DNA from: Escherichia phage F2
Sequence record: NC_054913.1
Reading direction: 5' to 3' (one strand)
DNA: 64,000 nucleotides
Shown: positions 1 to 64,000 of the stretch, piece by piece
How the letters are laid out: each line of letters opens with the position of its first letter
Numbering within the stretch: the first letter of the stretch is position 1
The notes under the pieces: model-generated
The model's input: only the letters and a program-made list of their open reading frames with translations
Database searches by the model: none
What the model was told of the DNA's origin: nothing
Made by a program: the position numbers and the translations under genes

Positions 1-159
1 TATCCCTATGATTTGTATAATATTTTCAATTGCATTGAGATACTTATGAAAAAATGCACTTCTTGTTATACTAAGAACAATTTGTGATACGGGTTTTTAC
101 ATCGCATGTTCGTTCACTGGAACATGGTTGGCTTTAACATATTTTAATGTAATTTAATT

Positions 160-189
160 GTTTACATCAAGGTAGGATTATGGTATAGT
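160..189 (+). promoter_or_regulatory. T4-type early promoter (GTTTAC -35, TGGTATAGT -10 region)
   Basis: GTTTAC at 160-165 and TATAGT-like -10 about 17 bp downstream; same architecture repeated before many plus-strand early genes. Confidence 0.5.
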
Positions 190-217
190 AGTCCTATCAA
201 AATATGAGGAACACAAA

Positions 218-418
218 ATGGCTAAGCTTTTTAAAGATGTTGAAATTGGTGAAAAATTTGTTCTGAATAATGGTCAGCAGCTTATTCGTGTAGCTTCTAT
301 CGCCGGACAAACTCATAACTGTATCGCCCCAACGTGTTGGACTCGATTCTTTATTGAAGATGACACTGAATGTTTAACTATTGAAGAGCTTTTTGAACGT
401 TCTGATATAGCCGAATAA
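218..418 (+). CDS. hypothetical small early protein
   Basis: 66-aa ORF with RBS GAGGAA upstream; follows an early promoter. Confidence 0.4.
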   Translation: MAKLFKDVEIGEKFVLNNGQQLIRVASIAGQTHNCIAPTCWTRFFIEDDTECLTIEELFERSDIAE

Positions 419-420
419 AA

Positions 421-450
421 TTGTACAAACTCTTGAGAGCAGAGTATAAT
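421..450 (+). promoter_or_regulatory. early promoter variant (TTGTAC -35, TATAAT -10) with inverted repeat flanking the -10
   Basis: TATAAT at 445-450 embedded in GAGAGCA...TGCTCTC inverted repeat; near-identical copy at 30095-30135. Confidence 0.45.
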
Positions 451-494
451 GCTCTCATGGATTACAAAAACATTAATCAATTGAGGAAATTAGC

Positions 495-941
495 ATGTCC
501 AAATATTTAACTCGTAAAGACCTTCTGGCAGTTGGCGGTGAAGTTGTTGCAGTAGTTCGTAATGGCGAATACGGTTCTGAAGTTTCTAAAGAGTTTCGTT
601 CTCGTGAAGGTTTTTACTTCTTTGTTAAAGGTTCATCTGACTGGCGTCAAGTTGCAGCACGATTCTTTGTAGGACGTCAACGTTCTAAACAAGGGTTGGA
701 TGCAATTCTTTCTCACATTCGTCAAGGCCGTTCGCAACTAGCCCGTACTATGGGCACTAACAATATTGAATATGATGTAATCTTTGTTGCAGCTAAGAAC
801 ATGAAACCCCTGACTACTGGTTATGGTAAAGGACAATTGGCTCTGGCATTCACTCGCAATCATACATCAGAATATCAAACACTCACTGAAATGAACCGTC
901 TTCTGGCTGATAATTTCAAATTCATTCTGCAGAGTTACTAA
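495..941 (+). CDS. ndd: Ndd nucleoid disruption protein
   Basis: 148 aa; C-terminal half ([37 protein letters not shown]) matches T4 Ndd as recalled; position upstream of gene 52. Confidence 0.8.
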
Positions 942-946
942 TTTAT

Positions 947-980
947 ACAGGCCTAGCTTAATAGGCCTTTAATTTATTTT
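947..980 (+). terminator. hairpin plus T-tract after ndd
   Basis: AGGCCT-agcttaat-AGGCCT stem-loop followed by TTAATTTATTTT. Confidence 0.4.
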
Positions 981-993
981 TGAGGTAATTAAA

Positions 994-1137
994 ATGGTAA
1001 CATGGATTGCATTGTTGTGTTGGTCGTTTTTATTCATTAACACTTTAGTTACAGGCGAAACAACAGTATTTCAACAGGCGGTATCACAAGGTACATTAGC
1101 GGTCTTAGCTCTTTTTAACGTATTAAAAGGCGAGTAA
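994..1137 (+). CDS. small hydrophobic membrane protein (47 aa), possibly ac-like
   Basis: ORF below track cutoff; RBS GAGG; hydrophobic MVTWIALLCWSFLFIN...; position between ndd and 52. Confidence 0.35.
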   Translation: MVTWIALLCWSFLFINTLVTGETTVFQQAVSQGTLAVLALFNVLKGE

Positions 1138-1277
1138 TGATTAAGAAAATCTTAGCAGGAGCCTTCGGGCTCTTGTTGTTGCTTACTGTTCTGTACTACG
1201 GTGTGATGTTTGGGCTAATCCAAGTAGTGCTTTTCATTTCGGATGTTATAATGGTTATTCGTTCATTAGTATGGTGA
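1137..1277 (+). CDS. small hydrophobic membrane protein (46 aa)
   Basis: ATG overlaps the upstream stop (TAATG); one predicted TM segment (AGAFGLLLLLTVLYYGVMFGLIQVVLF). Confidence 0.35.
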   Translation: MIKKILAGAFGLLLLLTVLYYGVMFGLIQVVLFISDVIMVIRSLVW

Positions 1278-1281
1278 AAAT

Positions 1282-2607
1282 ATGCAATTGAATTCTCGTA
1301 ATCTAAAAAGTATTATTGATAACGAAGCCTTAGCATATGCGATGTATACCGTTGAAAACCGTGCAATCCCAAACATGATTGATGGATTTAAGCCGGTTCA
1401 ACGTTTTGTGGTTCATCGTGCGTTAGATTTGGCTCGTGGTAATAAAGAAAAATTTCATAAACTTGCGTCAATTGCAGGCGGTGTTGCAGATTTAGGTTAT
1501 CACCATGGTGAAATCTCTGCGCAAGACGCGGGGGCTTTGATGGCTAACACATGGAATAATAACTTTCCTCTGTTAGACGGTCAAGGAAACTTTGGTTCTC
1601 GAACAGTCCAAAAAGCAGCGGCAAGTCGTTATATTTTTGCTCGTGTAAGTAAAAATTTCTATAACGTATATAAAGATACTGAATATGCTCCAGCTCATGA
1701 AGATAAAGAACACATTCCACCAAAATTCTATCTTCCTATTATTCCGACAGTTCTTTTGAATGGTGTCTCTGGTATTGCAACCGGTTACGCAACAAATATT
1801 CTGCCTCATAGTTTTAAATCAGTCAAAAAGGCCGTATTACAAGCTCTTCAAGGTAAAAATGTCACTAAGCCAAAAGTTGAATTCCCGGAATTCCGTGGTG
1901 AAGTACATGAAGTTGATGGGCGTTATGAGATTCACGGAACATATAAGTTCACATCTCGCACTCAAATGCAGATAACTGAAATCCCATATAAATTCGACCG
2001 TGAAACGTATGTGAGTAAGGTTCTTGACCTATTGGAAGACAAAGGTCTAATCTCATGGGAAGATGATTGCGGTGAACACGGCTTTGGGTTTAAGGTGAAG
2101 TTCCGTAAAGAGTACTCGCTTCCTGATGATGAAGAGCTACGTCATGAAAAAATCATGAAAGATTTTAGTCTCATCGAACGTCGTTCACAAAACATCACAG
2201 TGATTAATGAAAAGGGTAAATTAGCAGTCTACGATAACGTAGTGGACTTAATCAAAGATTTTGTTGAAGTCCGTAAGACTTACGTTCAGAAACGTATTGA
2301 CAACAAAATCCTTGAATCTGAAAAAGCGTTTAAACTTGCTTTTGCTAAGGCACACTTCATCAAAAAAGTTATTACAGGTGAAATTGTGATTCAGGGCAAG
2401 ACTCGTAAAGCTTTGACTGAAGAGCTAGCACAAATCGAAATGTATAAAGAACATGTCGATAAACTGGTAGGTCTTAACATCTTCCATATCACTTCCGACG
2501 AAGCACGTAAACTAGCAGAAGAAGCTAAAGCTAAGAAAGAAGAAAATGAGTATTGGAAGTCTACCGATGTTGTGACAGAGTACACTAAAGACTTGGAGGC
2601 ACTTTGA
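1282..2607 (+). CDS. 52: DNA topoisomerase II medium subunit gp52
   Basis: 441 aa, close in length to T4 gp52 (~442 aa); strong similarity to type II topoisomerase A-subunit N-terminal region; synteny with motA. Confidence 0.95.
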   Translation: MQLNSRNLKSIIDNEALAYAMYTVENRAIPNMIDGFKPVQRFVVHRALDLARGNKEKFHKLASIAGGVADLGYHHGEISAQDAGALMANTWNNNFPLLDGQGNFGSRTVQKAAASRYIFARVSKNFYNVYKDTEYAPAHEDKEHIPPKFYLPIIPTVLLNGVSGIATGYATNILPHSFKSVKKAVLQALQGKNVTKPKVEFPEFRGEVHEVDGRYEIHGTYKFTSRTQMQITEIPYKFDRETYVSKVLDLLEDKGLISWEDDCGEHGFGFKVKFRKEYSLPDDEELRHEKIMKDFSLIERRSQNITVINEKGKLAVYDNVVDLIKDFVEVRKTYVQKRIDNKILESEKAFKLAFAKAHFIKKVITGEIVIQGKTRKALTEELAQIEMYKEHVDKLVGLNIFHITSDEARKLAEEAKAKKEENEYWKSTDVVTEYTKDLEAL

Positions 2608-2683
2608 GTGCCATAGCCTTAGGATTTCTCGGTGCAATAGCTGCACTAGTGATTTGGCTGTATTGGTTGGACAAACATGATTA

Positions 2684-2705
2684 GGGAGCTTCGGCTCCCT
2701 TTTGT
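2684..2705 (+). terminator. intrinsic terminator after gene 52
   Basis: GGGAGC-TTCG-GCTCCC hairpin followed by TTTTGTG. Confidence 0.6.
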
Positions 2706-2725
2706 GCATTTTTCTCACAAAAACA

Positions 2726-2754
2726 GTTTACTTTTGCTTCAAACATGATATTAT
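2726..2754 (+). promoter_or_regulatory. early promoter upstream of motA
   Basis: GTTTAC at 2726-2731, TATTAT -10 region, followed by conserved TATAGACCTATCAAAA leader. Confidence 0.55.
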
Positions 2755-2793
2755 AGACCTATCAAAACAAAACAACCAAATTGGAGAAATAAA

Positions 2794-3426
2794 ATGTCTA
2801 AAGTTACTTACATCATCAAAGCTTCTGAAAACGCTCTGAATGAAAAAACTGCCGCAATAATGGTTTATATCATTAAGAACAACTTCACCACTGCTGCCAA
2901 TGTCCGTGAAGCTCTAGAAGCGGAATACAATGCATCGGTTGTTAACTCTAACATTGGCGTATTGATTAAGAAAGGTTTAGTCGAAAAATCCGGTGATGGA
3001 CTTATAGCAACAGGCGAAGCAATGGATATTATCCAAAAAGCTGCAGACCTCTTTGCCCAAGAAAATGCTCCAGAACTTCTTCAGAAACGTAACACTAGAA
3101 AAGCACGTGGAGTTACTCCTGAAATGCATGAATTAGCAAACTTTGTTTTTGAAAATATTAAAGATAAAGTTGAAGTTAAAGAAATTGGTGAAAACCGTAG
3201 TAACTTGGAAGTTCGATTTGCAAAACGAGTTCTAGGTATTCGTCAGATCGAAATTCGTCGAAATGGTTCTCTTAGAATCTTTGCATACAACATGTCAGAA
3301 ACCGAATCAAAGCTGTTTACTTCTCTTGAAAATGATGTTAAGATTAAGATCGGTGGTAAATATACTTACATTGACTTCCCTAATGTGTCCAAAGAAATCA
3401 TTACCCTTGTAACTAACGTACTGTGA
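2794..3426 (+). CDS. motA: MotA middle-transcription activator
   Basis: 210 aa; MSKVTYIIKAS... and NSNIGVLIKKGLVEKSGDGLI motifs match T4 MotA as recalled. Confidence 0.95.
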   Translation: MSKVTYIIKASENALNEKTAAIMVYIIKNNFTTAANVREALEAEYNASVVNSNIGVLIKKGLVEKSGDGLIATGEAMDIIQKAADLFAQENAPELLQKRNTRKARGVTPEMHELANFVFENIKDKVEVKEIGENRSNLEVRFAKRVLGIRQIEIRRNGSLRIFAYNMSETESKLFTSLENDVKIKIGGKYTYIDFPNVSKEIITLVTNVL

Positions 3427-3436
3427 GGAATACATA

Positions 3437-3793
3437 ATGAATAAGCTGAATATTATTAACGAACTTCGTAAATGTGCAGAACCTACTCAGGAAGGATGGG
3501 ATATTTGGTACCACGGGGCTTATCTTGGAACTATAGTTAAAGTTAAAGCTGGGTTATATTTAATTATTCGCGAAAATTCTGAATTCCCTAATGGAGTAGC
3601 TCCTGGCGGTATACGTAAAAACTTTATGGCAGCGATCAGTTCATTTGTTGATGCCGCTTACGAAATCTATAAAGAAGATTATAAAGAAGATTATAAAGAA
3701 TATCAGCAGTCACAACCGGTTATTCGTTCGATTGGTGTAAATAAACAAGCACAAAAATCTATTTGGCAACGTATTAAGGAATGGTTTAAATGA
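3437..3793 (+). CDS. hypothetical protein with [12 protein letters not shown] repeat
   Basis: 118-aa ORF; RBS GAGGAA; tandem 12-nt DNA repeat at 3671-3699. Confidence 0.5.
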
Positions 3794-4251
3794 AATCATT
3801 TAAAGAACGTTTAGAGCTATTAGATTTGGCCTTGTCTCGTGAGACTCCTGAAAGTCTAGCAGAAAAATTACAGTCCTACGGTTATAATTATTCTGCTGAT
3901 GATGTAATGAATGAAGTTCCTGAAATCTGTTGGCAAACGTGCTATTGGAATAATGACCAAAAAGTTCAACGTGTTATAGTATGTGCAGCTAATAGGTTTA
4001 AATTGAAGAGTGGTGGAACTCTGGTTATTCCTGGAGTTCGTCATTACTCTAAAGATATGGCTGAAGTACTTGATATAGTTGGTCCTCAATTAGTCTCGCA
4101 ACAAGTTTGTGGTGACGATCAAGGCTTTATCGACCAATACTCTAATTACTGGACTCGTGAAGAAGCAATGATTATTGCAACGTATGCTGGACAGGTACGT
4201 ATTGAACGTGGCGGAAGTGAGAAAGAACTTTATTCAGAGGACCTTTATTAA
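3790..4251 (+). CDS. hypothetical protein
   Basis: 153-aa ORF, start overlaps upstream stop (ATGA coupling). Confidence 0.5.
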
Positions 4252-4532
4252 TGAATATTAAACAACTCCAGAAAGATGCTATTGAATCACGCATCCAAGA
4301 TATCAAACGTCTTAATCATATGATGGAAGAAAACTATGGTATGTATGCTAATCAGCCTGGTTGGGACGCTTTAGACCATCCTTATTTGGTTAATTTATGT
4401 AAAGGTGATACGTTAGCAATTATTCGTGATGGGTTAAAACCTTTCTTACGCGACATGTATATTAAAATGAACGAAGAAATTATTAGCTCGTTGCAATATC
4501 AATTAAGGAAATTAGATGATGAGAATAATTGA
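4251..4532 (+). CDS. hypothetical protein, possibly Arn-like
   Basis: 93 aa, translationally coupled; size and position between motA and asiA resemble T4 arn; not verified by sequence. Confidence 0.35.
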   Translation: MNIKQLQKDAIESRIQDIKRLNHMMEENYGMYANQPGWDALDHPYLVNLCKGDTLAIIRDGLKPFLRDMYIKMNEEIISSLQYQLRKLDDENN

Positions 4533-4743
4533 TTCTAAAGCAGATTATTTTAATTCTGTTAATGATAAGAATAAAGCTTTAATTCGCCACTTTATTACTG
4601 AGATGGGATACACTGACTCTAAAGATTTGAAAGAGCACATTATCGAATGTTCTGTGGCTAAAAAGTTTTCTTTTACCGATAAATGTTTAAACGAGGTTAT
4701 AAAGCATTATGAACAATCTTGTAGCAAAACACGATTTCAATAA
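4516..4743 (+). CDS. hypothetical protein
   Basis: 75-aa ORF overlapping upstream ORF end. Confidence 0.4.
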   Translation: MMRIIDSKADYFNSVNDKNKALIRHFITEMGYTDSKDLKEHIIECSVAKKFSFTDKCLNEVIKHYEQSCSKTRFQ

Positions 4744-4817
4744 GGCTTCTGTTCATAAGGACAAGAAGAAATCAGAACTTCAATCTAAACGTAAACAAAA
4801 ACATAAGGGTAAAGACT

Positions 4818-5117
4818 ATGCTTACTAAAATCAAAGAAAATCCTTCAACTGAACTTGTTATTCGATGCGAAGAACTTGCAGAGCTTTATCAGGTTAACCG
4901 AGAAGTATATCGTAGTGTTGTTGCAGATATGGCAGACGAAGTATGTTCTCGTATTCCTTTTAGTGTTGATTTCAATCACATGAAGCCTGGTGAAATCACT
5001 ATCGTCTTTGGTTCTGACTATACTGAAGAACGGGCTCTTAATGCCCTAGAATATGAAATGTCGTTCTTCGACATACAGGACTATATTGATAGTTATAAGG
5101 AACGATATGAGTCATAA
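4818..5117 (+). CDS. hypothetical protein
   Basis: 99-aa ORF with RBS AAGGG. Confidence 0.45.
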   Translation: MLTKIKENPSTELVIRCEELAELYQVNREVYRSVVADMADEVCSRIPFSVDFNHMKPGEITIVFGSDYTEERALNALEYEMSFFDIQDYIDSYKERYES

Positions 5118-5268
5118 TCTTCAGAACGTAGTAGAGGCCGAACGTGAGCGTGAGGCTTTAGTCTATAATGAACTATTAGTTCCGTTCTTGGCCTTACACT
5201 CGTACGAACAGGAAGACTACACCAATTACGTTAAAAGCGTAGAAAAAGCCATTTACAATCAACACTGA
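5107..5268 (+). CDS. hypothetical small protein
   Basis: In-frame ATG at 5107 with AGGAA RBS; the upstream extension in the track overlaps the previous ORF. Confidence 0.3.
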   Translation: MSHNLQNVVEAEREREALVYNELLVPFLALHSYEQEDYTNYVKSVEKAIYNQH

Positions 5269-5314
5269 TAATGGTACTATACTCTTATCAATTAAGTGGA
5301 ATGAATAAAACGTT

Positions 5315-5587
5315 ATGAATAAAGACATTGAAATCGTACGTGAAATTATTACTATTGCTTCTATTTTGATTAAATTCTCTAGGGAAGATATTGTTGAAGA
5401 CCGAGCAAGTTTCATCGGATTCTTGAATGAGATTGGAATTAAAAAAGATGGTCGGCAGCTAAATCAGAATTCGTTCAGAAAACTAATTACAAATTTAACT
5501 GCCGAAGAAAAGAAAACACTGATTAGTGAATTCAACGAAGGTTTTGAAAATATTTATCGTCATTTAGCGATGTATTCTAACAACTAA
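5315..5587 (+). CDS. asiA: AsiA anti-sigma70 factor
   Basis: 90 aa, same length as T4 AsiA; VREIIT.ASILIKFSREDIVE...FLNEIG motifs match as recalled. Confidence 0.9.
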   Translation: MNKDIEIVREIITIASILIKFSREDIVEDRASFIGFLNEIGIKKDGRQLNQNSFRKLITNLTAEEKKTLISEFNEGFENIYRHLAMYSNN

Positions 5588-6247
5588 TTATTTGGCCCTT
5601 CCTAGTATTCGGACCGCTTGGTTGCATATAGCCGCTAAGCGATCCTCCTCAAGTATATTACTCCCCTTATACCAATACATCGTCACAGTTCCGGCATAGA
5701 TGTTATCCAAATTAAAGTATGGACAACTATACATATAAGAAAGTTCGGCAGTCTTAGATTTTGTAGGCAAAAATGCAAATTCTGATTTAGATGAGAAATG
5801 ACGGCCACTTAAATGAATTATATATTCATTGGCCGTTTTATCCACCGGGAATCCGCCAAGGGACTTTTCAGAAATTGTGCTAGGTAGTTTGCCTTCATAA
5901 GCTATAAGGTCGACAAAATAATTTAAGTTTTTAGGTCTGAAAGAATACACAGCACTAAAATCTGCACCAGATGAGATATGAACTATTTGCAGTTGTTCTA
6001 GAGCCGCAGATTCAAAACGTAAAGCTCGTTCTTTTTGGATTATTTCAGTATAAGTATCATACTTAGCTCTTACGTAATAATCCAGCAAAATACTTCCTTT
6101 GTACCATATTAGTGCCATTAGGAACAAAAGAATAATTACCGCTACTCGGGACATTAAAACCTTTCCAGTAGCGTTATCTTTGAAAATACGATCTAGCAAC
6201 CCAAATAGAATATCACTAAGTGAAAATGATACTTTTGGTGTTGCCAT
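5588..6247 (-). CDS. t: holin t
   Basis: 219 aa; N-terminal SFS.SDILFG.LDR.FKDNATGKVL and C-terminal motifs match T4 holin; TM segment VAVIILLFLMALIWY. Confidence 0.95.
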   Translation of the reverse strand: MATPKVSFSLSDILFGLLDRIFKDNATGKVLMSRVAVIILLFLMALIWYKGSILLDYYVRAKYDTYTEIIQKERALRFESAALEQLQIVHISSGADFSAVYSFRPKNLNYFVDLIAYEGKLPSTISEKSLGGFPVDKTANEYIIHLSGRHFSSKSEFAFLPTKSKTAELSYMYSCPYFNLDNIYAGTVTMYWYKGSNILEEDRLAAICNQAVRILGRAK

Positions 6248-6256
6248 AATACCTCC

Positions 6257-6808
6257 TTACTTAAAGATATTTATAATCGCTTTGATAATAGATTTGTTTT
6301 CAAGGTCAGGGAATTTAGGGAATTCACCGCCAAGATGTTCATGTTTTTCTAAAAGGGCAAAGAATTTTTTGAGCTCTTTAAATTTTCGTTTTTCTTCTCT
6401 ATTAGCAACCTCTGCGTCAATAAGAGAACTTAAAACACTGAATAATTTATAGAGTTCATGAATTTTCTTATCACGTTGAACTACGCGTTTATATGCTTCA
6501 TCTTCCTTCCACCCGTCGTCGGTCCAAATGTCAAATTCACCAGGTTCTTCTGTAGTAACATTTTGAAGAGCACCTGGGGTGTCAATAACAATTTTTTGCT
6601 TATCATAAGTCCATACTGTTTTTCCACGATGGTCTTCAACATATACCCATTCTTGTTCGCGTTCATCAAATACAACAGCATAGCCTTCTTTAGGGTCTAA
6701 AGGTTTTTTAATTGTTGAATGAGCGGGAAGACCAAGACCTTTAACCGGTTTGTAATTTTCTTCTTTGTAAAATTCTTTAGTGTCAAAATAATAATGATAT
6801 ATTTTCAT
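6257..6808 (-). CDS. 38: gp38 tail-fibre assembly protein (T4-type)
   Basis: 183 aa; N-terminus MKIYHYYFDTKEFYKEENYKPVKGLGLPAHSTIKKPL matches T4 gp38 as recalled; directly downstream of gene 37. Confidence 0.9.
   Translation of the reverse strand: MKIYHYYFDTKEFYKEENYKPVKGLGLPAHSTIKKPLDPKEGYAVVFDEREQEWVYVEDHRGKTVWTYDKQKIVIDTPGALQNVTTEEPGEFDIWTDDGWKEDEAYKRVVQRDKKIHELYKLFSVLSSLIDAEVANREEKRKFKELKKFFALLEKHEHLGGEFPKFPDLENKSIIKAIINIFK
6268..6275 (-). promoter_or_regulatory. late promoter TATAAATA for t
   Basis: TATTTATA on plus strand equals TATAAATA on minus, about 20 bp upstream of the t start. Confidence 0.5.
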
Positions 6809-6840
6809 ATTTAGAAGGGGCCGAAGCCCCTCTCCTTATG
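6809..6840 (-). promoter_or_regulatory. structured translation initiation region of gene 38
   Basis: On the mRNA, AAGGAG is followed by GGGGC-UUCG-GCCCC hairpin and then 8 nt to the AUG. Confidence 0.5.
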
Positions 6841-9800
6841 CTAAACGAACGATATAGTTAAAAGCAATGTTTTTAACCGTGTTTTCTGTATTACCTGTAC
6901 TATTTACAGTTATTGTATGTCCATGTGAACCAATTGCTACTGAATGGGTGTGAGCACCAATACCAACTGTATGGGTATGAGCACCAATACCAACAGTATG
7001 TGCGTGAGCGCCTGCGCTTGCAGCAGTACCAGATATAGAGTGCGAATGTGCCCCAGAAGAAGAAGAAGTTCCAAGCGTATTACCACCACCGGCGGATCCT
7101 CTTATAGAACCAGTACCAGGAGAGTTGTTACTTCCCGCATAAAGAGCGCTTGTGTGGCTGTGCGCACCGGCGGTGTTTGTGGAACCGCTCAAACTATGCG
7201 TATGAGCACCAGTATTATTACTGGTCTTAGTACCATAGTCGAAACTACTTGTCGTCTTAGTACCATAGTCAAAGCTTGATGTGGTTTTAGTACCTAAATC
7301 TGTGCTTGATGCACTTGCACTATGACTATGAGCCTTAACACCATCTGCCTCAGCGCTCAAAACAGCACGACCACTTGGTTTACCCTTGATAGTTTGTCCA
7401 CGCATATCAGGAATAGTACCTGTAGGATATGCGATAGCGAGCTTAGGATATGCAGACTTATCAAAAGTCTGACCTTCCATTAAAGCAAATCCAGCAGGAA
7501 CTGAATCACTTGGCCACGGAATCGGAGCACCGACTGGATAAGGTATTTGAGCATCAGAATACATCATATACACTTGACCAACAAGGTGACCAGCGGGTAA
7601 TTCTGCGACTGGGGTTTGGGGGCCTTCGTTAATTCCAACAACTGTCACGGCAGAGTTAGACGAACATTCATATTCAACTATTAACGAGTTTGAGAACGTT
7701 CCAACATATACATAAACATCGTAGGTGTCACCTGAAGTATTCATTGTAGCAATATTGGCGAAACCATTGCTGGTTCTAGCCCACATAGTGGCGTTAATAC
7801 CTTTAGGATTATTGTTGCCAGTACGAAGAACTATTTCGGTAATAGTGGCTTGTTCCGGTGAATTAGCATTAAATCCATTACCGCCAATTATTTTAAAGCT
7901 TGCTGTTCCTACAGCTTGTGGAATAGTTACTGTTGCAAATTTATACCATCCGGCGGTTGCTCCACCCTGCCAGCCGCCAGTATTAACTTTACGGTCTAAA
8001 GTAGTGTTTAAGTTAGCAAAGTTACCAGAGCCACCGGTGATATTACCGTCAGTTCCTAAAGTTGCGGCACCTGCAATAATTTTACCAGGTACGCGGAAGT
8101 CACCGGTACGACGGAATTCCCAACTTAAATCAGTTCCGGTAGTACTATTGCCCTGGTGATAATGGACGCGGAAGTCTCCTTGAGAAATTAAGGTGCCAAT
8201 AGAATAAGTGCTATCACCATTTACATACCGTTGTTTAACAATAGGAATGTATTCAGAAGTAGCAGTACGCTCTATATTCATATAAATTGGAGCCCTGACA
8301 TCTGCGTAATTCTGAGATGCAAACGAACCAGCTCCTGCTGGGCGTACCGTATCAGTACATTCGGCCTCAATATATGCAGCCTGACCTAATTGCATACGGT
8401 AATTAGGAGAAATGCGGCTATGACTAGTAACAACAACAATTTTGCTGTCATTGTCCACGGTAATCATATTGCCACCTCTGCCATCATCGCCTAACGTGAC
8501 AGAATGGCGCATTTGAACCATACCATTATTAAGGCCGATACTTAATGGGCGAAGATTACTTATTCCACCGAACCGCCCGGCATCTTTAGGAGTCGGAATA
8601 ATATGCAATGCGGCTTCTGAACGACGGAAAATAGCACCGTATTCAGCATTCCAAATTCTTAATGCATCAGCTGTTCCACCGAATTTAGCTTGACCGTTTA
8701 CAGATAATCCGCTATTAGCAACTAAACTTGATTCAGTAGCAATAGAGCCGGAAGCAGTAATACCACCGGAAGCTAATAATGCTCCAGCAATTCTAAATTG
8801 AATTGGTCCTACAGTTGAACCTGCTGCAGGAGCCGTACGTTGTGCATAAAAATAATAACCTTGGCCGTCAGCAACTTCAAACACAGTTTCACGAGATTTA
8901 TCACCAGACGTATTATTAGCAGTGCCCCATGCTTTAACAGTTACATAACTCTTATTCTGACCTGAACGAGTACCACCTTCCCACACGATTTGCTTAGTGC
9001 CGTCAATACCTGAAGCTGCTTTAAAAACTAGAGAAGCGTTGGTTCCATCACCATTAAAATATAATCCATTATTAAGCTTTAATGTTTGAACAGAAGCAAT
9101 AGTGCCATCGGCACGTAAATTTAATGAATTTGAACCAGTTTTAATATCTAAAATACCAGGCTCAATAAGAAGACCATCGCCCATACTAACAGACATGCGT
9201 CCTTGGCCACGGAAATAGTGATACATTTTAGCGTTAGAACTATAACCGATATGAGTCTGACCATCACCGTTATTATTACCATCAACATCAGTACGCGCAG
9301 TAAACATTGCCTGATTGCTATTAGGAAAATCCCATGTAGTACCAGAATCACGGCTATAACCGACCATCAATTTTTTAGTACTGTTAATACCATTGCTGTT
9401 TATTGTACCCGCAGAAATACCATTCGCAACTAAATCGATAACCCCGTCACGAACCCATTTAATACCAGTATCATTGTCACCAATTGCAATACCTTTACCA
9501 AACGAAACCAATGGATAACGTCCTTGGTCACCAACATCAGCAAGACCTATACCTATCGAATTAGCAACAGACATACGCCCATCTGTGGTATAAGACCATT
9601 GATAAACTTCAGCATTACGTCCCGTCCAATACGAAATATTCTGTGGTTTACCTGAACGAGCATCAGCAACTTCATGGAAAATAGCAGAAGAAACATGTCC
9701 GCGGAATTTACGAAGGTAGTTTATACCATTAGTATCCAAATCCGTTTCGGTTGGAGTATACTGCCAAGTAGGTAATGAAACTAAATCATATGCAGTATCA

Positions 9801-10450
9801 ATATTAGTGTCCCAAGATTTAGTGCTCACATTGATATTTTTGGTAATAACTTTAGGACCAATTAAAGAACCAGCTTTAGTTTCAATATTACTTTGAGTAA
9901 CTAAATATCCATTAGATACTAATAAACTTCCGGAATCAACTTGAAAATTACCGTTTCGATTAAAAGTCCAGTATTTTGAAGTCCCGGTTTCATCAATATA
10001 ATGGAATTTAAAACTACCTTCGTTTACTAATGTACCAGCAGAAAAAGTTCCATCTTTATAGCGTTGTTTAATCAGCGGATGGTATTCTGAAACAGAAGTA
10101 GTTGAACTTAAATCTGTAAAGATAGGGGCTTTATTCAAATGTTGGTTGGCCCAAGCACCATTTCCAGCGGTTTTAGGTAAAAATTCAATATACTTACCGG
10201 CGTAAACGAACATATTACCATTGAGGTTAAATGTGCCGTTTTGTAAATAATCACCATTTTGAGTTACATTACCGTTAATATCCCCGCCCTTAGCAAAGCC
10301 TAGGCTAATAATATTACCGAGGTCATCTTTAGTAAAAAGAGTTCGATCTTTTAAGTTTATCGCTAATTCGCCTTCGGCTAATTGTGCTGCAGTAGGATTA
10401 ACTCCTGCCACTTTGCTTCTTTTAAATTGTATCTGTTTTAATGTAGCCAT
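6836..10450 (-). CDS. 37: gp37 long tail fibre distal subunit
   Basis: 1204 aa; C-terminal repeated GAH(T/S/A)H(S/T) His boxes and ...[11 protein letters not shown] end; position between 36 and 38. Confidence 0.9.
7224..7300 (-). repeat. 30-bp tandem repeat (about 2.5 copies) inside gene 37
   Basis: gtcttagtaccatagtc... repeated; encodes [20 protein letters not shown]. Confidence 0.8.
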
Positions 10451-10458
10451 AAGTCCTC

Positions 10459-11124
10459 TTAATAATAGCCGAAATCTTGAACAGAATCTTTAATTACAAT
10501 CTGGTCGAAACGAGGAACATGATTAGCCTCGGATGCCGGATTCTGTGAGAAAAAGTTTGGTGCTGTTAAAGTACCGGTCATGGTATCGCCAGAACGCAAT
10601 ACACGGGAATTTGCGTTATCCGTAACAATATTTATTCGTCCATCAACATAATCTTTTCTTGTGAGATCATTTGCTGCAACTGGAGCGGTAACGTTAGAAC
10701 GGACGGGTCCATTTGCATAAATACCACCCTTATTGCTGATATCACCAGTACGAGTGTCAACAACAACAGTTCTACCTGCAGATCCTTGCGATGATTTAAA
10801 ACCAATGCCATACCATGAAACAATATCAATATTTGTTCTATCAAAAGTAGCAGCATCACCATTGCCAGGATAAATACCGCTTTGGTTTGTATTGTTTACA
10901 GCATATGGTACTTGAACACCAGCATTAAATGTTACCTTTGACGCAAAAGTACCACCATTAGCTTTAGAAACAAAATCGTTATCAGCTGCCTGTGGTTTAT
11001 TATATTCTGAATAGAGTTTAAACGTTTTATACAGGACGTCATCACCTGCTGGCATTAAAGGGAAATTACCTTGATGCCATATAACGGCACCGCCAGTTGT
11101 ACTACCAGCTTTTAAATCGGCCAT
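10459..11124 (-). CDS. 36: gp36 long tail fibre hinge connector
   Basis: 221 aa, same length as T4 gp36; synteny 35-36-37. Confidence 0.85.
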
Positions 11125-11148
11125 AGTTGTCTCCTTATATGTATACCA

Positions 11149-11156
11149 TATTTATA
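11149..11156 (-). promoter_or_regulatory. late promoter TATAAATA for gene 36
   Basis: TATTTATA on plus strand, about 25 bp upstream of the gene 36 start. Confidence 0.5.
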
Positions 11157-11181
11157 CAAAAATGGGAGCCCGAAGGCTCCC
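11157..11181 (-). terminator. hairpin terminator after gene 35
   Basis: GGGAGCC-TTCG-GGCTCCC hairpin followed by U-rich tract on the minus-strand transcript. Confidence 0.5.
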
Positions 11182-11186
11182 TAAAT

Positions 11187-12314
11187 TTATTCTGACGCTT
11201 CTTTAAATTCTTGTCCAAATACCTTACCAGTATCAGTTGAAGATTGAGTAGGTAATGTCATTATGTCTGGGGCACTTAAAGATTCTGAAACATAATTTAC
11301 ACGAATACCGTTTATACCAAACTCGGCAGGTTTTGAAACGCTTCCATTACATGATACTTCAGTGAATATAACGTTTCTTAATCCACCTTGCCCGACTGGA
11401 GCTGTACGATAACAATAAATCGTGAACCCGTCAGCACCGGCAGGAATTTCTATGTAGTCTTCATATATCTTCCATTCACCTGCACCCCCATCAAAGTTTA
11501 TATCCTTAAATGAAATAGGTGAAGTAGAAGGAGATTTAAAGAACCGAATAGAAAGTCGTGTCGTCCCTTGTGCTAACAAATCAGCATCGGCCATTAGTTG
11601 GAATTTCATATAAAGGAAATCTCCAGCCTTCAATTTATACCCAGCGAGAGGTGTAATAAGGGACGTTGTAGGCATCCTTTTAATTTCATTATTAGTACCT
11701 CCAACAGCGGATAAAAATGTGTCTGTCGATTCGTACGTACGACTAGGGAAGCCGGTAGCACCAATATCATTAATCGTGTCGTACACAACATCAAGTGGTG
11801 TACTATAGTCGGTTGAAGTTTTCTTATTACTATACTTAATATGCTCTAGTGCTATAGCATTCTTACCAGAAATATAAAATGCCGAATAAGAAATGTCCAC
11901 TATATTTAAAACTTGTTGAGCTAATGGAATAGCAGAACTCCCAACTTTAGTAAACCAGGCAAGAACTTCTGGCGGAAAGTTTGTTTTAGCGTTAGTAACA
12001 AGAGCAAATATAAAATTAGAAGCGTATGTGTCCATGAAAGTAACAAATGCACTTGACGTGGCGTCGTTTTCAGTAGAGAAATTATATGACTTAGATTCAA
12101 CTACTGCACCTGTTGTAGGATTTATTACACGAACGTTTAATCCAACGGAAAAAACCTGGGACCCAAGTGGATTATCTTGGAACTTAATATAAGCAGGAGA
12201 TGTTGATAGCGGGCAAGAGCCCGCTATGCTTAATTTAAATCGTACTGAATTGCTTTCCGATAAAAATGGCGTTTGGACGTATCCTTGTCCAAACTTAGCC
12301 ATAAATTTTTCCAT
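11187..12314 (-). CDS. 35: gp35 long tail fibre hinge
   Basis: 375 aa (T4 gp35 ~372); synteny. Confidence 0.85.
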   Translation of the reverse strand: MEKFMAKFGQGYVQTPFLSESNSVRFKLSIAGSCPLSTSPAYIKFQDNPLGSQVFSVGLNVRVINPTTGAVVESKSYNFSTENDATSSAFVTFMDTYASNFIFALVTNAKTNFPPEVLAWFTKVGSSAIPLAQQVLNIVDISYSAFYISGKNAIALEHIKYSNKKTSTDYSTPLDVVYDTINDIGATGFPSRTYESTDTFLSAVGGTNNEIKRMPTTSLITPLAGYKLKAGDFLYMKFQLMADADLLAQGTTRLSIRFFKSPSTSPISFKDINFDGGAGEWKIYEDYIEIPAGADGFTIYCYRTAPVGQGGLRNVIFTEVSCNGSVSKPAEFGINGIRVNYVSESLSAPDIMTLPTQSSTDTGKVFGQEFKEASE

Positions 12315-12322
12315 AATACCTC

Positions 12323-15300
12323 TTATTCAATCCACTCGAATTTAACAGATTTATTCACAGGGTCTGGAATAATGCGAACATTACCAATCCTTAAGAAATC
12401 CCTTATTGTCAAGTTTCCGATTGTTGCATTATCAGAAGGTAAAGCGCCAATATCAGAAGGTTGAGGAGGGTTTCCACCATCAAATACCTGAACAAAACTC
12501 GACCAAGAATTTTTAGTTTTCTGCCATGTACGTGTCCAACGGGTTGTACGTGCTTCTGGAGTTGTTGGATAAGTAATCCAATCTTGGTAAAGCGAATCAA
12601 GTGTGTTACCAAACTGAGTCAGTGTACCAGGAGATTTAACTTCTTCGCCACGTTCTAAGTATGGAAGTCCAGTCACTTCATTAGTTTTTTCAACCATTTT
12701 AAAATAACCCGGGAACTGGTTATAAGTGGCTGAATCGTTAATATCGATTGACCAGAATCCGACTGTATCAGCAGTAGGAGCACGAGTGTATAAATCAGCA
12801 GTTTTAGAACCATGAGAACGAATTCTCGAGTTAACAGTTAAACCACCTGAATTTATAGTAGCACCTTTGGCAATGATTAAGCCTTCACCAATCGTTACTT
12901 GGCCGGATGCATTATTAATAGCTAAAGGACGTAATCCATTAAATCCGCCAGTCTGATCACCTGATGCAGTAAGCATAAAATAGGTATTAACAGCATCATT
13001 ACGAATAAAGAATCCGTAATCACCACTAATTGCTCTGAAAGCATTTGCAGACTTACTAATGAATTCGCCATTAGCAGTAACTGAACGACCGAATGTTGCA
13101 ACGCCATTCACATTCATCAAACCGGAAGCATTAATGTTTATTGGCATTACAGTACCATTAATGCTAAACGCTATATTCCCATCTTTATTACGTTGAGAAT
13201 AAAAATGATTAGACGTTTCATCACCAACTTCAAATACAGTAGAACGTGTTGTATCTGATCCGCCACCAAACTGATTTCCCCAAACTCTGATAGACATCGT
13301 CTGTGCTGGGTTGGTTCCAGTTTGAGGTCCTTTCTCAAAAATAAGACGAGTTGCCGTTCCAGTATTAGAAATAGTTAATGTACTATTTGCCGAAACTGAA
13401 CCACCAAACGTAGCAGTACTAGATGATACAAGAGGGGCACTCAGATTCGTTTGTTGGGTTAAGGTTAGTGAACCATTAACCGTCTGTGCAATGTCCCTAC
13501 GAATGAACTGAGATGAATCTAGACCATCTAATAAATTTGCGTCAGCAGCTTTTGCTTTTAATGGCAAGTAATTTGCTAATACACGGTTTAATTCATACGG
13601 TGATACTGCATAGCTATTTTTCTCGTATAGCTCTAAGTTTTGTGTAGAACCGACTGTATCATTACCAACGAATGTAATAGAACCGGATGAAGTTTTAACG
13701 AATCCGCGAATTGCTGTAGTAGCAGCCCATGTTGGTTCGTTCTGGACAATCCATTTTAAATTCTTAGGAGATACAGCAGTATTCGCTGACGTTCCTGTTA
13801 CAGTTTCAGCCTGAGTAGCAACCTTAATTACGCCTTCAGACGTTTCAGTGGACTTAGTCCCTAAAAGCTTTTTAGGAGTAATAAGAACATCATCTAAAGT
13901 TCCTGCATTAGATTCTGCCTGGGTCGCTACGCGAAGTGTACCACGTTGTGTTTCATTTGCTTTAGAAATATCAAGAGTATAATGGTTCCACAAGGTTCCT
14001 TCTTCAATAAGTCCGGAATCAGAATTAACACTGGTACGGTCAGAAGAATCAAAATGAGTTTTAATTTTCAGTGGAGTCGAGATACGAGTATCATCAGTTC
14101 CAGTATCAAATTCAACTTGCGTAGCAATTTCGGCTATGCCGGATAATCCTTCCGTAGCTTTCCTATCATTTAACGTCTTAGGCGTTACTGCACGTGTATA
14201 ATCAGTCCCAGCATTAGTTTCTGCTTGCGTAGCAATTTCAATTAAACCAATACGTCCATCAGTAGAAGTTTTCTTATGTAGTGTTTCAGGAGTTACTACA
14301 GCGTGAGAGTATCCAGACTGAGATTGACCAGCAATTACTTCACTATCAATAGCTAAAATTACTGCACCTTGTTGAGTATATGTTGCTTTATATTGGTCAA
14401 GGGCTTTAGGAGAAATAGTTAAATTATTTACAGTTTTATTATAAACGTTAGTGCCTGCGGCACCACGAGTTTCAGCAGGAGTAGCAGAAGTAGTCGATAC
14501 ATATTTAACTATACCCGATAGTGTTTCGGAACCCTGACGTGCCTGTAATTTCTTAGGCGTAATAATCGTTGTGTCATCAAGACCAGCATCGGTTTCAGCC
14601 TGAGTAGCAATTTCAGCAAGACCTCGACGAGTTTCAGTTGCTGTACGCTCATTTAGTTTTTTAGGCGTAACAATAGTATCGTCCACAAATGATGCTGTGG
14701 AATTCTGGTTAACTTGTGCTGTTGTAGCAATTTTAGCGATACCACGTCGAGCTTCAGTTGCTGTACGATTTGCCAACGTTTCAGGAGTAATAGCAACTTC
14801 TTTAGCTGGAGTATTCTCTAAATCAACATTTGCTTGCGCTTGAGTAGCAAGAGCAATAACACCTAAACGAGCTCGTGTAGCATCAGTTCCAGCATCAACA
14901 CGTTCTATCGTAGGGACATTCTGTTGCACAACCCAATAACGTGTACCAGCAACGGTGTCTTCGATATACGATAATTCTAATACAGGAACATATGAAGTAG
15001 TGCCATTGAATTCTAGTTCAGTAACAGAGACCCATTGAGCATCAGGTGGATATTCAGAACGTTTAGGGAACTGAAGCAACGCAACAGAAGAAGCAATTGT
15101 ATCACCTTCGGCAGCTTTAATTTTTACTGTTTGGCCTTTACGCATGTAGTTCATTGAAATTTTAACAGTGTCACCACTCAAAATTCCGGTAGGCAGCGTA
15201 AGATTAATAGTTCCGGTTGCAGCGTTATTTGTGCCAAAAATAAGAACTTCTTCATTTGGACGAATATTTGAATCCGCACGGATAATACGAAGACGCGATT

Positions 15301-16198
15301 TCTGGTCGCCTTCCCATATACGCCATAAACTATTCGCAGCATCAAAAACAAAAAACGCGTCAGAGTCATTTCTGCCTTCGGCAATATGAGTCCCGACTTC
15401 ACCAATAGACGTTGTATCATCAAATGTTTTAACAATTGTATGATACAACGGGTTTAATTTATCTAAATCGACTAGGCTGATTATATCACCATTGTTAGCA
15501 TTACGTGGAAGTGTAATGTTGATTGGTGCTGCACTAGTAAAACGACGAACGATAAAATCATTTGCTTGTGCTTGATATGGTGCCGCAGGTGTAACAGTGA
15601 TTGATTCTTTACCGTAATCAATGATATACATCTGCCACAAACGATTACTAAACACAAACACTAGTTGTGAACGTGGTCGCGTCATTAAAACTGAACGAAC
15701 TTGTTCACCTCTAAAGTTTAAAATACTCTGCACAGACGCGTTAATCTGTACTTTAACTGTCCCGGTTCTTCCACCAATATCAGCCAAAACAACAGTATCA
15801 CCATCAACCGGCGCATTTGGCAACGTGAAAACCATATCATTGCCGGCGCCAGTGTTAACCGAAATCGATTCGCCTGAAGAAAGTTGATAAGTCCCAGAAG
15901 CGACAGTTATCCATTGTGCATCGGTACGAACTGCACGCCATTGTAAAAGGTTAAATGCCCCGGAAGGAGACACGATATCATTTATTGCTTGATATAAACG
16001 GTTGTCATAAAGAACAACAAATCCTTTGTTATATCCACGCGTAGAATCATATACTTGAACGGTGTTTTCTTGTACCAGGAAGTCAACGTTTACGCCATCA
16101 GTACCTACTGTACGGTCGGCTAATGCTACGTTAACAATCTTGTCGCCACCGGCGTCCAGACCGTCTTCGGCTCTGAACTTACGTTTGATGTCGGCCAT
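12323..16198 (-). CDS. 34: gp34 long tail fibre proximal subunit
   Basis: 1291 aa (T4 gp34 ~1289); repetitive beta-rich sequence; adjacent to rnh. Confidence 0.9.
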   Translation of the reverse strand: MADIKRKFRAEDGLDAGGDKIVNVALADRTVGTDGVNVDFLVQENTVQVYDSTRGYNKGFVVLYDNRLYQAINDIVSPSGAFNLLQWRAVRTDAQWITVASGTYQLSSGESISVNTGAGNDMVFTLPNAPVDGDTVVLADIGGRTGTVKVQINASVQSILNFRGEQVRSVLMTRPRSQLVFVFSNRLWQMYIIDYGKESITVTPAAPYQAQANDFIVRRFTSAAPINITLPRNANNGDIISLVDLDKLNPLYHTIVKTFDDTTSIGEVGTHIAEGRNDSDAFFVFDAANSLWRIWEGDQKSRLRIIRADSNIRPNEEVLIFGTNNAATGTINLTLPTGILSGDTVKISMNYMRKGQTVKIKAAEGDTIASSVALLQFPKRSEYPPDAQWVSVTELEFNGTTSYVPVLELSYIEDTVAGTRYWVVQQNVPTIERVDAGTDATRARLGVIALATQAQANVDLENTPAKEVAITPETLANRTATEARRGIAKIATTAQVNQNSTASFVDDTIVTPKKLNERTATETRRGLAEIATQAETDAGLDDTTIITPKKLQARQGSETLSGIVKYVSTTSATPAETRGAAGTNVYNKTVNNLTISPKALDQYKATYTQQGAVILAIDSEVIAGQSQSGYSHAVVTPETLHKKTSTDGRIGLIEIATQAETNAGTDYTRAVTPKTLNDRKATEGLSGIAEIATQVEFDTGTDDTRISTPLKIKTHFDSSDRTSVNSDSGLIEEGTLWNHYTLDISKANETQRGTLRVATQAESNAGTLDDVLITPKKLLGTKSTETSEGVIKVATQAETVTGTSANTAVSPKNLKWIVQNEPTWAATTAIRGFVKTSSGSITFVGNDTVGSTQNLELYEKNSYAVSPYELNRVLANYLPLKAKAADANLLDGLDSSQFIRRDIAQTVNGSLTLTQQTNLSAPLVSSSTATFGGSVSANSTLTISNTGTATRLIFEKGPQTGTNPAQTMSIRVWGNQFGGGSDTTRSTVFEVGDETSNHFYSQRNKDGNIAFSINGTVMPININASGLMNVNGVATFGRSVTANGEFISKSANAFRAISGDYGFFIRNDAVNTYFMLTASGDQTGGFNGLRPLAINNASGQVTIGEGLIIAKGATINSGGLTVNSRIRSHGSKTADLYTRAPTADTVGFWSIDINDSATYNQFPGYFKMVEKTNEVTGLPYLERGEEVKSPGTLTQFGNTLDSLYQDWITYPTTPEARTTRWTRTWQKTKNSWSSFVQVFDGGNPPQPSDIGALPSDNATIGNLTIRDFLRIGNVRIIPDPVNKSVKFEWIE

Positions 16199-16228
16199 TC
16201 GTTTTTCCTTTATTGTTTCAATAATACT

Positions 16229-16236
16229 TATTTATA
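16229..16236 (-). promoter_or_regulatory. late promoter TATAAATA for gene 34
   Basis: TATTTATA on plus strand, about 31 bp upstream of the gene 34 start. Confidence 0.55.
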
Positions 16237-16239
16237 CCA

Positions 16240-16270
16240 GTTTACGCTTTCAAATGAGTATGTTACTATA
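16240..16270 (+). promoter_or_regulatory. early promoter for rnh (divergent from the gene 34 late promoter)
   Basis: GTTTAC at 16240-16245 and TACTAT at 16265-16270. Confidence 0.45.
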
Positions 16271-16301
16271 GTCAAGTTGACTAACTGAACAAGAGGTTCA
16301 T

Positions 16302-17219
16302 ATGGATTTAGAAATGATGTTGGATGAAGATTACAAAGAAGGTATTGCACTTGCCGACTTTAGTAACATTGCATTGGCAGCCGCATTAAACAACTTTGAA
16401 GACGGCGATAAAATTACTGTTCCGATGGTTCGCCATGTAATCTTGAATTCAATTCGTAAAAACGTGGTGATGTTCCGTAAGCAAGGCTATACAAAATTTG
16501 TATTGTGTATGGATAATGCTACTTCAGGTTATTGGCGTCGTGACTTTGCTTACTACTACAAGAAAAATCGTAAAACCGATCGTGAAGCTTCAAAGTGGGA
16601 TTGGGAAGGATATTTTACTGCGCTCCGTCAAGTTGTTGATGAGATTAAGAAATACATGCCATACGTTGTAATGGATATTGACAAATATGAAGCGGATGAC
16701 CATATCGGTGTATTAACTAAATATTTGTCATTAGCTGGACATAAGGTATGTATTGTTGCATCAGATGGTGACTTTACACAATTACACAAATATCCTAACG
16801 TTAAACAGTGGTCGCCACCACAGAAAAAATGGGTTAAAATTAAGAACGGTTCTGCTGAAATTGATTGCATGACTAAAATTCTTAAAGGTGACCGTAAAGA
16901 CGGCGTTGCATCTGTTCGAGTTCGTGGCGACTTCTGGTTTACCAGAGTTGATGGTGAACGAACTCCGAGCATGAAAACAACGATTATTGAAGCAATTGCC
17001 AATGACCGTTCTCAAGCTGAAGTATTATTAAGTGCAGAAGAATATAAACGGTACCAAGAAAATTTGGTTCTCATTGATTTTGATTATATCCCTGATAATA
17101 TTGCTTCAACCATTATAGAGTATTATAACTCATATAAACCACAACCTAAAGGCAAGATTTATTCATACTTTGTAAAATCTGGTCTTTCTAAATTAACAAG
17201 TGTAATTAATGAATTCTGA
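16302..17219 (+). CDS. rnh: RNase H (5'-3' exonuclease, FEN family)
   Basis: 305 aa, same length as T4 RNase H; WRRDFAYYYKKNR, DIDKYEADDHI, SDGDFTQLHKYPNVKQWSP motifs. Confidence 0.95.
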   Translation: MDLEMMLDEDYKEGIALADFSNIALAAALNNFEDGDKITVPMVRHVILNSIRKNVVMFRKQGYTKFVLCMDNATSGYWRRDFAYYYKKNRKTDREASKWDWEGYFTALRQVVDEIKKYMPYVVMDIDKYEADDHIGVLTKYLSLAGHKVCIVASDGDFTQLHKYPNVKQWSPPQKKWVKIKNGSAEIDCMTKILKGDRKDGVASVRVRGDFWFTRVDGERTPSMKTTIIEAIANDRSQAEVLLSAEEYKRYQENLVLIDFDYIPDNIASTIIEYYNSYKPQPKGKIYSYFVKSGLSKLTSVINEF

Positions 17220-17226
17220 GGTAAAC

Positions 17227-17496
17227 ATGGCTAAGAAAGAAGCAGTTGAATTTAATCAAGATGTGCATGGTGAAGAACTGGCTAAACTAGTCAAGGAAGC
17301 TTCCGATAACAAACTTAAAATTTCTGGTTATAATGAACTGATTAAAGACATTCGTACTCGTGCTAAAGAAGAGCTTGGCGTCGATGGAAAAATGTTTAAT
17401 CGTTTGTTAGCTCTTTATCATAAAGACGCTCGTGACCAATTTGAAGCTGAAAACGAAGAGGTAGTCGAGCTTTATGACACAGTTTTCACTAAGTGA
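17227..17496 (+). CDS. dsbA: DsbA double-stranded DNA-binding late transcription protein
   Basis: In-frame ATG at 17227 gives 89 aa (MAKKEAVEF...) matching T4 DsbA length; the track ORF starts 18 nt earlier inside rnh. Confidence 0.8.
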   Translation: MAKKEAVEFNQDVHGEELAKLVKEASDNKLKISGYNELIKDIRTRAKEELGVDGKMFNRLLALYHKDARDQFEAENEEVVELYDTVFTK

Positions 17497-17812
17497 TATT
17501 AAACCGGTTGATGAGGCCGGTTTATCTGAACAAGAATTAGCAGTAAAACACGATAAAGATGATATCGCTAAATTGCTTGACAGACAAGAAAACGGATTCA
17601 TTATCGAATCCATGGTTGAACAATTTGGTATGTCTTATTTAGAAGCAACAACTGCTTTCTTGGAAGAAAATTCTATTCCAGAAACACAATTTGCTAAATT
17701 TATTCCTACAGGAATTGTTGAAAAAATTACAAGCGAAGCAATTGACGAAAACATGCTTCGCCCATCAGTTGCTCGTGGCGAAAAAACTAATACGTTAGAT
17801 TTCTTATTATGA
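17474..17812 (+). CDS. 33: gp33 late transcription co-activator
   Basis: 112 aa, same length as T4 gp33; MTQFSL.DI.PVDE.GLSE.EL motifs. Confidence 0.9.
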   Translation: MTQFSLSDIKPVDEAGLSEQELAVKHDKDDIAKLLDRQENGFIIESMVEQFGMSYLEATTAFLEENSIPETQFAKFIPTGIVEKITSEAIDENMLRPSVARGEKTNTLDFLL

Positions 17813-18462
17813 TTAAAATACGCATGCCTCCTGATGGAGAACGTTATATTAATGGAAAATCGGTATATAAACTATACTTGATGTGCAAAAACCATTTTGG
17901 TGGTCGGTATGACGTAATCAAATATAACTGGTGCATGCGTGTTTCTGATAATGCGTATCAAAAACGCCGAGATAAATATTTCTTTGAAAAACTATCAGAG
18001 AAATATAAATTGAAGGAACTCACCTTGATATTCATAAGCAACTTAGTTGCTAACCAAGACGCATGGATTGGTGAGATATCAGACGCTGATGCATTAGTTT
18101 TCTATAGGGAATATATTGGACGTCTCAAACAAGCTAAAGAGACGTTTGCTGAAGATGTACGTAACATCTACTATTTCAGTAAGAAAGTTGAAGTTAGTGC
18201 GCTTCAAGAGATATTTGATTATAATAACAACGTTCAGTCGAGCTACATATTCAAATTGCTACAAAGCAATATAATTTCATTTGAGACTTTCTTATTGTTG
18301 GACTCATTTTTGAATATTATAGATAAGCACGACGAACTCACCGATAACTTAGTCTGGCAAAATTATTCTACCAGATTAAAGGCATATCGAAAAATACTTC
18401 AAATCGATGGAAATGCTGCTAAGAAATTGTTCATAGAAACAATCAAATCATGTAAGTATTAA
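17809..18462 (+). CDS. 59: gp59 helicase loader
   Basis: 217 aa, same length as T4 gp59; position between 33 and 32. Confidence 0.9.
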   Translation: MIKIRMPPDGERYINGKSVYKLYLMCKNHFGGRYDVIKYNWCMRVSDNAYQKRRDKYFFEKLSEKYKLKELTLIFISNLVANQDAWIGEISDADALVFYREYIGRLKQAKETFAEDVRNIYYFSKKVEVSALQEIFDYNNNVQSSYIFKLLQSNIISFETFLLLDSFLNIIDKHDELTDNLVWQNYSTRLKAYRKILQIDGNAAKKLFIETIKSCKY

Positions 18463-18490
18463 GCTTTATTTCTTGTGTGTTAAATTACTT

Positions 18491-18498
18491 TATAAATA
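18491..18498 (+). promoter_or_regulatory. late promoter TATAAATA upstream of gene 32
   Basis: Exact TATAAATA in the 32 leader. Confidence 0.45.
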
Positions 18499-18518
18499 AA
18501 TCATACCAGCTACGAGGT

Positions 18519-18575
18519 ATAAGTGTCGTAGCAACCAACTGTAAAATTTAATTAATCTAAATAAAGGCAAATAAA
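18519..18575 (+). promoter_or_regulatory. gene 32 translational operator (hairpin/pseudoknot plus AU-rich unstructured tract)
   Basis: GCTACGA-ggtataagtg-TCGTAGC hairpin with possible loop GGU : ACC pseudoknot pairing, followed by AAAAUUUAAUUAAUCUAAAUAAA before the RBS. Confidence 0.5.
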
Positions 18576-19475
18576 ATGTTTAAACGTAAAAGTACCGCAG
18601 ACCTCGCAGCTCAGATGGCTAAACTGAATGGTAACAAAGGTTTCTCTTCAGAAGATAAAGGTGAATGGAAGCTGAAACTCGATGCGTCCGGTAATGGTCA
18701 AGCGGTAATTCGTTTCCTGCCGGCAAAAACAGATGACGCACTTCCGTTTGCAATTCTTGTTAACCACGGGTTCAAGAAAAATGGTAAATGGTATATTGAA
18801 ACCTGTTCATCTACACACGGCGATTACGACTCTTGTCCGGTATGTCAGTACATTAGTAAAAATGACCTGTACAATACAAACAAAACAGAATATTCTCAAC
18901 TGAAACGTAAAACTTCTTATTGGGCTAATATCCTGGTTGTTAAAGACCCACAAGCTCCAGATAATGAAGGTAAAGTATTCAAATATCGTTTCGGTAAAAA
19001 GATTTGGGACAAAATCAATGCAATGATTGCAGTCGATACTGAAATGGGTGAAACTCCTGTTGATGTAACTTGCCCATGGGAAGGTGCTAACTTTGTGCTG
19101 AAAGTTAAACAGGTTTCTGGTTTCAGTAACTACGACGAATCTAAATTCCTGAATCAATCTGCGATTCCAAACATTGATGATGAATCTTTCCAGAAAGAAT
19201 TGTTCGAACAAATGGTTGACCTTTCTGAAATGACTTCTAAAGATAAGTTCAAATCGTTTGAAGAATTGAATACTAAATTTACTCAAGTTCTTGGTACTGC
19301 CGCTCTTGGTGGTGCAGCAGCTGCCGCAGCTTCTGTTGCAGATAAAGTTGCTTCTGACCTCGACGATTTTGATAAAGACATGGAAGCCTTTAGTTCTGCA
19401 AAAACTGAAGATGACTTCATGAGTTCCTCGTCTTCTGACGATGGCGACCTCGATGACCTGTTAGCTGGTCTATAA
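18576..19475 (+). CDS. 32: gp32 single-stranded DNA-binding protein
   Basis: 299 aa; near-identical to T4 gp32 over most of its length, including zinc-binding Cys/His region and acidic C-terminus. Confidence 0.97.
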
Positions 19476-19482
19476 TAAATTG

Positions 19483-19505
19483 GGAGACTTCGGTCTCCCT
19501 TTTGA
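19483..19505 (+). terminator. intrinsic terminator after gene 32
   Basis: GGGAGAC-TTCG-GTCTCCC followed by TTTTGAG. Confidence 0.65.
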
Positions 19506-19533
19506 GTATCTGTAAATTGCCAAAAAAAAAGTT

Positions 19534-19564
19534 GTTTACTTCTTCCCTAGATGTGATATTATAG
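19534..19564 (+). promoter_or_regulatory. early promoter
   Basis: GTTTAC at 19534-19539, GATATTATAG -10 region. Confidence 0.55.
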
Positions 19565-19591
19565 TTCTATCAACAACATGAGGAAATCAAA

Positions 19592-19984
19592 ATGGAAATC
19601 GGAAAATCTTATATCATTAACCCTTTATTTAAAGACGACTTTGTTCAAGAAGCACCACACAATAACGCTAAGATGTTAAAATTGATTGAACTCCACGGGC
19701 CTAGTTTTGTTGTAAACGGAATGGAACCTGATTATGATAGCGATACGTCAAACGTAGTAAGTGTAACTATGGAAGATGGTACTGTATGTTCTGCCGGTGG
19801 TGGAATTGAAACTTATTTTGAGATTTATCCTGACGAGTTCAAATACTTTATTGAGGTAGATTTAGTAAAGCCTCAACCTACTAACGAAGGTATAACTTTA
19901 GGTGTAACAAAAATCCATTGTATCGTAGACGAAACCAACGTCGACGAAATCATCAAACTTTTGCAAAAAACTTTTAAAAAGTAG
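19592..19984 (+). CDS. hypothetical protein (frd-upstream accessory ORF)
   Basis: 130-aa ORF with RBS GAGGAAA. Confidence 0.5.
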   Translation: MEIGKSYIINPLFKDDFVQEAPHNNAKMLKLIELHGPSFVVNGMEPDYDSDTSNVVSVTMEDGTVCSAGGGIETYFEIYPDEFKYFIEVDLVKPQPTNEGITLGVTKIHCIVDETNVDEIIKLLQKTFKK

Positions 19985-20045
19985 TTTATAACAAGATAGG
20001 GCTATGTTATAGTAGCCCTATCAAATAAAAGTGAAGGAGAATAAA

Positions 20046-20288
20046 ATGAGATTGCAACGCCAGAGCATCAAAGATTCTGAAGTTAGAGGTAAATGGTACT
20101 TCAACATCGTCGGTAAAGACGCTGAACTTGTTGAAAAAGCTGAACATCTTTTACGCGATATGGGTTGGGAAGATGAATGCGATGGATGTCCACTCTATGA
20201 AGATGGTGAAAGTGCAGGATTCTGGATTTACCACTCTGACATTGAATCGTTTAAAGCTGATTGGAAAATTGTGAAAAAGTCTGTTTGA
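20046..20288 (+). CDS. hypothetical protein
   Basis: ATG at 20046 preceded by AAGGAG; the track ORF begins at an upstream GTG. Confidence 0.45.
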   Translation: MRLQRQSIKDSEVRGKWYFNIVGKDAELVEKAEHLLRDMGWEDECDGCPLYEDGESAGFWIYHSDIESFKADWKIVKKSV

Positions 20289-20299
20289 GGAAAAATAAT

Positions 20300-20542
20300 A
20301 TGATTTTTGTATTTGAATTTATGAATGACGAATTCGATTATGCAATTTTTAACGCATTGCATAATCCCGATTTAAGTGAATTTAATGAAATGTTTTCTGA
20401 CGCTTTGAGTATGTCAGAAGAATACTGCGGAGAATGTCAACGTGTTTGTGTGACAGTTTTTGAAAACAAAGAAAAGACATATGAAGAGTTATTCTTTGAC
20501 GCTAATAAAGCCACTGAATGGTTTATTGAAAAGGGGTTTTGA
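20300..20542 (+). CDS. hypothetical protein
   Basis: ATG at 20300 after GAGGAAAAA RBS; acidic 80-aa product. Confidence 0.4.
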   Translation: MIFVFEFMNDEFDYAIFNALHNPDLSEFNEMFSDALSMSEEYCGECQRVCVTVFENKEKTYEELFFDANKATEWFIEKGF

Positions 20543-21500
<958 letters not shown>

Positions 21501-21513
21501 TTATAGGTGCTAA

Positions 21514-22374
21514 ATGAAACAATATCAAGATTTAATTAAAAATATCCTTGAAAACGGCTATGAAACAGACGACCGTACAGGCACAGGAACAATTGCCCTG
21601 TTCGGAACTAAATTACGTTGGGACCTGACTAAAGGATTCCCTGCAGTAACAACTAAGAAATTAGCATGGAAAGCTTGTATTGCCGAACTACTGTGGTTCA
21701 TGTCCGGTTCTACTAATGTTAACGAATTACGTCTTCGTACCCATGGTAGTCTAATTGAAGGTAAAACTATTTGGGACGATAATTACGAAAATCAGGCAAA
21801 AGACCTTGGGTACCATAGCGGTGAACTTGGTCCTATATATGGTAAACAATGGCGTGATTTCGGCGGTGTAGACCAATTAGTTGAAACAATCGACCGTATT
21901 AAAAAATTACCAACTGATCGTCGTCAAATTGTTTCTGCCTGGAATCCAGCTGAAATAAATCAAATGGCACTTCCTCCTTGCCATATGTTCTACCAGTTCA
22001 ATGTGCGTAATGGTCATCTTGATTTACAATGGTATCAACGCAGTGTAGATGTTTTCTTGGGCCTGCCGTTCAACATTGCCTCGTACGCTGCCTTGACGCA
22101 TATTGTAGCGAAGATGTGTAACCTTATCCCAGGTGATTTAGTGTTCTCAGGCGGCAACACGCATATCTACAGCAATCATGTAGAACAATGCAAAGAAGTT
22201 TTACGACGTGAGCCTAAAGAACTGTGTGAATTAGTTATTAACGGATTACCATACAAATTTAGACATCTATCAACCGAAGAACAAATCGAATATGTATTAA
22301 AACTTCGTCCTAAAGACTTTATTCTTAAAAATTACGAATCACATCCAGCTATCAAAGCTAAAATGGCGGTATAA
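21514..22374 (+). CDS. td: thymidylate synthase (intronless)
   Basis: 286 aa contiguous ORF; conserved LPPCH active site and full-length TS. Confidence 0.95.
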   Translation: MKQYQDLIKNILENGYETDDRTGTGTIALFGTKLRWDLTKGFPAVTTKKLAWKACIAELLWFMSGSTNVNELRLRTHGSLIEGKTIWDDNYENQAKDLGYHSGELGPIYGKQWRDFGGVDQLVETIDRIKKLPTDRRQIVSAWNPAEINQMALPPCHMFYQFNVRNGHLDLQWYQRSVDVFLGLPFNIASYAALTHIVAKMCNLIPGDLVFSGGNTHIYSNHVEQCKEVLRREPKELCELVINGLPYKFRHLSTEEQIEYVLKLRPKDFILKNYESHPAIKAKMAV

Positions 22375-22375
22375 A

Positions 22376-22630
22376 ATGATTTTACGTTTTATTAATTCAT
22401 ACGGCACCACAATTTTTGAAATGAAAAATCCTACCGAACTAGATATCCCTTCACCAAATAGTGAAATCACAGTTAAAGGTGAACGATTCGTTTGTTATTC
22501 ACATGAACGAATTTATGAATATCGTGAATTTTGTGGTGGTTACGGTATGGAAAAAGAACCAGTGGTTTATTTCGATATCACGGTCTTGACTCCTAAAGAA
22601 TACAAAGAAATTATTGCTAAGAATAATTAA
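22376..22630 (+). CDS. hypothetical protein
   Basis: 84-aa ORF, ATG overlaps td stop (TAAAATG). Confidence 0.4.
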   Translation: MILRFINSYGTTIFEMKNPTELDIPSPNSEITVKGERFVCYSHERIYEYREFCGGYGMEKEPVVYFDITVLTPKEYKEIIAKNN

Positions 22631-22717
22631 CGCTTCAGTTTAAAAGTGTATAATAAATTAACGGGATAAATACTATCCCGTTTGGAGTAATGTCTATCAA
22701 CCTATACTGAGGAATAT

Positions 22718-24142
22718 ATGCAAGTAACTAAGAGCAGTGGGGTATCCCAAAATTTTGATGCACAGAAAATTATTCAAGTCTTAACTTGGCAATGTGAAGG
22801 AACACAAATTGACCCATATGAATTGTACGAAGAAATTAAGACCCATCTTGTTGACGGGATGAGCACCAAAGATATCCAGAAGATTTGTATTAAAGTTGCA
22901 GCTAACTCGATTTCTGTCGAAGAACCTGATTATCAGTATGTCGCCGCCAAAGGGCTAATGTTTGCACTTCGTAAAGATGTGTATGGGCAGTTTGAACCGC
23001 CTGCTTTTATCGACCATATTTCTTACTGTGTTAATGAAGGCAAATATGACCCTGAGCTGTTGTCTCAATATTCAGCAGAAGAAATCATTTATCTCGATTC
23101 ACAGATTAAACATGAACGAGACTTTGACCTGACTTATGCTGGTGCTATGCAGCTTAAAGAAAAATATCTAGTTAAAGATAAAACAACTGGAAAGATTTAT
23201 GAAACTCCTCAGTTTGCTATCATGGCTATTGGTATGGCCTTACACCAAGACGAAACCCATGACCGTTTGAAACATATTATTCGTTTTTATGATGCCGTTT
23301 CTACTCATCAAGTTTCATTGCCAACCCCAATTATGGCGGGTGCTCGTACTCCAACTCGCCAGTTCTCTAGTTGTGTAGTTATTGAAGCAGGTGATTCGTT
23401 AAAATCTATTAACAAAACTTCAGCATCAATTATTGAATATATTTCTAAACGAGCTGGTATCGGTATCAACGTTGGTATGCTTCGTGCAGAAGGTTCTAAG
23501 ATCGGTATGGGCGAAGTTCGACATACGGGTGTTATTCCGTTCTGGAAACATTTCCAAACTGCAGTAAAATCTTGTTCTCAAGGTGGTATTCGTGGTGGTG
23601 CTGCTACAGCGTATTATCCGATGTGGCACTTAGAAGTAGAGAACCTATTAGTTCTGAAAAATAACAAAGGCGTGGATGAAAACCGTATTCGACATATGGA
23701 CTACGGAATTCAGATTAATGACCTTATGATGGAACGCCTTGGTAAAAATGATTATATTACTTTATTTAGCCCTCACGAAATGTCAGGCGAACTATACTAC
23801 TCATTCTTTGAAGATCAAGATAAATTCCGTGAGCTTTATGAGAAAGCTGAAAAAGACCCGACAATCAGAAAGAAAAGAATCAAAGCACTAGAACTCTTTG
23901 AATTGTTCATGACTGAACGTTCTGGTACTGCTCGAATTTATCCTCAGTTCGTTGATAACACTAACAACTTCACACCATTTATTCGTGAAAAAGCTCCAAT
24001 TCGTCAGAGTAACTTATGTTGTGAAATCGCTATTCCAACTAATGATGTGAATAGTCAACAAACCCGTTTAATTAAAATTAAGAAGTCGGATGTAGCTAAG
24101 TTTTATGAAGCTAATCCTGGCGGTATAATTCAAAGCAAATAA
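22718..24142 (+). CDS. nrdA: ribonucleotide reductase alpha subunit, N-terminal fragment (NrdA-a)
   Basis: 474 aa; class Ia NrdA similarity up to and including the NLCCEI active-site motif, then about 26 non-conserved residues and a stop. Confidence 0.9.
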   Translation: MQVTKSSGVSQNFDAQKIIQVLTWQCEGTQIDPYELYEEIKTHLVDGMSTKDIQKICIKVAANSISVEEPDYQYVAAKGLMFALRKDVYGQFEPPAFIDHISYCVNEGKYDPELLSQYSAEEIIYLDSQIKHERDFDLTYAGAMQLKEKYLVKDKTTGKIYETPQFAIMAIGMALHQDETHDRLKHIIRFYDAVSTHQVSLPTPIMAGARTPTRQFSSCVVIEAGDSLKSINKTSASIIEYISKRAGIGINVGMLRAEGSKIGMGEVRHTGVIPFWKHFQTAVKSCSQGGIRGGAATAYYPMWHLEVENLLVLKNNKGVDENRIRHMDYGIQINDLMMERLGKNDYITLFSPHEMSGELYYSFFEDQDKFRELYEKAEKDPTIRKKRIKALELFELFMTERSGTARIYPQFVDNTNNFTPFIREKAPIRQSNLCCEIAIPTNDVNSQQTRLIKIKKSDVAKFYEANPGGIIQSK

Positions 24143-24898
24143 AGTACACAGACCGTTAATAAATAATCCATAACAAGAGGAAAAGTTATGGATTATTCTA
24201 AAATTTACAATAACCTTATTTCTAAAGCTAAGAACAGAAAATTAGATTGCTATACCGAATCACATCATATTATACCTCTGTGTATTGGTGGTTCTGATAC
24301 AAAGGAAAACCTGGTAGATTTGACACCAGAAGAGCATTACATAGCTCATCAATTATTAGTAAAGATATATCCAGATAATCATAAATTGATATTTGCCGCT
24401 AATATGATGTGTGTTTATTCTGAAGATAATATTGAACGAAAGAACACCAATAAACGACATGGGTGGCTTAGAAGAAAATTGGCTATTTCTGTATCTGAAA
24501 ATAATAAAGGCAAACCGGCCTGGAACAAAGGTATTCCTATGTCTCCAGAAGTTAAATCTCGACTTCAAACAACTTGGGTATTTACTTTCCCGGACGGTCA
24601 TGAAGAAATCCATAAAGGCCTAAGAGAATTTTGCGAACTACATTCACTCAATGCTTCGGCAATGTCGGCCGTATGCAAAGGCAAAAGGTCTCAACATAAA
24701 GGCTTTAAGTGTCGAAAGCTTGATAATATCTCTGAAAACGATAATCAAGAATACGTCAGTAAACCTCATCCAAAGGGATTAAAACCTCATAACTTAATTG
24801 CTGTAAAAATAAACGGTATAGAATATCAATCAATACATCGAGCATCTAAAGCTTTAGGAATTACTAGAAAAAAGGTAGAAGAATTAAATGAATATTGA
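24143..24898 (+). mobile_element. free-standing HNH homing endonuclease cassette inserted within nrdA
   Basis: HNH ORF with own RBS between the two nrdA fragments. Confidence 0.75.
24188..24898 (+). CDS. HNH homing endonuclease (MobE-like)
   Basis: 236 aa; HHIIPLCIGGSDTKENLVDLTPEEHYIAH HNH motif; RBS AAGAGGAAAA. Confidence 0.8.
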   Translation: MDYSKIYNNLISKAKNRKLDCYTESHHIIPLCIGGSDTKENLVDLTPEEHYIAHQLLVKIYPDNHKLIFAANMMCVYSEDNIERKNTNKRHGWLRRKLAISVSENNKGKPAWNKGIPMSPEVKSRLQTTWVFTFPDGHEEIHKGLREFCELHSLNASAMSAVCKGKRSQHKGFKCRKLDNISENDNQEYVSKPHPKGLKPHNLIAVKINGIEYQSIHRASKALGITRKKVEELNEY

Positions 24899-25877
24899 TT
24901 ATGAATTTGTAGATGAATTTTACGAAGATGATGAGTATACAACAATACAAGTTATTGAAAACAGGGGAGAAGTGGGGCTTTGTACCCTTAGCGCATTTGT
25001 GTTAGATAACTTCGATTGGCAAGACCAAGATAAAATTAATGAACTTGCTGAAGTACAAGTACGTGCACTTGATAACCTGTTAGACTATCAAGATTATCCG
25101 GTTCCAGAAGCTTTAAAAGCTAAAAAGCGTCGTAATCTGGGTGTTGGTGTTACGAACTATGCAGCTTGGTTAGCAAGCAACTTTGCTTCTTATGAAGACG
25201 CAAACGATTTAACTCATGAACTGTTTGAGAGATTACAATATGGGCTTATCCGAGCATCAATCAAGTTGGCCGAAGAAAAAGGACCTTGCGAGTATTATTC
25301 AGACACTAAATGGTCTCGAGGCGAATTACCTATCGACTGGTACAATAAAAAGATTGACCAAATCGCAGCTCCAAACTACGTTTGTGACTGGGAAGAACTT
25401 CGAGCTGAACTCAAAGAACATGGAATTCGTAACTCAACGTTGTCTGCACTCATGCCTTGTGAGTCAAGCAGTCAAGTATCGAACTCTACAAATGGGATTG
25501 AGCCCCCACGTGGTCCAGTAAGTATTAAAGAATCTAAAGAAGGCAACTTCCGTCAGGTTGTTCCTAATATCGAACATAACGTGGGTCTTTATGACTACGC
25601 GTGGAAACTTGCTAAGAAAGGTAATAAACCTTATTTGACCCAAGTTGCTATCATGTTGAAATGGGTGTGCCAATCTGCTTCTGCTAATACTTACTATGAC
25701 CCTGCGGTATTTGAGAAAGGTAAAGTGCCAATGTCGGTAATGCTTGACGATCTGCTTTACTTCTGGTACTTTGGTGGAAAAAACCTCTACTATCATAACA
25801 CTCGTGATGGGTCAGGTACAGATGACTATGAATTAGAAACACCTAAAGCTGAAGATTGTTCTGCTTGTAAGCTTTAA
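24888..25877 (+). CDS. nrdA: ribonucleotide reductase alpha subunit, C-terminal fragment (NrdA-b)
   Basis: 329 aa; contains GLCTLSAF motif, NSTLSALMP...SNSTNGIEPP and the C-terminal CxxC tail. Confidence 0.9.
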   Translation: MNIDYEFVDEFYEDDEYTTIQVIENRGEVGLCTLSAFVLDNFDWQDQDKINELAEVQVRALDNLLDYQDYPVPEALKAKKRRNLGVGVTNYAAWLASNFASYEDANDLTHELFERLQYGLIRASIKLAEEKGPCEYYSDTKWSRGELPIDWYNKKIDQIAAPNYVCDWEELRAELKEHGIRNSTLSALMPCESSSQVSNSTNGIEPPRGPVSIKESKEGNFRQVVPNIEHNVGLYDYAWKLAKKGNKPYLTQVAIMLKWVCQSASANTYYDPAVFEKGKVPMSVMLDDLLYFWYFGGKNLYYHNTRDGSGTDDYELETPKAEDCSACKL

Positions 25878-25930
25878 GACTTTTGATTATAATTTACTCA
25901 TGGATGAGTTAAACTAAGTGAGAAAATATA

Positions 25931-27070
25931 ATGAGTACAGTTTTTAACACACGACAAGTCGATGTTTTGAATGAACCGATGTTCTTTGGTTCTGGTCTTG
26001 GTATTGCGCGTTATGATATTCAACGCCATAAAGTTTTTGAAGATTTGACCGAAAAGCAATTATCGTTTTTTTGGCGCCCAGAAGAGGTAAACTTGATGTT
26101 GGACTCTGCGCAGTTCAATAAGCTTCCTCAGTTCCAACAGGACATCTTTACAAACAATCTTAAGTATCAATCATTATTAGATTCTATCCAAGGCAGGGCC
26201 CCATCTGCGGTACTTATGGCACTGATTTCCGACCCTTCATTAGATACGTGGGTTGCAACATGGACATTCAGTGAAACTATTCACTCTCGTTCGTATACTC
26301 ATATTATGCGAAATCTTTATACGGATCCATCTAAGGTATTTGATGAAATTGTATTAGACGAAGCAATCATGAAACGAGCTGGATCAATAGGTAAATATTA
26401 CGATGATGTTCTAGTCAAGACTCGCCTTTACCGGAATGCTTTAGAAGAATATCACGAGTTTAGCGAAGGCGTAAAACAGGCTAAATACGAACTAATGCGT
26501 TCTCTTTACCTCTGTCTGCACGTAATCAACGCTCTGGAAGCTATTCGTTTTTACGTATCATTTGCATGTACTTTCAACTTCCATAAAAATATGGAAATTA
26601 TGGAAGGTAATGCAAAGATTATGAAGTTCATTGCTCGTGACGAACAACTCCACCTCAAGGGTACTCAGTACATTATCCGTCAACTTCAATCTGGTACTGA
26701 TGGTGATGAGTGGGTTCAAATTGCTAAAGAATGTGAACAAGAAGCAGTTGACATTTTTATGGAAGTAAATAGACAAGAGAAGGAATGGGCTGCACACCTC
26801 TTTAAAGACGGTACATGCCCAGGTATCAATACGCAGAGTATGTGTGCTTTTGTTGATTACTTGACTGTGTCTCGTATGAAACAGTGTGGTTTGCCATGCC
26901 CAATCACTGATGCTCCGACCAAGCATCCGTATCCTTGGATTCGTGAATATCTGAACTCTGATTTAGTTCAAGCAGCTCCTCAGGAAGTTGAAATCAGTTC
27001 TTATCTTGTCGCACAAATTGATAATGATGTAGACCAAAATGTAATCAATTCATACAAAAAATATTTCTAA
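25931..27070 (+). CDS. nrdB: ribonucleotide reductase beta subunit (intronless)
   Basis: 379 aa contiguous; diiron-tyrosyl radical R2 similarity. Confidence 0.95.
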   Translation: MSTVFNTRQVDVLNEPMFFGSGLGIARYDIQRHKVFEDLTEKQLSFFWRPEEVNLMLDSAQFNKLPQFQQDIFTNNLKYQSLLDSIQGRAPSAVLMALISDPSLDTWVATWTFSETIHSRSYTHIMRNLYTDPSKVFDEIVLDEAIMKRAGSIGKYYDDVLVKTRLYRNALEEYHEFSEGVKQAKYELMRSLYLCLHVINALEAIRFYVSFACTFNFHKNMEIMEGNAKIMKFIARDEQLHLKGTQYIIRQLQSGTDGDEWVQIAKECEQEAVDIFMEVNRQEKEWAAHLFKDGTCPGINTQSMCAFVDYLTVSRMKQCGLPCPITDAPTKHPYPWIREYLNSDLVQAAPQEVEISSYLVAQIDNDVDQNVINSYKKYF

Positions 27071-27072
27071 GG

Positions 27073-27098
27073 ACGGGACTTCGGTCCCACTTTATTAT
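27073..27098 (+). terminator. terminator after nrdB
   Basis: GGGAC-TTCG-GTCCC hairpin followed by ACTTTATTAT. Confidence 0.5.
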
Positions 27099-27507
27099 GA
27101 AAGATATTGCCGCCGAATATTCCTTTATTAAATATACAGAATTGGAGCTATTAGAAGATGCAACAATTAAAACAGTTGATGTCCCTAATAAGAAAAATGT
27201 CATATACGCTATTGCTATAGATGACGAACTTGTGTATATTGGTAAAACCAAGAATTTAAAGAAACGCATTAACTATTATCGAACAGCCATAAATCGAAAA
27301 GACCAGACTTCAGATTCAAGAAAATCACTTATGATTTTGGATGCCTTAATGCAAGGCAAAAAGGTTGAATTCTGGGCCCGCCAATGTTTTGACCTTTCAG
27401 TCACCAACGAACTTGGTTCAATGACCATCGCAACAATGGACCTTGAAGAACCGCTTTTTATCAAAAAGTTCAACCCGCCTTGGAATATCCAACATAAGAA
27501 AAAGTAG
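27097..27507 (+). CDS. denA: endonuclease II (GIY-YIG)
   Basis: 136 aa, same length as T4 DenA; YAIAI.DELVYIGKTKNL.KRINYYRTAINRKD motif. Confidence 0.9.
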   Translation: MKDIAAEYSFIKYTELELLEDATIKTVDVPNKKNVIYAIAIDDELVYIGKTKNLKKRINYYRTAINRKDQTSDSRKSLMILDALMQGKKVEFWARQCFDLSVTNELGSMTIATMDLEEPLFIKKFNPPWNIQHKKK

Positions 27508-27536
27508 TTTACATGCCACAAGGATTGTGGTACAAT
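27507..27536 (+). promoter_or_regulatory. early promoter
   Basis: GTTTAC at 27507-27512, TGGTACAAT -10 region. Confidence 0.5.
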
Positions 27537-27552
27537 TTAAAAAACTAACTGA

Positions 27553-28686
<1,134 letters not shown>

Positions 28687-28688
28687 TG

Positions 28689-28718
28689 GTTTACAAACAC
28701 CAAGGAAGGTGTTACTAT
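28689..28718 (+). promoter_or_regulatory. early promoter
   Basis: GTTTAC at 28689-28694, TACTAT at 28713-28718. Confidence 0.5.
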
Positions 28719-28748
28719 GGCTTTTATCAATAACACGAGGAGAAAATT

Positions 28749-29249
28749 ATGAATATGCAATTGATTACTAACGATATGGTTGTGGCAGCATTTGGTGATT
28801 CTACAGATGGAATCCGAGTCTTTAAGAAAGGACGTCCAGTTGGTTATCTTACTGACCTACGTGTTACTCTAGCGAAAAATGCTAAAAAGAAGTTAAAGCA
28901 AAAGGAATATTCAACACGTTACACCGAAGAGAAACGCGAAGCGATGCCGGAAGCAGTTAATGCCATGGTAGAATTTCTTCAAAACAATTTGTCTAAATAT
29001 GACGCTAACGTATTCATTAATATTAGTCAACCAAACGTACATATCTCAGGTATAAAATTCTACATTATTTGCGACCCTCTTACCGACAAATTCAACCGTC
29101 TCGGAATCTCAAGTCCGTATCATACAGCAGAAGAGTTGTGTGTATTGTTTGAATCGTACAAAATCCAGTGCGATGGTCCGAAAACCGTTCTTATCAATGG
29201 ATTATCCCGAGATGAAATCATTGAGATTATTAAAACATGCTTAAAGTAA
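28749..29249 (+). CDS. alc: probable Alc (transcription termination on unmodified DNA)
   Basis: 166 aa (T4 Alc ~167); position between rnlA and pseT; assignment by synteny and size only. Confidence 0.5.
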   Translation: MNMQLITNDMVVAAFGDSTDGIRVFKKGRPVGYLTDLRVTLAKNAKKKLKQKEYSTRYTEEKREAMPEAVNAMVEFLQNNLSKYDANVFINISQPNVHISGIKFYIICDPLTDKFNRLGISSPYHTAEELCVLFESYKIQCDGPKTVLINGLSRDEIIEIIKTCLK

Positions 29250-29593
29250 ATCCGATTTATGCTATAGTAGCAGCTTTTGCTCTAGTTTCTACGGTAACAA
29301 TAGTTGTCTTAAACAACAAAGTTGATTCGTTGAATACTGAATTAGCTTCTGTCAAAGAGACCGCTAAAAACAATGCTAAAGTATTAGACGACTTCAAGGT
29401 TCAATATCAGTCAATCGAAGAAATGACTTATAAGAACCGTGTTTTAGTTGACCAACTTAAGGCCGAAAATGAAAAGCTCCGTAAGGATTCGAAGAAGAAG
29501 AACGTGGTGGCAAGTAAACCAGGATTGGTCGAAAAACAAATCAACAAGTCCTTCGATTCCTTTGCAGAAGACCTCAGGAAGCTCTCAGAATGA
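29237..29593 (+). CDS. membrane-anchored protein (pseT.3-like)
   Basis: 118 aa; N-terminal TM segment IYAIVAAFALVSTVTIVVL then coiled-coil-like region. Confidence 0.5.
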   Translation: MLKVNPIYAIVAAFALVSTVTIVVLNNKVDSLNTELASVKETAKNNAKVLDDFKVQYQSIEEMTYKNRVLVDQLKAENEKLRKDSKKKNVVASKPGLVEKQINKSFDSFAEDLRKLSE

Positions 29594-29880
29594 TTAAATT
29601 AACCGCAGTTGTATTATCTATTGGCATTTTGGCCGGATGTGCCCAGGATGTGCCCTTAAGCCCTAAAGAAACTTTACATCCGCCATGGCCTGAATCTATT
29701 GTTGAATATAACCAGAAATGGCAAGTAAAGGTTATTGATGGTAATCCGTGGGTTGGAATGCCGTTTGAAGACTCTCAAGAATTTCGTATCTGGTTAAACG
29801 ATGTAAAAAGATATGTACATGACCAGAAGACTATGTTATGTTATTATCGTAGTGGTTTAAAAGAGGAAAAATGCCAATGA
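29590..29880 (+). CDS. putative lipoprotein (pseT.2-like)
   Basis: 96 aa; signal peptide with lipobox LAGC. Confidence 0.5.
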   Translation: MIKLTAVVLSIGILAGCAQDVPLSPKETLHPPWPESIVEYNQKWQVKVIDGNPWVGMPFEDSQEFRIWLNDVKRYVHDQKTMLCYYRSGLKEEKCQ

Positions 29881-30095
29881 CTAAAGAACAACATGAATAC
29901 ATTAAAGGGCTTATCTATGAATCTGAAATGGCGGCTATGATTTATGGGCGCCAGATTCAACGATTAGAATCTTTGCCTCCGACTAATGACCGATTGTTAG
30001 TTCAGTCTCGTGCTAATCTGAAAAATGAATATCAGAATAAGTGGGCAGTAGCGACTAAAGCTCTTCACGAGTATATTGAATCTTTAGTAAAATAG
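29871..30095 (+). CDS. hypothetical protein
   Basis: 74-aa ORF, translationally coupled. Confidence 0.4.
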   Translation: MPMTKEQHEYIKGLIYESEMAAMIYGRQIQRLESLPPTNDRLLVQSRANLKNEYQNKWAVATKALHEYIESLVK

Positions 30096-30124
30096 TTTAC
30101 AAACTCTCAGGAGCAGAGTATAAT
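30095..30124 (+). promoter_or_regulatory. early promoter with inverted repeat flanking the -10
   Basis: GTTTAC at 30095-30100, TATAAT at 30119-30124 inside AGGAGCA...TGCTCCT. Confidence 0.55.
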
Positions 30125-30152
30125 GCTCCTATGGATAATTGAGGAAATCTAA

Positions 30153-30451
30153 ATGAAAACATTACTAGAGAATTACATCAAACGGTCTGATGAGTATATT
30201 GATATCTGTCGTGGAATGTCACTCGGCAATTATGACAAAGATGCAGCAAAGGCACTAGATGAAGCAGGTAAAGCTCTTCGTAAAGCTGCTAAAGAAAAAG
30301 GGTTGGATTTGCAACAACTCAAAAGTCATATGATTAAATTTATTTCTTCAAACGTTAGAAGTACGTCAATTAATAAAAACGTTGCTGAAATTAATAAAGA
30401 CCGGCGCGAGCATAACATTCGTATTCTTGAAATTTTCTTAGGAATAAAATA

Positions 30452-30452
<1 letters not shown>
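30153..30452 (+). CDS. hypothetical protein
   Basis: 99-aa ORF with RBS GAGGAAA. Confidence 0.45.
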
Positions 30453-31538
<1,086 letters not shown>

Positions 31539-31539
<1 letters not shown>

Positions 31540-31730
31540 TGAAACGATTATATGAAGTGATTGAGGCCATCGAACAGCATAAAGAATATTTGTTTGTAGT
31601 ATGGCCTTTAGTAAATGGACGGTTCGGTATTGATGTGCTGGACTATGAACATGAAGAATGGTTGGACGGCGGTATATTTGATAACGTCGACCAGGCAATT
31701 GAATGGTTAAATGAAAACTATGTACGATAA
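31539..31730 (+). CDS. hypothetical protein
   Basis: 63-aa ORF coupled to pseT. Confidence 0.4.
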
Positions 31731-31935
31731 ACATCATGAAATCGAAGATGAAGCATACAAAATGCTTCGTAAACTAGTGGGACTTAATATGAGTCCTACA
31801 TTAATCAACAAACTCGCAGGAATTCGTAATGATCTGAATACTCGTTACAAAGGTGAATATCATGTAGAGTTTGTTCCTGTAGGTGAACCGACCGAGCGAT
31901 TTGTTGTTCGAGTTAAAGTAAATACTGTACACTGA
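31711..31935 (+). CDS. hypothetical protein
   Basis: 74-aa ORF. Confidence 0.4.
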   Translation: MKTMYDKHHEIEDEAYKMLRKLVGLNMSPTLINKLAGIRNDLNTRYKGEYHVEFVPVGEPTERFVVRVKVNTVH

Positions 31936-31942
31936 GGTAATT

Positions 31943-32218
31943 ATGTTCCCAACTTATTCTGAAATTGTAAAGGTAGTCTTCAGTCAGATTATTGCTAATA
32001 ATATGTTTGAAGTGCTTGATAATGCAGCCGAACTCAGAGTTCATGCTCAACTAACTCATGTACTCAATGCTTTGCTCCCAGACCAAGTAGATTCTATTGC
32101 TATTACTCTTCTCCCTGGGTCTGCACACGTCATAGTGGTATTTGATCTTGACGGCGATTTAGTTATCCAATGTGATATCAATTTCGGTACACAAAAAATT
32201 GAATGCAAAGCAATTTAA
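31943..32218 (+). CDS. hypothetical protein
   Basis: 91-aa ORF with RBS GAGG. Confidence 0.4.
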   Translation: MFPTYSEIVKVVFSQIIANNMFEVLDNAAELRVHAQLTHVLNALLPDQVDSIAITLLPGSAHVIVVFDLDGDLVIQCDINFGTQKIECKAI

Positions 32219-32220
32219 TG

Positions 32221-32250
32221 GTTTACAACATGGTGGAGTTGTGATACTAT
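32221..32250 (+). promoter_or_regulatory. early promoter
   Basis: GTTTAC at 32221-32226, TACTAT at 32245-32250. Confidence 0.55.
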
Positions 32251-32278
32251 AACTCTACCAACAAATGAGGAAATAGAA

Positions 32279-32515
32279 ATGCTAAGTGAAAACCCAATTA
32301 CAGTACACGAATTTCAGATTAAAGTAAAAGAATTTGCTCAAGCACTCATCAATAAAGTGTCTGAACGTTTCCAAGATGCAACATTACGAGTTATTCAAGA
32401 ATCTCCACGTTCTTTTCTCATAATCGTTAATCCTAAAGATGGTGACCAAATTACTAATCTTAAATTAGGCAGTGATGGTCTTGTTGAAGCAACTCGAGTA
32501 TATGGAACACTATAA
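32279..32515 (+). CDS. hypothetical protein
   Basis: 78-aa ORF with RBS GAGGAAA. Confidence 0.45.
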   Translation: MLSENPITVHEFQIKVKEFAQALINKVSERFQDATLRVIQESPRSFLIIVNPKDGDQITNLKLGSDGLVEATRVYGTL

Positions 32516-32635
32516 TGAGAGCTATCTCATTACTATCGTGAATGGTCATAAATCTGAGAACTACCAACTTAGCCTGTCTAATCCGGTTAAAGGTATTGTT
32601 GAATCAGAATCTGTTTATATCTCCTAAGGATTGTT

Positions 32636-33628
32636 ATGTTACCTGTCATCAGAAAACTTATTTCTCCAAAAGAACTGGCTGAGATTATTCCTTTGTCGGA
32701 AGCTTACGCATCACAAGTGGCTTCTCATCGCGAACAAGTTAATTCGATTATGAACGGTGAAGACCCACGCAAACTTATTGTTGTAGGTCCTTGTTCAATT
32801 CATGACCCTATTGCTGCTGTTGAATACGGCAAACGTCTGGCTGAACTTCAAACTCGTCTTCCTAATGTTCTGTTAGTGATGCGCGTTTATTTTGAAAAGC
32901 CTCGAACTACCGTAGGTTGGAAAGGTCTTGTAAATGATCCATATCTTGACGGAAGTTTTGATATGAACCACGGTCTTATAGTTGCACGAACATTGTGTCG
33001 TAAACTTCTACGTATGGGACTTCCATTAGCAACTGAAGTATTAGACCCATTCACGATTAAGTATCTTTCTGGTATTTTCTCATGGGTTGCTATTGGCGCC
33101 CGTACGACTGAAAGTCAGACACATCGTGAAATTGCTTCAGGTCTACCGATGTGCGTAGGCTTCAAGAACGCAACCAATGGTTCTATTAAAGTAGCTACAG
33201 ACGCGATGTATAGTGCCGCCTGGCCTCATCGGTATATGGGTATGGACGTCGATGGTACTGTAGGCATTGTTGAAGCTGAAGGTAATCAGAATACGCATAT
33301 CGTATTGCGTGGCGGGACCAACGGCCCGAACTATCATTCTTCTGATATTCAAGAAGCTTCTAACAAAGCAAGGGCAGTAGGTCTGAATCATTATGTAATG
33401 GTTGACTGTAGCCATGCAAACGCTGATGGTCATTATAGCAATCAAATTGGTATTGGTAAAAATTTAGCAGCTAATGATTTGGTCAAAGGAATTATGATAG
33501 AATCATTCCTACATGAAGGAAATCAAAAAATTTCTGATAATATGTCCTATGGCGTTTCCGTTACCGATGCGTGCATCAGTTGGGAACAAACTAAAGAGCT
33601 GTTAACTTATATTAATAAGGTTCAATAA
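32636..33628 (+). CDS. 3-deoxy-D-arabino-heptulosonate-7-phosphate (DAHP) synthase, class I alpha (AroG/AroF/AroH-like)
   Basis: 330 aa; alignable along its length with E. coli AroG: LIVVGPCSIHDP, MRVYFEKPRTTVGWKGL.NDP, AIGARTTESQ.HRE.ASGL, VGFKN.T.G.IKVA.DA, D.SHAN and E.GNQ motifs. Confidence 0.9.
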   Translation: MLPVIRKLISPKELAEIIPLSEAYASQVASHREQVNSIMNGEDPRKLIVVGPCSIHDPIAAVEYGKRLAELQTRLPNVLLVMRVYFEKPRTTVGWKGLVNDPYLDGSFDMNHGLIVARTLCRKLLRMGLPLATEVLDPFTIKYLSGIFSWVAIGARTTESQTHREIASGLPMCVGFKNATNGSIKVATDAMYSAAWPHRYMGMDVDGTVGIVEAEGNQNTHIVLRGGTNGPNYHSSDIQEASNKARAVGLNHYVMVDCSHANADGHYSNQIGIGKNLAANDLVKGIMIESFLHEGNQKISDNMSYGVSVTDACISWEQTKELLTYINKVQ

Positions 33629-34209
33629 TGAAAGCTAGCACATACCTTCAGATTGCATATCTGATTTCTCAAGAATCAAAATGTTGTTCATGGAAAGTTG
33701 GCGCAGTCATTGAAAAAGATGGGCGCATTATTTCTACTGGGTATAACGGTTCACCTGCAGGTGGCGTTAACTGTTGCGAACATGCATCTGAAAATGGTTG
33801 GTTGAAGAATAAACCAAGCCCGGTCATCGTTGCTGGACATAAAGAAGGCACTACAGCATTTGGACGGGTGGATAATTTTGTTTTGGCTAAAGAACATCGG
33901 GCCGCTCATAGTGCATGGTCTGCTAATAACGAAATCCATGCTGAATTGAATGCAATTTTGTTTGCAGCTCGTAAAGGTAATTCTATTGAAGGTGCTACGT
34001 TATATACGACGCTTTCTCCGTGTCCTGATTGCACTAAAGCTATTACGCAGTCAGGTATTAAAAAGGTTGTATACGCAGAATTATATGACAGATCTCCTGA
34101 AAATTGGGCAGACATTCTAAAACAAGCTGGTATTGAAGTAATTCAGTACTCTCGTAATAATCTTCGTTCTCTGAATTGGGAACAAATCCGAAACTTTTGT
34201 GGTGAATAA
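33628..34209 (+). CDS. cd: dCMP deaminase
   Basis: 193 aa, same length as T4 Cd; CCSWKVGAVIEK.GRIISTGYNGSPAGG and HAELNAILFAAR, SPCPDC zinc-binding motifs. Confidence 0.95.
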   Translation: MKASTYLQIAYLISQESKCCSWKVGAVIEKDGRIISTGYNGSPAGGVNCCEHASENGWLKNKPSPVIVAGHKEGTTAFGRVDNFVLAKEHRAAHSAWSANNEIHAELNAILFAARKGNSIEGATLYTTLSPCPDCTKAITQSGIKKVVYAELYDRSPENWADILKQAGIEVIQYSRNNLRSLNWEQIRNFCGE

Positions 34210-34507
34210 TATGATTTTAACTGAACAGGAAACTATGGTTCTTCGTGAACGTATTAAAACTATTCTGTCTGTAGGCGTTCATTGTGTTGTATTTGAAAAG
34301 GCTAACGGTGAGGTACGCACTATGTTTGCTTCGCGCGATGAACTTGAAGTCAAATATGAAAATAACAATCCGGCAACAGAAGTTCGTTATGAACCTCGTG
34401 AATCAGTTCGAGCATTCGATACCAAGTTAGGTCAGTGGCGTTCTTTCCGCCTTGATAAAGTAATTTCGGTTGATGGTACTCCTGTAGAACGTTTGCTTCT
34501 TATGTAA
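34199..34507 (+). CDS. hypothetical protein (31.x-like)
   Basis: 102-aa ORF overlapping the cd stop. Confidence 0.45.
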   Translation: MVNNMILTEQETMVLRERIKTILSVGVHCVVFEKANGEVRTMFASRDELEVKYENNNPATEVRYEPRESVRAFDTKLGQWRSFRLDKVISVDGTPVERLLLM

Positions 34508-34534
34508 TATGCTTTACGAATAGTATGGTATTAT
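34508..34534 (+). promoter_or_regulatory. candidate MotA-dependent middle promoter for gene 31
   Basis: MotA box TATGCTTTA at 34508-34516 and TATTAT 12 bp downstream. Confidence 0.45.
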
Positions 34535-34564
34535 TAATCTATCGTCAAACAACAAGGAAATAAG

Positions 34565-34897
34565 ATGTCTGAAGTACAACTCCCAATTCGTGCTGTTGGT
34601 GAATATGTCATTCTGGTTTCTGAACCCGCTCAAGCAGGTGATGAAGAAGTTACAGAATCAGGACTTGTGATTGGTAAACGTGTTCAAGGTGAAGTTCCTG
34701 AACTATGTGTAGTTCATTCTGTAGGTCCTGATGTTCCTGAAGGTTTTGTTGAAGTCGGTGATTTGACTCCACTACCAGTTGGACAAATTCGAAATGTTCC
34801 ACATCCATTTGTGGCTTTGGGACTTAAACAACCTAAAGAAATTAAACAGAAATTCGTAACATGCCACTATAAAGCTATTCCGTGTCTTTATAAGTGA
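34565..34897 (+). CDS. 31: gp31 co-chaperonin (GroES analogue)
   Basis: 110 aa (T4 gp31 111); position and size; similarity to T4 gp31 as recalled. Confidence 0.9.
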
Positions 34898-34904
34898 TAT
34901 AAAT
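34897..34904 (+). promoter_or_regulatory. candidate late promoter TATAAATA upstream of rIII
   Basis: Exact TATAAATA about 117 bp upstream of the rIII start, followed by GAAGAG-aaca-CTCTTC hairpin. Confidence 0.35.
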
Positions 34905-35021
34905 AACTATATGAAGAGAACACTCTTCTAAGCGGTAGCCTACAACTGAGAGACTTGTCGAAAGAAGGTGAAATTCAGACGAACGTGGCTACTAAATATT
35001 ATCTCGAATTGAGAATTTAAA

Positions 35022-35270
35022 ATGATTAAACAATTACAACACGCTCTTGAACTGCAACGAAACGCATGGAATAACGGTCACGAAAACTACGGTGCGTCAA
35101 TTGATGTTGAAGCCGAAGCACTGGAAATCCTGCGATATTTCAAACATCTGAATCCTGCTCAGGCTACTCTGGCTTCTGAACTGGAAGCTAAAGATGAATT
35201 GAAATATGCTAAGCCTCTGGCTTCTGCAGCACGCAAAGCAGTTCGTCATTTTGTTATTACCCTGAAGTAA
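35022..35270 (+). CDS. rIII: rIII lysis inhibition accessory protein
   Basis: 82 aa, same length as T4 RIII; position between 31 and 30. Confidence 0.85.
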   Translation: MIKQLQHALELQRNAWNNGHENYGASIDVEAEALEILRYFKHLNPAQATLASELEAKDELKYAKPLASAARKAVRHFVITLK

Positions 35271-35292
35271 GTTAAATCGAGGAGCCGTCGAA

Positions 35293-35484
35293 TTGTCTGA
35301 TTATCGATTTGCGAATCGGTATGTTTTAGAAGTACCGCCCCGACAATTTTACGGTGTACCTCTTGAATGTTACTATCATGCGTCAGAAAAGTGTTATCTG
35401 TGTAAGTCTTGGTGGTATGATGACGAGGTTTATGGTTATCCTGTCGTTAAATATCCAAAACCTATGTTCCCCTTGAGGGCTTGA
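35293..35484 (+). CDS. hypothetical protein
   Basis: 63-aa ORF with RBS GAGGAG. Confidence 0.4.
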   Translation: MSDYRFANRYVLEVPPRQFYGVPLECYYHASEKCYLCKSWWYDDEVYGYPVVKYPKPMFPLRA

Positions 35485-35532
35485 GCAGGCCATGTCAATA
35501 AGTCCTGCATTTTCATTTAAAGAGAATTTATA

Positions 35533-35712
35533 ATGGCAAAACAAGCTAAAGCAAAGAAAGCAGTTGAAAAGAAAGTTGATGGTACCTCTAAACGCGCTGG
35601 ATACAAGCGTGGGTCGAACTCTCGTATTAATCAAACAGTTGAGAAGATCATGCGCAGAGCACGTGCAGTTCTTCGAGATGATGCTTCTCGTTTTGGAAAG
35701 GTTGTTGCATAA
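35533..35712 (+). CDS. small basic protein (59 aa)
   Basis: ORF below track cutoff; Lys/Arg-rich; followed immediately by a strong terminator. Confidence 0.35.
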   Translation: MAKQAKAKKAVEKKVDGTSKRAGYKRGSNSRINQTVEKIMRRARAVLRDDASRFGKVVA

Positions 35713-35717
35713 TTTTA

Positions 35718-35740
35718 GGGAGACTTCGGTCTCCCTTTTG
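35718..35740 (+). terminator. intrinsic terminator
   Basis: GGGAGAC-TTCG-GTCTCCC followed by TTTTG. Confidence 0.65.
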
Positions 35741-35772
35741 TGCGTTTAGGGCAGAAAAAGTTTAAAAAAGAT

Positions 35773-35801
35773 GTTTACTCTCCTGTAGGATGTGTTACTA
35801 T
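35773..35801 (+). promoter_or_regulatory. early promoter
   Basis: GTTTAC at 35773-35778, TACTAT at 35796-35801, conserved TATAGAC...CAA leader. Confidence 0.55.
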
Positions 35802-35842
35802 AGACTTGTACCACCTAATCAATAAAACAATCGGAGAATAAA

Positions 35843-36211
35843 ATGAAAATCAATCTGAACTCATACATCAAATGTAAAGACCACGACGGTTATAAAGCTA
35901 TCGAAATTAAAGAATTCCAGTGGATGTTATACAAAGAGCAATTTGAGTTCGTAGGTTGTATGACCCCTGAAGGTCCTTCAGATGATTTCTCTTGGAAAAT
36001 TGTGTTAGCAAACTTTTTCACAGGTGACACATACGAATTAAAAACTATTATTACCGGTAAAATTCGTTCAGAAACATATGTTGACGAAGAAACTGGTTAC
36101 TCTGAAGATGTTACATGGTATCAAAATGGACGCATTACAGCAGATAACCTGATCGAAAAAATGAAAGCCAAAGGTGTTTTAAATTTAGACAATTGGATTA
36201 AAGTTGCATAA
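35843..36211 (+). CDS. hypothetical protein
   Basis: 122-aa ORF with RBS GGAGAA. Confidence 0.5.
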   Translation: MKINLNSYIKCKDHDGYKAIEIKEFQWMLYKEQFEFVGCMTPEGPSDDFSWKIVLANFFTGDTYELKTIITGKIRSETYVDEETGYSEDVTWYQNGRITADNLIEKMKAKGVLNLDNWIKVA

Positions 36212-36215
36212 AACA

Positions 36216-36244
36216 GTTTACTTTGGTACAGGTTATGTTATTAT
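36216..36244 (+). promoter_or_regulatory. early promoter
   Basis: GTTTAC at 36216-36221, TATTAT at 36239-36244. Confidence 0.55.
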
Positions 36245-36285
36245 AGACCTGTACCAACAAACAACTTAAACATCTGGAGAATAAA

Positions 36286-36651
36286 ATGAACTACACCAAC
36301 TTCGAACGCAAATATGTTTCTAACGGTATCGCTGGTTCTATCGATATGGTTTGTTTGTGGAAGCATAAAAATGGTTCAGTATGTGAAATTGAGCAGTGCA
36401 TGACTCCTAATTATGTTTATATGCGATTTGAAAATGGCATCACTGTTTCAATCACGATGGAAGGTTCCAACTTCAAAATTGCATTAGATGACGATTTCCG
36501 TCAACGTGATTTAGGTACTCATCCTTGCTGGAACGGTGTTAATCGTAAACTTCTGGTTAAAACTTGGATTCGTCATATCCTGAGTAACCGAGCTAAACCT
36601 GAACATCTCGAAGCAATCTTTGATGTAGTTCTTAACGAATTCGATATCTAA
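36286..36651 (+). CDS. hypothetical protein
   Basis: 121-aa ORF with RBS GGAGAA. Confidence 0.5.
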   Translation: MNYTNFERKYVSNGIAGSIDMVCLWKHKNGSVCEIEQCMTPNYVYMRFENGITVSITMEGSNFKIALDDDFRQRDLGTHPCWNGVNRKLLVKTWIRHILSNRAKPEHLEAIFDVVLNEFDI

Positions 36652-36658
36652 TTTAACT

Positions 36659-36674
36659 GGGAGCTTCGGCTCCC
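36659..36674 (+). other. GC hairpin without U-tract (possible RNA stability or processing element)
   Basis: GGGAGC-TTCG-GCTCCC directly upstream of the next RBS. Confidence 0.4.
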
Positions 36675-36686
36675 ACTGAGGAAATT

Positions 36687-37301
36687 ATGTTTAAAGTTAA
36701 TACTTTTTATAAAATGAATTTTAAAAATGGGGATATTACTCCACGCCTTAAAAACATGTTCTCATATGACCTTATCGAGCCTTTTGAAGTTTTAGAAGTT
36801 ACTGATGCCGGCTCGGTTTGTGAAATTAGAACTTCTGAAGGTAAAATTTATCAGGCAGGTGTTGGTAAATTCAGTAATTGTTTTACTTTAATATTCTCGA
36901 CCGATTTAGATGAGCATTTTATTGAATGTCCTAACCCTAAGGTCCACGAAGTTCCACATCAAGAAACTAAGAAAAATGGCCCGCACGAATATACGAAGGT
37001 TGAAACTCCTCACGGCGTGATGTGGCGTCATAACTCTCCTTTTGGAAGTAAAGGAACATTTGCTCAACCGTCTAAACCGTATGACGATGAAAAATACATC
37101 GTCGTCTTTTTATCTGAACAGGGTACTCAAGACAGTGGATGCCAACGTTCCGGTTTATTGAGTGAACTTGAAGCTCATAACCAAGCACGTGAATTCGTTG
37201 AGAAAAATCCTGGTTCTGAAGCTCTAGTCATGAAAGCAATTACTCAATATATCACTGCTCAACCTGTTGTTCATCCAGTAGAAATTAATTTCGTTAAGTA
37301 G
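36687..37301 (+). CDS. hypothetical protein
   Basis: 204-aa ORF with RBS GAGGAAA; no motif recognised. Confidence 0.5.
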   Translation: MFKVNTFYKMNFKNGDITPRLKNMFSYDLIEPFEVLEVTDAGSVCEIRTSEGKIYQAGVGKFSNCFTLIFSTDLDEHFIECPNPKVHEVPHQETKKNGPHEYTKVETPHGVMWRHNSPFGSKGTFAQPSKPYDDEKYIVVFLSEQGTQDSGCQRSGLLSELEAHNQAREFVEKNPGSEALVMKAITQYITAQPVVHPVEINFVK

Positions 37302-37331
37302 TTTACATCCAAGGACGGATTAGAGTATAAT
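37301..37331 (+). promoter_or_regulatory. early promoter
   Basis: GTTTAC at 37301-37306, TATAAT at 37326-37331. Confidence 0.55.
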
Positions 37332-37355
37332 GATTTCTTTAGTAAGTGGAAAAAT

Positions 37356-37553
37356 ATGAAATTTTTAATAGCACAAACAGTTCAATTAAAAGGTGTTGGA
37401 ATTCCTGGGGTGATTTTTAAAGTTCTCCCTGAATTTAAAACCGGCGCTGGAATTATCAATGAAGCGTATGCTGTTCAATGGGTTGATTGGACTTCTGACA
37501 TACGTATGGGTAAAGAGTTATCTCCTATTAAAGGGTTGAAACATGTTGAATAA
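37356..37553 (+). CDS. hypothetical protein
   Basis: 65-aa ORF. Confidence 0.4.
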   Translation: MKFLIAQTVQLKGVGIPGVIFKVLPEFKTGAGIINEAYAVQWVDWTSDIRMGKELSPIKGLKHVE

Positions 37554-37755
37554 ATTAATCCAGAAATTGTTTGGTACGGAAATGATCGAAGTTACTTATC
37601 GTGTAACAGACTGCTCGCCTATTCATCCACAGGATGAACCGTTTATCAAGACAATTAAAATGCTTAAAAATGACGGTGGTTTATCTATTGAAGACCGTCT
37701 GCCTAGTTACGGACATTGGGCTGATGTTGAAATTATAAGTGTTAAAGATGTCTGA
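37543..37755 (+). CDS. hypothetical protein
   Basis: 70-aa ORF, coupled. Confidence 0.4.
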   Translation: MLNKLIQKLFGTEMIEVTYRVTDCSPIHPQDEPFIKTIKMLKNDGGLSIEDRLPSYGHWADVEIISVKDV

Positions 37756-38206
37756 ATTAGAAATAAGAAGCAATTTCAAATGGCCGTCATGCGCATTAAG
37801 TAATTTCGCCCAATGGCCTTTTGTTATGGATGGTATTCAATTCGGAGGACTTGAAGGATTTCTCCAAGGATGTAAGGTGAAAAATGTTGAACAACAAAGA
37901 CGTATATTTGGGCTGTCAGGACTGGCCGCACAGCAAGCTGGAAGGTCTTATGCAAGAGCTCAGGACCATGGGACTCTCTTCTGGTTAGGAGTTCCATTTT
38001 CAAGATACTCTGAAGCATGGAAAGAATTATATACAAATGCATATTTTGAAGCAGCGATCCAAAACAAGGGGTTTCGCGACGCCTTACAAGCCTCTAAAGG
38101 AAAAATTTTGAAGCACAGCATGGCCAGCCACCTAACAAAAGATGATACAATATTAACTGAAGCTGAATTTATTGATGTGTTAAACCTATTAAGAGACTCT
38201 TTATGA
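37739..38206 (+). CDS. NADAR-domain (YbiA-like, DUF1768) protein
   Basis: 155 aa; SNFAQWPF matches the YbiA FSNFAAWP motif; size matches the NADAR domain. Confidence 0.65.
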   Translation: MLKMSELEIRSNFKWPSCALSNFAQWPFVMDGIQFGGLEGFLQGCKVKNVEQQRRIFGLSGLAAQQAGRSYARAQDHGTLFWLGVPFSRYSEAWKELYTNAYFEAAIQNKGFRDALQASKGKILKHSMASHLTKDDTILTEAEFIDVLNLLRDSL

Positions 38207-39018
38207 AGCCTACTATTTTGACTGATATTGATGGTGTATGTTTAAGCTGGCAATCTGGACTTCCTTATTTTGCCCAAAAATATAATCTTCCATTAGAACA
38301 TATTTTAAAAATGATTCAGGACGAAAAATTTATTTCTCCTGGTAAACTGTTCAATACCGACGATAACCTTGGTAAACAATTAATAGAAAAATATAATAGC
38401 TCTGATTTTATTCGTTACTTAGCGCCTTATTCGGATGCTCTTCGAGTTATCAATAAACTAAAAGAAGACTATAATTTTGTAGCCGTGACGGCGCTAGGTG
38501 ATTCAATTGATGCTCGATTGAATAGACAATTTAATTTGAATGCTTTGTTCCCAGGCGCTTTTTCTGAAGTAATGATGTGTGGTCATGATTCGTCAAAGGA
38601 ACAATTATTTGAACTAGCTAAAACAAAATATAACGTGATTTGTTACGTTGACGATTTAGCTCATCACTGTGACCATGCGGCAGAAATTCTTAATGTACCG
38701 ATTTATTGGTTGGCTCGTGGTGAACGTGATGATATTCCTCGCACTGCACAACGTGTACACACGTGGGATGATATTGAATCTCGTTTGGTTTCACCCGAGC
38801 ATAATTCAGATTCAGATCGTGAAGACCTTTTAAAACGATTGGCGGATTTGCTTAAAGAATCTGGTGCAACAAGTCCAGGTGCATGGCCTAATCAAATTGG
38901 CGCTCCGTCGAATCCGTATACCTGGCGAAACCAAGGACCGACTGATATGCAGCCATGGTGGACGATTCAAAACTTTCCTTTAGATTCGTCCAAATGGACT
39001 TGGTCTACAAATTGTTAA
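38203..39018 (+). CDS. putative HAD-superfamily hydrolase (30.2-like)
   Basis: 271 aa; N-terminal LTDIDGV resembles HAD motif I (DxDG[TV]); coupled to the NADAR ORF. Confidence 0.5.
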   Translation: MKPTILTDIDGVCLSWQSGLPYFAQKYNLPLEHILKMIQDEKFISPGKLFNTDDNLGKQLIEKYNSSDFIRYLAPYSDALRVINKLKEDYNFVAVTALGDSIDARLNRQFNLNALFPGAFSEVMMCGHDSSKEQLFELAKTKYNVICYVDDLAHHCDHAAEILNVPIYWLARGERDDIPRTAQRVHTWDDIESRLVSPEHNSDSDREDLLKRLADLLKESGATSPGAWPNQIGAPSNPYTWRNQGPTDMQPWWTIQNFPLDSSKWTWSTNC

Positions 39019-39027
39019 GGGTTAATT

Positions 39028-39297
39028 ATGTTTGTAGTTCATGATATTACAGATGGCAAAAACACCACACGTGACTACGGTCACGTTAACATGTTCTTTC
39101 GAGACTGGCCATTGTTTCGTTCAGTAAAAGACGCAGAAATATTTAAAGAGTGTGTTGAACAAGGGTTCATCTACATTTCAGAATACTATGTTGAAGGACT
39201 CGGTAAATGGATTACCACTTATCAGAAAACGCTGAAATCGCTTCTAGATGAAGTGGCTTATAATAGAACCGTAACCAAAATCGAGGACATCAAATGA
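39028..39297 (+). CDS. hypothetical protein
   Basis: 89-aa ORF. Confidence 0.45.
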   Translation: MFVVHDITDGKNTTRDYGHVNMFFRDWPLFRSVKDAEIFKECVEQGFIYISEYYVEGLGKWITTYQKTLKSLLDEVAYNRTVTKIEDIK

Positions 39298-40787
39298 TTT
39301 TAGATATTTTAAACCAAATAGCTGCGATCGGTTCTACTAAAACAAAACAAGAAATCCTTAAGAAAAATAAGGACAACAAATTACTTGAACGTGTGTACCG
39401 TTTAACATATGCACGTGGTATCCAGTATTATATTAAGAAATGGCCAGGACCTGGTGAAAGGTCTCAAGCGTATGGACTTCTTGAATTAGATGACATGTTG
39501 GATTTTATTGAGTTCACATTAGCCACTCGTAAACTCACTGGTAATGCTGCAATTAAAGAGCTCATGGGTTATATCGCTGATGGTAAACCTGATGATGTAG
39601 AAGTCCTTCGTCGCGTAATGATGCGCGACCTTGAAGTAGGTGCTTCAGTGTCTATCGCGAATAAGGTGTGGCCTGGACTTATTCAATTGCAACCACAGAT
39701 GTTAGCATCTGCATATGATGAGAAATTGATTACTAAAAATATTAAATGGCCCGCATTTGCCCAATTAAAAGCAGATGGTGCTCGTTGTTTCGCTGAAGTC
39801 CGCGATGGTGGTGTTCAATTCTTTTCTCGTGCCGGTAACGAATACCATGGTCTTACTCTATTAGCGGATGAACTAATGGAAATGACTAAAGAAGCTCGTG
39901 AAAGACACCCTAATGGGGTTTTAATCGACGGTGAATTAGTTTATCATTCATTCGATATTAAAAAGGCTGTGAGCTCAGGAAATGATCTGTCGTTCTTATT
40001 TGGTGATAATGAAGAATCCGAAGAAGTACAAGTTGCAGACCGTAGCACTTCAAATGGTTTAGCAAATAAATCTCTTCAAGGGACTATTTCTCCTAAAGAA
40101 GCGGAAGGTATGGTTCTTCAAGCCTGGGACTATGTTCCTTTAGATGAAGTCTATTCTGATGGCAAAATTAAAGGTCAGAAATACGATGTTCGTTTTGCTG
40201 CTCTTGAAAATATGGCTGAAGGCTTTAAACGAATTGAACCTATCGAAAACCAGTTAGTTCGTAATCTTGACGAAGCTAAAGTGGTTTATAAAAAATATGT
40301 TGACCAAGGTCTTGAAGGTATTATCCTTAAAAACCGTGATTCATACTGGGAAAACAAACGCTCTAAGAACCTAATTAAATTTAAAGAAGTTATTGATATC
40401 GCTTTAGAAGTTGTAGGATACTATGAACACTCTAAAGACCCTAACAAATTAGGTGGTGTCGAACTCGTATCACGTTGTCGTCGTATTACAACCGATTGTG
40501 GTTCAGGGTTTAAAGATACAACTCATAAAACAGTTGATGGTGTAAAGGTTCTTATTCCTTTAGATGAGCGTCATGATTTGGACCGTGAACGATTAATGAC
40601 CGAAGCTCGTGAAGGTAAATTGATTGGACGTATTGCTGATTGTGAATGCAATGGTTGGGTTCATTCTAAAGGACGTGAAGGCACTGTAGGTATTTTCCTT
40701 CCAATTATTAAAGGGTTCCGTTTTGATAAAACAGAAGCGGATTCGTTTGAAGACGTATTTGGACCGTGGTCCCAGACAGGTTTATAA
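39294..40787 (+). CDS. 30: ATP-dependent DNA ligase
   Basis: 497 aa; adenylation motif KADGAR (FAQLKADGARCFAEVR), EGIILK, CECNGW. Confidence 0.95.
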   Translation: MILDILNQIAAIGSTKTKQEILKKNKDNKLLERVYRLTYARGIQYYIKKWPGPGERSQAYGLLELDDMLDFIEFTLATRKLTGNAAIKELMGYIADGKPDDVEVLRRVMMRDLEVGASVSIANKVWPGLIQLQPQMLASAYDEKLITKNIKWPAFAQLKADGARCFAEVRDGGVQFFSRAGNEYHGLTLLADELMEMTKEARERHPNGVLIDGELVYHSFDIKKAVSSGNDLSFLFGDNEESEEVQVADRSTSNGLANKSLQGTISPKEAEGMVLQAWDYVPLDEVYSDGKIKGQKYDVRFAALENMAEGFKRIEPIENQLVRNLDEAKVVYKKYVDQGLEGIILKNRDSYWENKRSKNLIKFKEVIDIALEVVGYYEHSKDPNKLGGVELVSRCRRITTDCGSGFKDTTHKTVDGVKVLIPLDERHDLDRERLMTEAREGKLIGRIADCECNGWVHSKGREGTVGIFLPIIKGFRFDKTEADSFEDVFGPWSQTGL

Positions 40788-40975
40788 TGAAAGCTTATTT
40801 AGAAACAGTTATTGTAGCTAAGAAGGATGGTGGAGATGTTTCCACCTCTTGCTCTCAGATTATATTAGATTTTCCTAATGAAAATTCGTATCGGGTTTTC
40901 GTAGATAACGTTAATGGGTACGAAAAAGGCCCTAATTTTGAAGTTTATCGTACTTTGCTCCCGATTGTGGATTAA
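40787..40975 (+). CDS. hypothetical protein
   Basis: In-frame ATG at 40787 overlapping the ligase stop (TAATG); 62 aa. Confidence 0.4.
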   Translation: MKAYLETVIVAKKDGGDVSTSCSQIILDFPNENSYRVFVDNVNGYEKGPNFEVYRTLLPIVD

Positions 40976-40996
40976 GAGCCTTCGGGCTCTTTTTGG
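40976..40996 (+). terminator. intrinsic terminator
   Basis: GAGCC-TTCG-GGCTC followed by TTTTTGG. Confidence 0.6.
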
Positions 40997-41030
40997 CATA
41001 AATATAAATTATTACTAAAAGGAAAACACT

Positions 41031-43118
41031 ATGTCTGAACAATTAAATGAAGTGTTTGAATCTGAAGGCAGTCTTCCTGTCGTCAATTTGAACCCTAAAG
41101 CTAAAGTTCCACAAGTCTGGAAAATTGGTGATATCGATACAAACATCGTAGTTCGCTTATTCTCTTACCTTTCTGAAGGCGATGCTGTAAAACAAGTTAA
41201 ACTTGGCGACAAATACGCTCATGTTGTTATTATGAGTCTGTCTGAAAAGGGTAATCTCGCTGAATTGAAAAATGGCCTTGGTCCTGCTCCTATTGATGCA
41301 ATCAACACCATTTTCAATACGGTATATGAACAGGTTAAAGCTCTTCGTATGGATGCAGTTCTGTTCCGGTTCCCTACCAAGAAATTGAAAGGACGTGGAC
41401 AACAGCTTCAAACTCTTCTTGCTCGTTTAGTTTCTACTAAAACTGGCGGTCGTTTTAAAGTATTGTCAGCAATGTATCAATTCACAGGTAAACACACCTA
41501 TGTGATGATGGTTCGTAAAAATGCCAACATTGAAGATATTAAAGGCATCCCTAACATTAACACAGAGTTGTACACGAAAGTAGATTCTGATGTTGGCGAA
41601 GTTTATGTGAGTAAAAAGACTGGTGAAATGGTCACCAAAGAAGCGGCTATCGCTGGTTCTATTGCTGCTGTAGAAGAAAAACGTAAAGATAAGCCTGTTA
41701 TTGCTCGTACTAAAATTTCTCGTCGTGCTATTGCAGCAAGTCAATCTTTAGAAGCTGACCGCCAAGAAGGTGAGTTATTCCAGAAATACGAAAATTCTGC
41801 TAAAGAAGTTAGTGGCCCAGCTACAGCCGAATTACTTCCTGAAGCATATGAAATCGTACTAGCCCAAGCATCGTCCACAGCAAAAGGCACTTTAGTTGCT
41901 GATATCGAAAATAAGATTTATAATCGTATTGATGAATCCTTTAGATTTGCTGATGAAGTTTCTTATGGTAGTGTTATTAAGCCAACTTTAGAAAAGTTTG
42001 CTAAGAAAATTAAAACTGAAAAAACAACATCTGTTAAAGCATTAGCTGCTTTTGTTGAAGCTGCAAATGAAATTGCAGACTCTATTAAAGACGAATGGTT
42101 TGAAGATTTTAGACGTGATAATTTCCAACTGGCCGACGACGTTTTAGCTGAAGTATCTGAAAAAACTTGGAAACAACGTAAATCAGCGTTCTTGTCTAAT
42201 GTGATGTATACTTATGCACGAGAATCGGCTAGAGGCACCTTTAATATAACAATGAATCGGGACCCTAAACAATACTCTGTTGCTGAAAAACGAGCTATTC
42301 GTGAATATGCCTCTTCTGCGTATACCGATATCAATAATATGTTGTTAGGTCGTTATAAACCAGATTTTTACGATGTTGCAGATGAAGATGAAGTTAAACG
42401 CGCTATTGATGGTCTTGATTCGGCGTTTTTAAATGGAGACCGTTTACCTGAAGGACTAACGTTATATAGAGCCCAGTCTATCAGAATGCCTATTTACGAA
42501 GCAATGGTTAAAAATAAGGTATTCTACTTCAGAAACTATGTTTCCACTTCACTAGCTCCTATTATTTTCGGTGGGTTTAAAGAGAACGTTGCCCTTGGAC
42601 TTGCTCCTGAAGAAGTTCGCAAAGAGCTTAACATTGACAATAATGACGAAGGTGTTACTATTTCTCCTAGTCAAGTAAGAACAGCTATGCATGCACCAGA
42701 CCAAATCCGTGTTAACGTTGGATGGGCTATTGATGGCGCCCATAAAGTTAACGTGATTTATCCTGGACAGTTGAGTAATCACCCTAATGAGCAAGAAATT
42801 ATTTTGCCTAGAGGCATTCTCTTGCAGATAAATAAAATTACGGATGCGTCATCTGACACTGGTGCAGGTTTAGAATCCAACCTTAAATTTATTCAAGCTG
42901 AAGTCATGTCCTCAGACCAGTTGGACGAAGTTGTCATTTACGATGGTGATGTTCTCATGGAAACAGGCGAGGTGGTTGCTATGACTGGTGAAATCGAATC
43001 AGATGAGCCGATATCGTTCTCCTCATTTGTAGAAAAAACTAGTGCTCCTAAAGGATTGAAATTGTTAGCATCTTTAATGGATTTAGAATCAGTTCCGTTT
43101 AAATTTGTCCAAGGATAG
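41031..43118 (+). CDS. alt: Alt ADP-ribosyltransferase (packaged head protein)
   Basis: 695 aa (T4 Alt ~682); position adjacent to gene 30; C-terminal region has ART-like R...S...E spacing (YTDINNMLLGRY...LYRAQS). Confidence 0.8.
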   Translation: MSEQLNEVFESEGSLPVVNLNPKAKVPQVWKIGDIDTNIVVRLFSYLSEGDAVKQVKLGDKYAHVVIMSLSEKGNLAELKNGLGPAPIDAINTIFNTVYEQVKALRMDAVLFRFPTKKLKGRGQQLQTLLARLVSTKTGGRFKVLSAMYQFTGKHTYVMMVRKNANIEDIKGIPNINTELYTKVDSDVGEVYVSKKTGEMVTKEAAIAGSIAAVEEKRKDKPVIARTKISRRAIAASQSLEADRQEGELFQKYENSAKEVSGPATAELLPEAYEIVLAQASSTAKGTLVADIENKIYNRIDESFRFADEVSYGSVIKPTLEKFAKKIKTEKTTSVKALAAFVEAANEIADSIKDEWFEDFRRDNFQLADDVLAEVSEKTWKQRKSAFLSNVMYTYARESARGTFNITMNRDPKQYSVAEKRAIREYASSAYTDINNMLLGRYKPDFYDVADEDEVKRAIDGLDSAFLNGDRLPEGLTLYRAQSIRMPIYEAMVKNKVFYFRNYVSTSLAPIIFGGFKENVALGLAPEEVRKELNIDNNDEGVTISPSQVRTAMHAPDQIRVNVGWAIDGAHKVNVIYPGQLSNHPNEQEIILPRGILLQINKITDASSDTGAGLESNLKFIQAEVMSSDQLDEVVIYDGDVLMETGEVVAMTGEIESDEPISFSSFVEKTSAPKGLKLLASLMDLESVPFKFVQG

Positions 43119-43147
43119 TTTACAAACACATGGATGTGTGATACTAT
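43118..43147 (+). promoter_or_regulatory. early promoter
   Basis: GTTTAC at 43118-43123, TACTAT at 43142-43147. Confidence 0.55.
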
Positions 43148-43176
43148 CATCCCATCAACAACACGAGGAAAACGTT

Positions 43177-43470
43177 ATGAAATCTATGCTTCGCTTTAAT
43201 GGTCAAGAACTAGTAGTTGAAGATGTTATCCCAGCGGATGATGCTTTTAACGAAGCTGTGATTGACGAATTGAATCGAGTATTCCCAGGTGCATTCCATA
43301 TTGCTATGGAACCTCTTAAAAACTTTCGTGACCCTGAACACACTGATCAAATTTTTGTCGGTGTAGTGACGGGTCATTTAGAAACAGAGGTACCAATGGT
43401 CGTATTAGTTAAATACTCTAAAGATGATACTCCATTCCGAGCACCAGCATTCCTTTCATTCCGTAAATAA
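43177..43470 (+). CDS. hypothetical protein
   Basis: In-frame ATG at 43177 after the promoter and GAGGAAAA RBS (97 aa); the track ORF starts upstream inside alt. Confidence 0.45.
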   Translation: MKSMLRFNGQELVVEDVIPADDAFNEAVIDELNRVFPGAFHIAMEPLKNFRDPEHTDQIFVGVVTGHLETEVPMVVLVKYSKDDTPFRAPAFLSFRK

Positions 43471-43477
43471 ACCCCTA

Positions 43478-43505
43478 AAGGGAGACGTTGTCTCCCTTTT
43501 TCTTT
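43478..43505. terminator. bidirectional terminator between convergent genes
   Basis: AAAGGGAGAC...GTCTCCCTTTTT hairpin flanked by A/T runs on both sides. Confidence 0.55.
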
Positions 43506-44466
43506 ATAGTCCTAAAACTCTTGACGCAGAATTCACCACACCTGTCAATGTGTTTATATTAGACACACCTCCAGCAGTCCCACCTAATCTAGAAAGTCTT
43601 GATACTGCACTTCCTAGACCAGAATCATTCTGATTATTTCCAAACATTCCTGAAACACTACTAATAAGTCCTGATTCCAGCCATTCTAAAGCAGCCTGTC
43701 TATTTACAGCACCTGATTGCATAACGCGATAAGCAAATGTTACATCAAAAACTGTTATCTGATTATCACCGTCATACGTTAACTCAGGAGAAGAGACACT
43801 AACAGGAATACATCCAGTGAACATGACAGCGGTATGTGGTAAACCATTTCGTGCATGTAAATTAACCTGAATATCTGCTTCGACGTCTTGTGGTAAAGCA
43901 CGAAGACCTGTTACAGGGTCTTGGACTGAGTTTACCCAGTCTTGCATTGCTCTAAAGTTAGATGCTTCGGAATCCATTCTAAAGCTTATTACTAACGGGT
44001 CCATTTCACGGCCGGTAATTCGGATGTTCGGTGAGTTATAGTTGAAATCTGTTTCATAAGATAATCGGTTCTCAGGCATTTTTACAGAATAAATCATTAA
44101 ACCTGTATTATTATATGCCATATTGAAGAAGTCTATCAGATAAGATCCTACTGTGAACTCGCCTAACAAGCTTTGTACCGTACGTTGACTCATTGCTCCA
44201 ATCAGATATTTACTTACACCTGATTTTCGAATTAATTTCTGTGTTCCTGCTGTAATCAGGGTTGTTACGCCCTGATTGATATCACCTTGAGTCAATCCTA
44301 GCCAATCAGAATCCAACCCTAAGTTATTATAAGCAAAACTACCAATTGACGAAATTAGTGAAGATGATTTAGTCGACGGTGTAGTAGCAAATACACAACT
44401 AAACATATTGTTTCGTTGGAAATCTGCATTTATAGCTTGGTTATTAAATTCTTCTAAAGAGTACAT
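43504..44466 (-). CDS. 54: gp54 baseplate tail-tube initiator
   Basis: 320 aa, same length as T4 gp54; synteny alt-54-48-29. Confidence 0.85.
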   Translation of the reverse strand: MYSLEEFNNQAINADFQRNNMFSCVFATTPSTKSSSLISSIGSFAYNNLGLDSDWLGLTQGDINQGVTTLITAGTQKLIRKSGVSKYLIGAMSQRTVQSLLGEFTVGSYLIDFFNMAYNNTGLMIYSVKMPENRLSYETDFNYNSPNIRITGREMDPLVISFRMDSEASNFRAMQDWVNSVQDPVTGLRALPQDVEADIQVNLHARNGLPHTAVMFTGCIPVSVSSPELTYDGDNQITVFDVTFAYRVMQSGAVNRQAALEWLESGLISSVSGMFGNNQNDSGLGSAVSRLSRLGGTAGGVSNINTLTGVVNSASRVLGL

Positions 44467-45575
44467 TAGAAAGTCCCCGCATAAAGTGAAGAACGGTTTA
44501 ATGTAATAATTTCTCGCATTGTTATCTCTAACGTAAATGTTGACGGTAAGTTAGGAGCAACAGCAAGACCATTAAATTGTCCATTTGGAGTTTTATCAAA
44601 ACGTACGCTTTGAATTTGGCATGGGCCAAATACGTCAGTTAATCCATCAAATTTAGACGTATAACCAAAGTTTTTAACCATCCAAATTGTAGGGTTGCTT
44701 ACAACTAATACGTTTGTTAATGACGCAGTAATCTTTTCAAACAACGTCTTATTTTTTACTGCATCATCCGGCGTCATAGGCTCAATAAACGTTGAACGGT
44801 ACCATTCGTCTAAATAACTTTTAATCTCTTGGGCGTACTGTGATTTACCGGTCTCACCATATGAGAAATAGTTAAAATACTGGTAAATGTTTATAATAGC
44901 CATAAGGTCTTCAGTTGAACGTGGAGTTAAATCCCATGTAAAGACTTTAGTACGGTTCTCAGCACCACCATACATACTACGAGAAGTCGTATAAATCTGT
45001 TCGTTATTATCAGCCATAAGCCCTTGAGTAATAGAATCTAATGCACCAAAAACTGCAGTAGAAGCAATGTTACTTAAAACACCCGTAGCAGTACCTCCAC
45101 CTTTAGTAATAAGGCTATCACCAACATCATTAAAACGATGTGAAGTTGTATCAACGTCAGATTTGGAACGCGGCAAAAGTATATTAGCAACAGGAGTTTT
45201 ATTTATAGTAGGTTTATTAGCTCCGGCAGGAAGCAACCCATTAGAGAATTTAGTCACTGCATCTTTCACATTATCAGTTAAATCTGATATGATACCATTA
45301 GATGAAGTGCCGGCGTATGCCGGACGTAAATTCCTGAGGGATCCTGAATCGCGTGCAGACATATTGTACGCGGTAAATAATAATCCATTCTTATAAAGGT
45401 CTGTTACCTGGAAGTCTCCTGTGGAGTCATTTCCGGCTGCTCTTCCTGTAGGAAATTGAGCAACATAAGTTTTAGTAGTTGTTTCGGTTTTAGTGCTTTG
45501 CCCAGCACTTTCTGAGACTGGGATTGCTTTATTTAAATCCTTTGCATCTACTACTATTTCTTTTACACTAATCAT
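44466..45575 (-). CDS. 48: gp48 baseplate tail-tube cap
   Basis: 369 aa (T4 ~364); synteny. Confidence 0.85.
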   Translation of the reverse strand: MISVKEIVVDAKDLNKAIPVSESAGQSTKTETTTKTYVAQFPTGRAAGNDSTGDFQVTDLYKNGLLFTAYNMSARDSGSLRNLRPAYAGTSSNGIISDLTDNVKDAVTKFSNGLLPAGANKPTINKTPVANILLPRSKSDVDTTSHRFNDVGDSLITKGGGTATGVLSNIASTAVFGALDSITQGLMADNNEQIYTTSRSMYGGAENRTKVFTWDLTPRSTEDLMAIINIYQYFNYFSYGETGKSQYAQEIKSYLDEWYRSTFIEPMTPDDAVKNKTLFEKITASLTNVLVVSNPTIWMVKNFGYTSKFDGLTDVFGPCQIQSVRFDKTPNGQFNGLAVAPNLPSTFTLEITMREIITLNRSSLYAGTF

Positions 45576-45583
45576 GATAATCC

Positions 45584-47356
45584 TTAATTAACACCGGTGG
45601 CATGGAAAATTCCAGGAGCCGTTGTACTTGTTACAGGGGTCATATTCTGGACTACGGTATTCTTTTTGACGACATTATTTGTGTTACTAATCGCCGCTAC
45701 CGGTTGCTGTTGTTTAGATTCAGAAGCACGTCCTTTCTCTATTGACTGAACTTGTTTTGCTTCAGGAGATTTAGTCGAAGATTCAGGCTTAACTGTTGTC
45801 TGGGCTTTTTTGGCTTCAGCCATTTTATTATTTAGCTTTTCAAATCTAGCATCCAATTCCTTTTTAACAACAGGAGTTTTATTAAGTTCAGGGTCTTTAA
45901 TAAGTTTACTTAAATCAGCATAAGACTTCTCGACGTTTTTAGCATTTTCTGGATTAGTCATATCGATTTTATCGATATAATCCTCAAATCTAACTAGTGC
46001 CGCACGAGTTTCATTAGCTTTTATATACGCCTCTTTACGCTCCTCTTCAGGTAACTCTTTTAATTTTGCTGATTCCGCAGCACGCTCATCGCTTGTACTA
46101 AACTCTTCTTTATTGTCATTACCACGAACCCAGTTAGTAACGAATGTTTTGCCGCGTTGTAACATATCAAGACCTTTAGAAACGGTTCCTAATTCCCCAT
46201 CGTCACGCTTCATTTGATATTTAGCGACTTTCTCTTGGTCTTCTTTCTTTAATGTGTTCCCAGTAGTTTCTTGGAATCCTTCCAAAGCACGTCCTTCTAT
46301 TTCGTCTGCGGTATCACCAAAACCTATAGCACGCAATATAGACGCGGAGAGTTTAGCCATTCCTAATTGAATTAGTTCACCTAAGTTCATTAATGCTGTT
46401 CCTACACCTTTGACAATAGCAACGGTTAAACCACCCCAGTCTCCAGCTTCCCACAATTGTTTTATAGAGTCAATAGAAGTGAATATATCACTTAAGAATT
46501 TACCCCACTCTTTAGCTTCATCGGAGAATTTAGTAAAGTTTTCATCAAATAAATCCCAGGCAGAAGTGAACTTGTCTGTCCAATATTTGAAATGGACTAT
46601 CAATAAATCAATACCGATAACAATACCAAGAATAAGTGCGGCCATTTTTGCTGCTTCAATAGCAGCCGTTATAGTGTATTTGAAAAGCATTCCAGCAATT
46701 CTGTCAGAAATTGATATTGATTTATTAAACCCGGCTTGAACTGTTTTGGTGAGCATTGCAATTTTATCGCTCAATTTAAAGCTAATCCCGCCTTTAGAAT
46801 CAGAAGTAGAATTAGCACTTTCTTGAACCGGGGCTGGGAAGAAATCTTCGTCTGGCTTATTATCAATCTTTTCAGGTGTAGGTAATGCTTTAAACAGCTC
46901 ATCATAAGTTTCATTCTCAACCACTTTAACAGGTATTGCGTTCTCAATTACTTCAAGAGAGGTGCCTCCTGTATTTTGAATAGCGGTAGATGTTTGTAAT
47001 TTTTGCTCTAATAATGTAGCTAATCGGTCTAACTTGGAGCTTATTGCACTAGAAACTTCGTTTATACTTTTAGTGACTTCAGTTTGTTTTTCAATAACTT
47101 CTGCGATAAGCTCTGTGCCTTCAGCAGTATTATCTGTCGAATTCTTTAAGTCTCCAATTGATTCAATAATTCCATTGCCTTTATCTTCTACACTTTGTGA
47201 TGTGAGTTCAGACGCGGCTTGGACATCGTCTAGTTTTGATGAAATATCATTCAATGCTTCTAATGAATCAGTAGCTGCTGTTGCAGCTACTTTTTGTGGT
47301 TTATTATCGGCAATGACCTTATTTCTACGCATGGATTTCATTTCTTCAGGTTTCAT
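45584..47356 (-). CDS. 29: gp29 tail length tape measure / baseplate hub
   Basis: 590 aa, same length as T4 gp29; coiled-coil-rich. Confidence 0.85.
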   Translation of the reverse strand: MKPEEMKSMRRNKVIADNKPQKVAATAATDSLEALNDISSKLDDVQAASELTSQSVEDKGNGIIESIGDLKNSTDNTAEGTELIAEVIEKQTEVTKSINEVSSAISSKLDRLATLLEQKLQTSTAIQNTGGTSLEVIENAIPVKVVENETYDELFKALPTPEKIDNKPDEDFFPAPVQESANSTSDSKGGISFKLSDKIAMLTKTVQAGFNKSISISDRIAGMLFKYTITAAIEAAKMAALILGIVIGIDLLIVHFKYWTDKFTSAWDLFDENFTKFSDEAKEWGKFLSDIFTSIDSIKQLWEAGDWGGLTVAIVKGVGTALMNLGELIQLGMAKLSASILRAIGFGDTADEIEGRALEGFQETTGNTLKKEDQEKVAKYQMKRDDGELGTVSKGLDMLQRGKTFVTNWVRGNDNKEEFSTSDERAAESAKLKELPEEERKEAYIKANETRAALVRFEDYIDKIDMTNPENAKNVEKSYADLSKLIKDPELNKTPVVKKELDARFEKLNNKMAEAKKAQTTVKPESSTKSPEAKQVQSIEKGRASESKQQQPVAAISNTNNVVKKNTVVQNMTPVTSTTAPGIFHATGVN

Positions 47357-47886
47357 TCAAGCAATCCAATAATTTCTGCTATACCCTTAATAGGGCCATT
47401 AGGGCCTGGAATAGCAATAGTTGTCGAAAGGTCTTCTGCCCATTTGATTACAAAAGCAGGCATCTCAAGGAAAGAAATTTCTTTCTCTTCGTCATTAACT
47501 TTTATTAAGCAATTTGATAGCATTTCACTGATTGTAGCGAATTGTTCAAATTTGCCTGGGGGTCTAAAATAAAAAGTATTACCTTGAAATTGGAATTCTG
47601 TTCGTTGGCATACATAGACGTCATCTAGTTTATAAGTGAATCCATCTTTTTCAACTTCAGACTTAAGTTTGTTATTAAATTCCAATATGTGTAGACATGC
47701 AAAATCAAAATCTGCTGGACTCATATTTTTACAAATAGAATCTGCTAAGATTTTCATGTTTTCATCAGGGCCTTTAACGTCCTTTAAAAGATTATAATGT
47801 TTGAGCCCTAATTTGGGAATCATTACCTTTTTATTAGACTGTGGTAGAATTATTTTCTTTAGAGGTAGAATCAGATTTAAGTTCAT
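47353..47886 (-). CDS. 28: gp28 baseplate hub distal subunit
   Basis: 177 aa, same length as T4 gp28; synteny. Confidence 0.8.
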
Positions 47887-49006
47887 TTTTAACCTTAACT
47901 GGGTTAACAGGTTCTAACACCATTGAGTTGGTAAACATGTACAGATGAGTTTGTGAGTTGTTATTTGATAACTCATGAATAACTTCATCCACGTAAAATT
48001 CGGATTTGAATTGGTTCTTTTGGTCGACAAATATAATTTTAGTAGCAGGCGTTATGTTAAAATTACCTGTAGTAGTGCATTTAGCATATCCGTCGTATTG
48101 AGCCATTGTCTGAAGACGACTTGCTTCTTCAAATCCATTACGATAGGTCATTTCTGAATATCCACCTGATCTTGACACAAGAATAGCATTATCACCATCA
48201 CCTGTAACAATAACCGGAATAGATGTATCTAAAAATGAATGAGCGAATATCGTGGCGTTTTTAATAGGGTCTCTTGTAAATTGGTTAGCTTTAGTCATCC
48301 AGGTGAAATCCCATACTAATGGATACTCAAGCTCTTGAATATACTGACCTACAGTATTTGGCTCGCCTACAACCATCTTAATGCCTTCCTGACCAATAAG
48401 AGTATCATAGTCAATCATGTTTACGCCTAAAATATCTTGCCATACGAATACGAACTTATCACTCGCTGTAGCAAGTCCTAATTCTCTGACATATGCCAAA
48501 TAATCGTCAAATGTGCTTGTCCAAGGGATATCAGGAACATAAGCATTAATAGTGTTTATTGGCGGAGTAATTAACGTACGGTCTTTATATATGACACCTA
48601 ACATTTCACGTATAGATTCTCCTGCGTCTGAGAAGAATGGTCGCCCAAATTTAAGATTCTCTATAGAATGTATTGTTCCAAGCTCAATTGCAATAATATT
48701 GTCACCTTTTGAGTCCACAGACACAGAATAATGTCTACATCCATAAATTCGAGTTCTAACTTGGAGAGGTGTGTTTGAATTTGAAACAGAGATTTGAACT
48801 ATCTGTCTACCGTCCATTTTAGTGTGGATGTTTTTAGTGTCATAAAATTGAAGAATCCCTTCATTTCTTCCATATAGCGAATCTCGCATGGTTAAAGTTG
48901 TTATTGTTGCTGCGAGTTCAACGTATCTATTTTCTTGCCAAGCCGAATAATCTTGGTATAATTTAACGCTTAAGTTAGGATATCCTGGACGTTGGAATAC
49001 TGTCAT
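47834..49006 (-). CDS. 27: gp27 baseplate hub subunit
   Basis: 390 aa (T4 391); synteny. Confidence 0.85.
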
Positions 49007-49755
49007 TTTTTATGGTCCTTTTCTACTAATGTTAAAGCAATACCACGTTCAACAGGAATCATTTGCATAATAGAATCCAATGTGTATTGACTCTTTACTA
49101 GTGAATGGTTTATCTGATAGAATGTAAAAATCTCATCAGGGTTAACTAACAATTTAAAAACCTCTAAGATATCAGTATATGTTTTAACATGGCGTTCACA
49201 ACAACCTAATCTAAGGGTCAAATTAATAGGGTTCATAGAAGCAATAACCTTCTCGAGAGAGTCAATGTCTATTGCTTCTATTACTTGGATTTGGTTCTCT
49301 TCAGTCAAATCATTCCATGGGTACCATTCATCATTATAATATATTTCTTTTATGTTTTCACTTATCATTAATGCTTTATTGTCATAAAACTTTTCAGGGA
49401 AAGAAAAACGTATTTTTATACCAGCAACATCAAGTTCAGGTTCGACTAGTTCTTTTTGATATATCTCAAATGGTGCAGTTTTTTCTTTAGAGCATTTAGG
49501 GCAAGTGAAAATAACGGGAACTTTTGTTTTGCCTATAGAGCCTGCAAAAACTTGCAGGAATATAAATGGTTGCCATGTTTTAGGGTACTCGCCAAAATAA
49601 TCATCAATCAGATCGGCAATTATTTCTTTTTGTTCTTGCGGCGAACGATGTTCGATATCATTTCTAACTAGTAAAAAGTCTCTATAATCCGCCACAGTGA
49701 ACGGCTTAAAACGATGAACACCATCCGGTAATTTACAACGAATTATATTAGCCAT
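49003..49755 (-). CDS. 51: gp51 baseplate hub assembly catalyst
   Basis: 250 aa (T4 249); synteny. Confidence 0.8.
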
Positions 49756-49772
49756 AATTACTCCTTTTCTAT

Positions 49773-49784
49773 TATTTATAAATA
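49773..49784. promoter_or_regulatory. divergent overlapping late promoters for genes 51 (minus) and 26 (plus)
   Basis: TATTTATAAATA contains TATAAATA on both strands. Confidence 0.55.
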
Positions 49785-49802
49785 CACAATAAAGGAGTTA
49801 AC

Positions 49803-50429
49803 ATGTACAAATATACGTTTACCGTACGTTTAGGCGATAAAGAAGTGAATTGTAGAGCCTTTACTTTAAAAGAATATTTAGGACTCATAGGTGCGCGGGC
49901 TACCGGTACTATTGAATCAGCAGTGAACAATATTATCACTAATTGCTCTAACGCTAAAAACTTGACTAAACAAGAAGCCGAGCTATTGTTGGTAAATCTG
50001 TGGGCACATTCGTTAGGTGAAGTGAATCAAGAACACACCTGGAATTGTTCCTGTGGGCATTCATTTCAAGTCTATATGAATTTATTGCACACTCAATTAG
50101 ATGAACAGGCCGATCCCTGGTATTCGTTCAGCGGTATTAAAATTAAATTCCGTCAACCTAAATTATTTGACGATAAAAATATCGCATTAATGATTGCTTC
50201 ATGTATTGAGGCCGTTTTTGTCAATGGAGAGTCCATCCCTGTTGAAGATTTAACTGAAGCAGAAATAAACGACCTTTACGGCCTTATAACAGAAGATGAC
50301 ATGATCAATATTAAAAATCTTTTAGTATCGCCATCAATTTATCTGGCAACCCCTATTAAATGTCCCAAATGTGGGGCGTCACACGTTCACACAATACGAG
50401 GCCTCAAAGAATTCTTTGAGTTACTATAA
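49803..50429 (+). CDS. 26: gp26 baseplate hub subunit
   Basis: 208 aa, same length as T4 gp26; synteny. Confidence 0.8.
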   Translation: MYKYTFTVRLGDKEVNCRAFTLKEYLGLIGARATGTIESAVNNIITNCSNAKNLTKQEAELLLVNLWAHSLGEVNQEHTWNCSCGHSFQVYMNLLHTQLDEQADPWYSFSGIKIKFRQPKLFDDKNIALMIASCIEAVFVNGESIPVEDLTEAEINDLYGLITEDDMINIKNLLVSPSIYLATPIKCPKCGASHVHTIRGLKEFFELL

Positions 50430-50827
50430 TGTCTAATATCAATAAACTTTATTCAGATATCGACCCAGAAATGCGTATGGATTGGAACAAGGACGTTGCT
50501 CGTTCTGTAGGACTTCGTTCTATTAAAAATAGTCTTCTTGGCATAGTGACAACTAGAAAAGGCTCACGCCCCTTCGACCCTGAATTTGGATGCGATTTGG
50601 TCGACGAACTTTTCGAGAACATGACACCACTTACAGCCGATACGATTGAGCGTAATATCCAGGCAGCTGTTCGTAACTATGAGCCACGCATCGACAAACT
50701 TTCTGTGAGTGTAACGCCAGTATATGATGACTATACGGTTATAGTAGAGATTAGATTTTCGGTCGTAGACAACCCTGACGATATTGAACAAATTAAACTT
50801 CAGTTAGCGTCAAGCAATAGAGTGTAA
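50429..50827 (+). CDS. 25: gp25 baseplate wedge subunit (gpW/lysozyme-like fold)
   Basis: 132 aa, same length as T4 gp25; synteny. Confidence 0.85.
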   Translation: MSNINKLYSDIDPEMRMDWNKDVARSVGLRSIKNSLLGIVTTRKGSRPFDPEFGCDLVDELFENMTPLTADTIERNIQAAVRNYEPRIDKLSVSVTPVYDDYTVIVEIRFSVVDNPDDIEQIKLQLASSNRV

Positions 50828-50853
50828 TGCTTCAAGGCAACCTATGTATAATG
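50826..50853 (+). promoter_or_regulatory. MotA-dependent middle promoter for uvsY
   Basis: MotA box AATGCTTCA at 50826-50834 and TATAAT at 50848-50853, 13-bp spacer. Confidence 0.55.
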
Positions 50854-50907
50854 GTTTTAGGTCCTTCCGATACAGCCGGGAGATTATTAGTTAAAAGAGA
50901 GAACATT

Positions 50908-51321
50908 ATGAAGCTGGAAGATTTACAGGAAGAGTTAGACGCAGACTTAGCTATTGATACGACAAAGTTGCAATATGAGACTGCGAATAATGTTAAGTTA
51001 TACAGCAAATGGCTACGTAAGCACTCATTTATTCGTAAAGAAATGTTGCGTATAGAGACTCAGAAGAAAACTGCTCTAAAAGCAAGATTAGACTACTACT
51101 CGGGACGAGGTGACGGTGATGAATTCAGTATGGACCGATACGAGAAGTCTGAAATGAAAACTGTCCTGGCTGCAGATAAAGATGTGCTTAAAATAGAGAC
51201 TACTTTACAATACTGGGGAATTTTACTTGAGTTCTGTAGTGGTGCACTTGACGCAGTTAAGTCTCGTAGTTTTGCACTTAAACATATCCAAGATATGCGA
51301 GAATTTGAAGCGGGGCAATAA
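50908..51321 (+). CDS. uvsY: UvsY recombination mediator
   Basis: In-frame ATG at 50908 gives 137 aa (MKLEDLQEEL...), same length as T4 UvsY; ARLDYYSGRGDGDEFSMDRYEKSEMKTVL motif; the track ORF extension covers the promoter. Confidence 0.9.
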   Translation: MKLEDLQEELDADLAIDTTKLQYETANNVKLYSKWLRKHSFIRKEMLRIETQKKTALKARLDYYSGRGDGDEFSMDRYEKSEMKTVLAADKDVLKIETTLQYWGILLEFCSGALDAVKSRSFALKHIQDMREFEAGQ

Positions 51322-51545
51322 TGCGTTATTCAATTGAAGATGCCTTTAATAATGATGAAGAATTTGAAACTGAAATTAAATTCTTAATGGAAAAGTATCA
51401 TCTACGTCGTCAGGATATTCGTATTCTGGCAGACCACCCTTGTGGCGAAGACGTCCTTTATATTAAAGGGAAGTTTGCCGGGTACATCGATGAGTATTTT
51501 TATACAAAAGATATGGGTATCGATATGTGCATGCGAGTGGTATAA
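51321..51545 (+). CDS. hypothetical protein (uvsY-downstream)
   Basis: 74-aa ORF, ATG overlaps uvsY stop. Confidence 0.45.
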   Translation: MRYSIEDAFNNDEEFETEIKFLMEKYHLRRQDIRILADHPCGEDVLYIKGKFAGYIDEYFYTKDMGIDMCMRVV

Positions 51546-51548
51546 ATA
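51541..51548 (+). promoter_or_regulatory. late promoter TATAAATA
   Basis: Exact TATAAATA about 30 bp upstream of the small Cys-containing ORF. Confidence 0.4.
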
Positions 51549-51577
51549 GATATGTAATTTCAACTTAGGAGGCAATC

Positions 51578-51745
51578 ATGTCAGATAAGATTTGTGTTGT
51601 CTGTAAAACTCCAATCGATTCTGCATTGGTTGTTGAAACAGACAAAGGTCCAGCACATCCTGGTCCTTGTTATAATTATGTCCAACAAATGCCGGTTTCA
51701 GAAAGTTCAGAAGAGCAATTGAACGAAACCCAACTTTTACTATAG
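51578..51745 (+). CDS. small Cys-containing protein (55 aa)
   Basis: ORF below track cutoff; strong RBS AGGAGG; CVVC...PC motif. Confidence 0.4.
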   Translation: MSDKICVVCKTPIDSALVVETDKGPAHPGPCYNYVQQMPVSESSEEQLNETQLLL

Positions 51746-51770
51746 TGTTACCTTTTTTGCCTATGGTTTT

Positions 51771-51800
51771 TGGCCCTTCCAAAAAGGTCGGGCCTTTTTT
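51771..51800. terminator. bidirectional terminator
   Basis: Imperfect GGCCC...GGGCC hairpin flanked by T-runs on both sides, between convergent genes. Confidence 0.45.
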
Positions 51801-51802
51801 AA

Positions 51803-52036
51803 TTAGAAGTCTTCTTCCTCATCCTCATCATCGTTGCCTTCAAGTTCGGCACGCTTACCTGCTAAGGCATCCCTGACAGAAATATCATCTGTATCTTTTA
51901 ATTCCGTTTCTTTTATACGTTTCTTATAATAAGCTTCCAATTCTTCAAGCCCTTCTAAGGTATGACAACTAGCAATTTTACCCATGAATTCGTCAATAGA
52001 TGCTTCGTATAAAAATTGTTTAAATTCAAGTACCAT
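51803..52036 (-). CDS. UvsW.1-like small acidic protein
   Basis: 77 aa; immediately downstream of uvsW on the same strand; acidic C-terminus. Confidence 0.55.
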   Translation of the reverse strand: MVLEFKQFLYEASIDEFMGKIASCHTLEGLEELEAYYKKRIKETELKDTDDISVRDALAGKRAELEGNDDEDEEEDF

Positions 52037-52061
52037 TTTTATCTCCTAAGGGCCGAAGCCC

Positions 52062-53576
52062 TTATAAATTAATTGTTTTCATTACATAGTTAAATTTCTC
52101 ATCAGCGTAACGTTGGATACGATCAATACCGTGTTTTAACAAGTAATTAAGATGAGTATACTTCTTTTTAGTATTTAATGATTTAGGTTTTACACCTGCG
52201 TCATCTATGAGATCCCAAACTGTAGCAACAGCTTTAGAACCATGCTTACGAAGCACACGACCTACGGTTTGAAGTACGATAATTTTTGATTTAACACCAT
52301 GGGCGAAAATAACATGATGAAGATTCTTGACTGAAATACCAGTAGAGAATACTCCATATGATGCGACAATAATAATGCCTTTACCATTTTCTGCCATGAC
52401 TTTAAGCGCGTTACGTGTTTCAGTATCAACTTCACCTGATACGTAATAAACTTTTTCGTATCCAAGCTCTTTAATAGCTTCAAATATTTCTTTACCGTGT
52501 GTAACGTGTTTAAACATTACAAAGGCGTTCTCGTCTTTCTTAGCCAATTTGACTGAAAGTTGAGCAATCCACTTTGTACGTCGTTTTAGTCCAGTAATAA
52601 TTTTAACTTCTTCTTGGTATGTTTTACCTTTTAATTTAACGGCGAATTCGTCCGGATAACGAAGGAAAATACTATTAATCTTAAGCTCAGTTACCTGTCC
52701 GTCTTCCATTAATTTAGACGTGCTAACAGGACGGAAGATTTCGCCGAACATACCTACGTACTGCATTACATTAGCTTTTCCGTCTCTTAATGAGCCAGAT
52801 AAACCGAATTTAAACATGCAATTATTTAATCCTGAGATGATTGAAGAAATACTTTTGCCTGTGGCTAAGTGGCATTCATCGTTCATCATCATACCGAACT
52901 GAGAGAACCATTCTTTAGGCTGCTTAACTACTGTTTGCCATGTACCAACAATAATTGGAGCGTCGTTTTTAGCTCTGTCCGCTTTATCAGCACCACCGCC
53001 AATTTTCTTAATCATCGAATGACTAAACAAACGATAATCAACAAAATCATTAGCCATCTGGGTTGTCAATGCTGTTGTAGGGACGATAATGAGAATTTTA
53101 CCTTCATAGTTCTCTAGATAATATCGAGCTAAAAGTGCTTGGATTAGTGATTTACCTGCTGATGTCGGAAGGTTTAAAATTCGACGACGATTAACTAGTC
53201 CTTCGTATACTGCATCTTTTTGATACCAATGTGGTTCGATTTTGGCGTTGCCCGAATAAATTTCTTGTTTAGAAAGCCATGCGTCAAAATCTTCCCTGGT
53301 AAGGTCTTCAGTCTCAAAGATTTTAGGGTCAATCCATACAGAATAACTCATATTGTTACAGAACTTTTTTATTTGTCCTACAAGTCCATATGGTAACAAA
53401 CGGTTATAATCTAAAAGTCGAATTCTACCATCCCATTGCCCATAGCGATATTTTGGGTTAAATTTATACCCGTCAGCTTCAAAGCTAAAAAAGTCACGAA
53501 GTTCGTAAAACGTACTTTCGTCGCATTCAATGCGCACGTGACTAAAATCATAAAAATGTACTTTAATGTCAGTCAT
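52062..53576 (-). CDS. uvsW: UvsW DNA/RNA helicase (SF2)
   Basis: 504 aa; Walker A PTSAGKS, DExH-like DECH, helicase C motifs. Confidence 0.92.
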   Translation of the reverse strand: MTDIKVHFYDFSHVRIECDESTFYELRDFFSFEADGYKFNPKYRYGQWDGRIRLLDYNRLLPYGLVGQIKKFCNNMSYSVWIDPKIFETEDLTREDFDAWLSKQEIYSGNAKIEPHWYQKDAVYEGLVNRRRILNLPTSAGKSLIQALLARYYLENYEGKILIIVPTTALTTQMANDFVDYRLFSHSMIKKIGGGADKADRAKNDAPIIVGTWQTVVKQPKEWFSQFGMMMNDECHLATGKSISSIISGLNNCMFKFGLSGSLRDGKANVMQYVGMFGEIFRPVSTSKLMEDGQVTELKINSIFLRYPDEFAVKLKGKTYQEEVKIITGLKRRTKWIAQLSVKLAKKDENAFVMFKHVTHGKEIFEAIKELGYEKVYYVSGEVDTETRNALKVMAENGKGIIIVASYGVFSTGISVKNLHHVIFAHGVKSKIIVLQTVGRVLRKHGSKAVATVWDLIDDAGVKPKSLNTKKKYTHLNYLLKHGIDRIQRYADEKFNYVMKTINL

Positions 53577-53605
53577 GTCAAATTACCATGTAATAAATAT
53601 AGTTA

Positions 53606-53613
53606 TATTTATA
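53606..53613 (-). promoter_or_regulatory. late promoter TATAAATA for uvsW
   Basis: TATTTATA on plus strand, about 30 bp upstream of the uvsW start. Confidence 0.5.
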
Positions 53614-53626
53614 ATGAGGAAATATC

Positions 53627-54295
53627 ATGATCGATAAAGACTATATTGAAGAGTTACGTGCTCTTTCTGATAAAAAGGAAGCCAAAGCTAAACTGTTTGA
53701 ATATGCGGAACAATTTGGTATTAGTGTTAAGAAAACAAAATCATTCGATAATATTGTTATTGATATCGAAGAAGCTCTTAACGCACTGGCTGATGAACCA
53801 TTACCTGAAACTGATGGATTATCTATCACCGATTTAATTACTGCAGCAGATGATGTGGACGGTGTTAATTTCACCAACGAAGAAGTTAAAGAAGAAGCTA
53901 TTCTGTTGTTTGATTCTCCAACAGAACAAGTTGAAGTATTAGAAGTTGTCGAACAAGAAAAAGAATTCGACCATGATAAATTCGAAGAAGCAATTACTCA
54001 GGTTGTTGAATCTGAAAAAGAGCCTGAGGCAGAGGTAAATAAAGAAGTAAAATTTGTTCTGCCTGAAAATTTTAGTCCTACACTCATTAAATTAGGCAAA
54101 AGCCCAGGATATGTTACTGTTCCTTGGTGGATTTATCAATGGATAGCCGAAACCCCAGATTGGAAATCTCGCCCAACTAGTTTTGTGCATGCTTCTGCTC
54201 ACCAAACATTATTTAGCTTAATTTATTATATTAATCGCGATGGATCAGTTCTAATTCGTGAATCTCGTAATTCTTCTTTCGTAACATTAAAATAA
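53627..54295 (+). CDS. inh: probable Inh (prohead protease inhibitor)
   Basis: 222 aa; position adjacent to hoc as in T4; acidic central region; assignment mainly by synteny. Confidence 0.5.
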   Translation: MIDKDYIEELRALSDKKEAKAKLFEYAEQFGISVKKTKSFDNIVIDIEEALNALADEPLPETDGLSITDLITAADDVDGVNFTNEEVKEEAILLFDSPTEQVEVLEVVEQEKEFDHDKFEEAITQVVESEKEPEAEVNKEVKFVLPENFSPTLIKLGKSPGYVTVPWWIYQWIAETPDWKSRPTSFVHASAHQTLFSLIYYINRDGSVLIRESRNSSFVTLK

Positions 54296-54304
54296 GGATA
54301 ACTT

Positions 54305-55147
54305 ATGGCTTTTACAGTTGATATAACTCCTAAAACACCTACTGGAGTTATAGATGAGACTAAGCAGTTTACTGCTACTCCCAGTGGTGAAACTGGAGGT
54401 GGAACTATTACCTATGCATGGAGTGTAGACGGTGCTCCTCAAGTAGGATCGGCAGAAACTTTTGATTATATGTTAAAAGGACCTGCTGGAACAAAAACAA
54501 TTAAAGTTGTTGCAACAAATACTATTCCTGATACTGAAGCTGAAACAGCAGAAATTACTACGACTATCACGGTTAATAAGAAGACAATGAATCCACAGGT
54601 TACATTGACTCCTCCTTCTATTAACGTTCATCAAGATGCTTCGGCTACATTTACTGCTAATGTAACCGATGCTCCTGAAGAAGCGCAAATCGAATATTCA
54701 TGGAAGAAAGATTCTTCTCCTGTAGAAGGGTCAACTAATGTATATACCGTTGATACTTCATCTGTTGGAAGTCAAACTATTGAAGTTACTGCAACTATTA
54801 CTGCAACTGATTACGATAGCAAAACTATTACAGCAGAAGGTCAAGTTCAAGTGACTGATAAAGTTGCTCAAGAACCAGAAGGTGAATTACCTTATGTTCA
54901 TCCTCTTCCACATCGTACTTCAGCTTATATCTGGTGCGGTTGGTGGGTTATGGATGAAATCCAAAAAATGACTGAAGAAGGTAAAGATTGGAAAACTGAC
55001 GACCCAGATAGTAAATATTACCTGCATCGTTACACCCTTCAGAAGATGATACAAGATTATCCAGAAGTTGATGTTCAAGAATCACGTAATGGATACATCA
55101 TCCATAAAACTGCTTTAGAAACTGGTATCATCTATACCTATCCATAA
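54305..55147 (+). CDS. hoc: Hoc outer capsid decoration protein (three Ig-like domains)
   Basis: 280 aa; N-terminus MAFTVDITPKTPTGVIDETKQFTATPSG and capsid-binding C-terminus YVHPLPHRTSAYIWCGWWVMDEIQKM... match T4 Hoc as recalled. Confidence 0.9.
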   Translation: MAFTVDITPKTPTGVIDETKQFTATPSGETGGGTITYAWSVDGAPQVGSAETFDYMLKGPAGTKTIKVVATNTIPDTEAETAEITTTITVNKKTMNPQVTLTPPSINVHQDASATFTANVTDAPEEAQIEYSWKKDSSPVEGSTNVYTVDTSSVGSQTIEVTATITATDYDSKTITAEGQVQVTDKVAQEPEGELPYVHPLPHRTSAYIWCGWWVMDEIQKMTEEGKDWKTDDPDSKYYLHRYTLQKMIQDYPEVDVQESRNGYIIHKTALETGIIYTYP

Positions 55148-55151
55148 TCGT

Positions 55152-55180
55152 AAGGGGCTTCGGCCCCTTTCTTCGTTTTT
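55152..55180 (+). terminator. intrinsic terminator after hoc
   Basis: AAGGGGC-TTCG-GCCCCTT followed by TCTTCGTTTTT. Confidence 0.6.
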
Positions 55181-55234
55181 AAAGCATACAAAACACATCT
55201 TGAGATTGATGTATAATGGCACAAACCAAATGAT

Positions 55235-55441
55235 ATGGGATTGATTATGAGAGTTGAAGTTGAAGTTTATACATTACATGAGGCGGGATTTTCATTCGTA
55301 GAAATTGCTCAAAAAATCGGTTTACAACCTAAAGAAGTTGGATTACTATGGACTAAAGCCGAGACAGCTCGGTCAAAGTTTAAAGCAAAAGAAAAAGTTG
55401 TATACCGTAAACGTTTGATTAACAGAAAGGTGAAGAAATGA
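55235..55441 (+). CDS. hypothetical protein
   Basis: 68-aa ORF; weak RBS. Confidence 0.35.
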   Translation: MGLIMRVEVEVYTLHEAGFSFVEIAQKIGLQPKEVGLLWTKAETARSKFKAKEKVVYRKRLINRKVKK

Positions 55442-55689
55442 GTTTTGCACAGGAATTAAGAGAAAGGGCCCTGGCCACTAAAGCCAATTTGTTGAAAGAT
55501 TTTATTGCTAACTTCTCTGTGATGGCAGAGAAAGCCGCTGACAAAGGCCAGACACAATTTACATACTATCCGTCAAAGAATGATTTAACTATCACCGAGC
55601 AAATCGGGGAGTGGTTCCGTGATAACGGCTTTCAGTACAAAATTAATCACGACCAGCGTGATGGGCACTGGATAGAAATCAAGTTCTAG
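55438..55689 (+). CDS. hypothetical protein
   Basis: 83-aa ORF, coupled. Confidence 0.45.
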   Translation: MSFAQELRERALATKANLLKDFIANFSVMAEKAADKGQTQFTYYPSKNDLTITEQIGEWFRDNGFQYKINHDQRDGHWIEIKF

Positions 55690-55717
55690 TATGCTTTACA
55701 TTTTTTGATGGTATAAT
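55690..55717 (+). promoter_or_regulatory. candidate MotA-dependent middle promoter for rnlB
   Basis: MotA box TATGCTTTA at 55690-55698 and TATAAT 13 bp downstream. Confidence 0.45.
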
Positions 55718-55808
55718 GAATCTAGGTTCTATCCATTCAAATTAAACATTGGGTCAGAGATAGAGTCTCTGCTAATTATTTTGATATTATTATTTATAAT
55801 GGTGATTT

Positions 55809-56816
55809 ATGTTTAAGAAATACAGCAGTCTTGAAAACCACTACAACTCTAAGTTTATTGAAAAACTCTACACTAATGGTTTGACTACTGGTGTTTGGGT
55901 AGCACGTGAGAAAATCCATGGGACCAACTTCTCGTTAATAATTGAACGTGACAACGTCACATGCGCCAAGCGCACAGGCCCTATTCTTCCAGCAGAAGAT
56001 TTTTACGGCTATGAAATCGTACTCAAGAAGTATGATAAAGCTATTAAAGGTGTTCAAGAAGTCATGGAAAGTATTTCAACTTCAGTGCCGGTGTCATATC
56101 AAGTCTTTGGTGAATTCGCCGGTGGTGGAATCCAGAAAGGTGTTGACTACGGTGAAAAAGATTTTTATGTGTTCGATATCATCATAAACACGGAAAGTGA
56201 TGATACTTATTATATGAGTGATTACGAAATGCAAGATTTCTGTAATACGTTTGGTTTTAAAATGGCACCAATGCTTGGTCGTGGAACATTTGATTCTCTT
56301 ATCATGATTCCAAATGACCTTGATTCCGTCTTAGCCGCTTATAATGCTACTGCGTCAGAAGACCTTGTAGAAGCAAATAATTGTGTATTTGATGCTAATG
56401 TTATTGGCGATAATACGGCAGAAGGTTATGTTCTGAAGCCTTGTTTCCCTAAATGGCTGCCAAACGGTACTCGTGTAGCTATTAAGTGCAAGAACTCTAA
56501 ATTCAGTGAAAAGAAAAAGTCAGATAAGCCTATTAAAACTCAGGTTCCATTATCCGAAATTGACAAAAACTTGCTTGATGTTCTAGCTTGTTATGTTACA
56601 TTAAATCGTGTTAATAATGTGATTTCTAAGATTGGGACTGTAACGCCAAAAGATTTTGGCAAAGTGATGGGATTGACTGTTCAAGATATTCTGGAAGAAA
56701 CTTCTCGTGAAGGTATTGTATTAACATCATCTGATAATCCGAATCTTGTTAAGAAAGAATTAGTCCGAATGGTGCAAGATGTTCTGCGTCCTGCATGGAT
56801 TGAATTAGTATCATAA
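55809..56816 (+). CDS. rnlB: RNA ligase 2
   Basis: 335 aa (T4 Rnl2 334); adenylation motif KIHGTNFS ([14 protein letters not shown]); [20 protein letters not shown]. Confidence 0.95.
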
Positions 56817-56820
56817 CGAA

Positions 56821-56849
56821 AAAGGGACCGTAAGGTCCCTTTGTTTTAT
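56821..56849. terminator. bidirectional terminator between rnlB and gene 24
   Basis: AAAGGGACC-GTAA-GGTCCCTTT flanked by A/T runs. Confidence 0.6.
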
Positions 56850-58129
56850 TCATCAATAATAATTTTTGGTAGCTTAACACCTAATAAAACAGACAAATCT
56901 GAACGTCCTGCCATTTTATCCATGTCCCCACCATCAATTACTCTCGCTTCTTTTTCATCTTTTGCTACTGTGTAAGGATTCGCAGATAAAGCATATCTAA
57001 CCAATAATCCGATAGATGGTTGCAAGCTTTCTGGATCAACTACGACTTTAAATGCACCGACATGTTCCGGGTCATCTAAATCTACTCCTTCAGTGTATGG
57101 AGCATAAAAGATGGACCCCACAATTTCTTTTTCGCCGATATTTTCTACAACACCCACAATAACATAATCTAACGGACTGTTGGTATCGCAGTAAAGAGGT
57201 AATCCATTTGCCAAGAATCCATAAGCATTTTGTGAAAGATACTTGTCATCTTCTGGCTTATGTTTTAACCAACCAGAAGCAGCAAGAATAGCAGCTGCAC
57301 GAGCTGAGGCTACACAAAACGTTGCAGTATAAGTTGTCTCTTTTTGAATGTGTGATACCATTTCACACACCATTCGATATAATGAACGACCTGCTTCTGG
57401 AGCGGATGCATAGCTCAAGTCAATAAATCCGGTGTCAGTAATTCCAGTAACTTTATAACGTTTCGATACAGTAATTAAAGACTGAAGAATATCTTTATTA
57501 ATTTCATCAGCCATTTCAGTAGCAAGCAAATCTTCTAAGAAGTTAGGGGCATCAAATCCATTCGCTTCCAAATCTTGCGCTAATTCAACCGTGAGGCCAG
57601 TTTTAAGTTTACGAGATTTGACTGAAGTTTGCCATTTATTAATCTGGAATCTTGCATCAGAAATTTCGCTATCAGAGCTTTCAAATTTGCTTGTTACCGC
57701 TGCATCTGAAAATAACCGTACCTTTAAATGAACGACTGCAATCTGAAGAGCTAATTCTAGATCACTTTCTTGAATATCTGCAAATGGTGTATCTTCTAAC
57801 ACTTTATAGACGATATTATTATATTTGAAAAAATCGCCTTTATTTAGTGTGACTTTTGATTCTTCTGTGAGCTCAGTAATTTTTTCTCGGTCTACATATC
57901 CAACTTCACCAGCATAAGTAGCACCAGTTTTAAATGTGAATTCGTTATCTGGGTTAAGATATTTGATACCATAAAAAGCAGCAACAGGTTGATTAGTTCT
58001 TTGTGTTGCTACAATGTCAGAATATATTAATTTAGTCGTAGCGCGAGTCAAAGCAACGAGATTTGGGCGACCGATTGAGTTGCTAGTAGACGTTGTAGAT
58101 TCACGCAATAATTTTTGGATTTTACTCAT
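56846..58129 (-). CDS. 24: gp24 head vertex protein
   Basis: 427 aa, same length as T4 gp24; capsid-fold similarity to gp23. Confidence 0.9.
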   Translation of the reverse strand: MSKIQKLLRESTTSTSNSIGRPNLVALTRATTKLIYSDIVATQRTNQPVAAFYGIKYLNPDNEFTFKTGATYAGEVGYVDREKITELTEESKVTLNKGDFFKYNNIVYKVLEDTPFADIQESDLELALQIAVVHLKVRLFSDAAVTSKFESSDSEISDARFQINKWQTSVKSRKLKTGLTVELAQDLEANGFDAPNFLEDLLATEMADEINKDILQSLITVSKRYKVTGITDTGFIDLSYASAPEAGRSLYRMVCEMVSHIQKETTYTATFCVASARAAAILAASGWLKHKPEDDKYLSQNAYGFLANGLPLYCDTNSPLDYVIVGVVENIGEKEIVGSIFYAPYTEGVDLDDPEHVGAFKVVVDPESLQPSIGLLVRYALSANPYTVAKDEKEARVIDGGDMDKMAGRSDLSVLLGVKLPKIIIDE

Positions 58130-58159
58130 TGCATTTTTTCCTTATTGAGAATATAATTT

Positions 58160-58167
58160 TATTTATA
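58160..58167 (-). promoter_or_regulatory. late promoter TATAAATA for gene 24
   Basis: TATTTATA on plus strand, about 31 bp upstream of the gene 24 start. Confidence 0.55.
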
Positions 58168-58173
58168 AAAGTG

Positions 58174-58203
58174 GTTTACACACAAAAAGTGTTGTGTTAC
58201 TAT
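58174..58203 (+). promoter_or_regulatory. early promoter
   Basis: GTTTAC at 58174-58179, TACTAT at 58198-58203. Confidence 0.55.
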
Positions 58204-58232
58204 AGACCTATCAAAACATGAGGAGATTAAAA

Positions 58233-58499
58233 ATGAACAAATTAAACTTTATCCGTACCACACTTTCTAACCTTGACAAAGACATCAAAGCTCTGGTAGA
58301 AAAATTTGGTACCAATCCTAATGGTAATGCAGTTAATGCATTGGTTAAGAAATACGAAGCCCTGGCTTATGAAACTGACTTCTGGTGGAACGGTGAATAT
58401 TCTACCCATACCAAAGACAAATCTGGTAACTGGCTGAAAATCCAAGAAAATCGTATTGACTTCCGTGATATCATCAACCGTCGTGTCAAAGCAGCGTAA
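58233..58499 (+). CDS. hypothetical protein
   Basis: ATG at 58233 after AGGAG RBS (88 aa); the track ORF starts 15 nt upstream. Confidence 0.45.
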   Translation: MNKLNFIRTTLSNLDKDIKALVEKFGTNPNGNAVNALVKKYEALAYETDFWWNGEYSTHTKDKSGNWLKIQENRIDFRDIINRRVKAA

Positions 58500-58502
58500 A
58501 TT

Positions 58503-59162
58503 ATGAATTATTTAATTTACAAAATAACCAATCTCATTAATAACAAGATTTATATTGGAGCCCATGCCACTACAGATGTTAACGATTCTTATATGGGTTC
58601 CGGGGTTAACATAGTAAAATCCATAAAGAAATACGGCTTAGAGAATTTTAAAAAGGAAATCCTTTTCAATTTCGAAACATCTGAAGAGATGTATGCTAAG
58701 GAAGCCGAACTAGTTGACGAGGCTTTTGTCATGAGAACAGATACTTATAATGCCGCCTTAGGCGGCAAGGGTAATCCTGTTATAGTAGCTTTACAGGAAC
58801 CTGGGTATCGTGAGATGTTATCCGAAAAGACAAAAGCTGGTATGACTGAAGAAGTTCGGGCCAAAATATCTAAAAAGAAATTAGGTTCTAAAGAATCTAA
58901 AGAACATCGAGAAAACAAATCTATATCAAATAAAAAGTTTTATAAAAATAGAGATTCTCATCTTAAAGGTAGAAAACTATCAGAAGAGCATAAAGCAAAA
59001 ATTAGAAAGAATTCTAATAAAGGTAAGAAATTTGTATTTGTGGATATTTCTATTAAAGGTCATGAATTTAACCACTACGATTACGCTGCCGAATTCTTTA
59101 ACGTATCCGCAAAAACTATAAGAAATTGGATTAATGAACGCGATGATTGTTTTAAGCTATAG
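58503..59162 (+). CDS. GIY-YIG homing endonuclease (Seg-like)
   Basis: 219 aa; N-terminal IYKITNLINNKIYIG...YMGSG GIY-YIG motifs, basic C-terminal DNA-binding region; inserted between capsid genes 24 and 23. Confidence 0.8.
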   Translation: MNYLIYKITNLINNKIYIGAHATTDVNDSYMGSGVNIVKSIKKYGLENFKKEILFNFETSEEMYAKEAELVDEAFVMRTDTYNAALGGKGNPVIVALQEPGYREMLSEKTKAGMTEEVRAKISKKKLGSKESKEHRENKSISNKKFYKNRDSHLKGRKLSEEHKAKIRKNSNKGKKFVFVDISIKGHEFNHYDYAAEFFNVSAKTIRNWINERDDCFKL

Positions 59163-59190
59163 AAACAAGAATGGGAGACCGGAGTCTCCC
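59161..59190 (-). terminator. terminator after gene 23
   Basis: GGGAGAC-(CCGG loop)-GTCTCCC hairpin followed by AUUCUUGUUUCU on the minus-strand transcript. Confidence 0.55.
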
Positions 59191-59219
59191 ATAAGGTTAT
59201 GTATTTTAACGTTAAAGCA

Positions 59220-60788
59220 TTAAATTCCTTTAACGTAGACGCGTCTAAAGTAAGCGTTCTTACCAAGGCTGTTCAGGATAGACGGCATACCGGACTGGAT
59301 GCGAGCACCTGGAGCCTGCAGGGAACTTTCAGCAAACGGGTTAACACCGATACCGTAACGAGTTTTAAAGCCCATTACTGGCTGGAAGTTCTTAGGATCG
59401 GAACCACGTAGTGGGGTAAGTGCAACGTAAGGAGCATAGTAAATACCTGCATCCATTTCGTTAGCGCCTTTGTAACCAACGGTGAAGTAATCCTGTTTAG
59501 CATACTGGTCGATGTATACTCGGTATTTACCACCAAGTACACCGGCAAATACAGATTTAGTAGTGTCGGTATTAAAACCAGAAGCCAGACCCTGTGCAGC
59601 ATAAGAAATACCAGTATCAACTGAAGCCAGTACGTTAACTACGTTACGGGAAGCGATAATGAAGTTACCTTCACCACGACCGGTTTGACGAGCAATTTCA
59701 ACTGCTTCTTTATCAATCTGGAACAACAGAGCTTTAAAGCTTTCACCGGCCCAACGAGCACCACGGATATCAATCGGGTCCTGGAAGTCAAATACACCAG
59801 CTTTAGAACCAACGATATTAGTCATACCAGATTTACCAACCTGAGCGGAGTAGTTAATCCAGTCAACAACTTCACGGTTGATTTCCAGCATAATTTCAGT
59901 GGCAAGAATACCGCTCAGTTCAGCATCAGCATCCATACCGTGTACTGCACGGAGGTCTTGTGCCAATTCGATGGAGTAAGCTGCTTTCAGCTGACGAGAT
60001 TTAGCTTCAATAACTTGTTTGTCGATACGGAAGCCCATTTCGTTCCACGGGTTGTCGGTAGAACCATTGAAGCCTTCCTGAAGTTCAGCGATAGAAGTAG
60101 CCATACCTTCAGCGATTTCTACCAGTACACCAGCTTCCATTTGTTTCTTAATTTCAGCATCCAGTTTAGTTGCATCGGTAGCGCCAGCATCGATTGTTAC
60201 TACAGCGGAAGCTTGTAGATACACAGTACCAGTTTCCTGGAAGAAGTGAGTATAGATATCACCTACAACGGTTTGTGTGCTAGCAGCCAGAGCTGGGAAT
60301 TTCTTAGCAGCACCCTGACCAGAGAACATCGCGTCTGGAGCATACATCGGATGGAAAGCTTCTTTAGCGTCAGCAGCGATAGGGTCTTTACCATATACTG
60401 CACGGAGAGCAAATACCTGACCGGTAGGGCTGTTCATAGGCTGAACACCACAAATATCGAAAGCGATCAGATTAGGAATAGCACGACGAACCATACCCAT
60501 AACTGCCGGCCCAATCTGGGTTACTGCACCAGAGGTTTGACCTGCTGCGATGTTCTGAGCATTATAACCATGGTCGCCACCAATTTCAGCTTCGGTCAAG
60601 AAAGAACCAAATGCCTGAGCGATTTTCTCGTCTTTATATTCAGGGGATACTTCGAAATCTTTTTCCTGGTTTTCGAAGATTTTAGCGATAATAGCCTGCT
60701 TGCTATTAGCGATTTCCGGCAGGCCTTCACCTTCCAGCAGTTCTTTCCATTTGTCTACGAGCTGAGCTTTAGTTTTGATAGTAGTCAT
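59220..60788 (-). CDS. 23: gp23 major capsid protein
   Basis: 522 aa (T4 gp23 521); recognised as T4 gp23-like along its length. Confidence 0.97.
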   Translation of the reverse strand: MTTIKTKAQLVDKWKELLEGEGLPEIANSKQAIIAKIFENQEKDFEVSPEYKDEKIAQAFGSFLTEAEIGGDHGYNAQNIAAGQTSGAVTQIGPAVMGMVRRAIPNLIAFDICGVQPMNSPTGQVFALRAVYGKDPIAADAKEAFHPMYAPDAMFSGQGAAKKFPALAASTQTVVGDIYTHFFQETGTVYLQASAVVTIDAGATDATKLDAEIKKQMEAGVLVEIAEGMATSIAELQEGFNGSTDNPWNEMGFRIDKQVIEAKSRQLKAAYSIELAQDLRAVHGMDADAELSGILATEIMLEINREVVDWINYSAQVGKSGMTNIVGSKAGVFDFQDPIDIRGARWAGESFKALLFQIDKEAVEIARQTGRGEGNFIIASRNVVNVLASVDTGISYAAQGLASGFNTDTTKSVFAGVLGGKYRVYIDQYAKQDYFTVGYKGANEMDAGIYYAPYVALTPLRGSDPKNFQPVMGFKTRYGIGVNPFAESSLQAPGARIQSGMPSILNSLGKNAYFRRVYVKGI

Positions 60789-60805
60789 TTGTGTTAACCT
60801 TTAAA

Positions 60806-61618
60806 TTAGAAACGAGATGCGACTTTCGCATATAAACTTACATTAGAATTCTGTTCTACCTGAGTTGTGGTAGTGTCAACTGCTTCGGCAACAAAATTAA
60901 GACCGGCAGCGTCATTGTCAACTGTATTTATACCTTCGGTAATAGCGGCTTCTTCTTTAGTAGAACCTTTAACCATTTCTACAATAGCAGTTAACTTAGT
61001 ACCAAATGCGTCAGAATAATCCATACCTTCAACCAGGCCAATAACTTTTTCTTTCTGAGATTCAGTCAGGTCTTTTACGCTTTCATTAATAGCGGTTTCA
61101 CGCTGAACGTAATTGATATATGCATCACGTTTGGTAACTTCTTCGAACAAACGAGCGGTTTCTTCTTTATGTTCGGCCAGCTCTTCTTCCATTTCTGCTA
61201 CAACATCTACAGATTCTTCTGGAACAACAACGTTATGTTCAACAAACAGTTCTTTCAGACCACCAAGCATGGATTCGAACAAATCAGCTTTAATGCCTTT
61301 ATCAACTGCGATTTGGTTTTCTGCGAGCCATTCTTTTGCAAGATGGTCTAGGAATTTAGAAGCTTGTTCAGCCAATTTTTTATCAGCTTTCTCTTCAGCA
61401 TCTTCTTTAGCCTTTTCAACTTCTTCTTCGGCTTTTTCGGCGATGGCTTTGATATGAGATTCAGCCAGTTTGACTGCTTCCTGCTTAACGGTGGCTTCGA
61501 ATACAGTGCTGAAATTAGCTTTAACGTCCGGAGACAGTTCTACTGATTCGAAAACACTATTAAGAGCAACTGAAGTCTCGATGTTTTGAGCTTCTTTCAA
61601 AAGTTGTTCTTTGATCAT
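60806..61618 (-). CDS. 22: gp22 prohead core scaffold protein
   Basis: 270 aa (T4 269); acidic coiled-coil composition; synteny. Confidence 0.9.
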   Translation of the reverse strand: MIKEQLLKEAQNIETSVALNSVFESVELSPDVKANFSTVFEATVKQEAVKLAESHIKAIAEKAEEEVEKAKEDAEEKADKKLAEQASKFLDHLAKEWLAENQIAVDKGIKADLFESMLGGLKELFVEHNVVVPEESVDVVAEMEEELAEHKEETARLFEEVTKRDAYINYVQRETAINESVKDLTESQKEKVIGLVEGMDYSDAFGTKLTAIVEMVKGSTKEEAAITEGINTVDNDAAGLNFVAEAVDTTTTQVEQNSNVSLYAKVASRF

Positions 61619-61638
61619 TTTAGTGTCCTGTGGTTTAG

Positions 61639-61646
61639 ATTACATT
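61639..61646 (-). promoter_or_regulatory. late promoter TATAAATA for gene 22
   Basis: TATTTATA on plus strand, about 21 bp upstream of the gene 22 start. Confidence 0.5.
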
Positions 61647-61651
61647 ATTAT

Positions 61652-62293
61652 TTATAATGCTTTTAAACTCTCTGTGAGAGCTTTAAATGCTTCATCAGCA
61701 CTGTTTTTGGTGATTTCCACCGAATTTTCTGATTCTGATATTTGTTTAGGAGTAACCCAAGCATCTGGAGCAGAAGGTCCCCATACGGCATCTACGCCGA
61801 CGGTTAATTTAAATCCTTCGTTCACGATACGGTACCCTTTATTGGTGTCGGTTAAAGAACCAAGACCACGAGAGGAAACACCTGGAATCCAACCGGCGCG
61901 TATATTAGCAGCTAATTTATCGCCGGGACCATGGTCGCCTTCAATAATTCTAGCACGTCCATATACATCGTTTCCTTTCCACCACATATCTTCAATAATG
62001 ATAGCGGCTTGCATAGGGTCAACATTTGCACGAGGTGGATGGTTTAATTCTCCAAGGGCTTGTTTGGTTTCGACTTGTTCTTTAATATAGTCACTTACTG
62101 CTTTTTCCAAAACACGTTTAGGATATAAACGTTTATTTCGGTTAACAACCTCTGCCTGAAGAAAAATACCTTCTATATAAAGCCCTGGTTTTAAGCCAGA
62201 ATCTTTTCCATCATGAGATTCCAACATTGGAACGCCATCAATAATCTCACCGGGTTGACCCCAAGTTTCAATAAGTAACTCGGGTTTATTCAT
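61652..62293 (-). CDS. 21: gp21 prohead protease
   Basis: 213 aa (T4 212); position between 68 and 22; recognised as T4 gp21-like. Confidence 0.92.
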   Translation of the reverse strand: MNKPELLIETWGQPGEIIDGVPMLESHDGKDSGLKPGLYIEGIFLQAEVVNRNKRLYPKRVLEKAVSDYIKEQVETKQALGELNHPPRANVDPMQAAIIIEDMWWKGNDVYGRARIIEGDHGPGDKLAANIRAGWIPGVSSRGLGSLTDTNKGYRIVNEGFKLTVGVDAVWGPSAPDAWVTPKQISESENSVEITKNSADEAFKALTESLKAL

Positions 62294-62718
62294 TAGCTTA
62301 ATCCTAATGCTTTACGACGTTTAAGAGCTTTTTTACGCTTACGCAAGCCTTTAACTTGGCCTGAAGGGTTAGCTTTTTTAGCTTTAACGACCTTACGAGC
62401 GATTTGTCTACGTTTTGCTTTAGAAAGACCAGTTGTTTGGAACGCGTTACGTTCACGAGTTTTACGGTCTTTAGTGCGAGTGACTTCACCACGAGAAGAA
62501 ACATGTTTAACGATAAACTCATTTAACTGTTCTTCATTAATAATGGAAGCCATTGCAACAGCTAAATCCGTTTCAGTTTCAAGCATGTTCTCGATAATAG
62601 TATTTATATCGTCAATATCGAGAGCAGAAGACAATGCATCGATTCGGCCCTGTGCTTCAGGAATAAGTGCTTCGACATTTTCGAGTACCAATTCATAAGA
62701 TTCAGGGATAAGATACAT
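62293..62718 (-). CDS. 68: gp68 prohead core protein
   Basis: 141 aa, same length as T4 gp68; synteny. Confidence 0.7.
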
Positions 62719-62953
62719 TATTCATCGTCCTCATCATCTTCGTCTTCGTCGTCATCGCCTTCATCAGCGTCGTCTTCCGAAGCTTTAGCTTTCTTTTCTT
62801 CTTCAGGTTCTTCGCCTTCAATCAAAAATTGAGAAGCGATTTCTGCTTTGCGTGCTTCAATCAAACGAACCGTTTTTTCTGCCATTGCACTTTCAAAAAA
62901 CTTTCGAGTAGCAACGAGGTCGTTTGATTTAATAGCTTGAATTAAATCGTCCA

Positions 62954-62954
<1 letters not shown>
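62718..62954 (-). CDS. 67: gp67 prohead core protein
   Basis: 78 aa with poly-acidic C-terminus; synteny. Confidence 0.7.

Positions 62955-64000
<1,046 letters not shown>

Follow-up and report, generated by a model that had tools for sequence, protein, structure and literature searches.

In type I-alpha DAHP synthases the allosteric machinery consists of an extension at the N-terminus together with a beta-hairpin, and the extension adds to the inhibitor site of the partner subunit (PMC4735112). In AroG and AroF of Escherichia coli the main chain of the inhibitor is contacted by Q151 and S180, while D155 stabilises the region, and feedback resistance of AroG is conferred by P150L, S180F, F209A/S and Q151 variants (PMC9529685). 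The phage enzyme analysed here is colinear with E. coli AroF, AroG and AroH (6agm, 1kfl, 1qr7), and has in common with them the predicted fold, the metal site, the KPRT motif, the Arg and Lys residues for PEP and the beta6a/6b hairpin. In contrast to these cellular isozymes it has deletions of 5 and 3 residues in C-terminal loops, and its gene is found on a lytic phage and has a phage codon composition. Compared with AroG, it lacks residues 2-9 of the N-terminal extension, and, besides the exchanges of Q151 to K, S180 to P and P150 to I, the residues D155, F209 and T223 are replaced too.

The engineered feedback-resistant variants of AroG (P150L, S180F, D146N, F209A), AroF and AroFcg carry changes at these pocket positions too and leave the catalytic barrel intact, and, judging from the sequence, the expected outcome for the phage enzyme would likewise be a shikimate flux that is independent of end products. 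The phage solution differs from the engineered ones in that it is natural, multi-site and evolutionarily fixed, and combines other replacement residues with the loss of an N-terminal element.

The classical phage auxiliary metabolic genes (AMGs) act at rate-limiting host steps, as is the case for psbA and talC of cyanophages, and for nrd and td of T4-like phages. The DAHP synthase gene resembles these in that a lytic phage carries, among its early metabolic genes, one enzyme of host type that acts at a controlling step, whereas its target is the biosynthesis of amino acids and chorismate, and not photosynthesis or nucleotides. As expected of an AMG, it encodes a host-type metabolic enzyme, has phage genes on both sides and belongs to a bona fide phage genome.

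The same gene is annotated in the Straboviridae JS09, PhAPEC2, CIP9, PEi26, Marfa, Virsaitis27, PM2 and EcS1, and it is labelled "AroG" in Shf125875 and "aroF" in O157 typing phages. The location in the pseT-cd slot, the truncated N-terminus and the substituted pocket are all common to these other copies, which show no material difference from the one described here. A homologue from Klebsiella phage KLB31 has been discussed as an AMG (PMC11845039; 2025). The searchable literature holds no activity, inhibition or expression data on phage DAHP synthases, which receive only passing mentions for phiC120 and KLB31. The novelty implied by the initial annotation is not supported, as an identical protein is already annotated and a homologue is already described as an AMG in print, and finding the gene adds nothing in itself, since it is annotated in more than 200 phage genomes. 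The contribution seems instead to be the recognition that T4-like phages of enterobacteria include a widespread clade with a putatively deregulated DAHP synthase, in which the changes fall mostly on the feedback site.

Gene structure and genomic context

The window is a 64,000-nucleotide stretch of the genome of Escherichia phage F2 (NC_054913.1), a Mosigvirus of the RB69/JS09 group. The DAHP synthase open reading frame begins with ATG, encodes 330 amino acids and ends with the stop codon TAA at 33626-33628 (Table 1). A longer N-terminus is ruled out, since there is an in-frame TGA upstream, at 32600, and direct reading of the sequence from there to 32636 reveals no ATG, GTG or TTG. The good ribosome binding site that had been proposed for the gene is indeed present, as AAGGA located 5 nt before the ATG, and the record of phage Mizar has a ribosome binding site annotated at the matching place. 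At the other end, the stop codon shares one base with the ATG of cd (33628-33630), in the arrangement TAATG, which is compatible with translational coupling of the two genes.

Table 1. Features of the pseT-cd region; positions refer to the window.
Feature	Position	Strand	Basis
pseT, polynucleotide kinase/phosphatase, conserved, anchoring the syntenic slot on its upstream side	30640..31539	+	profile match, synteny
Candidate MotA-box-like middle-promoter match TGCTTCA-N12-TACAAT, inside pseT	31232..31256	+	motif scan
Candidate promoter, sigma-70-like (TTTACA-17-TACTAT with TG), between cd.3 and cd.2	32222..32250	+	consensus match only
cd.2 homologue (DUF7320), upstream neighbour; directly abuts cd in RB69	32279..32515	+	profile match
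Direct repeat, left copy, 19 bp, ATAATGAGAGCTATCTCAT	32512..32530	+	degenerate version of the start region of cd
Spacer from cd.2 to the DAHP synthase gene, 120 bp, belonging to the cassette	32516..32635	+	comparison
Shine-Dalgarno AAGGA, 5 nt from ATG	32626..32630	+	sequence read directly
DAHP synthase gene, type I-alpha, phage clade	32636..33628	+	family, residue and fold analyses
Direct repeat, right copy, ATAATGAAAGCTAGCACAT, genuine cd start	33625..33643	+	right indel edge
cd (dCMP deaminase)	33628..34209	+	profile match
Remodelled allosteric-site residues in the window protein: I141, K142, G146, I147, P171, Y200, A214			

The initial annotation had placed the gene in the pseT...cd block, co-oriented with early genes, in a slot where T4 carries only small cd.x ORFs, and this description is correct in all its parts. 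RB69, like T4, has just small cd.x ORFs in the slot. Most of a small ORF (32472-32627, 51 aa), which is given as hypothetical in the annotation of phage Mizar, lies in the 120-bp spacer. RB69 and the marine isolate vB_Eco_mar007P3 have no DAHP synthase gene, which is therefore dispensable, and the segment missing from both has its left edge at the left copy of a direct repeat. The two copies are identical in 16 of the 19 positions, a score that was reached in 6/500 shuffles, so that the repeat is short and only modestly significant alone, and gains its weight from its exact placement at both edges of the indel.

The sigma-70-like match in the cd.3/cd.2 gap is the nearest candidate promoter upstream of the gene. 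In the promoter scan of the region the total of matches equalled the chance expectation, with no enrichment over shuffles, and promoter assignments therefore stay as candidates only. The nearest upstream MotA-box-like match is that inside pseT, one of 10 in the window, where 1.9 are expected. The stretch from these promoter-like matches down to the DAHP synthase gene contains no terminator-like or late-promoter motif.

Family, fold and catalytic site

The protein matches the Pfam family DAHP_synth_1 (PF00793) with E=5e-75 (252 bits, cut-off 25.5), and the NCBIfam models TIGR00034 for aroFGH (428.5 bits, cut-off 173.2) and NF009395 (455.9 bits, cut-off 343). Among solved structures the best match is that of E. 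coli AroF, 6agm (E=4e-105). The scores with the AroG equivalog (364) and with the AroH model (387) of NCBIfam are under the respective cut-offs of 568 and 463. As had been proposed, the ORF is colinear with E. coli AroG, the alignment covering its whole length, and its N-terminus is shorter, by exactly 8 residues. All the motifs listed in support of this relationship, GPCSIHDP, MRVYFEKPRTTVGWKGL, AIGARTTESQTHREIASGL, KVATDA and ESFLHEGNQ, are found in the protein, with the exception of the quoted HANS, which is actually SHANAD. The AlphaFold2 (AF2) model, with a pLDDT of 89.8, gives Foldseek TM-scores of 0.92-0.94 to 1kfl, 1qr7 and 5d02 (AroG and Neisseria DAH7PS), and in this predicted structure the beta6a/6b hairpin typical of type I-alpha is kept, formed by strands 198-203 and 209-214.

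The metal ligands C53, H260, E289 and D311 correspond to Cys61, His268, Glu302 and Asp326 of AroG, and do not vary among the sequences compared (29/29 from phages, 98/98 from bacteria). The residues that bind PEP and E4P are R83, K88-P89-R90-T91, G154-A155-R156, K177 and R225, equivalent to AroG R92, K97-P98-R99-T100, G163-A164-R165, K186 and R234, and are likewise invariant in the phage clade. A careful alignment in search of lost metal- or PEP-binding residues thus revealed none, and the catalytic positions for metal, PEP and E4P are all kept (14/14), without variation across the 29 phage-clade sequences. Family assignment, residues and predicted fold together confirm, at the level of sequence and model, that the protein is indeed a DAHP synthase of type I-alpha (AroF/G/H), complete over its full length.

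The Pfam family PF00793 spans both DAHP and KDO8P synthases, and the phiC120 genome paper related the DAHP synthetase domain to the biosynthesis of LPS as well as that of aromatic amino acids (PMC8022965). An enzyme similar to KDO8P synthase, serving lipopolysaccharide or sugar metabolism, is nevertheless a highly improbable alternative. The only NCBIfam matches are to DAHP synthase models, with the aroFGH equivalog far over its cut-off, and no match to KdsA models was obtained at E ≤ 0.001. Moreover, the KPRT motif for E4P and the Cys/His/Glu/Asp metal site are as in AroG, and the top structural matches are all DAH7PS. We rejected this identity on the basis of the lack of a KdsA match and the conservation of the KPRT motif.

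Distribution and evolutionary history

The protein is 100% identical to GenBank phage proteins annotated as DAHP synthase, including the copies of NBG1 and Mizar. Homologues are present in 211 phage records, and the gene is uninterrupted in all of them (211/211). Within Mosigvirus the identity is 98-100%, and the gene occupies the identical place in 138 independently sequenced records, whereas in other genera the identity is 58-77%. In the T4-like lineages whose pseT-cd slot was read, corresponding to five genera and one metagenomic contig, the slot is occupied by DAHP synthase in 6/6.

The identity to the E. coli isozymes is 51% for AroF, 48% for AroG and 44% for AroH, and the closest bacterial relatives, with only 50-55% identity, come from various taxa (Enterobacterales AroF, Pseudomonadales, Planctomycetota and Pontiella). 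The best 120 relatives split cleanly into a phage and a bacterial type. In the phylogeny that was suggested for distinguishing a host from a phage origin, the phage clade is monophyletic in 100/100 neighbour-joining bootstraps, indicating phage ancestry. This monophyly, and the fact that the bacterial relatives are at most 55% identical and taxonomically mixed, led us to reject a recent capture from the host. The GC content at third codon positions (GC3) is 29% in the phage gene, against 50-57% in aroF/G/H. The dN/dS values of 0.15-0.23 are approximate, as inter-genus dS is near saturation. The gene is under purifying selection, and has been kept in the phage lineage rather than transiently captured.

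The proposal that the region could result from host contamination or misassembly, or that the gene is a decaying pseudogene, is almost certainly wrong. One of the representatives of the clusters at 90% does bear the NCBI label "Escherichia coli", but this entry lies on a phage-sized contig of 170,875 bp. The 138 independently sequenced Mosigvirus records agree in both the gene and its place, the identity to AroF is just 51%, and GC3 is phage-like. A pseudogene is in turn contradicted by the 211 uninterrupted copies and by a dN/dS well below 1.

Remodelling of the allosteric site

In an unbiased screen of the whole protein, only 7 columns discriminate the phage clade from the 98 bacterial relatives, namely 150, 151, 155, 156, 180, 209 and 223 (AroG numbering). 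At least 5 of these are at or beside the inhibitor site (P150I, Q151K, D155G, S180P and F209Y), so that the canonical residues P150, Q151, D155, S180 and F209 are absent, and the window protein has I141, K142, G146, P171 and Y200 in their places. Q151 is replaced by K or R in 29/29 phage sequences and is Q in 98/98 bacterial ones, S180 by P in 29/29 (S in 97/98 bacterial), P150 by I in 28/29 (P in 91/98 bacterial) and F209 by Y in 29/29 (F in 97/98 bacterial), the last being a conservative change. The N-terminal regulatory extension, including AroG residues 6-8, is also absent in 29/29 phage sequences, and there are 8-12 residues before the conserved Pro19 in the phage clade, against 16-53 in the 98 bacterial relatives. 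The earlier idea that the phage enzyme may be regulated differently, which was based on the shorter N-terminus, is strengthened by these substitutions at known feedback-resistance positions, with the caveat that the natural phage substitutions differ from the tested ones, and that Lys151 could still bind a carboxylate.

It is possible, though unlikely, that the protein is an ordinary AroF-like isozyme regulated by Tyr and still feedback-controlled, which would add enzyme copies during the shut-off of host expression. Gly is present, as in AroF, at the AroG-211 position (G202), the discriminator between Tyr and Phe. AroF is also the best match among solved structures, the beta6a/6b hairpin is kept in the AF2 model, the pocket residues are strongly conserved, and Lys142 could still pair with the carboxylate of the amino acid. 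Apart from G202, however, the Tyr pocket of AroF (Q152, S181 and the N-terminal residues) is not matched, as K and P are found instead and the N-terminal part is lacking. The phage clade has no N-terminal extension, the scores are under the NCBIfam cut-offs of the AroG equivalog and the AroH model, and Q151, S180 and P150, replaced in essentially all phage copies, are near-invariant in the 98 bacterial relatives and are positions at which substitutions abolish the inhibition of AroG (PMC9529685). The "Tyr-sensitive" label of several GenBank phage records appears to have been transferred by homology-based annotation.

Within the phage clade, conservation is higher at the pocket residues than in the remaining protein (0.93 versus 0.74, p about 0.0008), and I141, K142, G146, P171, Y200 and A214 are near-invariant among phage genera whose overall identity is only 58-77%. 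This conservation fits a retained purpose, such as a dimer interface or a different ligand, equally as well as a plain loss of regulation. A rather improbable reading is that the pocket was retargeted to a different effector, or that the enzyme is an irreversible sink for E4P and PEP, with the pentose-phosphate flux tied to the nucleotide and DNA-sugar metabolism of the phage and not to aromatic supply. The rebuilt and frozen pocket might then conceivably bind a new effector, such as a nucleotide peculiar to the phage or an intermediate of the pathway, or else the enzyme might be such a sink, and in both cases entry into the shikimate pathway would be coupled to the nucleotide and arabinosyl-hmC sugar metabolism of the phage. 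Such a role would agree with the fixation of the substituted residues and their conservation above the protein average, with the position of the gene in the nucleotide-metabolism block, where its stop overlaps the cd start, and with the presence, in every DAHP synthase-bearing lineage checked, of the RB69-type arabinosyl-hmC sugar-nucleotide cluster (RB69p050-055; PMC8056088), two of whose genes, one for an arabinose-5-P isomerase and one resembling phosphoheptose isomerase, act on pentose-phosphate intermediates. However, RB69 itself, in which arabinosyl-hmC was demonstrated (PMC6024577), has no DAHP synthase gene, Dhakavirus (JS98) has a homologue of RB69p052 and is absent from the DAHP synthase matches, and the Acinetobacter matches are only distant (e.g. 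48% identity, on a 13-kb MD-2021a contig) and fall outside the phage clade. Furthermore, given the monophyly and synteny of the clade, the co-distribution could stem from one event in an ancestor, and it has no statistical weight. The E4P-binding KPRT motif is unchanged, and carbon would be wasted by an E4P sink. Given RB69, JS98, the distant Acinetobacter matches and a co-distribution that probably goes back to one ancestral event, the link to arabinosyl-hmC was downgraded. The DNA of Mosigvirus is arabinosylated, an observation that, together with the cluster in the DAHP synthase-bearing lineages, had prompted consideration of this link.

Proposed role during infection

On balance, it seems likely from the residues and the model that the phage gene encodes an active, feedback-insensitive type I-alpha DAHP synthase, long carried by T4-like Enterobacterales phages. 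The enzyme would convert E4P and PEP to DAHP and Pi. Its gene has a fixed slot directly upstream of cd, in the prereplicative pseT-cd gene block, and would be expressed as an early or middle gene. The active site is unaltered relative to the cellular AroF/G/H enzymes, and the allosteric apparatus appears to have been rebuilt, in that the N-terminal extension, by which the partner subunit has its inhibitor pocket closed, is missing, and the residues predicted to contact the main chain of the inhibitor are replaced (Q151 by K, S180 by P, P150 by I, F209 by Y and D155 by G). Most likely, Tyr, Phe and Trp would no longer be able to switch off the phage enzyme, and the flow of carbon into the shikimate pathway would be kept up in the infected cell after the shut-down of host transcription. 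This flow would persist even in amino-acid-rich surroundings, where repression and inhibition act on the DAHP synthases of the host, and the carbon would end up in aromatic amino acids and in cofactors made from chorismate, folate among them. Since no other shikimate-pathway gene was found in the flanking regions read, any benefit to the phage would depend on host enzymes that survive the shut-off.

If confirmed, this would offer a clear example of how a phage overrides the control that end products exert on a pathway to amino acids and cofactors, and the phage enzyme would be a natural template for the feedback-resistant DAHP synthases of metabolic engineering. Natural pairs of phages with and without the gene exist, namely JS09-type phages versus RB69 and mar005P1 versus mar007P3, which makes the question of its contribution to fitness directly testable.

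Identity and catalytic residues

The product of the DAHP synthase (DAHPS) gene matches Pfam DAHP_synth_1 (E = 5e-75), scores 428 bits against the NCBIfam aroFGH equivalog TIGR00034 (cut-off 173) and 456 bits against NF009395 (cut-off 343), and can be aligned over its full length with E. coli AroF (6agm, E = 4e-105) and AroG (1gg1, E = 1e-91). Its AlphaFold2 model (pLDDT 89.8, pTM 0.91) gives TM scores of 0.92-0.94 against solved type I-alpha DAH7PS structures. The protein is a DAHP synthase. No KdsA model was found among its NCBIfam results, for which reason the very improbable identity as a KDO8P synthase was rejected.

When 29 sequences of the phage clade were aligned with 98 from bacteria, none of the 14 positions taken as catalytic varied. 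These comprise what we take to be the metal ligands C61, H268, E302 and D326, and the PEP/E4P residues R92, K97-P98-R99-T100, G163-A164-R165, K186 and R234 (AroG numbering, used throughout). The loss of metal- or PEP-binding residues, raised in the initial annotation as an argument against this function, was thus not observed. It is very probable that the enzyme is catalytically competent.

Gene context and expression

The ORF, ribosome-binding site and pseT-cd setting (see table), like the full-length alignment with AroG, are as the initial annotation described them. A longer N-terminus is excluded, since the reading frame has a TGA at 32600 and lacks start codons from there to 32636, and the DAHPS stop and the cd ATG share one base (TAATG). 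DAHPS has the same orientation as the entire pseT-to-gene-31 block, which by analogy with T4 is presumably prereplicative. No terminator-like site or late-promoter motif was found between DAHPS and the upstream promoter-like sites, and the ribosome-binding site and co-orientation suggest that the gene may be expressed. Across the whole window, the MotA-box-like pattern TGCTTYA-N11-13-TANNNT has 10 matches (1.9 expected; 10 reached in 0 of 100 shuffles), eight of them on the + strand, and the T4 late-promoter motif TATAAATA has 15 sites (6.9 expected).

Coordinates of features in the window and in comparison sequences
Feature	Position	Strand	Remark
MotA-box-like matches, examples	13958, 17102, 31232, 34510, 50828, 55692	+	pattern match
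pseT	30640-31539	+	upstream neighbour of DAHPS
MotA-box-like match	31232-31256	+	a nearest candidate promoter; consensus match
cd.4, cd.3, cd.2 homologues (DUF7355, DUF7320)			neighbours of DAHPS
Sigma-70-like match	32222-32250		a nearest candidate promoter; consensus match
Putative 51-aa ORF	32472-32627	+	GTG start; 41 aa from internal ATG at 32502
Degenerate copy of cd start	32512-32530	+	left edge of missing segment; 16/19 identical to right copy
Segment missing from RB69 and mar007P3	about 32516-33627		
AAGGA	32626-32630	+	RBS of DAHPS, 5 nt 5' of ATG
DAHPS	32636-33628	+	ATG start, 330-aa ORF
Antisense 100-aa ORF	33445-33143	-	
Antisense sigma-70-like match	33460-33432	-	TTTACC-17-TATAAT, TG, extended -10; good match
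cd start sequence	33625-33643	+	right edge of missing segment
cd	33628-34209	+	next gene after DAHPS
gp31.1 homologue	34199-34507	+	3' of cd; WYL_2 (Sm-like SH3 beta-barrel) domain; then gene 31
MotA-box-like match	34510-34534	+	just 5' of gene 31
TATAAATA copy	34898-34905	+	first base directly after gene 31 stop codon
RB69 p050-p055 cluster	L012:4493-8599		
PEi26 p050-p055 cluster	L015:10987-15618		
EcS1 p050-p055 cluster	L016:6518-10541		
HJ05 DAHP synthase	L013:3899-5062		OQ594355.1

The putative 51-aa ORF overlaps the 3' end of cd.2, terminates within the DAHPS ribosome-binding site and lies almost wholly inside a 120-bp spacer found only in phages carrying the DAHPS cassette (gene plus spacer). 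Phage Mizar's annotation lists it as a hypothetical protein, and it may be a real gene or an insertion by-product. The antisense promoter-like match within DAHPS, which is followed by the antisense ORF, is probably due to chance, as the region holds as many promoter-like matches as expected from shuffling. The GTG start of the gp31.1 homologue falls within the last codons of cd; the annotation of phage Mizar begins this gene at an ATG lying a few codons later.

Remodelling of the inhibitor site

The first residue of DAHPS is equivalent to AroG Ile10, in agreement with the shorter N-terminus initially noted, and every phage-clade sequence has 8-12 residues before the conserved Pro19, compared with 16-53 in bacterial relatives. 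Type I-alpha allosteric machinery consists of an N-terminal extension and the beta6a/6b hairpin (PMC4735112); in the phage DAHPS the hairpin is retained in the model and the extension is missing.

An unbiased screen of the whole protein for columns with one almost invariant residue in the phage clade and another, likewise almost invariant, in bacteria returned only seven, namely AroG 150, 151, 155, 156, 180, 209 and 223. Inhibitor-site roles are documented for 150, 151, 155, 180 and 209, while 156 adjoins the site and 223 was not placed; therefore, most of the changes that define the phage lineage map to the regulatory site. Q151 (98/98 bacterial relatives) is K or R in 29/29 phage-clade sequences, S180 (97/98) is P in 29/29, P150 (91/98) is I in 28/29, and F209 (97/98) is Y in 29/29. 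In AroG and AroF alike, Q151 and S180 contact the inhibitor main chain. D155 is described as a salt-bridge residue stabilising the site, and P150L, S180F, F209A/S and Q151 variants confer feedback resistance on AroG (PMC9529685). Within the phage clade, pocket residues are more conserved than the protein average (0.93 vs 0.74, p about 0.0008). Judged from these alignments, the inhibitor site is rebuilt and has thereafter been held fixed, with no drift.

We propose that the phage DAHPS would be an active enzyme freed from end-product inhibition, so that carbon entry into the shikimate pathway would continue past host shut-off, regardless of aromatic amino acid levels. Insensitivity to Tyr, Phe and Trp is rather probable, and an active, deregulated enzyme sustaining shikimate flux is the best-supported reading overall, which we favour with some reserve. 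An ordinary Tyr-regulated AroF-like enzyme, which we regard as unlikely, would also be in keeping with the Gly found at the discriminator position and with pocket conservation.

A distant DAHP synthase (38% identity to the DAHPS described here), annotated as hypothetical, is found in the 79-kb, non-T4-like genome of Aeromonas phage HJ05. Of its 14 catalytic positions, the 11 that were checked are all intact, and it has a non-canonical inhibitor site (P150A, Q151H, D155P, S180P, F209V). From this single case, feedback control may have been lost convergently in copies carried by phages.

Distribution, ancestry and previous annotation

Escherichia phage AV117 carries the gene with 100% DNA identity. 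In 138 phage records, which are Mosigvirus (RB69/JS09 group), DNA identity is 95% or more. In tblastn searches, uninterrupted homologues were found in 211 phage records, including Kanagawavirus (CIP9, PEi26; about 77% identity), Winklervirus (Virsaitis27; 69%), Kagamiyamavirus (EcS1; 68%), Marfavirus and related Klebsiella phages (67%), and Providencia and Proteus phages (58-61%), and none in T4 and its close relatives. The pseT-cd slot also holds DAHPS in CIP9, Marfa, Virsaitis27, PM2 and one metagenomic T4-like contig.

On the question of host versus phage origin raised initially, the phage clade is monophyletic in 100/100 NJ bootstraps. Identity to the E. coli enzymes is 51% (AroF), 48% (AroG) and 44% (AroH), and the best bacterial relative reaches 54%. 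The GC (41%) and GC3 (29%) contents are similar to those of pseT and cd (host aro genes, 52% and 50-57%), and comparison with four other genera gives a dN/dS of 0.15-0.23, with dS near saturation. By these measures, DAHPS has long been a phage gene, ameliorated and under selection. Recent capture was rejected on the monophyly, the identity of at most 54% to bacteria and the phage-like GC3; host-derived contamination, also considered in the initial annotation, was rejected on the phage-like GC and GC3, the 51% identity to AroF and the dN/dS, and an artefact is scarcely credible.

The novelty implied by the initial annotation is not borne out. The phage DAHPS is already known, because an identical protein is annotated in GenBank, where KF, KM and KP series accessions (JS09, Shf125875, O157 typing phages) name it, a DAHP synthase domain was noted in the phiC120 genome paper (PMC8022965), and a Kanagawavirus homologue was explicitly proposed in 2025 as a shikimate-pathway auxiliary metabolic gene (PMC11845039). 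No biochemical or physiological study of a phage DAHPS was found in the searchable literature. Our additions are modest, namely the clade-wide allosteric-site remodelling and the natural presence/absence variants, which make a testable addition to a known gene.

Annotations vary between phospho-2-dehydro-3-deoxyheptonate aldolase, DAHP synthase, AroG and aroF, and public records also use 'Tyr-sensitive', 'hypothetical protein' and 'phosphate synthase I alpha'. In some records cd is mislabelled 'ribD riboflavin biosynthesis protein' or 'tRNA-specific adenosine deaminase', and Escherichia coli is given as the source of one DAHPS protein cluster, whose 170,875-bp contig is phage-sized.

Relation to arabinosyl-hmC modification

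Arabinosyl-hmC is present in Mosigvirus DNA (PMC6024577), and putative UDP-arabinose genes were noted in certain Proteus phages (PMC8056088), which also have DAHPS. The RB69p050-p055 sugar-nucleotide cluster, linked to this modification, contains arabinose-5-P isomerase, phosphoheptose-isomerase-like and nucleotidyltransferase genes. Homologues of RB69p052 were found in 366 records, including Winklervirus and Enterobacter phages, with equal numbers in the RB69p052 and DAHPS searches for Marfa-type Klebsiella phages (25 and 25) and Proteus phages (7 and 7), and the whole cluster was confirmed in PEi26 and EcS1; thus, it occurs in every DAHPS-bearing Straboviridae lineage checked. The cluster also occurs without DAHPS, as in RB69, which has the modification. 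An RB69p052 homologue is present in both Dhakavirus (JS98) and the T4-like phages of Acinetobacter; in tblastn of phage records Dhakavirus was absent from the DAHPS matches, and Acinetobacter phages gave only distant ones outside the phage clade (e.g. 48% identity, 13-kb MD-2021a contig).

Since DAHPS appears to have been acquired once, in an ancestor of the clade, the co-distribution carries no statistical weight, and such a single event probably explains it. We keep a functional link to arabinose only within the improbable reading that the pocket was retargeted to a new ligand, or that the enzyme serves as a sink for E4P and PEP linked to the metabolism of nucleotides or sugars.

Gain or loss of the cassette

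DAHPS is present in about 138 of about 143 Mosigvirus-level records. It is dispensable, because in RB69 and the marine isolate vB_Eco_mar007P3, both without it, cd.2 abuts cd. The copies of the cd start at the edges of the missing segment would fit short-repeat recombination as the route of cassette gain or loss. The related Mosigvirus records LR027383.1 (strain vB_Eco_mar007P3, filed under the organism name vB_Eco_mar005P1) and OZ035759.1 (Mosigvirus mar005p1) differ in the presence of the cassette, a natural pair suited to fitness comparison.

Follow-up and report, generated by a model that had tools for sequence, protein, structure and literature searches.

A probable Mosigvirus version of the T4 early gene block 30.8–30.4 with a lineage-specific gene in the 30.6 slot

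We analysed a 64,000-nucleotide stretch of Escherichia phage F2 (sequence record NC_054913.1; hereafter, the window), in which a first-pass annotation had marked five open reading frames (ORFs) of 122, 121, 204, 65 and 70 amino acids (aa), three of them with their own early promoter, as an accessory cluster between rIII and gene 30. The phage is a Mosigvirus, an RB69/JS09-like T-even phage whose DNA is 99.1% identical to that of Escherichia phage vB_EcoM_JQD51 and 97–98% identical to that of JS09 and HX01. All five ORFs were recovered at exactly the reported coordinates on the plus strand, each T4-type early promoter motif (35773, 36216 and 37301) was found where it had been placed, and the block does occupy the T-even accessory region that runs from rIII to gene 30 (Table 1). 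The region is also plastic, as had been proposed, with different gene sets in SP18, CkP1 and two metagenomic phages, and the neighbouring gene that had been read as NADAR is 30.3, the published anti-DarTG1 gene adfN. In pairwise Nei–Gojobori comparisons with ATK47, JS09, HX01, moskry, SSE1, RB69, T4, SP18 and the two metagenomic phages, dN/dS was 0.03–0.36 for all five ORFs at full length; the sole higher value (0.49) came from residues 1–95 of the 204-aa protein against L006, a divergent partial match. All five are annotated coding sequences in JS09, HX01, moskry and SSE1, are devoid of hydrophobic segments and match the rest of the genome in GC3. These substitution patterns indicate that the five ORFs are real genes under purifying selection. 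A 63-aa ORF at 35293–35484 was rejected as a sixth gene, having no family match, no annotation in relatives and a dN/dS of 0.4–0.9.

Table 1 Features of the block and its flanks (window coordinates; domains of the 204-aa protein also in residues).
Feature	Position	Strand	Description
Intrinsic terminator after 30.9	35718–35742	+	GGGAGAC-UUCG-GUCUCCC then UUUUGUG
Cassette copy 1, upstream of 30.8	35757–35847	+	Direct repeat D1, 91 nt; A-rich UP region, −35 GTTTAC 35773–35778, −10 TACTAT 35796–35801, leader, GGAG (Shine-Dalgarno/RegB motif) 35833–35836, then ATG
30.8	35843–36211	+	122 aa
Cassette copy 2, upstream of 30.7	36200–36290	+	Repeat D1; GTTTAC 36216–36221, TATTAT 36239–36244, GGAG 36276–36279, then ATG
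30.7	36286–36651	+	121 aa
UUCG-tetraloop hairpin between 30.7 and the 204-aa gene	36658–36675	+	GGGAGC-UUCG-GCUCCC
204-aa gene	36687–37301	+	Two-domain protein in the 30.6 slot; 'gp30.6A' in the JS09 annotation
N-terminal domain, residues 1 to ~85	36687–36941	+	GoF-type, LSm/SH3-like, by profile similarity
C-terminal domain, residues ~95–195	36969–37271	+	gp30.6A-type, by homologues
Third early promoter motif	37301–37331	+	GTTTAC 37301; TATAAT 37326–37331
30.5	37356–37553	+	65 aa
30.4	37543–37755	+	70 aa

The earlier statement that no ORF carries a recognisable motif does not stand: four of the five belong to named T4 families, and the fifth has a GoF-family N-terminal domain. The T4 counterparts of 30.8, 30.7, 30.5 and 30.4 (NP_049822, NP_049821, NP_049819 and NP_049818, respectively) share order, strand and location, from rIII/30.9 to 30.3, and the gene order of the block matches both T4 and RB69. 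Pfam membership was assigned on a full-length match to the family HMM above the gathering score. Gene 30.8 matched PF06019 (Phage_30_8; 6.7e-44, 149.2 bits against a cut-off of 25, profile positions 3–123 of 124) and 30.7 matched PF06919 (Phage_T4_Gp30_7; 1.3e-51, 173.8 bits against a cut-off of 27, positions 1–118 of 118). The 30.8 product (phrog_1507; pI 4.9, soluble) is, relative to T4 and RB69, a divergent allele closer to SP18, with identities of 87% to SP18, 57% to RB69 and 37% to T4 (dN/dS 0.06–0.28). The most constrained protein of the block is 30.7, which is 94% identical to T4 gp30.7 (dS 0.89, dN/dS 0.03) and has 48 invariant columns across seven phages; such identity argues for a conserved host target and makes 30.7 worth a host-target hunt. 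Sequence and profile searches of the PDB returned no relative of either protein. The same early promoter and GGAG-containing Shine-Dalgarno sequence precede 30.7 in T4, where its mRNA is a RegB substrate cut at this GGAG (PMC9409239), and the site is also present in the window phage.

Gene 30.5 (pI 9.2; phrog_1690) stands directly upstream of 30.4, as in T4, and its product is 64% identical to T4 gp30.5 over 64 of 65 residues (E 1e-27), which identifies it as the T4 30.5 orthologue at the syntenic position. It has its own promoter here, whereas the T4 30.5 start overlaps the 30.6 stop, and RB69, the type Mosigvirus, lacks 30.5. Gene 30.4 (phrog_2042) is, by its 49% identity to T4 gp30.4 (E 2e-21), likewise the syntenic orthologue; it shares 11 nt with the end of 30.5, and its stop codon overlaps the ATG of 30.3. 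Its C-terminal motif YGHWADV-x-IIS is invariant in six phages and its central segment is variable, identity being just 75–83% even to phages that are otherwise ~96% identical. Among the five genes, our literature search found functional data for T4 30.5 only: it co-purifies with and binds E. coli polyphosphate kinase (Ppk), activates and is sensed by the NLR-like bNACHT11, and has a deletion phenotype on bNACHT11 hosts (bioRxiv 10.1101/2024.12.17.629029). By extrapolation, the local 30.5 would also bind Ppk, at only 64% identity to the T4 protein. An identification of T2 gp6, another bNACHT11 activator, as goF was discarded, as T4 coordinates give 39.2.

The T4-type early promoter motif GTTTAC-N16-19-TAnnnT occurs 17 times on the plus (coding) strand of the window and once on the minus strand, against 1.8 ± 1.3 expected from first-order Markov shuffles, and is therefore strongly non-random. 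A generic sigma-70 scan gave no enrichment in the block (15 found, 13.9 expected), and a scan for MotA boxes (middle promoters) found none on the plus strand inside it. The terminator after 30.9 (RNA fold −14.7 kcal/mol, z −4.4), which is likewise annotated in ATK47, is kept in T4 and SP18 through compensatory changes (GGACUCC-UUCG-GGAGUCC); lying 31 nt upstream of the 35773 promoter, it forms with it a terminator-plus-promoter cassette. The promoters at 35773 and 36216 stand in the two copies of repeat D1, which are 74% identical. A stem-loop at 36223–36257 (15 pairs, −18 kcal/mol, z −4.7) spans the −10 box of the 36216 promoter, and this promoter-plus-stem-loop core is invariant in T4, RB69, SP18 and L006 despite a flanking 30.8 coding sequence that is only 37% identical to T4. 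The hairpin that follows 30.7 (−13.1 kcal/mol, z −2.9) has no U-tract. Last, the 37301 promoter begins on the final base of the stop codon of the 204-aa gene, fits 11 of 12 sigma-70 consensus positions and has a spacer resembling those of further early promoters in the window, such as the one at position 160; RNA folding gave no significant stem-loop at 37301 (z −0.4). Neither T4 nor SP18 has this promoter; in both, the stop codon of 30.6 overlaps the start of 30.5 (TAATG).

Extrapolating from T4, we infer that, in the initial minutes of infection, host sigma-70 RNA polymerase would start at these three promoters. The 35773 promoter would serve 30.8; the 36216 promoter would serve 30.7 and, by read-through of the hairpin, the 204-aa gene downstream, with no terminator U-tract between; and the 37301 promoter would serve 30.5 and 30.4 and run on into 30.3/adfN and further genes. 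In the 30.8 and 30.7 messages, the GGAG of the Shine-Dalgarno sequence would be the target of RegB, a phage nuclease that shuts off early mRNAs.

The 204-aa protein had been called the largest uncharacterised product in the window, a title that passes to gp30.2 (38203–39018, 271 aa), whose HAD match is sub-threshold (E 0.013, 16 bits against a cut-off of 23.8). It is acidic (pI 5.8) and falls into phrog_17531 (3.6e-145), with a second match to phrog_622 (2.3e-5; N-domain alone, 6.6e-5), of which T4 GoF is a full-length member (4.6e-38). With hhalign, the family alignment matched T4 GoF at a probability of 87.8% (E 3.3e-6, residues 2–71 against GoF 5–90), and the sister proteins P0008 and phi92_gp003 did so at 91.1% (E 1e-6); BLASTP gave E 0.001 and 30% identity over 50 residues. 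This profile similarity over ~70 residues, at hhalign probabilities of 88–91%, below 95%, points with modest confidence to membership of the N-terminal half in the T4 GoF family. The family is small (2, 6 and 10 clusters in word-indexed searches, 8 in an exhaustive representative search) and its alignment consequently shallow. An AF2 model from the single sequence was unusable (pLDDT 34), whereas one built on a 13-sequence alignment was partly usable, with moderate confidence in the N-domain (pLDDT 50–78) and pLDDT below 50 at linker residues 85–90. The closest structural neighbours are SH3 domains of the FeoA/IdeR type, not Hfq. A Foldseek search of the PDB returned nothing at E ≤ 0.001, and sequence and profile searches of the PDB with the family returned nothing meaningful.

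Homologues of the N-domain stop at residues ~84–94 and those of the C-domain start at ~80–95, which indicates a linker followed by a second domain, the layout seen in the GoF/Frd.2/MotB.1 group, early proteins with an LSm-like fold (Kim et al. 2025, PMC12152347). In that group an N-terminal LSm/SH3-like bent sheet of five antiparallel beta-strands is joined by a flexible linker to a C-terminal domain whose structure varies. The 204-aa gene, which was compared directly with GoF, occupies the 30.6 slot rather than the goF, frd.2 or motB.1 loci, and the ORF at the Frd.2 position (19592–19984) had no significant similarity to the 204-aa family. The C-domain matched free-standing proteins of 118–152 aa (2e-23 to 1e-18), which lie between 30.9 and 30.8 in SP18, CkP1 and L008. 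Residues ~95–195 are 45–66% identical to gp30.6A of TuIa and SP18 (ADO19562) and to CkP1_0226, with a shared GTQDRGCQRSGL loop, an NPGGEA motif and the same rIII-to-30 region. Unlike the 204-aa protein, these relatives, of 116–152 aa, have no GoF-like N-domain, and in SP18 and CkP1 gp30.6A directly follows 30.9 (in SP18 it also directly precedes 30.8) rather than 30.7. The conserved loop E-x-G-T-Q-D-x-G-C-Q-R-S-G-L of the C-domain contains the invariant Cys152 and could be a catalytic or redox site. No relation of the C-domain to the C-terminal domain of GoF was detected (hhalign probability 0.4%). Were the C-domain homologous to the C-terminal region of P0008/phi92_gp003, these proteins would form a single family carrying an insertion; hhalign gave a probability of 2%, and because this link is not established we treat the 204-aa protein as a domain fusion. 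A frameshifted copy in phage G2469 suggests that the gene is dispensable.

We then compared the occupants of the 30.6 slot. A reading of the 204-aa protein as a long form of gp30.6 was discarded (BLASTP E 1.6 against T4 and 3.3 against RB69); gp30.6 belongs to phrog_2153, and no 30.6 homologue was found anywhere in the window. The 30.6 genes of T4 and RB69 share with the 204-aa gene the slot, the upstream hairpin, the Shine-Dalgarno sequence and the first two codons (ATG TTT), yet encode 93–95 aa; SP18 also retains a T4-type 30.6. The 204-aa allele was found in 112 phage genomes, all of the Mosigvirus type; counted as phage records, it appears in about 112–119, against 755 with the T4-type gene. 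The 204-aa gene is a replacement in one Mosigvirus sub-lineage. On the left, near-identity between the window and RB69 extends across the 3′ end of 30.7, the hairpin, the Shine-Dalgarno sequence and ATGTTTA, after which the two diverge completely; on the right, the border is the 37301 promoter, present only with the 204-aa allele. In L006 the slot is taken by another GoF-like protein, P0008, and in L008 and CkP1 by members of phrog_8920; an occupant with a GoF-type N-domain was found in four of the six lineages examined, whereas T4 and RB69 carry the unrelated 30.6.

Because these borders coincide with conserved regulatory DNA, the 204-aa gene most likely arrived by homologous recombination between cassettes, as judged from where homology ends. 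The arrangement resembles the PeSL (promoter-early stem-loop) cassettes known from T4-type phages (Arbiol et al. 2010, PMC2839356; Comeau et al. 2014, PMC4122927) in that the early promoters match the published T4/PST consensus TTTACW-N17-TAYWAT and have AT-rich upstream regions, stem-loops adjoin or overlap the promoter, repeats of ~90 nt flank an accessory gene, and the elements stand at the border of a replacement between close relatives. Taken as an intergenic promoter with an AT-rich upstream region and a stem-loop, a PeSL is present at two of the three promoters (36216 and 35773); 37301, having no stem-loop, is not a full PeSL. The case differs from described PeSLs in that the left border of the swap is a hairpin and Shine-Dalgarno sequence without a promoter, and in being known here from sequence alone. 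Gene 30.8 is itself a mosaic allele, flanked by the 91-nt repeats.

Taken together, the block is probably the Mosigvirus version of the T4 immediate-early, non-essential block 30.8–30.7–(30.6 slot)–30.5–30.4. In T4, the orthologues are expressed early, both as RNA and as protein (PMC9697503, supplementary files 4 and 6), and are non-essential on K-12 (HIDEN-SEQ, supplementary file 7). With four known T4 genes and one lineage-specific swap-in, the block is ordinary and adds one modest new annotation. Its five products, small and soluble, most likely work in a stoichiometric manner, as binders of host macromolecules; for 30.8, 30.7, 30.4 and the 204-aa protein, this suggestion follows from the lack of an enzyme family match in Pfam, NCBIfam, PADLOC and the PDB (NCBIfam and PADLOC held no family for any of the five). 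By analogy with GoF and its relatives Frd.2 and MotB.1, we hypothesize that RNA metabolism or a host factor may be the target of the 204-aa protein.

It is possible, though unlikely, that the block is an anti-defence island, in which every one of the small proteins would inhibit one given bacterial immune system and the swap in the 30.6 slot would reflect selection by differing host defences. The block adjoins and is co-transcribed with adfN, the inhibitor of DarTG1, the 30.4 stop overlapping the 30.3 start; gene content of the region varies among T-evens, phages that are otherwise nearly identical differ in the middle of 30.4, and dispensability of the T4 orthologues on K-12 is usual for anti-defence genes. 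However, no protein matched a known anti-defence or defence family. In one T4 HIDEN-SEQ comparison table, 30.4–30.8 have an adjusted p of 1.0, and the conditional hits given in the main text are limited to rIIA/B, dmd, acb1, adfN and tk.4. Moreover, the one characterised member, T4 30.5, triggers defence rather than blocking it, and the near-identity of 30.7 between T4 and the window phage is more in keeping with a conserved host target than with an inhibitor caught in an arms race.

A role of the 204-aa protein as an RNA-directed factor, with an LSm-like N-domain binding phage or host RNA and a C-domain modulating mRNA stability or termination along the lines proposed for GoF(D25Y), is similarly doubtful. 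The GoF-family N-domain speaks for it, as do the published LSm-like fold and the longer half-life of the gene 41 leader RNA with GoF(D25Y) (PMC12152347), and the gene is located amid early messages that RegB regulates. In the same study, however, the RNA reporter responded little to wild-type GoF or to MotB.1, and only the D25Y mutant stabilised RNA. In our hhalign alignment, D25 of GoF falls in a segment absent from the 204-aa protein; the nearest structural neighbours, the FeoA/IdeR-type SH3 domains, are protein-interaction modules, and the acidic pI of the 204-aa protein disfavours general RNA binding.

A further reading, which we hold to be distinctly improbable, makes the slot directly 3′ of 30.7 a dedicated exchange site for early effectors and the 204-aa chimera a new bifunctional effector: the LSm/SH3-like N-domain may dock onto a host factor or RNA, and the gp30.6A domain with its Cys152 loop may deliver an enzymatic or inhibitory activity. 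If true, host sensors that detect small early proteins of phages, such as the NLR-like bNACHT proteins, or else host-specific targets would drive the swapping. Finally, that some ORFs, notably the overlapping 65- and 70-aa frames, are chance frames in a regulatory spacer would suit their shortness, but appears already effectively refuted by dN/dS values of 0.05–0.36 with many synonymous changes, conservation across genera, detection of the T4 orthologues as early proteins (PMC9697503) and the deletion phenotype of T4 30.5 on bNACHT11 hosts.

The reading as a Mosigvirus version of the T4 block thus turns five 'unknown ORFs' into four named orthologues and one annotated chimera, and indicates no new kind of system. 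About one-third of a T4-type genome is early 'dark matter' of this kind. For 30.5, published work on the T4 orthologue supplies both a host target (Ppk) and an immune sensor (bNACHT11), and the 204-aa protein would give the GoF/Frd.2/MotB.1 family a new locus and pair it with a new C-terminal partner. The block also offers a clean natural case in which regulatory cassettes border a gene replacement.

The 4.3 kb around the block share 99.1% identity with Escherichia phage vB_EcoM_JQD51 and 96–98% with JS09, HX01, ATK47 and ~120 further genomes assigned to Mosigvirus, the genus of RB69-like T-even phages. On the + strand the genes run DAHP synthase, cd, 31.1, 31, rIII, 30.9, the five ORFs, 30.3, 30.2, 30.1 and, last, gene 30 (DNA ligase). 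The coordinates that the first-pass annotation gave for the five ORFs matched exactly. In a codon-level comparison with ten relatives, all five showed dN/dS values of 0.03–0.36 over their full length and plentiful synonymous change (30.7 versus T4: dS 0.89, dN 0.030), and are therefore protein-coding genes under purifying selection. The sole higher value, 0.49, came from a very divergent partial match between the N-domain of the 204-aa protein and the metagenomic Mosigvirus locus L006. A 63-aa ORF with a TTG start between rIII and 30.9 gave dN/dS values of 0.4–0.9, had no family match and no annotation in relatives, and its homology was truncated in ATK47, RB69 and moskry; it is probably not a gene but variable non-coding spacer.

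Coordinates of the block and of other features in the window
Feature	Position	Strand	Product
ORF1, 30.8	35843-36211	+	122 aa
ORF2, 30.7	36286-36651	+	121 aa
ORF3, 204-aa gene	36687-37301	+	204 aa
ORF4, 30.5	37356-37553	+	65 aa
ORF5, 30.4	37543-37755	+	70 aa
30.3 (adfN)	37739-38206	+	
Open part of 30.3'	37884-37988		34 aa
Rejected ORF, TTG start	35293-35484	+	63 aa
Early promoter upstream of 30.8	35773		
Early promoter upstream of 30.7	36216		
Early promoter upstream of 30.5	37301		
Hairpin and T-run in 204-aa gene	37081-37115	+	
DAHP synthase	32636-33628	+	330 aa
ORF after gene 32	19592-19984	+	130 aa
Probable homing endonuclease	24188-24898	+	
Probable homing endonuclease	58503-59162	+	

An initial reading that none of the five carries a recognisable motif falls, because four match T4 genes or families: ORF1 is gp30.8 (PF06019, 6.7e-44), ORF2 is gp30.7 (PF06919, 1.3e-51), and ORF4 and ORF5 are 64% and 49% identical to T4 gp30.5 and gp30.4, respectively. 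The families themselves are 'conserved hypothetical'; the published literature yielded no function for 30.8, 30.7 or 30.4, and the PDB no relatives of 30.8 or 30.7 by sequence or profile. In T4, all genes from 30.4 to 30.8 belong to the early RNA and early protein class (PMC9697503, supplements), and transposon insertions are tolerated in all of 30.1–30.9 on E. coli K-12 (HIDEN-SEQ preprint, supplementary file 7). In one HIDEN-SEQ comparison, mean read counts for T4 30.8 insertions rose from 209 to 1966 (log2 fold change +3.2), without reaching significance (p 0.19; supplementary file 7). Among the standard substrates of the endoribonuclease RegB is the T4 30.7 mRNA, cut at its Shine-Dalgarno GGAG (PMC9409239). 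Host polyphosphate kinase (Ppk) co-purifies with T4 30.5, which, like other small phage proteins, activates the NLR-related defence protein bNACHT11 directly, and T4 without 30.5 escapes bNACHT11 defence better (bioRxiv 10.1101/2024.12.17.629029). By analogy with T4, the block would be transcribed and translated early and be dispensable on K-12, RegB would target 30.7 (and, by its motif, 30.8), and 30.5 would bind Ppk and trigger bNACHT11.

Constraint differs among the block proteins. The 94% identity of 30.7 to its T4 counterpart suggests a conserved partner. Identity of the 30.8 allele is 87% with SP18, which belongs to another genus (Gaprivervirus), 57% with RB69 (same genus) and 37% with T4; its greater closeness to SP18 than to RB69 indicates a mosaic allele and horizontal exchange of this single gene. 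By comparison with phages ~96% identical overall (moskry, SSE1), 30.4 still differs by 17–25% (75–83% identity), mainly in the centre (residues ~24–37) with both ends invariant, and this segment is a candidate recombination patch or diversifying surface.

The 204-aa gene sits at the position of T4 and RB69 gene 30.6, but its product has no similarity to gp30.6 and falls in another PHROG family (phrog_17531 versus phrog_2153), and no 30.6 homologue was found elsewhere in the window. T4-type 30.6 occurs in 755 phage records and the 204-aa allele in ~112, all Mosigvirus-type and 94–99.5% identical; in JS09 it is annotated 'gp30.6A, similar to TuIa CAF21717'. Searched exhaustively with HMMER, 1.8 billion representatives yielded only eight relatives, which divide the protein in two. 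Residues ~95–195 match free-standing proteins of 118–152 aa (E 2e-23 to 1e-18), including SP18 gp30.6A and CkP1_0226, whose genes occupy another place in the same region: directly after 30.9 in SP18 and CkP1, and directly before 30.8 in SP18 and the comparison locus L008. Residues 1–84 match P0008 (146 aa), encoded in the identical slot after 30.7 in L006 and with full-length homologues (phi92_gp003) in Justusliebigvirus phages. The same-slot proteins of L008 and CkP1 are phrog_8920, also matched by the 204-aa N-domain.

The N-domain is linked to the T4 early protein GoF, a full-length member of phrog_622 (4.6e-38), which the whole 204-aa protein matches at 2.3e-5 and the isolated N-domain at 6.6e-5. 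Profile–profile comparison with GoF gave a probability of 87.8% (E 3.3e-6, residues 2–71) for the 204-aa family and 91.1% (E 1e-6) for the P0008/phi92_gp003 group; plain BLASTP of the 204-aa protein gave E 0.001. By eye, both share the pattern F-x-V-N-x-x-Y-x-F-K-N ... E-P-F-x-x-L-[DE] ... I-x-T-S-x-G. The neighbours FeoA, SloR and IdeR also occur in Kim et al. (PMC12152347). In the Tevenvirinae family described there, a flexible linker joins an LSm-like N-domain to C-terminal domains of differing structure (PMC12152347). The 204-aa protein fits this architecture and is so filed as a new GoF-family member with a gp30.6A-type C-domain. That C-domain had no detectable relation to the GoF C-domain and no demonstrable one to the C-terminal part of P0008; therefore 'domain fusion' is the better description. 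Structure matches in BFVD (E 1e-6 to 1e-3) to 145–190-aa proteins of phAPEC8, phiR1-RT, CC31, S16, PM2 and others suggest a wide two-domain superfamily of uncharacterised members in large myoviruses.

Several observations adjoin this family. Citrobacter phage CkP1 has a run of five genes of 143–179 aa around 30.7 (L005 2402-4439, L016 2060-2521). Four match GoF-related PHROGs (3710, 622, 5804, 8920, 18504) and the remaining one is CkP1_0226, of the gp30.6A type; the same superfamily seems to have expanded locally. The ORF after gene 32, in the frd.1–frd.3 position, begins MEIGKSYIINP... and may be a homologue of Frd.2, another GoF-family protein; its hhalign comparison with the 204-aa family fell short of significance (E 0.021). 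In vB_EcoM_G2469 (MK327934, protein P0002) the 204-aa gene is split, annotated at 115 aa and covered by tblastn only in two pieces; this natural frameshift suggests that the phage can do without the gene, at least in culture. In the window, codons ~132–143 of the 204-aa gene contain a hairpin resembling a terminator, with a T-run after it (ATGACGATG...CATCGTCGT CTTTTTAT); a scan for such elements found 5 sites versus 3.2 expected, so this one may be due to chance.

At the left border of the replacement, window and RB69 DNA stay near-identical up to the 3' end of 30.7 and on across a UUCG-tetraloop hairpin and the Shine-Dalgarno sequence into the gene itself, where all similarity is lost after the first seven bases (ATGTTTA). 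On the right, the 37301 promoter lies directly 3' of the gene, followed by 30.5; T4 and SP18 have no promoter there, and in them the stop codon of 30.6 and the start codon of 30.5 overlap; RB69 has lost 30.5. Judged by where homology ends, the gene was probably replaced by recombination.

The three early promoters proposed earlier hold up: each GTTTAC has a -10 hexamer 16–19 nt downstream. A generic sigma-70 scan showed no enrichment in the stretch (15 found versus 13.9 expected); GTTTAC-N16-19-TAnnnT occurred 17 times on the coding strand of the window and once on the other, versus 1.8 in shuffles, and fits the published T4-group early promoter cassette consensus TTTACW-N17-TAYWAT (PMC4122927). 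Two 91-nt direct repeats (74% identical), each covering UP region, promoter, leader, GGAG Shine-Dalgarno and ATG, flank 30.8. The cassette upstream of 30.7 contains a 15-pair stem-loop across the -10 box (-18 kcal/mol, z -4.7) and is invariant in T4, RB69, SP18 and L006 despite the highly diverged adjacent 30.8 coding sequence. A terminator lies 31 nt upstream of the 35773 promoter, its stem carrying compensatory changes in T4 and SP18. These features match promoter-early stem-loop (PeSL) cassettes, proposed mediators of modular shuffling in T4-type hyperplastic regions (PMC2839356, PMC4122927), but incompletely, because the 37301 promoter has no stem-loop.

Downstream, 30.3 matches Phage_30_3 (PF08010, 4.2e-69) and is 95% identical to the T4 protein adfN, a NADAR enzyme that undoes the ADP-ribosylation of DNA by DarT1 (HIDEN-SEQ preprint). 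It had no match to the Pfam NADAR model, and the assignment as NADAR and anti-DarTG1 (adfN) comes from the T4 30.3 literature. Its start is likely ATG 37748, overlapping the 30.4 stop, rather than GTG 37739. Of the internal out-of-frame T4 ORF 30.3' (75 aa) only 34 aa are open, and its tblastn match (68%) merely mirrors 30.3 conservation, so a conserved gene is unlikely.

Elsewhere in the window, the AroG-type DAHP synthase (phospho-2-dehydro-3-deoxyheptonate aldolase) gene directly upstream of cd, its stop overlapping the cd start, is annotated identically in ATK47; T4 and RB69 have cd.1/cd.2 there. It appears to be an auxiliary metabolic gene serving the synthesis of aromatic amino acids. 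An I-HmuI NUMOD-like domain (7.7e-8) is present in one of the two probable homing-endonuclease genes; the other has a weak SegE GIY-YIG match (9.3e-5, below cut-off).

The five proteins are small and soluble, without hydrophobic segments (pI 4.9–9.2), and none carries an enzyme signature. They probably act early in infection by binding host components; an anti-defence role, favoured by the first-pass annotation, is possible but less likely. The 204-aa protein may combine an LSm/SH3-like docking domain with an effector domain, in which the loop of the invariant Cys152 is the obvious site to mutate. Together, these results describe a real, well-conserved and largely already annotated accessory block; what is new is which domains the 204-aa gene encodes, where it came from and how its replacement site is built.

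What the first reader, a model, noticed from the sequence alone, without database searches (positions are those of the whole stretch)
37739..39018. NADAR (YbiA-like) protein coupled to a HAD-like hydrolase in the gene-30-proximal accessory cluster
ORF 37739-38206 has the SNFAQWPF signature of the NADAR/YbiA (DUF1768) family. It is translationally coupled to a 271-aa ORF whose N-terminus carries a HAD motif I-like DIDGV. NADAR domains are linked to NAD/ADP-ribose metabolism, and some members reverse guanine ADP-ribosylation of DNA by DarT-type toxins. This phage also encodes the Alt ADP-ribosyltransferase nearby. The pair could be an anti-defence or ADP-ribose-processing module (inference).
Basis: partly seen in the sequence, partly recalled or inferred. 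Interest (0 to 1): 0.6.

Follow-up and report, generated by a model that had tools for sequence, protein, structure and literature searches.

The report
Known anti-DarT enzyme AdfN plus neighbour
The first gene is an intact copy of phage T4 gene 30.3 (AdfN), an already characterised enzyme that strips ADP-ribose off phage DNA to defeat the bacterial DarTG1 defence; the gene after it is T4 gene 30.2, a predicted phosphatase of unknown role that published transposon data show is not needed for that counter-defence.

Summary
The window comes from an RB69-like T-even phage. ORF 37748-38206 is gene 30.3: it starts at this ATG, not the GTG at 37739, and matches Pfam Phage_30_3 at 4e-69. It is 96% identical to T4 gp30.3. 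It has a NADAR fold, and its only confident PDB matches are YbiA and two NADARs. E36, K43 and H123 are conserved.

T4 gp30.3 is already published as AdfN, a DNA ADP-ribosylglycohydrolase that is necessary and sufficient against DarTG1 (Nat Commun 2025;16:1598). RB69 carries a frameshifted allele; this window carries the intact one.

The idea that the two genes form a module is not supported:
- The 4-nt overlap occurs in only 15 of 64 T4-like loci.
- In Aeromonas phage 44RR2.8t the two genes lie 64 kb apart.
- 30.2 always sits just upstream of the DNA ligase gene (64 of 64 loci).
- In the T4 transposon screen on DarTG1, 30.3 drops by log2FC -7.25 and 30.2 by only -0.12.

Verdict: a correct identification of something already known. 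Only the function of gp30.2 remains open.

The parts
37748..38206 (+). adfN (T4 gene 30.3 orthologue): 152-aa NADAR-fold DNA ADP-ribosylglycohydrolase, intact full-length allele
   Evidence: PF08010 at 4.2e-69. 146/152 residues identical to T4 gp30.3 and the same length. E36, K43 and H123 are invariant in 33 homologues. AF2 pLDDT 94; Foldseek top three are YbiA 2b3w, PnNADAR 8bau and G. lovleyi NADAR 8bat. The family profile hits YbiA at E=0.002.
38203..39018 (+). T4 gene 30.2 orthologue: 271-aa HAD-superfamily protein. The catalytic core with C1 cap is residues 1-195 (38203-38787). Residues 196-271 form a disordered Trp/Pro-rich tail.
38203..38206 (+). ATGA overlap of the 30.3 stop and the 30.2 start
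   Evidence: Read directly in the sequence. T4 has the same 4-nt overlap. It is present in 15 of 64 T4-like loci.
37543..37755 (+). gene 30.4 orthologue, overlapping the adfN start by 8 nt (ATGTCTGA)
   Evidence: phrog_2042 at 1.3e-34. Sequence read. In T4, insertions in 30.4 are mildly depleted on DarTG1 (log2FC -1.79, adjusted p 0.014), most simply a polar effect on adfN.
37302..37331 (+). sigma-70-like promoter match (TTTACA-18-TATAAT, 11/12) upstream of the 30.5>30.4>30.3>30.2>30.1>30 chain
   Evidence: Best-scoring site in 35000-43500. This is a consensus match only; the number of sites in the region is not above the shuffled expectation.
39028..39297 (+). gene 30.1 (DUF3045), lying between 30.2 and the ligase gene
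   Evidence: PF11243 at 1.4e-26.
39294..40787 (+). gene 30, ATP-dependent DNA ligase; the gene with which 30.2 is consistently linked
   Evidence: PF01068 at 2.9e-26. 99% identical to the RB69 ligase. It lies downstream of 30.2 in 64 of 64 T4-like loci.

Best explanation
These are two separate genes of the T-even early cluster upstream of the DNA ligase gene. They are packed head-to-tail like their neighbours.

(1) 37748-38206 encodes AdfN (gp30.3), a minimal NADAR enzyme.
- When a host DarT1 toxin ADP-ribosylates guanines in replicating phage DNA, AdfN hydrolyses the N-glycosidic guanine-ADP-ribose bond. Replication can then continue. In effect it is an orphan copy of the DarG1 antitoxin carried by the phage.
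- The catalytic residues are E36, K43 and the phage-type His (H123) in the last strand.
- The C-terminal helix that RB69 has lost through a frameshift is present here. This phage is therefore predicted to resist DarTG1.
- Shown: orthology, fold and residues for this window; enzymology and genetics for the T4 orthologue, in the literature.
- Inferred: that this allele is active.

(2) 38203-39018 encodes gp30.2, a HAD phosphohydrolase that is predicted to depend on Mg2+.
- Its DxD motif marks it as a phosphoryl-transfer enzyme rather than a dehalogenase.
- Its closed C1 cap points to a small phosphorylated substrate, most probably a nucleotide, as in 5'(3')-deoxyribonucleotidases.
- It works independently of AdfN.
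- Shown: fold, motifs, synteny and dispensability.
- Inferred: the substrate class.
For: AdfN:
- PF08010 at 4e-69 and 96% identity to T4 gp30.3.
- Invariant E36, K43 and H123.
- The family profile hits YbiA at E=0.002.
- AF2 pLDDT 94, with YbiA, PnNADAR and G. lovleyi NADAR as the only confident Foldseek PDB matches.
- Published work on T4 gp30.3: it removes ADP-ribose from DarT1-modified DNA; E36A and K43A abolish rescue; deletion sensitises T4 and T2 to DarTG1; the RB69 allele is truncated by a T insertion at nt 411 (PMC11257639 and PMC11825919; PMC11125620).
- An independent transposon screen gives 30.3 log2FC -7.25 on DarTG1.
- The window lacks the RB69 insertion. That insertion occurs only in the two RB69 records among 50,697 phage records.
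- There are 37 synonymous against 6 non-synonymous codon differences from T4, indicating purifying selection.

gp30.2:
- The four HAD motifs are invariant or nearly so, and the cap is rich in invariant aromatic and polar residues (W16, F43, F50, Y64, N65, S67, Y72).
- The only PDB sequence match is mouse cdN 2jao, and it is weak (E 0.18-0.23). In that alignment W16 sits 8 residues after the nucleophile, where cdN has a Phe. From memory, the equivalent Phe in mdN stacks on the base.
- NT5C, HAD_2 and Hydrolase are the only Pfam families that recur across members.

Independence of the two genes: synteny; 30.2 log2FC -0.12 on DarTG1.
Against: - No assay was done on this allele. Six residues differ from T4 AdfN, none at known catalytic positions.
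- AdfN of T4 works fully only during T-even infection, for an unknown reason, so the mechanism is incomplete.
- For gp30.2 no Pfam or NCBIfam model reaches its cut-off.
- T4 30.2 mutants show no phenotype in any condition read (reference library, RnlAB, DarTG1, M9). This gives no positive clue to function.
Confidence: 0.8

Rival explanations
1. The pair is a functional module. gp30.2 would either dispose of a phosphorylated product downstream of AdfN (ADP-ribose or its breakdown products), or be the unidentified T-even factor that AdfN needs for full activity.
For: - The ATGA overlap is conserved in T4, RB69 and JS98-type coliphages.
- Both genes are near-universal in T4-like phages: 1437 and 1509 of 50,697 records, with similar genus counts.
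- The authors of PMC11825919 conclude that T-even phages likely encode another factor required for full AdfN activity.
- HAD 5'-nucleotidases accompany ADP-ribosylglycohydrolases in some bacterial systems (PMC9503650).
Against: - T4 30.2 transposon mutants (71 sites) are not depleted on DarTG1 (log2FC -0.12, p=0.61), while 30.3 mutants are lost.
- The genes are unlinked in 30 of 64 T4-like loci and 64 kb apart in 44RR2.8t.
- RB69 keeps an intact 30.2 next to a broken adfN.
- No 30.3-30.2 fusion protein appears among about 200 database relatives.
- Overlapping starts and stops are the rule along the whole cluster.
Confidence: 0.06
2. gp30.2 is a nucleic-acid end-healing 3'-phosphatase that prepares nicks for the adjacent DNA ligase.
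For: - 30.2 lies directly upstream of gene 30 in 64 of 64 T4-like loci. In 25 the gap is at most 150 nt, and some show a 4-nt overlap, as in 44RR2.8t.
Against: - gp30.2 has an approximately 80-residue helical C1 cap between motifs I and II. From established knowledge of the HAD superfamily, such caps enclose small substrates, whereas end-processing HADs such as Pnkp are capless.
- The phage already encodes PseT/Pnkp with a HAD_PNKP domain at 30640-31539.
- 30.2 is non-essential although the ligase is essential.
- Distant relatives of 30.2 are not next to a ligase gene.
Confidence: 0.1
3. The main in vivo substrate of AdfN in this phage is not DarT1-modified DNA. It could be guanine-ADP-ribosylated RNA, soluble ADP-ribose derivatives, or products of the phage's own transferases Alt, ModA and ModB.
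For: - T4 NADAR also removes G-ADPr from RNA in vitro (PMC12945103).
- An earlier comparative-genomics study proposed soluble ADPr derivatives as targets and noted early co-expression with the ARTs (PMC9503650).
- Alt is encoded 2.8 kb downstream.
Against: - The genetic phenotype is specific and very strong on DarTG1.
- 30.3 is dispensable on plain K-12.
- From general knowledge, Alt modifies protein arginines, not guanine.
- T4 NADAR was listed among the NADARs that act on G-ADPr but not on C-ADPr.
Confidence: 0.1

Closest known systems
T4 gp30.3 = AdfN (anti-DarT factor NADAR), Johannesman, Carlson and LeRoux, Nat Commun 2025;16:1598
   Same: Orthologue. 146/152 residues identical, same length, same genomic position, same 8-nt and 4-nt overlaps with 30.4 and 30.2, and the same E36, K43 and last-strand His.
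   Different: Six substitutions (for example R11K, R74H, P89E, G128H). It sits in an RB69-type (Mosigvirus) genome. RB69 itself carries a frameshifted, inactive allele.
DarG1 / DarT-associated NADAR antitoxins (BC4488 family; E. coli C7 NADAR, G. lovleyi NADAR 8bat)
   Same: NADAR fold and guanine-ADP-ribose glycohydrolase chemistry, used to undo DarT1.
   Different: AdfN lacks the N-terminal extension. It has His where DarG1 has Asp. It is not encoded next to a DarT. The T4 enzyme does not act as an antitoxin in uninfected cells.
E. coli YbiA (2b3w), founding NADAR/DUF1768 member
   Same: Best structural match (Foldseek E 1e-4, TM 0.67) and a shared LSNFA..PF..E..Q..K motif.
   Different: Only 19% identity. 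YbiA has Glu in the last strand and is a housekeeping riboflavin-pathway N-glycosidase. The window protein does not hit Pfam PF08719.
T4 gp30.2 (hypothetical protein NP_049815)
   Same: Orthologue of ORF2. 73.5% identity over the core and the same position between 30.3 and 30.1.
   Different: The C-terminal tail cannot be aligned. The window tail lacks the G-[IV]-EYL-x-N-[RQ]-PT motif found in T4 and many other homologues.
5'(3')-deoxyribonucleotidases, NT5C family (cdN/mdN; 2jao, 2i7d, 1q92; S. epidermidis 3bwv)
   Same: HAD core with a helical C1 cap, a D-x-D-G-V motif I, an aromatic residue 8 positions after the nucleophile, and the best target-normalised structural matches.
   Different: Sequence similarity is marginal (E about 0.2). 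Pfam NT5C is hit below threshold by only 5 of 31 family members and not by the window protein. No substrate has been tested.
T4 PseT (Pnkp) 3'-phosphatase domain
   Different: Pnkp is capless and acts on polynucleotide ends. gp30.2 has a cap. The window already encodes PseT at 30640-31539.

Membership tests
AdfN / phage gp30.3 NADAR family (Pfam PF08010) | Significant match to the Phage_30_3 profile and orthology to T4 gp30.3 | tested here: met
   E=4.2e-69, 231 bits against a cut-off of 36. 96% identity, same length and same synteny.
AdfN / phage gp30.3 NADAR family (Pfam PF08010) | Catalytic Glu36 and Lys43, plus His replacing the last-strand Glu/Asp | tested here: met
   E36, K43 and H123 are invariant in 33 homologues. 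H123 follows the last strand, E120-122, in the model. The definition is taken from PMC11125620 and PMC11825919.
AdfN / phage gp30.3 NADAR family (Pfam PF08010) | Intact C-terminal helix (lost in the inactive RB69 allele) | tested here: met
   The window lacks the T insertion and ends ...EAEFIDVLNLLRDSL as in T4. Helix 138-151 is modelled with high confidence.
AdfN / phage gp30.3 NADAR family (Pfam PF08010) | Removes ADP-ribose from DarT1-modified DNA and confers DarTG1 resistance | not testable with these tools
   Shown for the T4 orthologue only.
NADAR superfamily (YbiA/DUF1768, Pfam PF08719) | NADAR alpha+beta fold | tested here: met
   The Foldseek PDB top three are the NADAR structures 2b3w, 8bau and 8bat (probability 1.00, 0.99, 0.97). 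The next hit has probability 0.07.
NADAR superfamily (YbiA/DUF1768, Pfam PF08719) | Significant hit to the Pfam NADAR model | tested here: not met
   No PF08719 hit at E<=1 for the window protein. The relation is seen only with the family profile against YbiA (E=0.002). One relative, P0180, carries both PF08010 and PF08719.
HAD superfamily | Motif I DxDx[TV] (nucleophile and acid/base Asp) | tested here: met
   D8-I-D10-G-V12. D8, D10 and G11 are invariant.
HAD superfamily | Motifs II (Ser/Thr), III (Lys/Arg) and IV (acidic pair) | tested here: met
   T96 is conserved in at least 90% of members, K132 is invariant, and D150-D151 are conserved in at least 90%.
HAD superfamily | Rossmannoid HAD fold | tested here: met
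HAD superfamily | Curated profile hit above threshold | tested here: not met
   HAD_2 scores 16 bits against a cut-off of 23.8. NCBIfam shows only TIGR01428 at E=0.09. The family is too divergent for the existing models.
NT5C 5'(3')-deoxyribonucleotidase family (PF06941) | Profile match and nucleotide-binding cap | tested here: inconclusive
   5 of 31 family members hit NT5C below threshold; the window protein does not. phmmer against 2jao gives E=0.18. The structural match is good but no better than to other C1-cap HADs.

The most novel reading that the evidence does not exclude
gp30.2 may be an independent auxiliary or counter-defence enzyme. On this reading it is a capped HAD nucleotidase, kept next to the ligase gene across Straboviridae, that destroys a specific phosphorylated small molecule. 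That molecule might be a host- or defence-made nucleotide, or an ADP-ribose- or AMP-derived product. The enzyme would then matter only on hosts that were not among the conditions read in the T4 transposon data. A weaker variant is that gp30.2 or gp30.4 contributes to the unexplained dependence of AdfN on T-even infection.
Probability: 0.12. Interest if true: 0.55.

Novelty: already known. Interest (0 to 1): 0.15.

Why it matters
The main claim, a phage NADAR that reverses DarT DNA ADP-ribosylation, is correct. It was published in 2023-2025 for the T4 orthologue, so nothing new follows from it.

Two small points have practical value:
- RB69 is the textbook DarTG1-sensitive T-even phage because of a private frameshift. 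This RB69-like phage carries the intact allele, so sensitivity to DarTG1 cannot be extrapolated from RB69 to its relatives.
- gp30.2 is one of the most widely conserved T4-like genes still without a function. It is a catalytically intact HAD enzyme tied to the ligase gene, not to AdfN. That tells whoever studies it where not to look.

Tried and rejected
- Pfam, NCBIfam and PADLOC scans of the single proteins gave no NADAR, HAD or defence-family hit above threshold.
- phmmer of ORF1 against PDB sequences found nothing. A family profile was needed.
- I considered that the high AdfN identity to T4 (96%, against 49-74% for its neighbours) reflects recent horizontal exchange. I rejected this because there are 37 synonymous against 6 non-synonymous codon differences.
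- I considered that the odd C-terminal tail of gp30.2 comes from a frameshift relative to T4. The other two frames are full of stops and carry no trace of the T4 tail motif.
- I looked for fusion partners of the 30.2 domain in 1.84 billion representative proteins. The few longer proteins have no recognisable extra domain.
- I looked at the neighbours of distant 30.2 relatives in 13 viral contigs. There is no recurrent partner; MazG lies next door in L073 (Pfam), and the near-identical neighbouring ORF in L077 was not scanned.
- Exact-pattern scans of IMG/VR for the RB69 frameshift were uninformative, with 0 and 1 hits. A BLAST search of the phage collection replaced them.
- Literature searches for gp30.2 found nothing.

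Full report
**What is there**

The region lies in a T4-type phage genome. A 2.1-kb query around the finding is 97-99% identical to the Escherichia phages JQD51, ZQ3, JS09, ATK47 and ST0. The proteins are 98-99% identical to those of RB69, a Mosigvirus.

The gene order on the + strand is:
- 30.5-like, 37356-37553
- 30.4, 37543-37755
- 30.3, 37748-38206
- 30.2, 38203-39018
- 30.1 (DUF3045), 39028-39297
- gene 30 (DNA ligase), 39294-40787
- alt.1
- Alt, 41031-43118

These assignments come, and the order matches T4.

The real start is the ATG at 37748, which overlaps the 30.4 stop as ATGTCTGA. It gives a 152-aa protein of the same length and N-terminus as T4 gp30.3. The ATGA overlap with ORF2 is real.

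**ORF1 is AdfN**

The sequence and structure evidence:
- It matches Pfam Phage_30_3 at 4e-69 and is 146/152 identical to T4 gp30.3.
- It does not hit the Pfam NADAR model directly.
- A profile of 33 homologues hits E. coli YbiA at E=0.002 over the LSNFA...E..Q..K motif.
- The AlphaFold model has pLDDT 94. Its three best PDB matches are the NADAR structures YbiA 2b3w, Phytophthora NADAR 8bau and G. lovleyi NADAR 8bat. Nothing else is credible.
- E36, K43 and H123 are invariant.

This protein is not an open question:
- T4 gp30.3 de-ADP-ribosylates guanine-modified DNA in vitro.
- Johannesman et al. named it AdfN. They showed that it is necessary and sufficient for T-even phages to escape DarTG1, and that E36A and K43A kill it.
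- They also showed that RB69 is sensitive because a T insertion at nt 411 truncates the last helix.
- An independent T4 transposon screen gives 30.3 log2FC -7.25 on DarTG1 (sheet identity confirmed).

The window is otherwise nearly RB69, but it lacks that insertion. The insertion occurs only in the two RB69 records among 50,697 phage records. The window therefore carries an intact and presumably active adfN.

AdfN is far more conserved than its neighbours. It is 96% identical to T4, against 49-74% for the flanking proteins. With 37 synonymous and 6 non-synonymous codon differences, this reflects purifying selection rather than recent transfer.

**ORF2 is gp30.2, a divergent HAD enzyme**

- It belongs to phrog_420, of unknown function. 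It reaches no curated HAD threshold.
- In 31 homologues from Escherichia, Klebsiella, Acinetobacter, Aeromonas, Shewanella and other hosts, all four HAD motifs are invariant or nearly so. These are D8-x-D10-G-V, T96, K132 and D150-D151.
- Many aromatic and polar residues in the insert between motifs I and II are also invariant.
- The model is confident for residues 1-195. It shows a Rossmannoid core with a helical C1 cap. Residues 196-271 form a disordered Trp/Pro-rich tail that varies between phages or is absent.
- The DxD motif marks a phosphoryl-transfer enzyme rather than a dehalogenase (established HAD knowledge).

The nearest relatives by combined sequence and structure are the 5'(3')-deoxyribonucleotidases:
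- mouse cdN 2jao is the only PDB sequence hit, at E about 0.2;
- 3bwv has the best target coverage and identity;
- W16 aligns with a cdN Phe 8 residues after the nucleophile.

**Are the two genes a module?**

The evidence says no.
- Overlapping starts and stops link the whole chain: 30.5/30.4 by 11 nt, 30.4/30.3 by 8 nt, 30.3/30.2 by 4 nt and 30.1/30 by 4 nt. The ATGA is therefore not specific to this pair.
- In 64 T4-like IMG/VR loci that hold upstream sequence:
  - 30.3 abuts 30.2 in 15. These are T4-, RB69- and JS98-type phages plus one distant contig.
  - In 19 it lies roughly 30-1,230 nt upstream of 30.2.
  - In 30 it is absent from the 1.4-4.0 kb of upstream sequence held (at least 3.3 kb in all but one locus).
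- In Aeromonas phage 44RR2.8t, 30.3 sits beside vs.6 and a tRNA cluster at 65.5 kb. There 30.2 overlaps the start of the ligase gene at 129.8 kb.
- The ligase gene lies downstream of 30.2 in 64 of 64 loci. In 25 the gap is at most 150 nt, and in 36 it is 151-700 nt, about the size of one small 30.1-type gene. The deeper linkage is therefore 30.2-(30.1)-30.
- RB69 keeps a perfect 30.2 beside its broken adfN.
- No 30.3-30.2 fusion appears among the database relatives.
- Most directly, in the HIDEN-SEQ screen of T4 on a DarTG1 host:
  - 30.2 (71 insertion sites) is unchanged, with log2FC -0.12 and p=0.61;
  - 30.3 is eliminated;
  - 30.2 is also non-essential and neutral in the reference library, the RnlAB comparison and minimal medium.

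The final Nat Commun version does state that T-even phages probably encode another factor needed for full AdfN activity. The transposon data argue that gp30.2 is not that factor. The mild depletion of 30.4 (-1.79) and 30.5 (-3.0, not significant), both upstream of adfN, is most simply polarity on adfN. That fits the promoter-like site at 37302-37331, just upstream of 30.5 in the window. This last point is inference.

**What gp30.2 does**

I commit to a Mg2+-dependent phosphomonoesterase that acts on a small phosphorylated substrate, most likely a nucleotide, and that works independently of AdfN.

The alternative of a DNA-end 3'-phosphatase helping the ligase is attractive because of the synteny, but several points count against it:
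- the cap argues for a small substrate;
- the phage already encodes PseT/Pnkp at 30640-31539;
- 30.2 is dispensable;
- distant relatives of 30.2 are not linked to a ligase.

**Verdict**

That function is already established for the T4 orthologue. The proposed NADAR-HAD module is not supported, and no link to Alt was found beyond ordinary T4 gene order. The novelty is nil for AdfN. The only open item is the function of gp30.2, for which the present data narrow the options but do not decide.

Noticed in passing
window 38150-38165 compared with L079 (RB69 NC_004928, record 130250-130290): RB69's inactivating T insertion in adfN is absent from the window. Among 50,697 phage records it is found only in the two RB69 records. 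RB69's DarTG1 sensitivity therefore looks like a private lesion of that isolate, not a trait of its clade.
   Followed up: yes
window 37748-38206 compared with T4 (L080): AdfN is 96% identical between this Mosigvirus and T4, while the flanking proteins are 49-74% identical. With 37 synonymous and 6 non-synonymous codon differences, this indicates unusually strong purifying selection.
   Followed up: yes
window 36693-37540: This stretch has no counterpart in RB69. It contains a 204-aa ORF (36687-37301, no Pfam hit) and a 30.5-like ORF (37356-37553) that matches T4 but not RB69. The best sigma-70-like site of the region (37302-37331) lies between them.
   Followed up: partly
T4 genes 30.4 and 30.5 (window 37543-37755 and 37356-37553): In the published T4 transposon screen on DarTG1, insertions in 30.4 (log2FC -1.79, adjusted p 0.014) and 30.5 (-3.0, not significant) are also depleted, while 30.6 is not. 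This is probably polarity on adfN. A contribution of gp30.4 to AdfN function is not excluded.
   Followed up: no
window 37748-38206, other frames: T4's annotated alternative-frame internal gene 30.3' has no counterpart here. No + strand ORF of at least 40 aa lies inside adfN in another frame, which suggests 30.3' is not a real conserved gene.
   Followed up: partly
database relatives P0107, P0113, P0116, P0151; loci L004, L012: Many T4-like phages carry truncated or fused 30.3 alleles (86-126 aa, or fused to 30.7/30.8-type domains). This suggests recurrent loss of AdfN in nature.
   Followed up: no
window 38788-39015 (gp30.2 residues 196-271): The C-terminal tail is disordered, with 6 Trp and 8 Pro in 76 residues. 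It cannot be aligned with T4's tail, which is also rich in aromatic residues and Pro. It lacks the G-[IV]-EYL-x-N-[RQ]-PT motif that ends many homologues. It may be a variable docking peptide.
   Followed up: partly
window 32636-33628: A 330-aa DAHP/KDO8P-synthase-family protein (PF00793, 5e-75) lies next to the dCMP deaminase gene. This is an unusual metabolic gene for a T-even phage. It may relate to the arabinosyl-hydroxymethylcytosine DNA modification reported for RB69 (the link to arabinosylation is from memory and untested).
   Followed up: no
L073 4694-5002; L077 4694-5002: In L073, a marine-type viral contig, a distant relative of gp30.2 (about 30% identity) sits immediately upstream of a MazG nucleotide pyrophosphohydrolase (Pfam). 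L077 has a near-identical 102-aa ORF at the same position, which was not scanned. This is a weak hint of a nucleotide substrate.
   Followed up: partly

Follow-up and report, generated by a model that had tools for sequence, protein, structure and literature searches.

What is the pair of plus-strand reading frames that separates the minus-strand capsid genes 24 and 23 of Escherichia phage F2, and how much of it is an insert? The initial annotation of the window, i.e. of the whole 64,000-nucleotide stretch of sequence record NC_054913.1 analysed here, had described both frames as one homing endonuclease cassette that possesses its own early promoter and is bounded by terminators. The two frames, of 88 and 219 amino acids (orf88 and seg in the following), are indeed located where that annotation had placed them (Table 1), and its additional remark that an HNH endonuclease is present in nrdA is correct. 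Over positions 58100-59260 the window has the sequence of Escherichia phage vB_EcoM_JQD51 (100% identity), and a set of RB69-like phages (Mosigvirus) agrees with it at 96-99.8%. The gene 24 product is annotated as capsid vertex protein in phages SQ17, MX01 and PNJ-9.

Table 1. Features of the gene 24/23 locus (coordinates of the window).
Feature	Position	Strand	Remarks
Gene 24 (capsid vertex protein), left flank	56846-58129	minus	427-aa ORF; backbone gene, outside the element
Motif TATAAATA, which we take to be the T4-type late promoter of gene 24	58160-58167	minus	Exact motif, 30 nt upstream of the gene 24 ATG
Early-type promoter candidate	58175-58203	plus	TTTACA-17-TACTAT, extended -10 TG
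orf88	58233-58499	plus	88-aa ORF; resident small gene upstream of seg
Left junction	58482-58502	plus	End of orf88 (6 codons and stop, recoded in seg+ alleles) and the 3 nt that separate it from the seg ATG
seg (segD-like gene)	58503-59162	plus	219-aa ORF; indel proper in comparison to SQ17, MX01 and C6
Predicted GIY-YIG catalytic domain	58503-58787	plus	seg residues 1-95; motifs, I-TevI alignment, Foldseek
Predicted basic helical linker, NUMOD3-like repeats	58788-59042	plus	seg residues 96-180; K+R content, weak NUMOD3 match, helices in the model
Predicted C-terminal helix-turn-helix DNA-binding domain	59043-59159	plus	seg residues 181-219; HTH_17, Foldseek
Hairpin ATGGGAGAC-TCCG-GTCTCCCAT, intrinsic terminator of gene 23	59171-59192	minus	T-run on the minus strand only
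Gene 23 (major capsid protein), right flank	59220-60788	minus	522-aa ORF; annotated in relatives; backbone gene

A predicted GIY-YIG endonuclease of the SegD type

The proposal that seg is a free-standing GIY-YIG endonuclease gene of the Seg type is well supported. The protein matches PHROG 314 ('homing endonuclease') with an E-value of 5.4e-54, and T4 SegD, which is encoded at the same locus, is the closest of the T4 Seg proteins (59% identity over the full length, E 3e-88); a tblastn search with the seg product likewise has its best place in T4 at segD (58.8% identity, 100% coverage). The initial annotation had made its assignment dependent on a match to a GIY-YIG profile, and here the outcome is divided. 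The NCBIfam model for I-TevI-type proteins, TIGR01453, was matched with 56.5 bits at a curated cutoff of 56.05, a small margin, by residues 5-214 of the protein (positions 4-205 of the 215 positions of the profile), whereas both Pfam models narrowly missed their gathering scores (PF19835, 23.1 bits vs 25; PF01541, 15.9 bits vs 22.6). Several close homologues do have PF01541 or PF19835 assignments.

The N-terminal motifs that had been noticed before, IYKITNLINNKIYIG and YMGSG, are present at residues 5-19 and 30-34, respectively. In an alignment of 50 homologues the residues Y6, Y17, G19, E67 and N83 are invariant; Y6 is part of IYKI, and Y17 and G19 are part of IYIG, the forms in which the GIY and YIG motifs appear in this protein. 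In I-TevI, E75 is the metal-binding glutamate and N90 a conserved asparagine. In a profile-to-PDB alignment Y6, Y17, E67 and N83 fall on Y6, Y17, E75 and N90 of I-TevI. I-TevI R27 falls in an insertion and has no aligned column in the seg profile alignment; in its region the SegD clade features invariant H21, D28, Y30, G32 and G34 instead.

A phmmer search of the PDB with the single sequence yielded a chance match to a ribosomal protein only, and with the 50-sequence profile the I-TevI catalytic domain alone was found, at a marginal E-value of 0.014. The AlphaFold (AF2) model of the protein has a mean pLDDT of 86 (≈84-97 per 10-residue block for residues 1-90). A Foldseek comparison of this model with the PDB gave four meaningful matches, all of them to I-TevI and all with a probability of 1.00: three chains of the catalytic domain from two entries (1MK0 and 1LN0) and the DNA-binding domain 1I3J, of which chain A was matched by the C-terminal domain of the seg protein. 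The best match, 1MK0, has a target-normalised TM-score of 0.66 and an rmsd of 3.1 Å over 96 columns. An HTH_17 motif was detected at residues 195-213 (E 0.008), and a weak NUMOD3 match (E 0.063) was found in the linker, where the model contains helices. The basic character that had been ascribed to the C-terminal part was also seen, with 26 lysine and arginine residues within residues 96-180 (85 residues, middle third and C-terminal part of the protein). The G+C content of seg is 32.4%, compared to 37.8% for the window. We predict from sequence and model that the 219-aa ORF encodes an I-TevI-like endonuclease in which a basic NUMOD3-like linker joins a catalytic domain at the N-terminus to a helix-turn-helix at the C-terminus. 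The gene is an ordinary, previously known representative of the SegD type, and public records already list it: near-identical genes carry the annotation 'SegD homing endonuclease' in phages PNJ-9, JM10 and IME08.

Boundaries of the insert and expression of seg

Relatives without the insert delimit what has been added at this locus. The Mosigvirus SQ17 does not contain seg; in all other parts of the locus, from gene 24 via the promoter region, orf88 and the hairpin to gene 23, it agrees with the window at 99-100% identity, and the stretch that it lacks is exactly 58482-59155. The same empty arrangement with clean junctions is found in the Dhakaviruses MX01 and C6; in all three seg-free phages the promoter, orf88 and the hairpin are kept at 97-100% identity. 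The indel thus consists of the seg ORF alone, and the inclusion of the 88-aa ORF in the insert has to be abandoned. At the left junction the window reads CGTCGTGTCAAAGCAGCGTAA where the seg-free phages read CGCCGAGTTAAGATTGCATAG, inside otherwise 99-100% identical sequence. In seg-free phages orf88 ends with CGC CGA GTT AAG ATT GCA TAG TAT AG/AAACAAG, and in the window it ends with CGT CGT GTC AAA GCA GCG TAA ATT, followed by the ATG of seg, the 3' end of which reads CTA TAG/AAACAAG (the slash marks the start of the shared right-hand sequence). The insertion divides the seg-free sequence into CGAGTTAAG/ATTGCATAG/TATAGAAAC, and the neighbouring codons are recoded. In all six seg+ alleles examined the tail of orf88 is altered (KAA, KAE or KVEA in place of KIA); the seg ORF is intact in each of them and has a length of 219-223 aa.

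Universal presence of the ORF at this locus had been named as an argument against mobility. What we find is an optional gene with sporadic occurrence: orf88 is present in 118 phage records, ≈36 of which carry seg and about 80 of which do not. At an identity of at least 80% seg was detected in 36 records, and a combined query of orf88 and seg was covered in 36 records. The contiguous empty junction is common among Dhakaviruses. A comparable situation exists in the genus of T4, where the T4-type segD region is present in 53 records and many others (including T2, RB3 and RB9) match the flanks only. This distribution would be that of a mobile gene.

The mechanical ORF of orf88 starts at 58218; the ATG at 58233 was chosen as start codon, with a strong Shine-Dalgarno sequence (GAGGAG, 58221-58226) 7 nt upstream, and the PHROG profile begins at the same ATG. 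The protein belongs to phrog_6003 (1.5e-48), a PHROG family of unknown function, and has no match in Pfam or NCBIfam. A word-indexed search among 5.8 billion proteins resulted in 7 clusters and an exhaustive HMMER search in 7 matches; two large HMMER matches, to Big_6 and YadA repeat adhesins, were judged to be compositional. In the AF2 model (pLDDT 75) two helices, a β-hairpin and a C-terminal helix are predicted, for which Foldseek gave nothing below an E-value of 0.6. Alignments of orf88 by tblastn ended at residue 72 in seg-free phages; the proteins are identical through residue 86, and we consider this end an artefact. The family is narrow and confined to T-even coliphages. By its conservation in seg-free genomes orf88 is to be regarded as a resident phage gene and not as part of the insert, and its position and type of promoter suggest an early accessory protein.

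How could seg be expressed? On the plus strand, orf88 and seg are preceded by a single σ70/T4-early-like site (TTTACA-17-TACTAT, with TG upstream). The number of such patterns is not above chance (3 sites vs 5.1 expected in shuffles); the position of the site is conserved in SQ17, RB69, VR7 and T4 (TTTACA-17-TATTAT in T4). Neither a late promoter motif (TATAAATA) nor a MotA box was found on the plus strand between 58100 and 59260, including the inside of orf88. Since the site precedes orf88 and is retained without seg, we assign this putative promoter to orf88; the element that had been described as the insert's own is thus present at 58175-58203 but has a different owner. No Shine-Dalgarno sequence is present in front of seg, and its ATG follows the TAA stop codon of orf88 after 3 nt. 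Without a promoter or ribosome-binding site of its own, and with its start so close behind the orf88 stop, seg probably depends on orf88 for its expression. We assume that it is co-transcribed with orf88 and weakly translated through coupling. An RNA structure masking the seg start was not significant (z -1.5). Terminators on both sides had also been claimed. One terminator-like hairpin was found on the right (59171-59192) and none on the left, and the T-run on the minus strand identifies this hairpin as the terminator of gene 23. The hairpin is conserved in seg-free relatives and has a counterpart in T4 and T2; it probably also ends the plus-strand transcript of orf88 and seg.

Exchange between genera and the question of homing

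The environment of seg is strongly mosaic. In a sliding-window comparison of the window, which has a Mosigvirus backbone, with its relatives, gene 24 is only 55-85% identical to the Dhakaviruses and most of gene 23 is 70-90% identical. Between them, positions 58136-59253 are, the insert aside, ≈98% identical to MX01, C6 and 04086. The edges of this tract are located just upstream of the gene 24 start (58136) and within gene 23, 34 nt from its 3' end (59253). The seg-carrying Dhakavirus UP19 is identical to the window over 58927-59253 and diverges abruptly thereafter. Exchange is also visible within seg itself: IME08 and 04086 share the catalytic, N-terminal half with the window (93-100% per 60-nt window of comparison) but have a different linker and DNA-binding half (57-88%), with 57-82% per 60-nt window in the C-terminal DNA-binding domain and ≈70-72% for this segment. 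The C-terminal DNA-binding domain thus occurs in two sequence variants among the relatives. Two alleles also exist for the promoter region (58146-58208), and these do not follow the genus.

As judged from these comparisons, the 24/23 intergenic block is a module that recombines and is sharply delimited at the capsid genes. Limits of this kind fit the boundaries that are known for nuclease-associated exchange in phages (PMC10448857). However, the tract of high identity is present equally in seg-free genomes, so that the exchange neither requires nor proves a drive by the nuclease. The patchy distribution together with a near-identical block between divergent capsid genes indicates that co-infecting T-even phages exchange seg and the sequence around it by recombination.

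We therefore regard seg, with good confidence, as the Mosigvirus/Dhakavirus equivalent of T4 segD: an optional selfish passenger behind the stop codon of orf88 that would be expressed via orf88 and spread by recombination among co-infecting T-even phages. Situated antisense between genes 24 and 23 and directly past the orf88 stop, seg would most likely be transcribed from the conserved early-type promoter of orf88, and its low-level translation would come from ribosomes that re-initiate after the orf88 stop. The endonuclease might then introduce a double-strand break into a seg-free genome at or near the junction of the orf88 stop and the hairpin (classical homing would place the break near CGAGTTAAGATTGCATAGTATAGAAAC in seg- DNA), and the break would be repaired from a seg-bearing genome. 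Spread of seg among co-infecting T-even phages, past or ongoing, could be achieved by break-induced or by ordinary recombination. By its insertion at the orf88 stop seg both interrupts and recodes the seg-free sequence, a layout compatible with self-immunity of the seg+ genome.

Other explanations of the locus have to be weighed against this proposal. The name of TIGR01453 ('group I intron endonuclease') and the annotation of the homologue in KAW3E185 as group I intron endonuclease could be taken to mean that the ORF is intron-encoded and resides inside a group I intron. This reading is effectively refuted and has next to no probability: neither an intron nor any other RNA family of Rfam was detected at E≤1 between 56500 and 61000 (a sub-threshold match to MicX at 56810-56919 was judged to be due to chance), the ORF occupies a spacer between genes, none of which it interrupts, and the empty allele has no exon junction. 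Insertion of promoter, orf88 and seg as one piece, the mobile unit of the initial annotation, finds some support in Tequatroviruses of the T2 type. Their 24/23 spacer comprises 83 nt with the late promoter of gene 24, the hairpin of gene 23 and nothing else, i.e. neither an early promoter nor an ORF; we read it from the sequence and the CDS coordinates, as MAFFT had misplaced the left flank of T2. In comparison to this type T4 has promoter and segD as one indel, and the block 58136-59253 is ≈98% identical across genera with divergent flanks. The parts nevertheless assort independently: promoter and orf88 persist without seg at 99-100% identity in SQ17, a member of the window's own lineage, and about 80 of the 118 orf88 genomes are of this kind, T4 has a seg gene without orf88, and in RB69 other small ORFs accompany the promoter. 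We consider a cassette that moves as a whole decidedly unlikely.

More weight has to be given to the possibility that the nuclease, although of the SegD family, no longer homes, and that the patchiness results from repeated deletion from an ancestral seg+ locus and from ordinary homologous recombination. According to a passage in PMC9523250 that cites Sokolov et al. 2018, T4 SegD starts neither homing nor recombination at its site. In addition, the 14-nt filler of the seg-free alleles, ATTGCATAGTATAG, is similar to the end of seg on its 3' side (GATTGC...TATAG). It starts with ATTGC, which together with the G of the preceding AAG reproduces GATTGC, the GAT TGC codons of the Asp-Cys pair that is conserved at the C-terminus of SegD-clade proteins, and this GATTGC is located at an equivalent distance from the shared TATAG-AAACAAG. 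The 'empty' allele may thus be a deletion scar that documents loss rather than gain of the gene, and not a naive target; a match of 5-6 nt that was noticed post hoc is suggestive in this respect. This resemblance and the negative report on T4 SegD are our reasons to use the term homing with caution, and the equal conservation of the intergenic block in seg-free genomes points in the same direction. On the other side, the intact ORF in all six seg+ alleles and the invariant catalytic residues argue for continuing selection on activity, a 327-nt tract (3' half of seg and hairpin) that is identical in a Mosigvirus and a Dhakavirus argues for a recent transfer of seg DNA, and the short post hoc match limits what can be read from the scar. 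Taken together, we regard the loss of homing as a serious alternative, though less probable than a spreading passenger. A combined version goes further: the SegD lineage would not home in the classical sense, the empty allele would be a scar in which the 3' end of seg served to restore the last codons of orf88, and the 24/23 block would be a hot spot of recombination between genera, with SegD, if it contributes, acting on a cleavage site common to seg+ and seg- genomes, or with orf88 as its translationally coupled partner or modulator. We regard this combination as unlikely.

With seg as an optional passenger, the present results confirm that SegD-type endonuclease genes recurrently land in the 23/24 spacer of T-even phages, give exact indel boundaries for the RB69-like and JS98-like groups, and describe an intergenic block that is exchanged between genera with diverged capsid genes. 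JQD51 and SQ17, which are near-identical elsewhere, represent a convenient natural seg+/seg- pair for studies of homing in the SegD lineage. Beyond correct annotation the finding is of little importance; the gene has already been annotated in near-identical phages.

Comparison with known phage endonucleases

The closest known system is segD of T4. It occupies the same locus between genes 23 and 24 in the same antisense orientation, its product has the same three-part architecture, an early-type promoter is present upstream at the equivalent position, and the terminator hairpin of gene 23 follows immediately downstream, as is the case here. Each of the two genes is sporadic within its own genus. 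The differences concern the leader and the target. T4 lacks orf88, and segD is located directly behind the promoter with a GGAG of its own, whereas seg is located behind orf88 and has no Shine-Dalgarno sequence. T4 SegD, annotated with 223 aa in comparison to 219 aa here, differs from the seg protein in the C-terminal DNA-binding region, so that the target may be different. T4 SegD has been purified and studied; the seg protein is known from sequence and model.

I-TevI, the endonuclease of the td intron of T4 and prototype of TIGR01453, has the same catalytic fold as is predicted for the seg protein, the same Tyr/Tyr/Glu/Asn set and a corresponding DNA-binding domain. The identity between the two proteins amounts to only ≈22-25%, seg is not intron-encoded, its linker is longer and more basic, and Arg27 of I-TevI has no aligned equivalent.

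The other T4 seg genes, segA, segB, segC, segE, segF and segG, for which homing has been demonstrated, resemble seg as free-standing GIY-YIG genes of low G+C content and patchy distribution between conserved genes, and there, as here, the neighbouring sequence is mosaic among relatives (PMC2988022). These six genes have the same orientation as their neighbours and are served by middle or late promoters (PMC2988022). In contrast, seg runs antisense to the late genes, and the sole promoter candidate upstream of it is of the early type. In the 2010 review of T4 mobile elements segD is described as the sole endonuclease gene of T4 that is antisense to its neighbours, it was uncharacterised at that time and its promoter was not identified, and no endonuclease-specific promoter in T4 belongs to the early class (PMC2988022). 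Set against that account, the early-type element that is conserved both here and in T4 merits transcript mapping.

Variants of seg and alleles of the 24/23 locus

The SegD-type GIY-YIG endonuclease gene between genes 24 and 23 (seg) occurs in two variants. Their catalytic half is shared, with 93-100% nucleotide identity per 60-nt window between the window and phages IME08 and 04086, and their linker and helix-turn-helix half (window 58820-59160) is divergent, with 57-88% identity and a length difference of 4 codons. This combination suggests domain swapping and, perhaps, a different target specificity. In RB69, the type Mosigvirus, the early-type promoter and the hairpin are kept at this locus. 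The 88-aa ORF that directly precedes seg in the window is replaced there by divergent sequence (RB69 9211-9633), annotated as two tiny ORFs of 41 and 29 aa, an arrangement that is a further allele of the locus and that appears to be present also in AV113, LF82-41 and a20. Gene 24 is a single copy in the window; adjoining the locus in IME08, UP19 and VR7 (Dhakavirus and Gaprivervirus), it is found as two tandem copies, 24a and 24b. The GenBank record of JQD51 (PV204681.1), which matches the window, has its product names displaced by one CDS across the whole locus. The label 'RNA ligase' stands on gene 24, 'capsid vertex protein' on the 88-aa ORF, 'hypothetical protein' on seg and 'homing endonuclease' on gene 23.

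A candidate promoter for segD

According to a 2010 review (PMC2988022), a segD-specific promoter could not be identified. Just upstream of segD on the minus strand of T4 (2754-2782) we found a good match to an early-type promoter, TTTACA-17-TATTAT with TG (10/12), and this candidate is positionally homologous to the early-type match of the window at 58175-58203. The promoter region (window 58146-58208) comes in two allelic forms, separated by about 24 differences in 60 nt. One is common to the window, SQ17, MX01, C6 and 04086 and the other to ATK47, LF82-1, UP19 and IME08; these alleles track neither genus nor seg status.

Further endonucleases and the split nrdA

Just past pseT, the close relative PNJ-9 carries a second gene labelled 'SegD homing endonuclease' (PNJ-9 30658-31380), whereas the counterpart of this site in the window (about 31540-32630) is without an ORF of at least 100 aa. 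This gene is another presence/absence difference of an endonuclease between near-identical phages. The dihydrofolate reductase ORF of the window (205 aa, region 20546-21500) matches the Pfam DHFR profile at positions 13-122 of 159 only; in PNJ-9, frd is annotated with 195 aa and td follows directly.

Features of the nrdA and dihydrofolate reductase regions (window positions)
Feature	Position	Remark
115-aa ORF	21153-21500	PHROG 1928, function unknown; overlaps end of dihydrofolate reductase ORF
nrdA, whole span	22718-25877	two parts
nrdA piece 1	22718-24142	ATP-cone, all-alpha domain, barrel positions 1-221
HNH/I-HmuI-type homing endonuclease ORF, 236 aa	24188-24898	between nrdA pieces
nrdA piece 2	24888-25877	barrel positions 220-523

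The ORF that splits nrdA matches PHROG 655 (7.6e-59) and PF22083 (7.7e-8). Since nrdA is unbroken in PNJ-9, the split is polymorphic. The window thus has a polymorphic 'gene-in-pieces' ribonucleotide reductase, a type that Aeromonas phage Aeh1 is known to possess.
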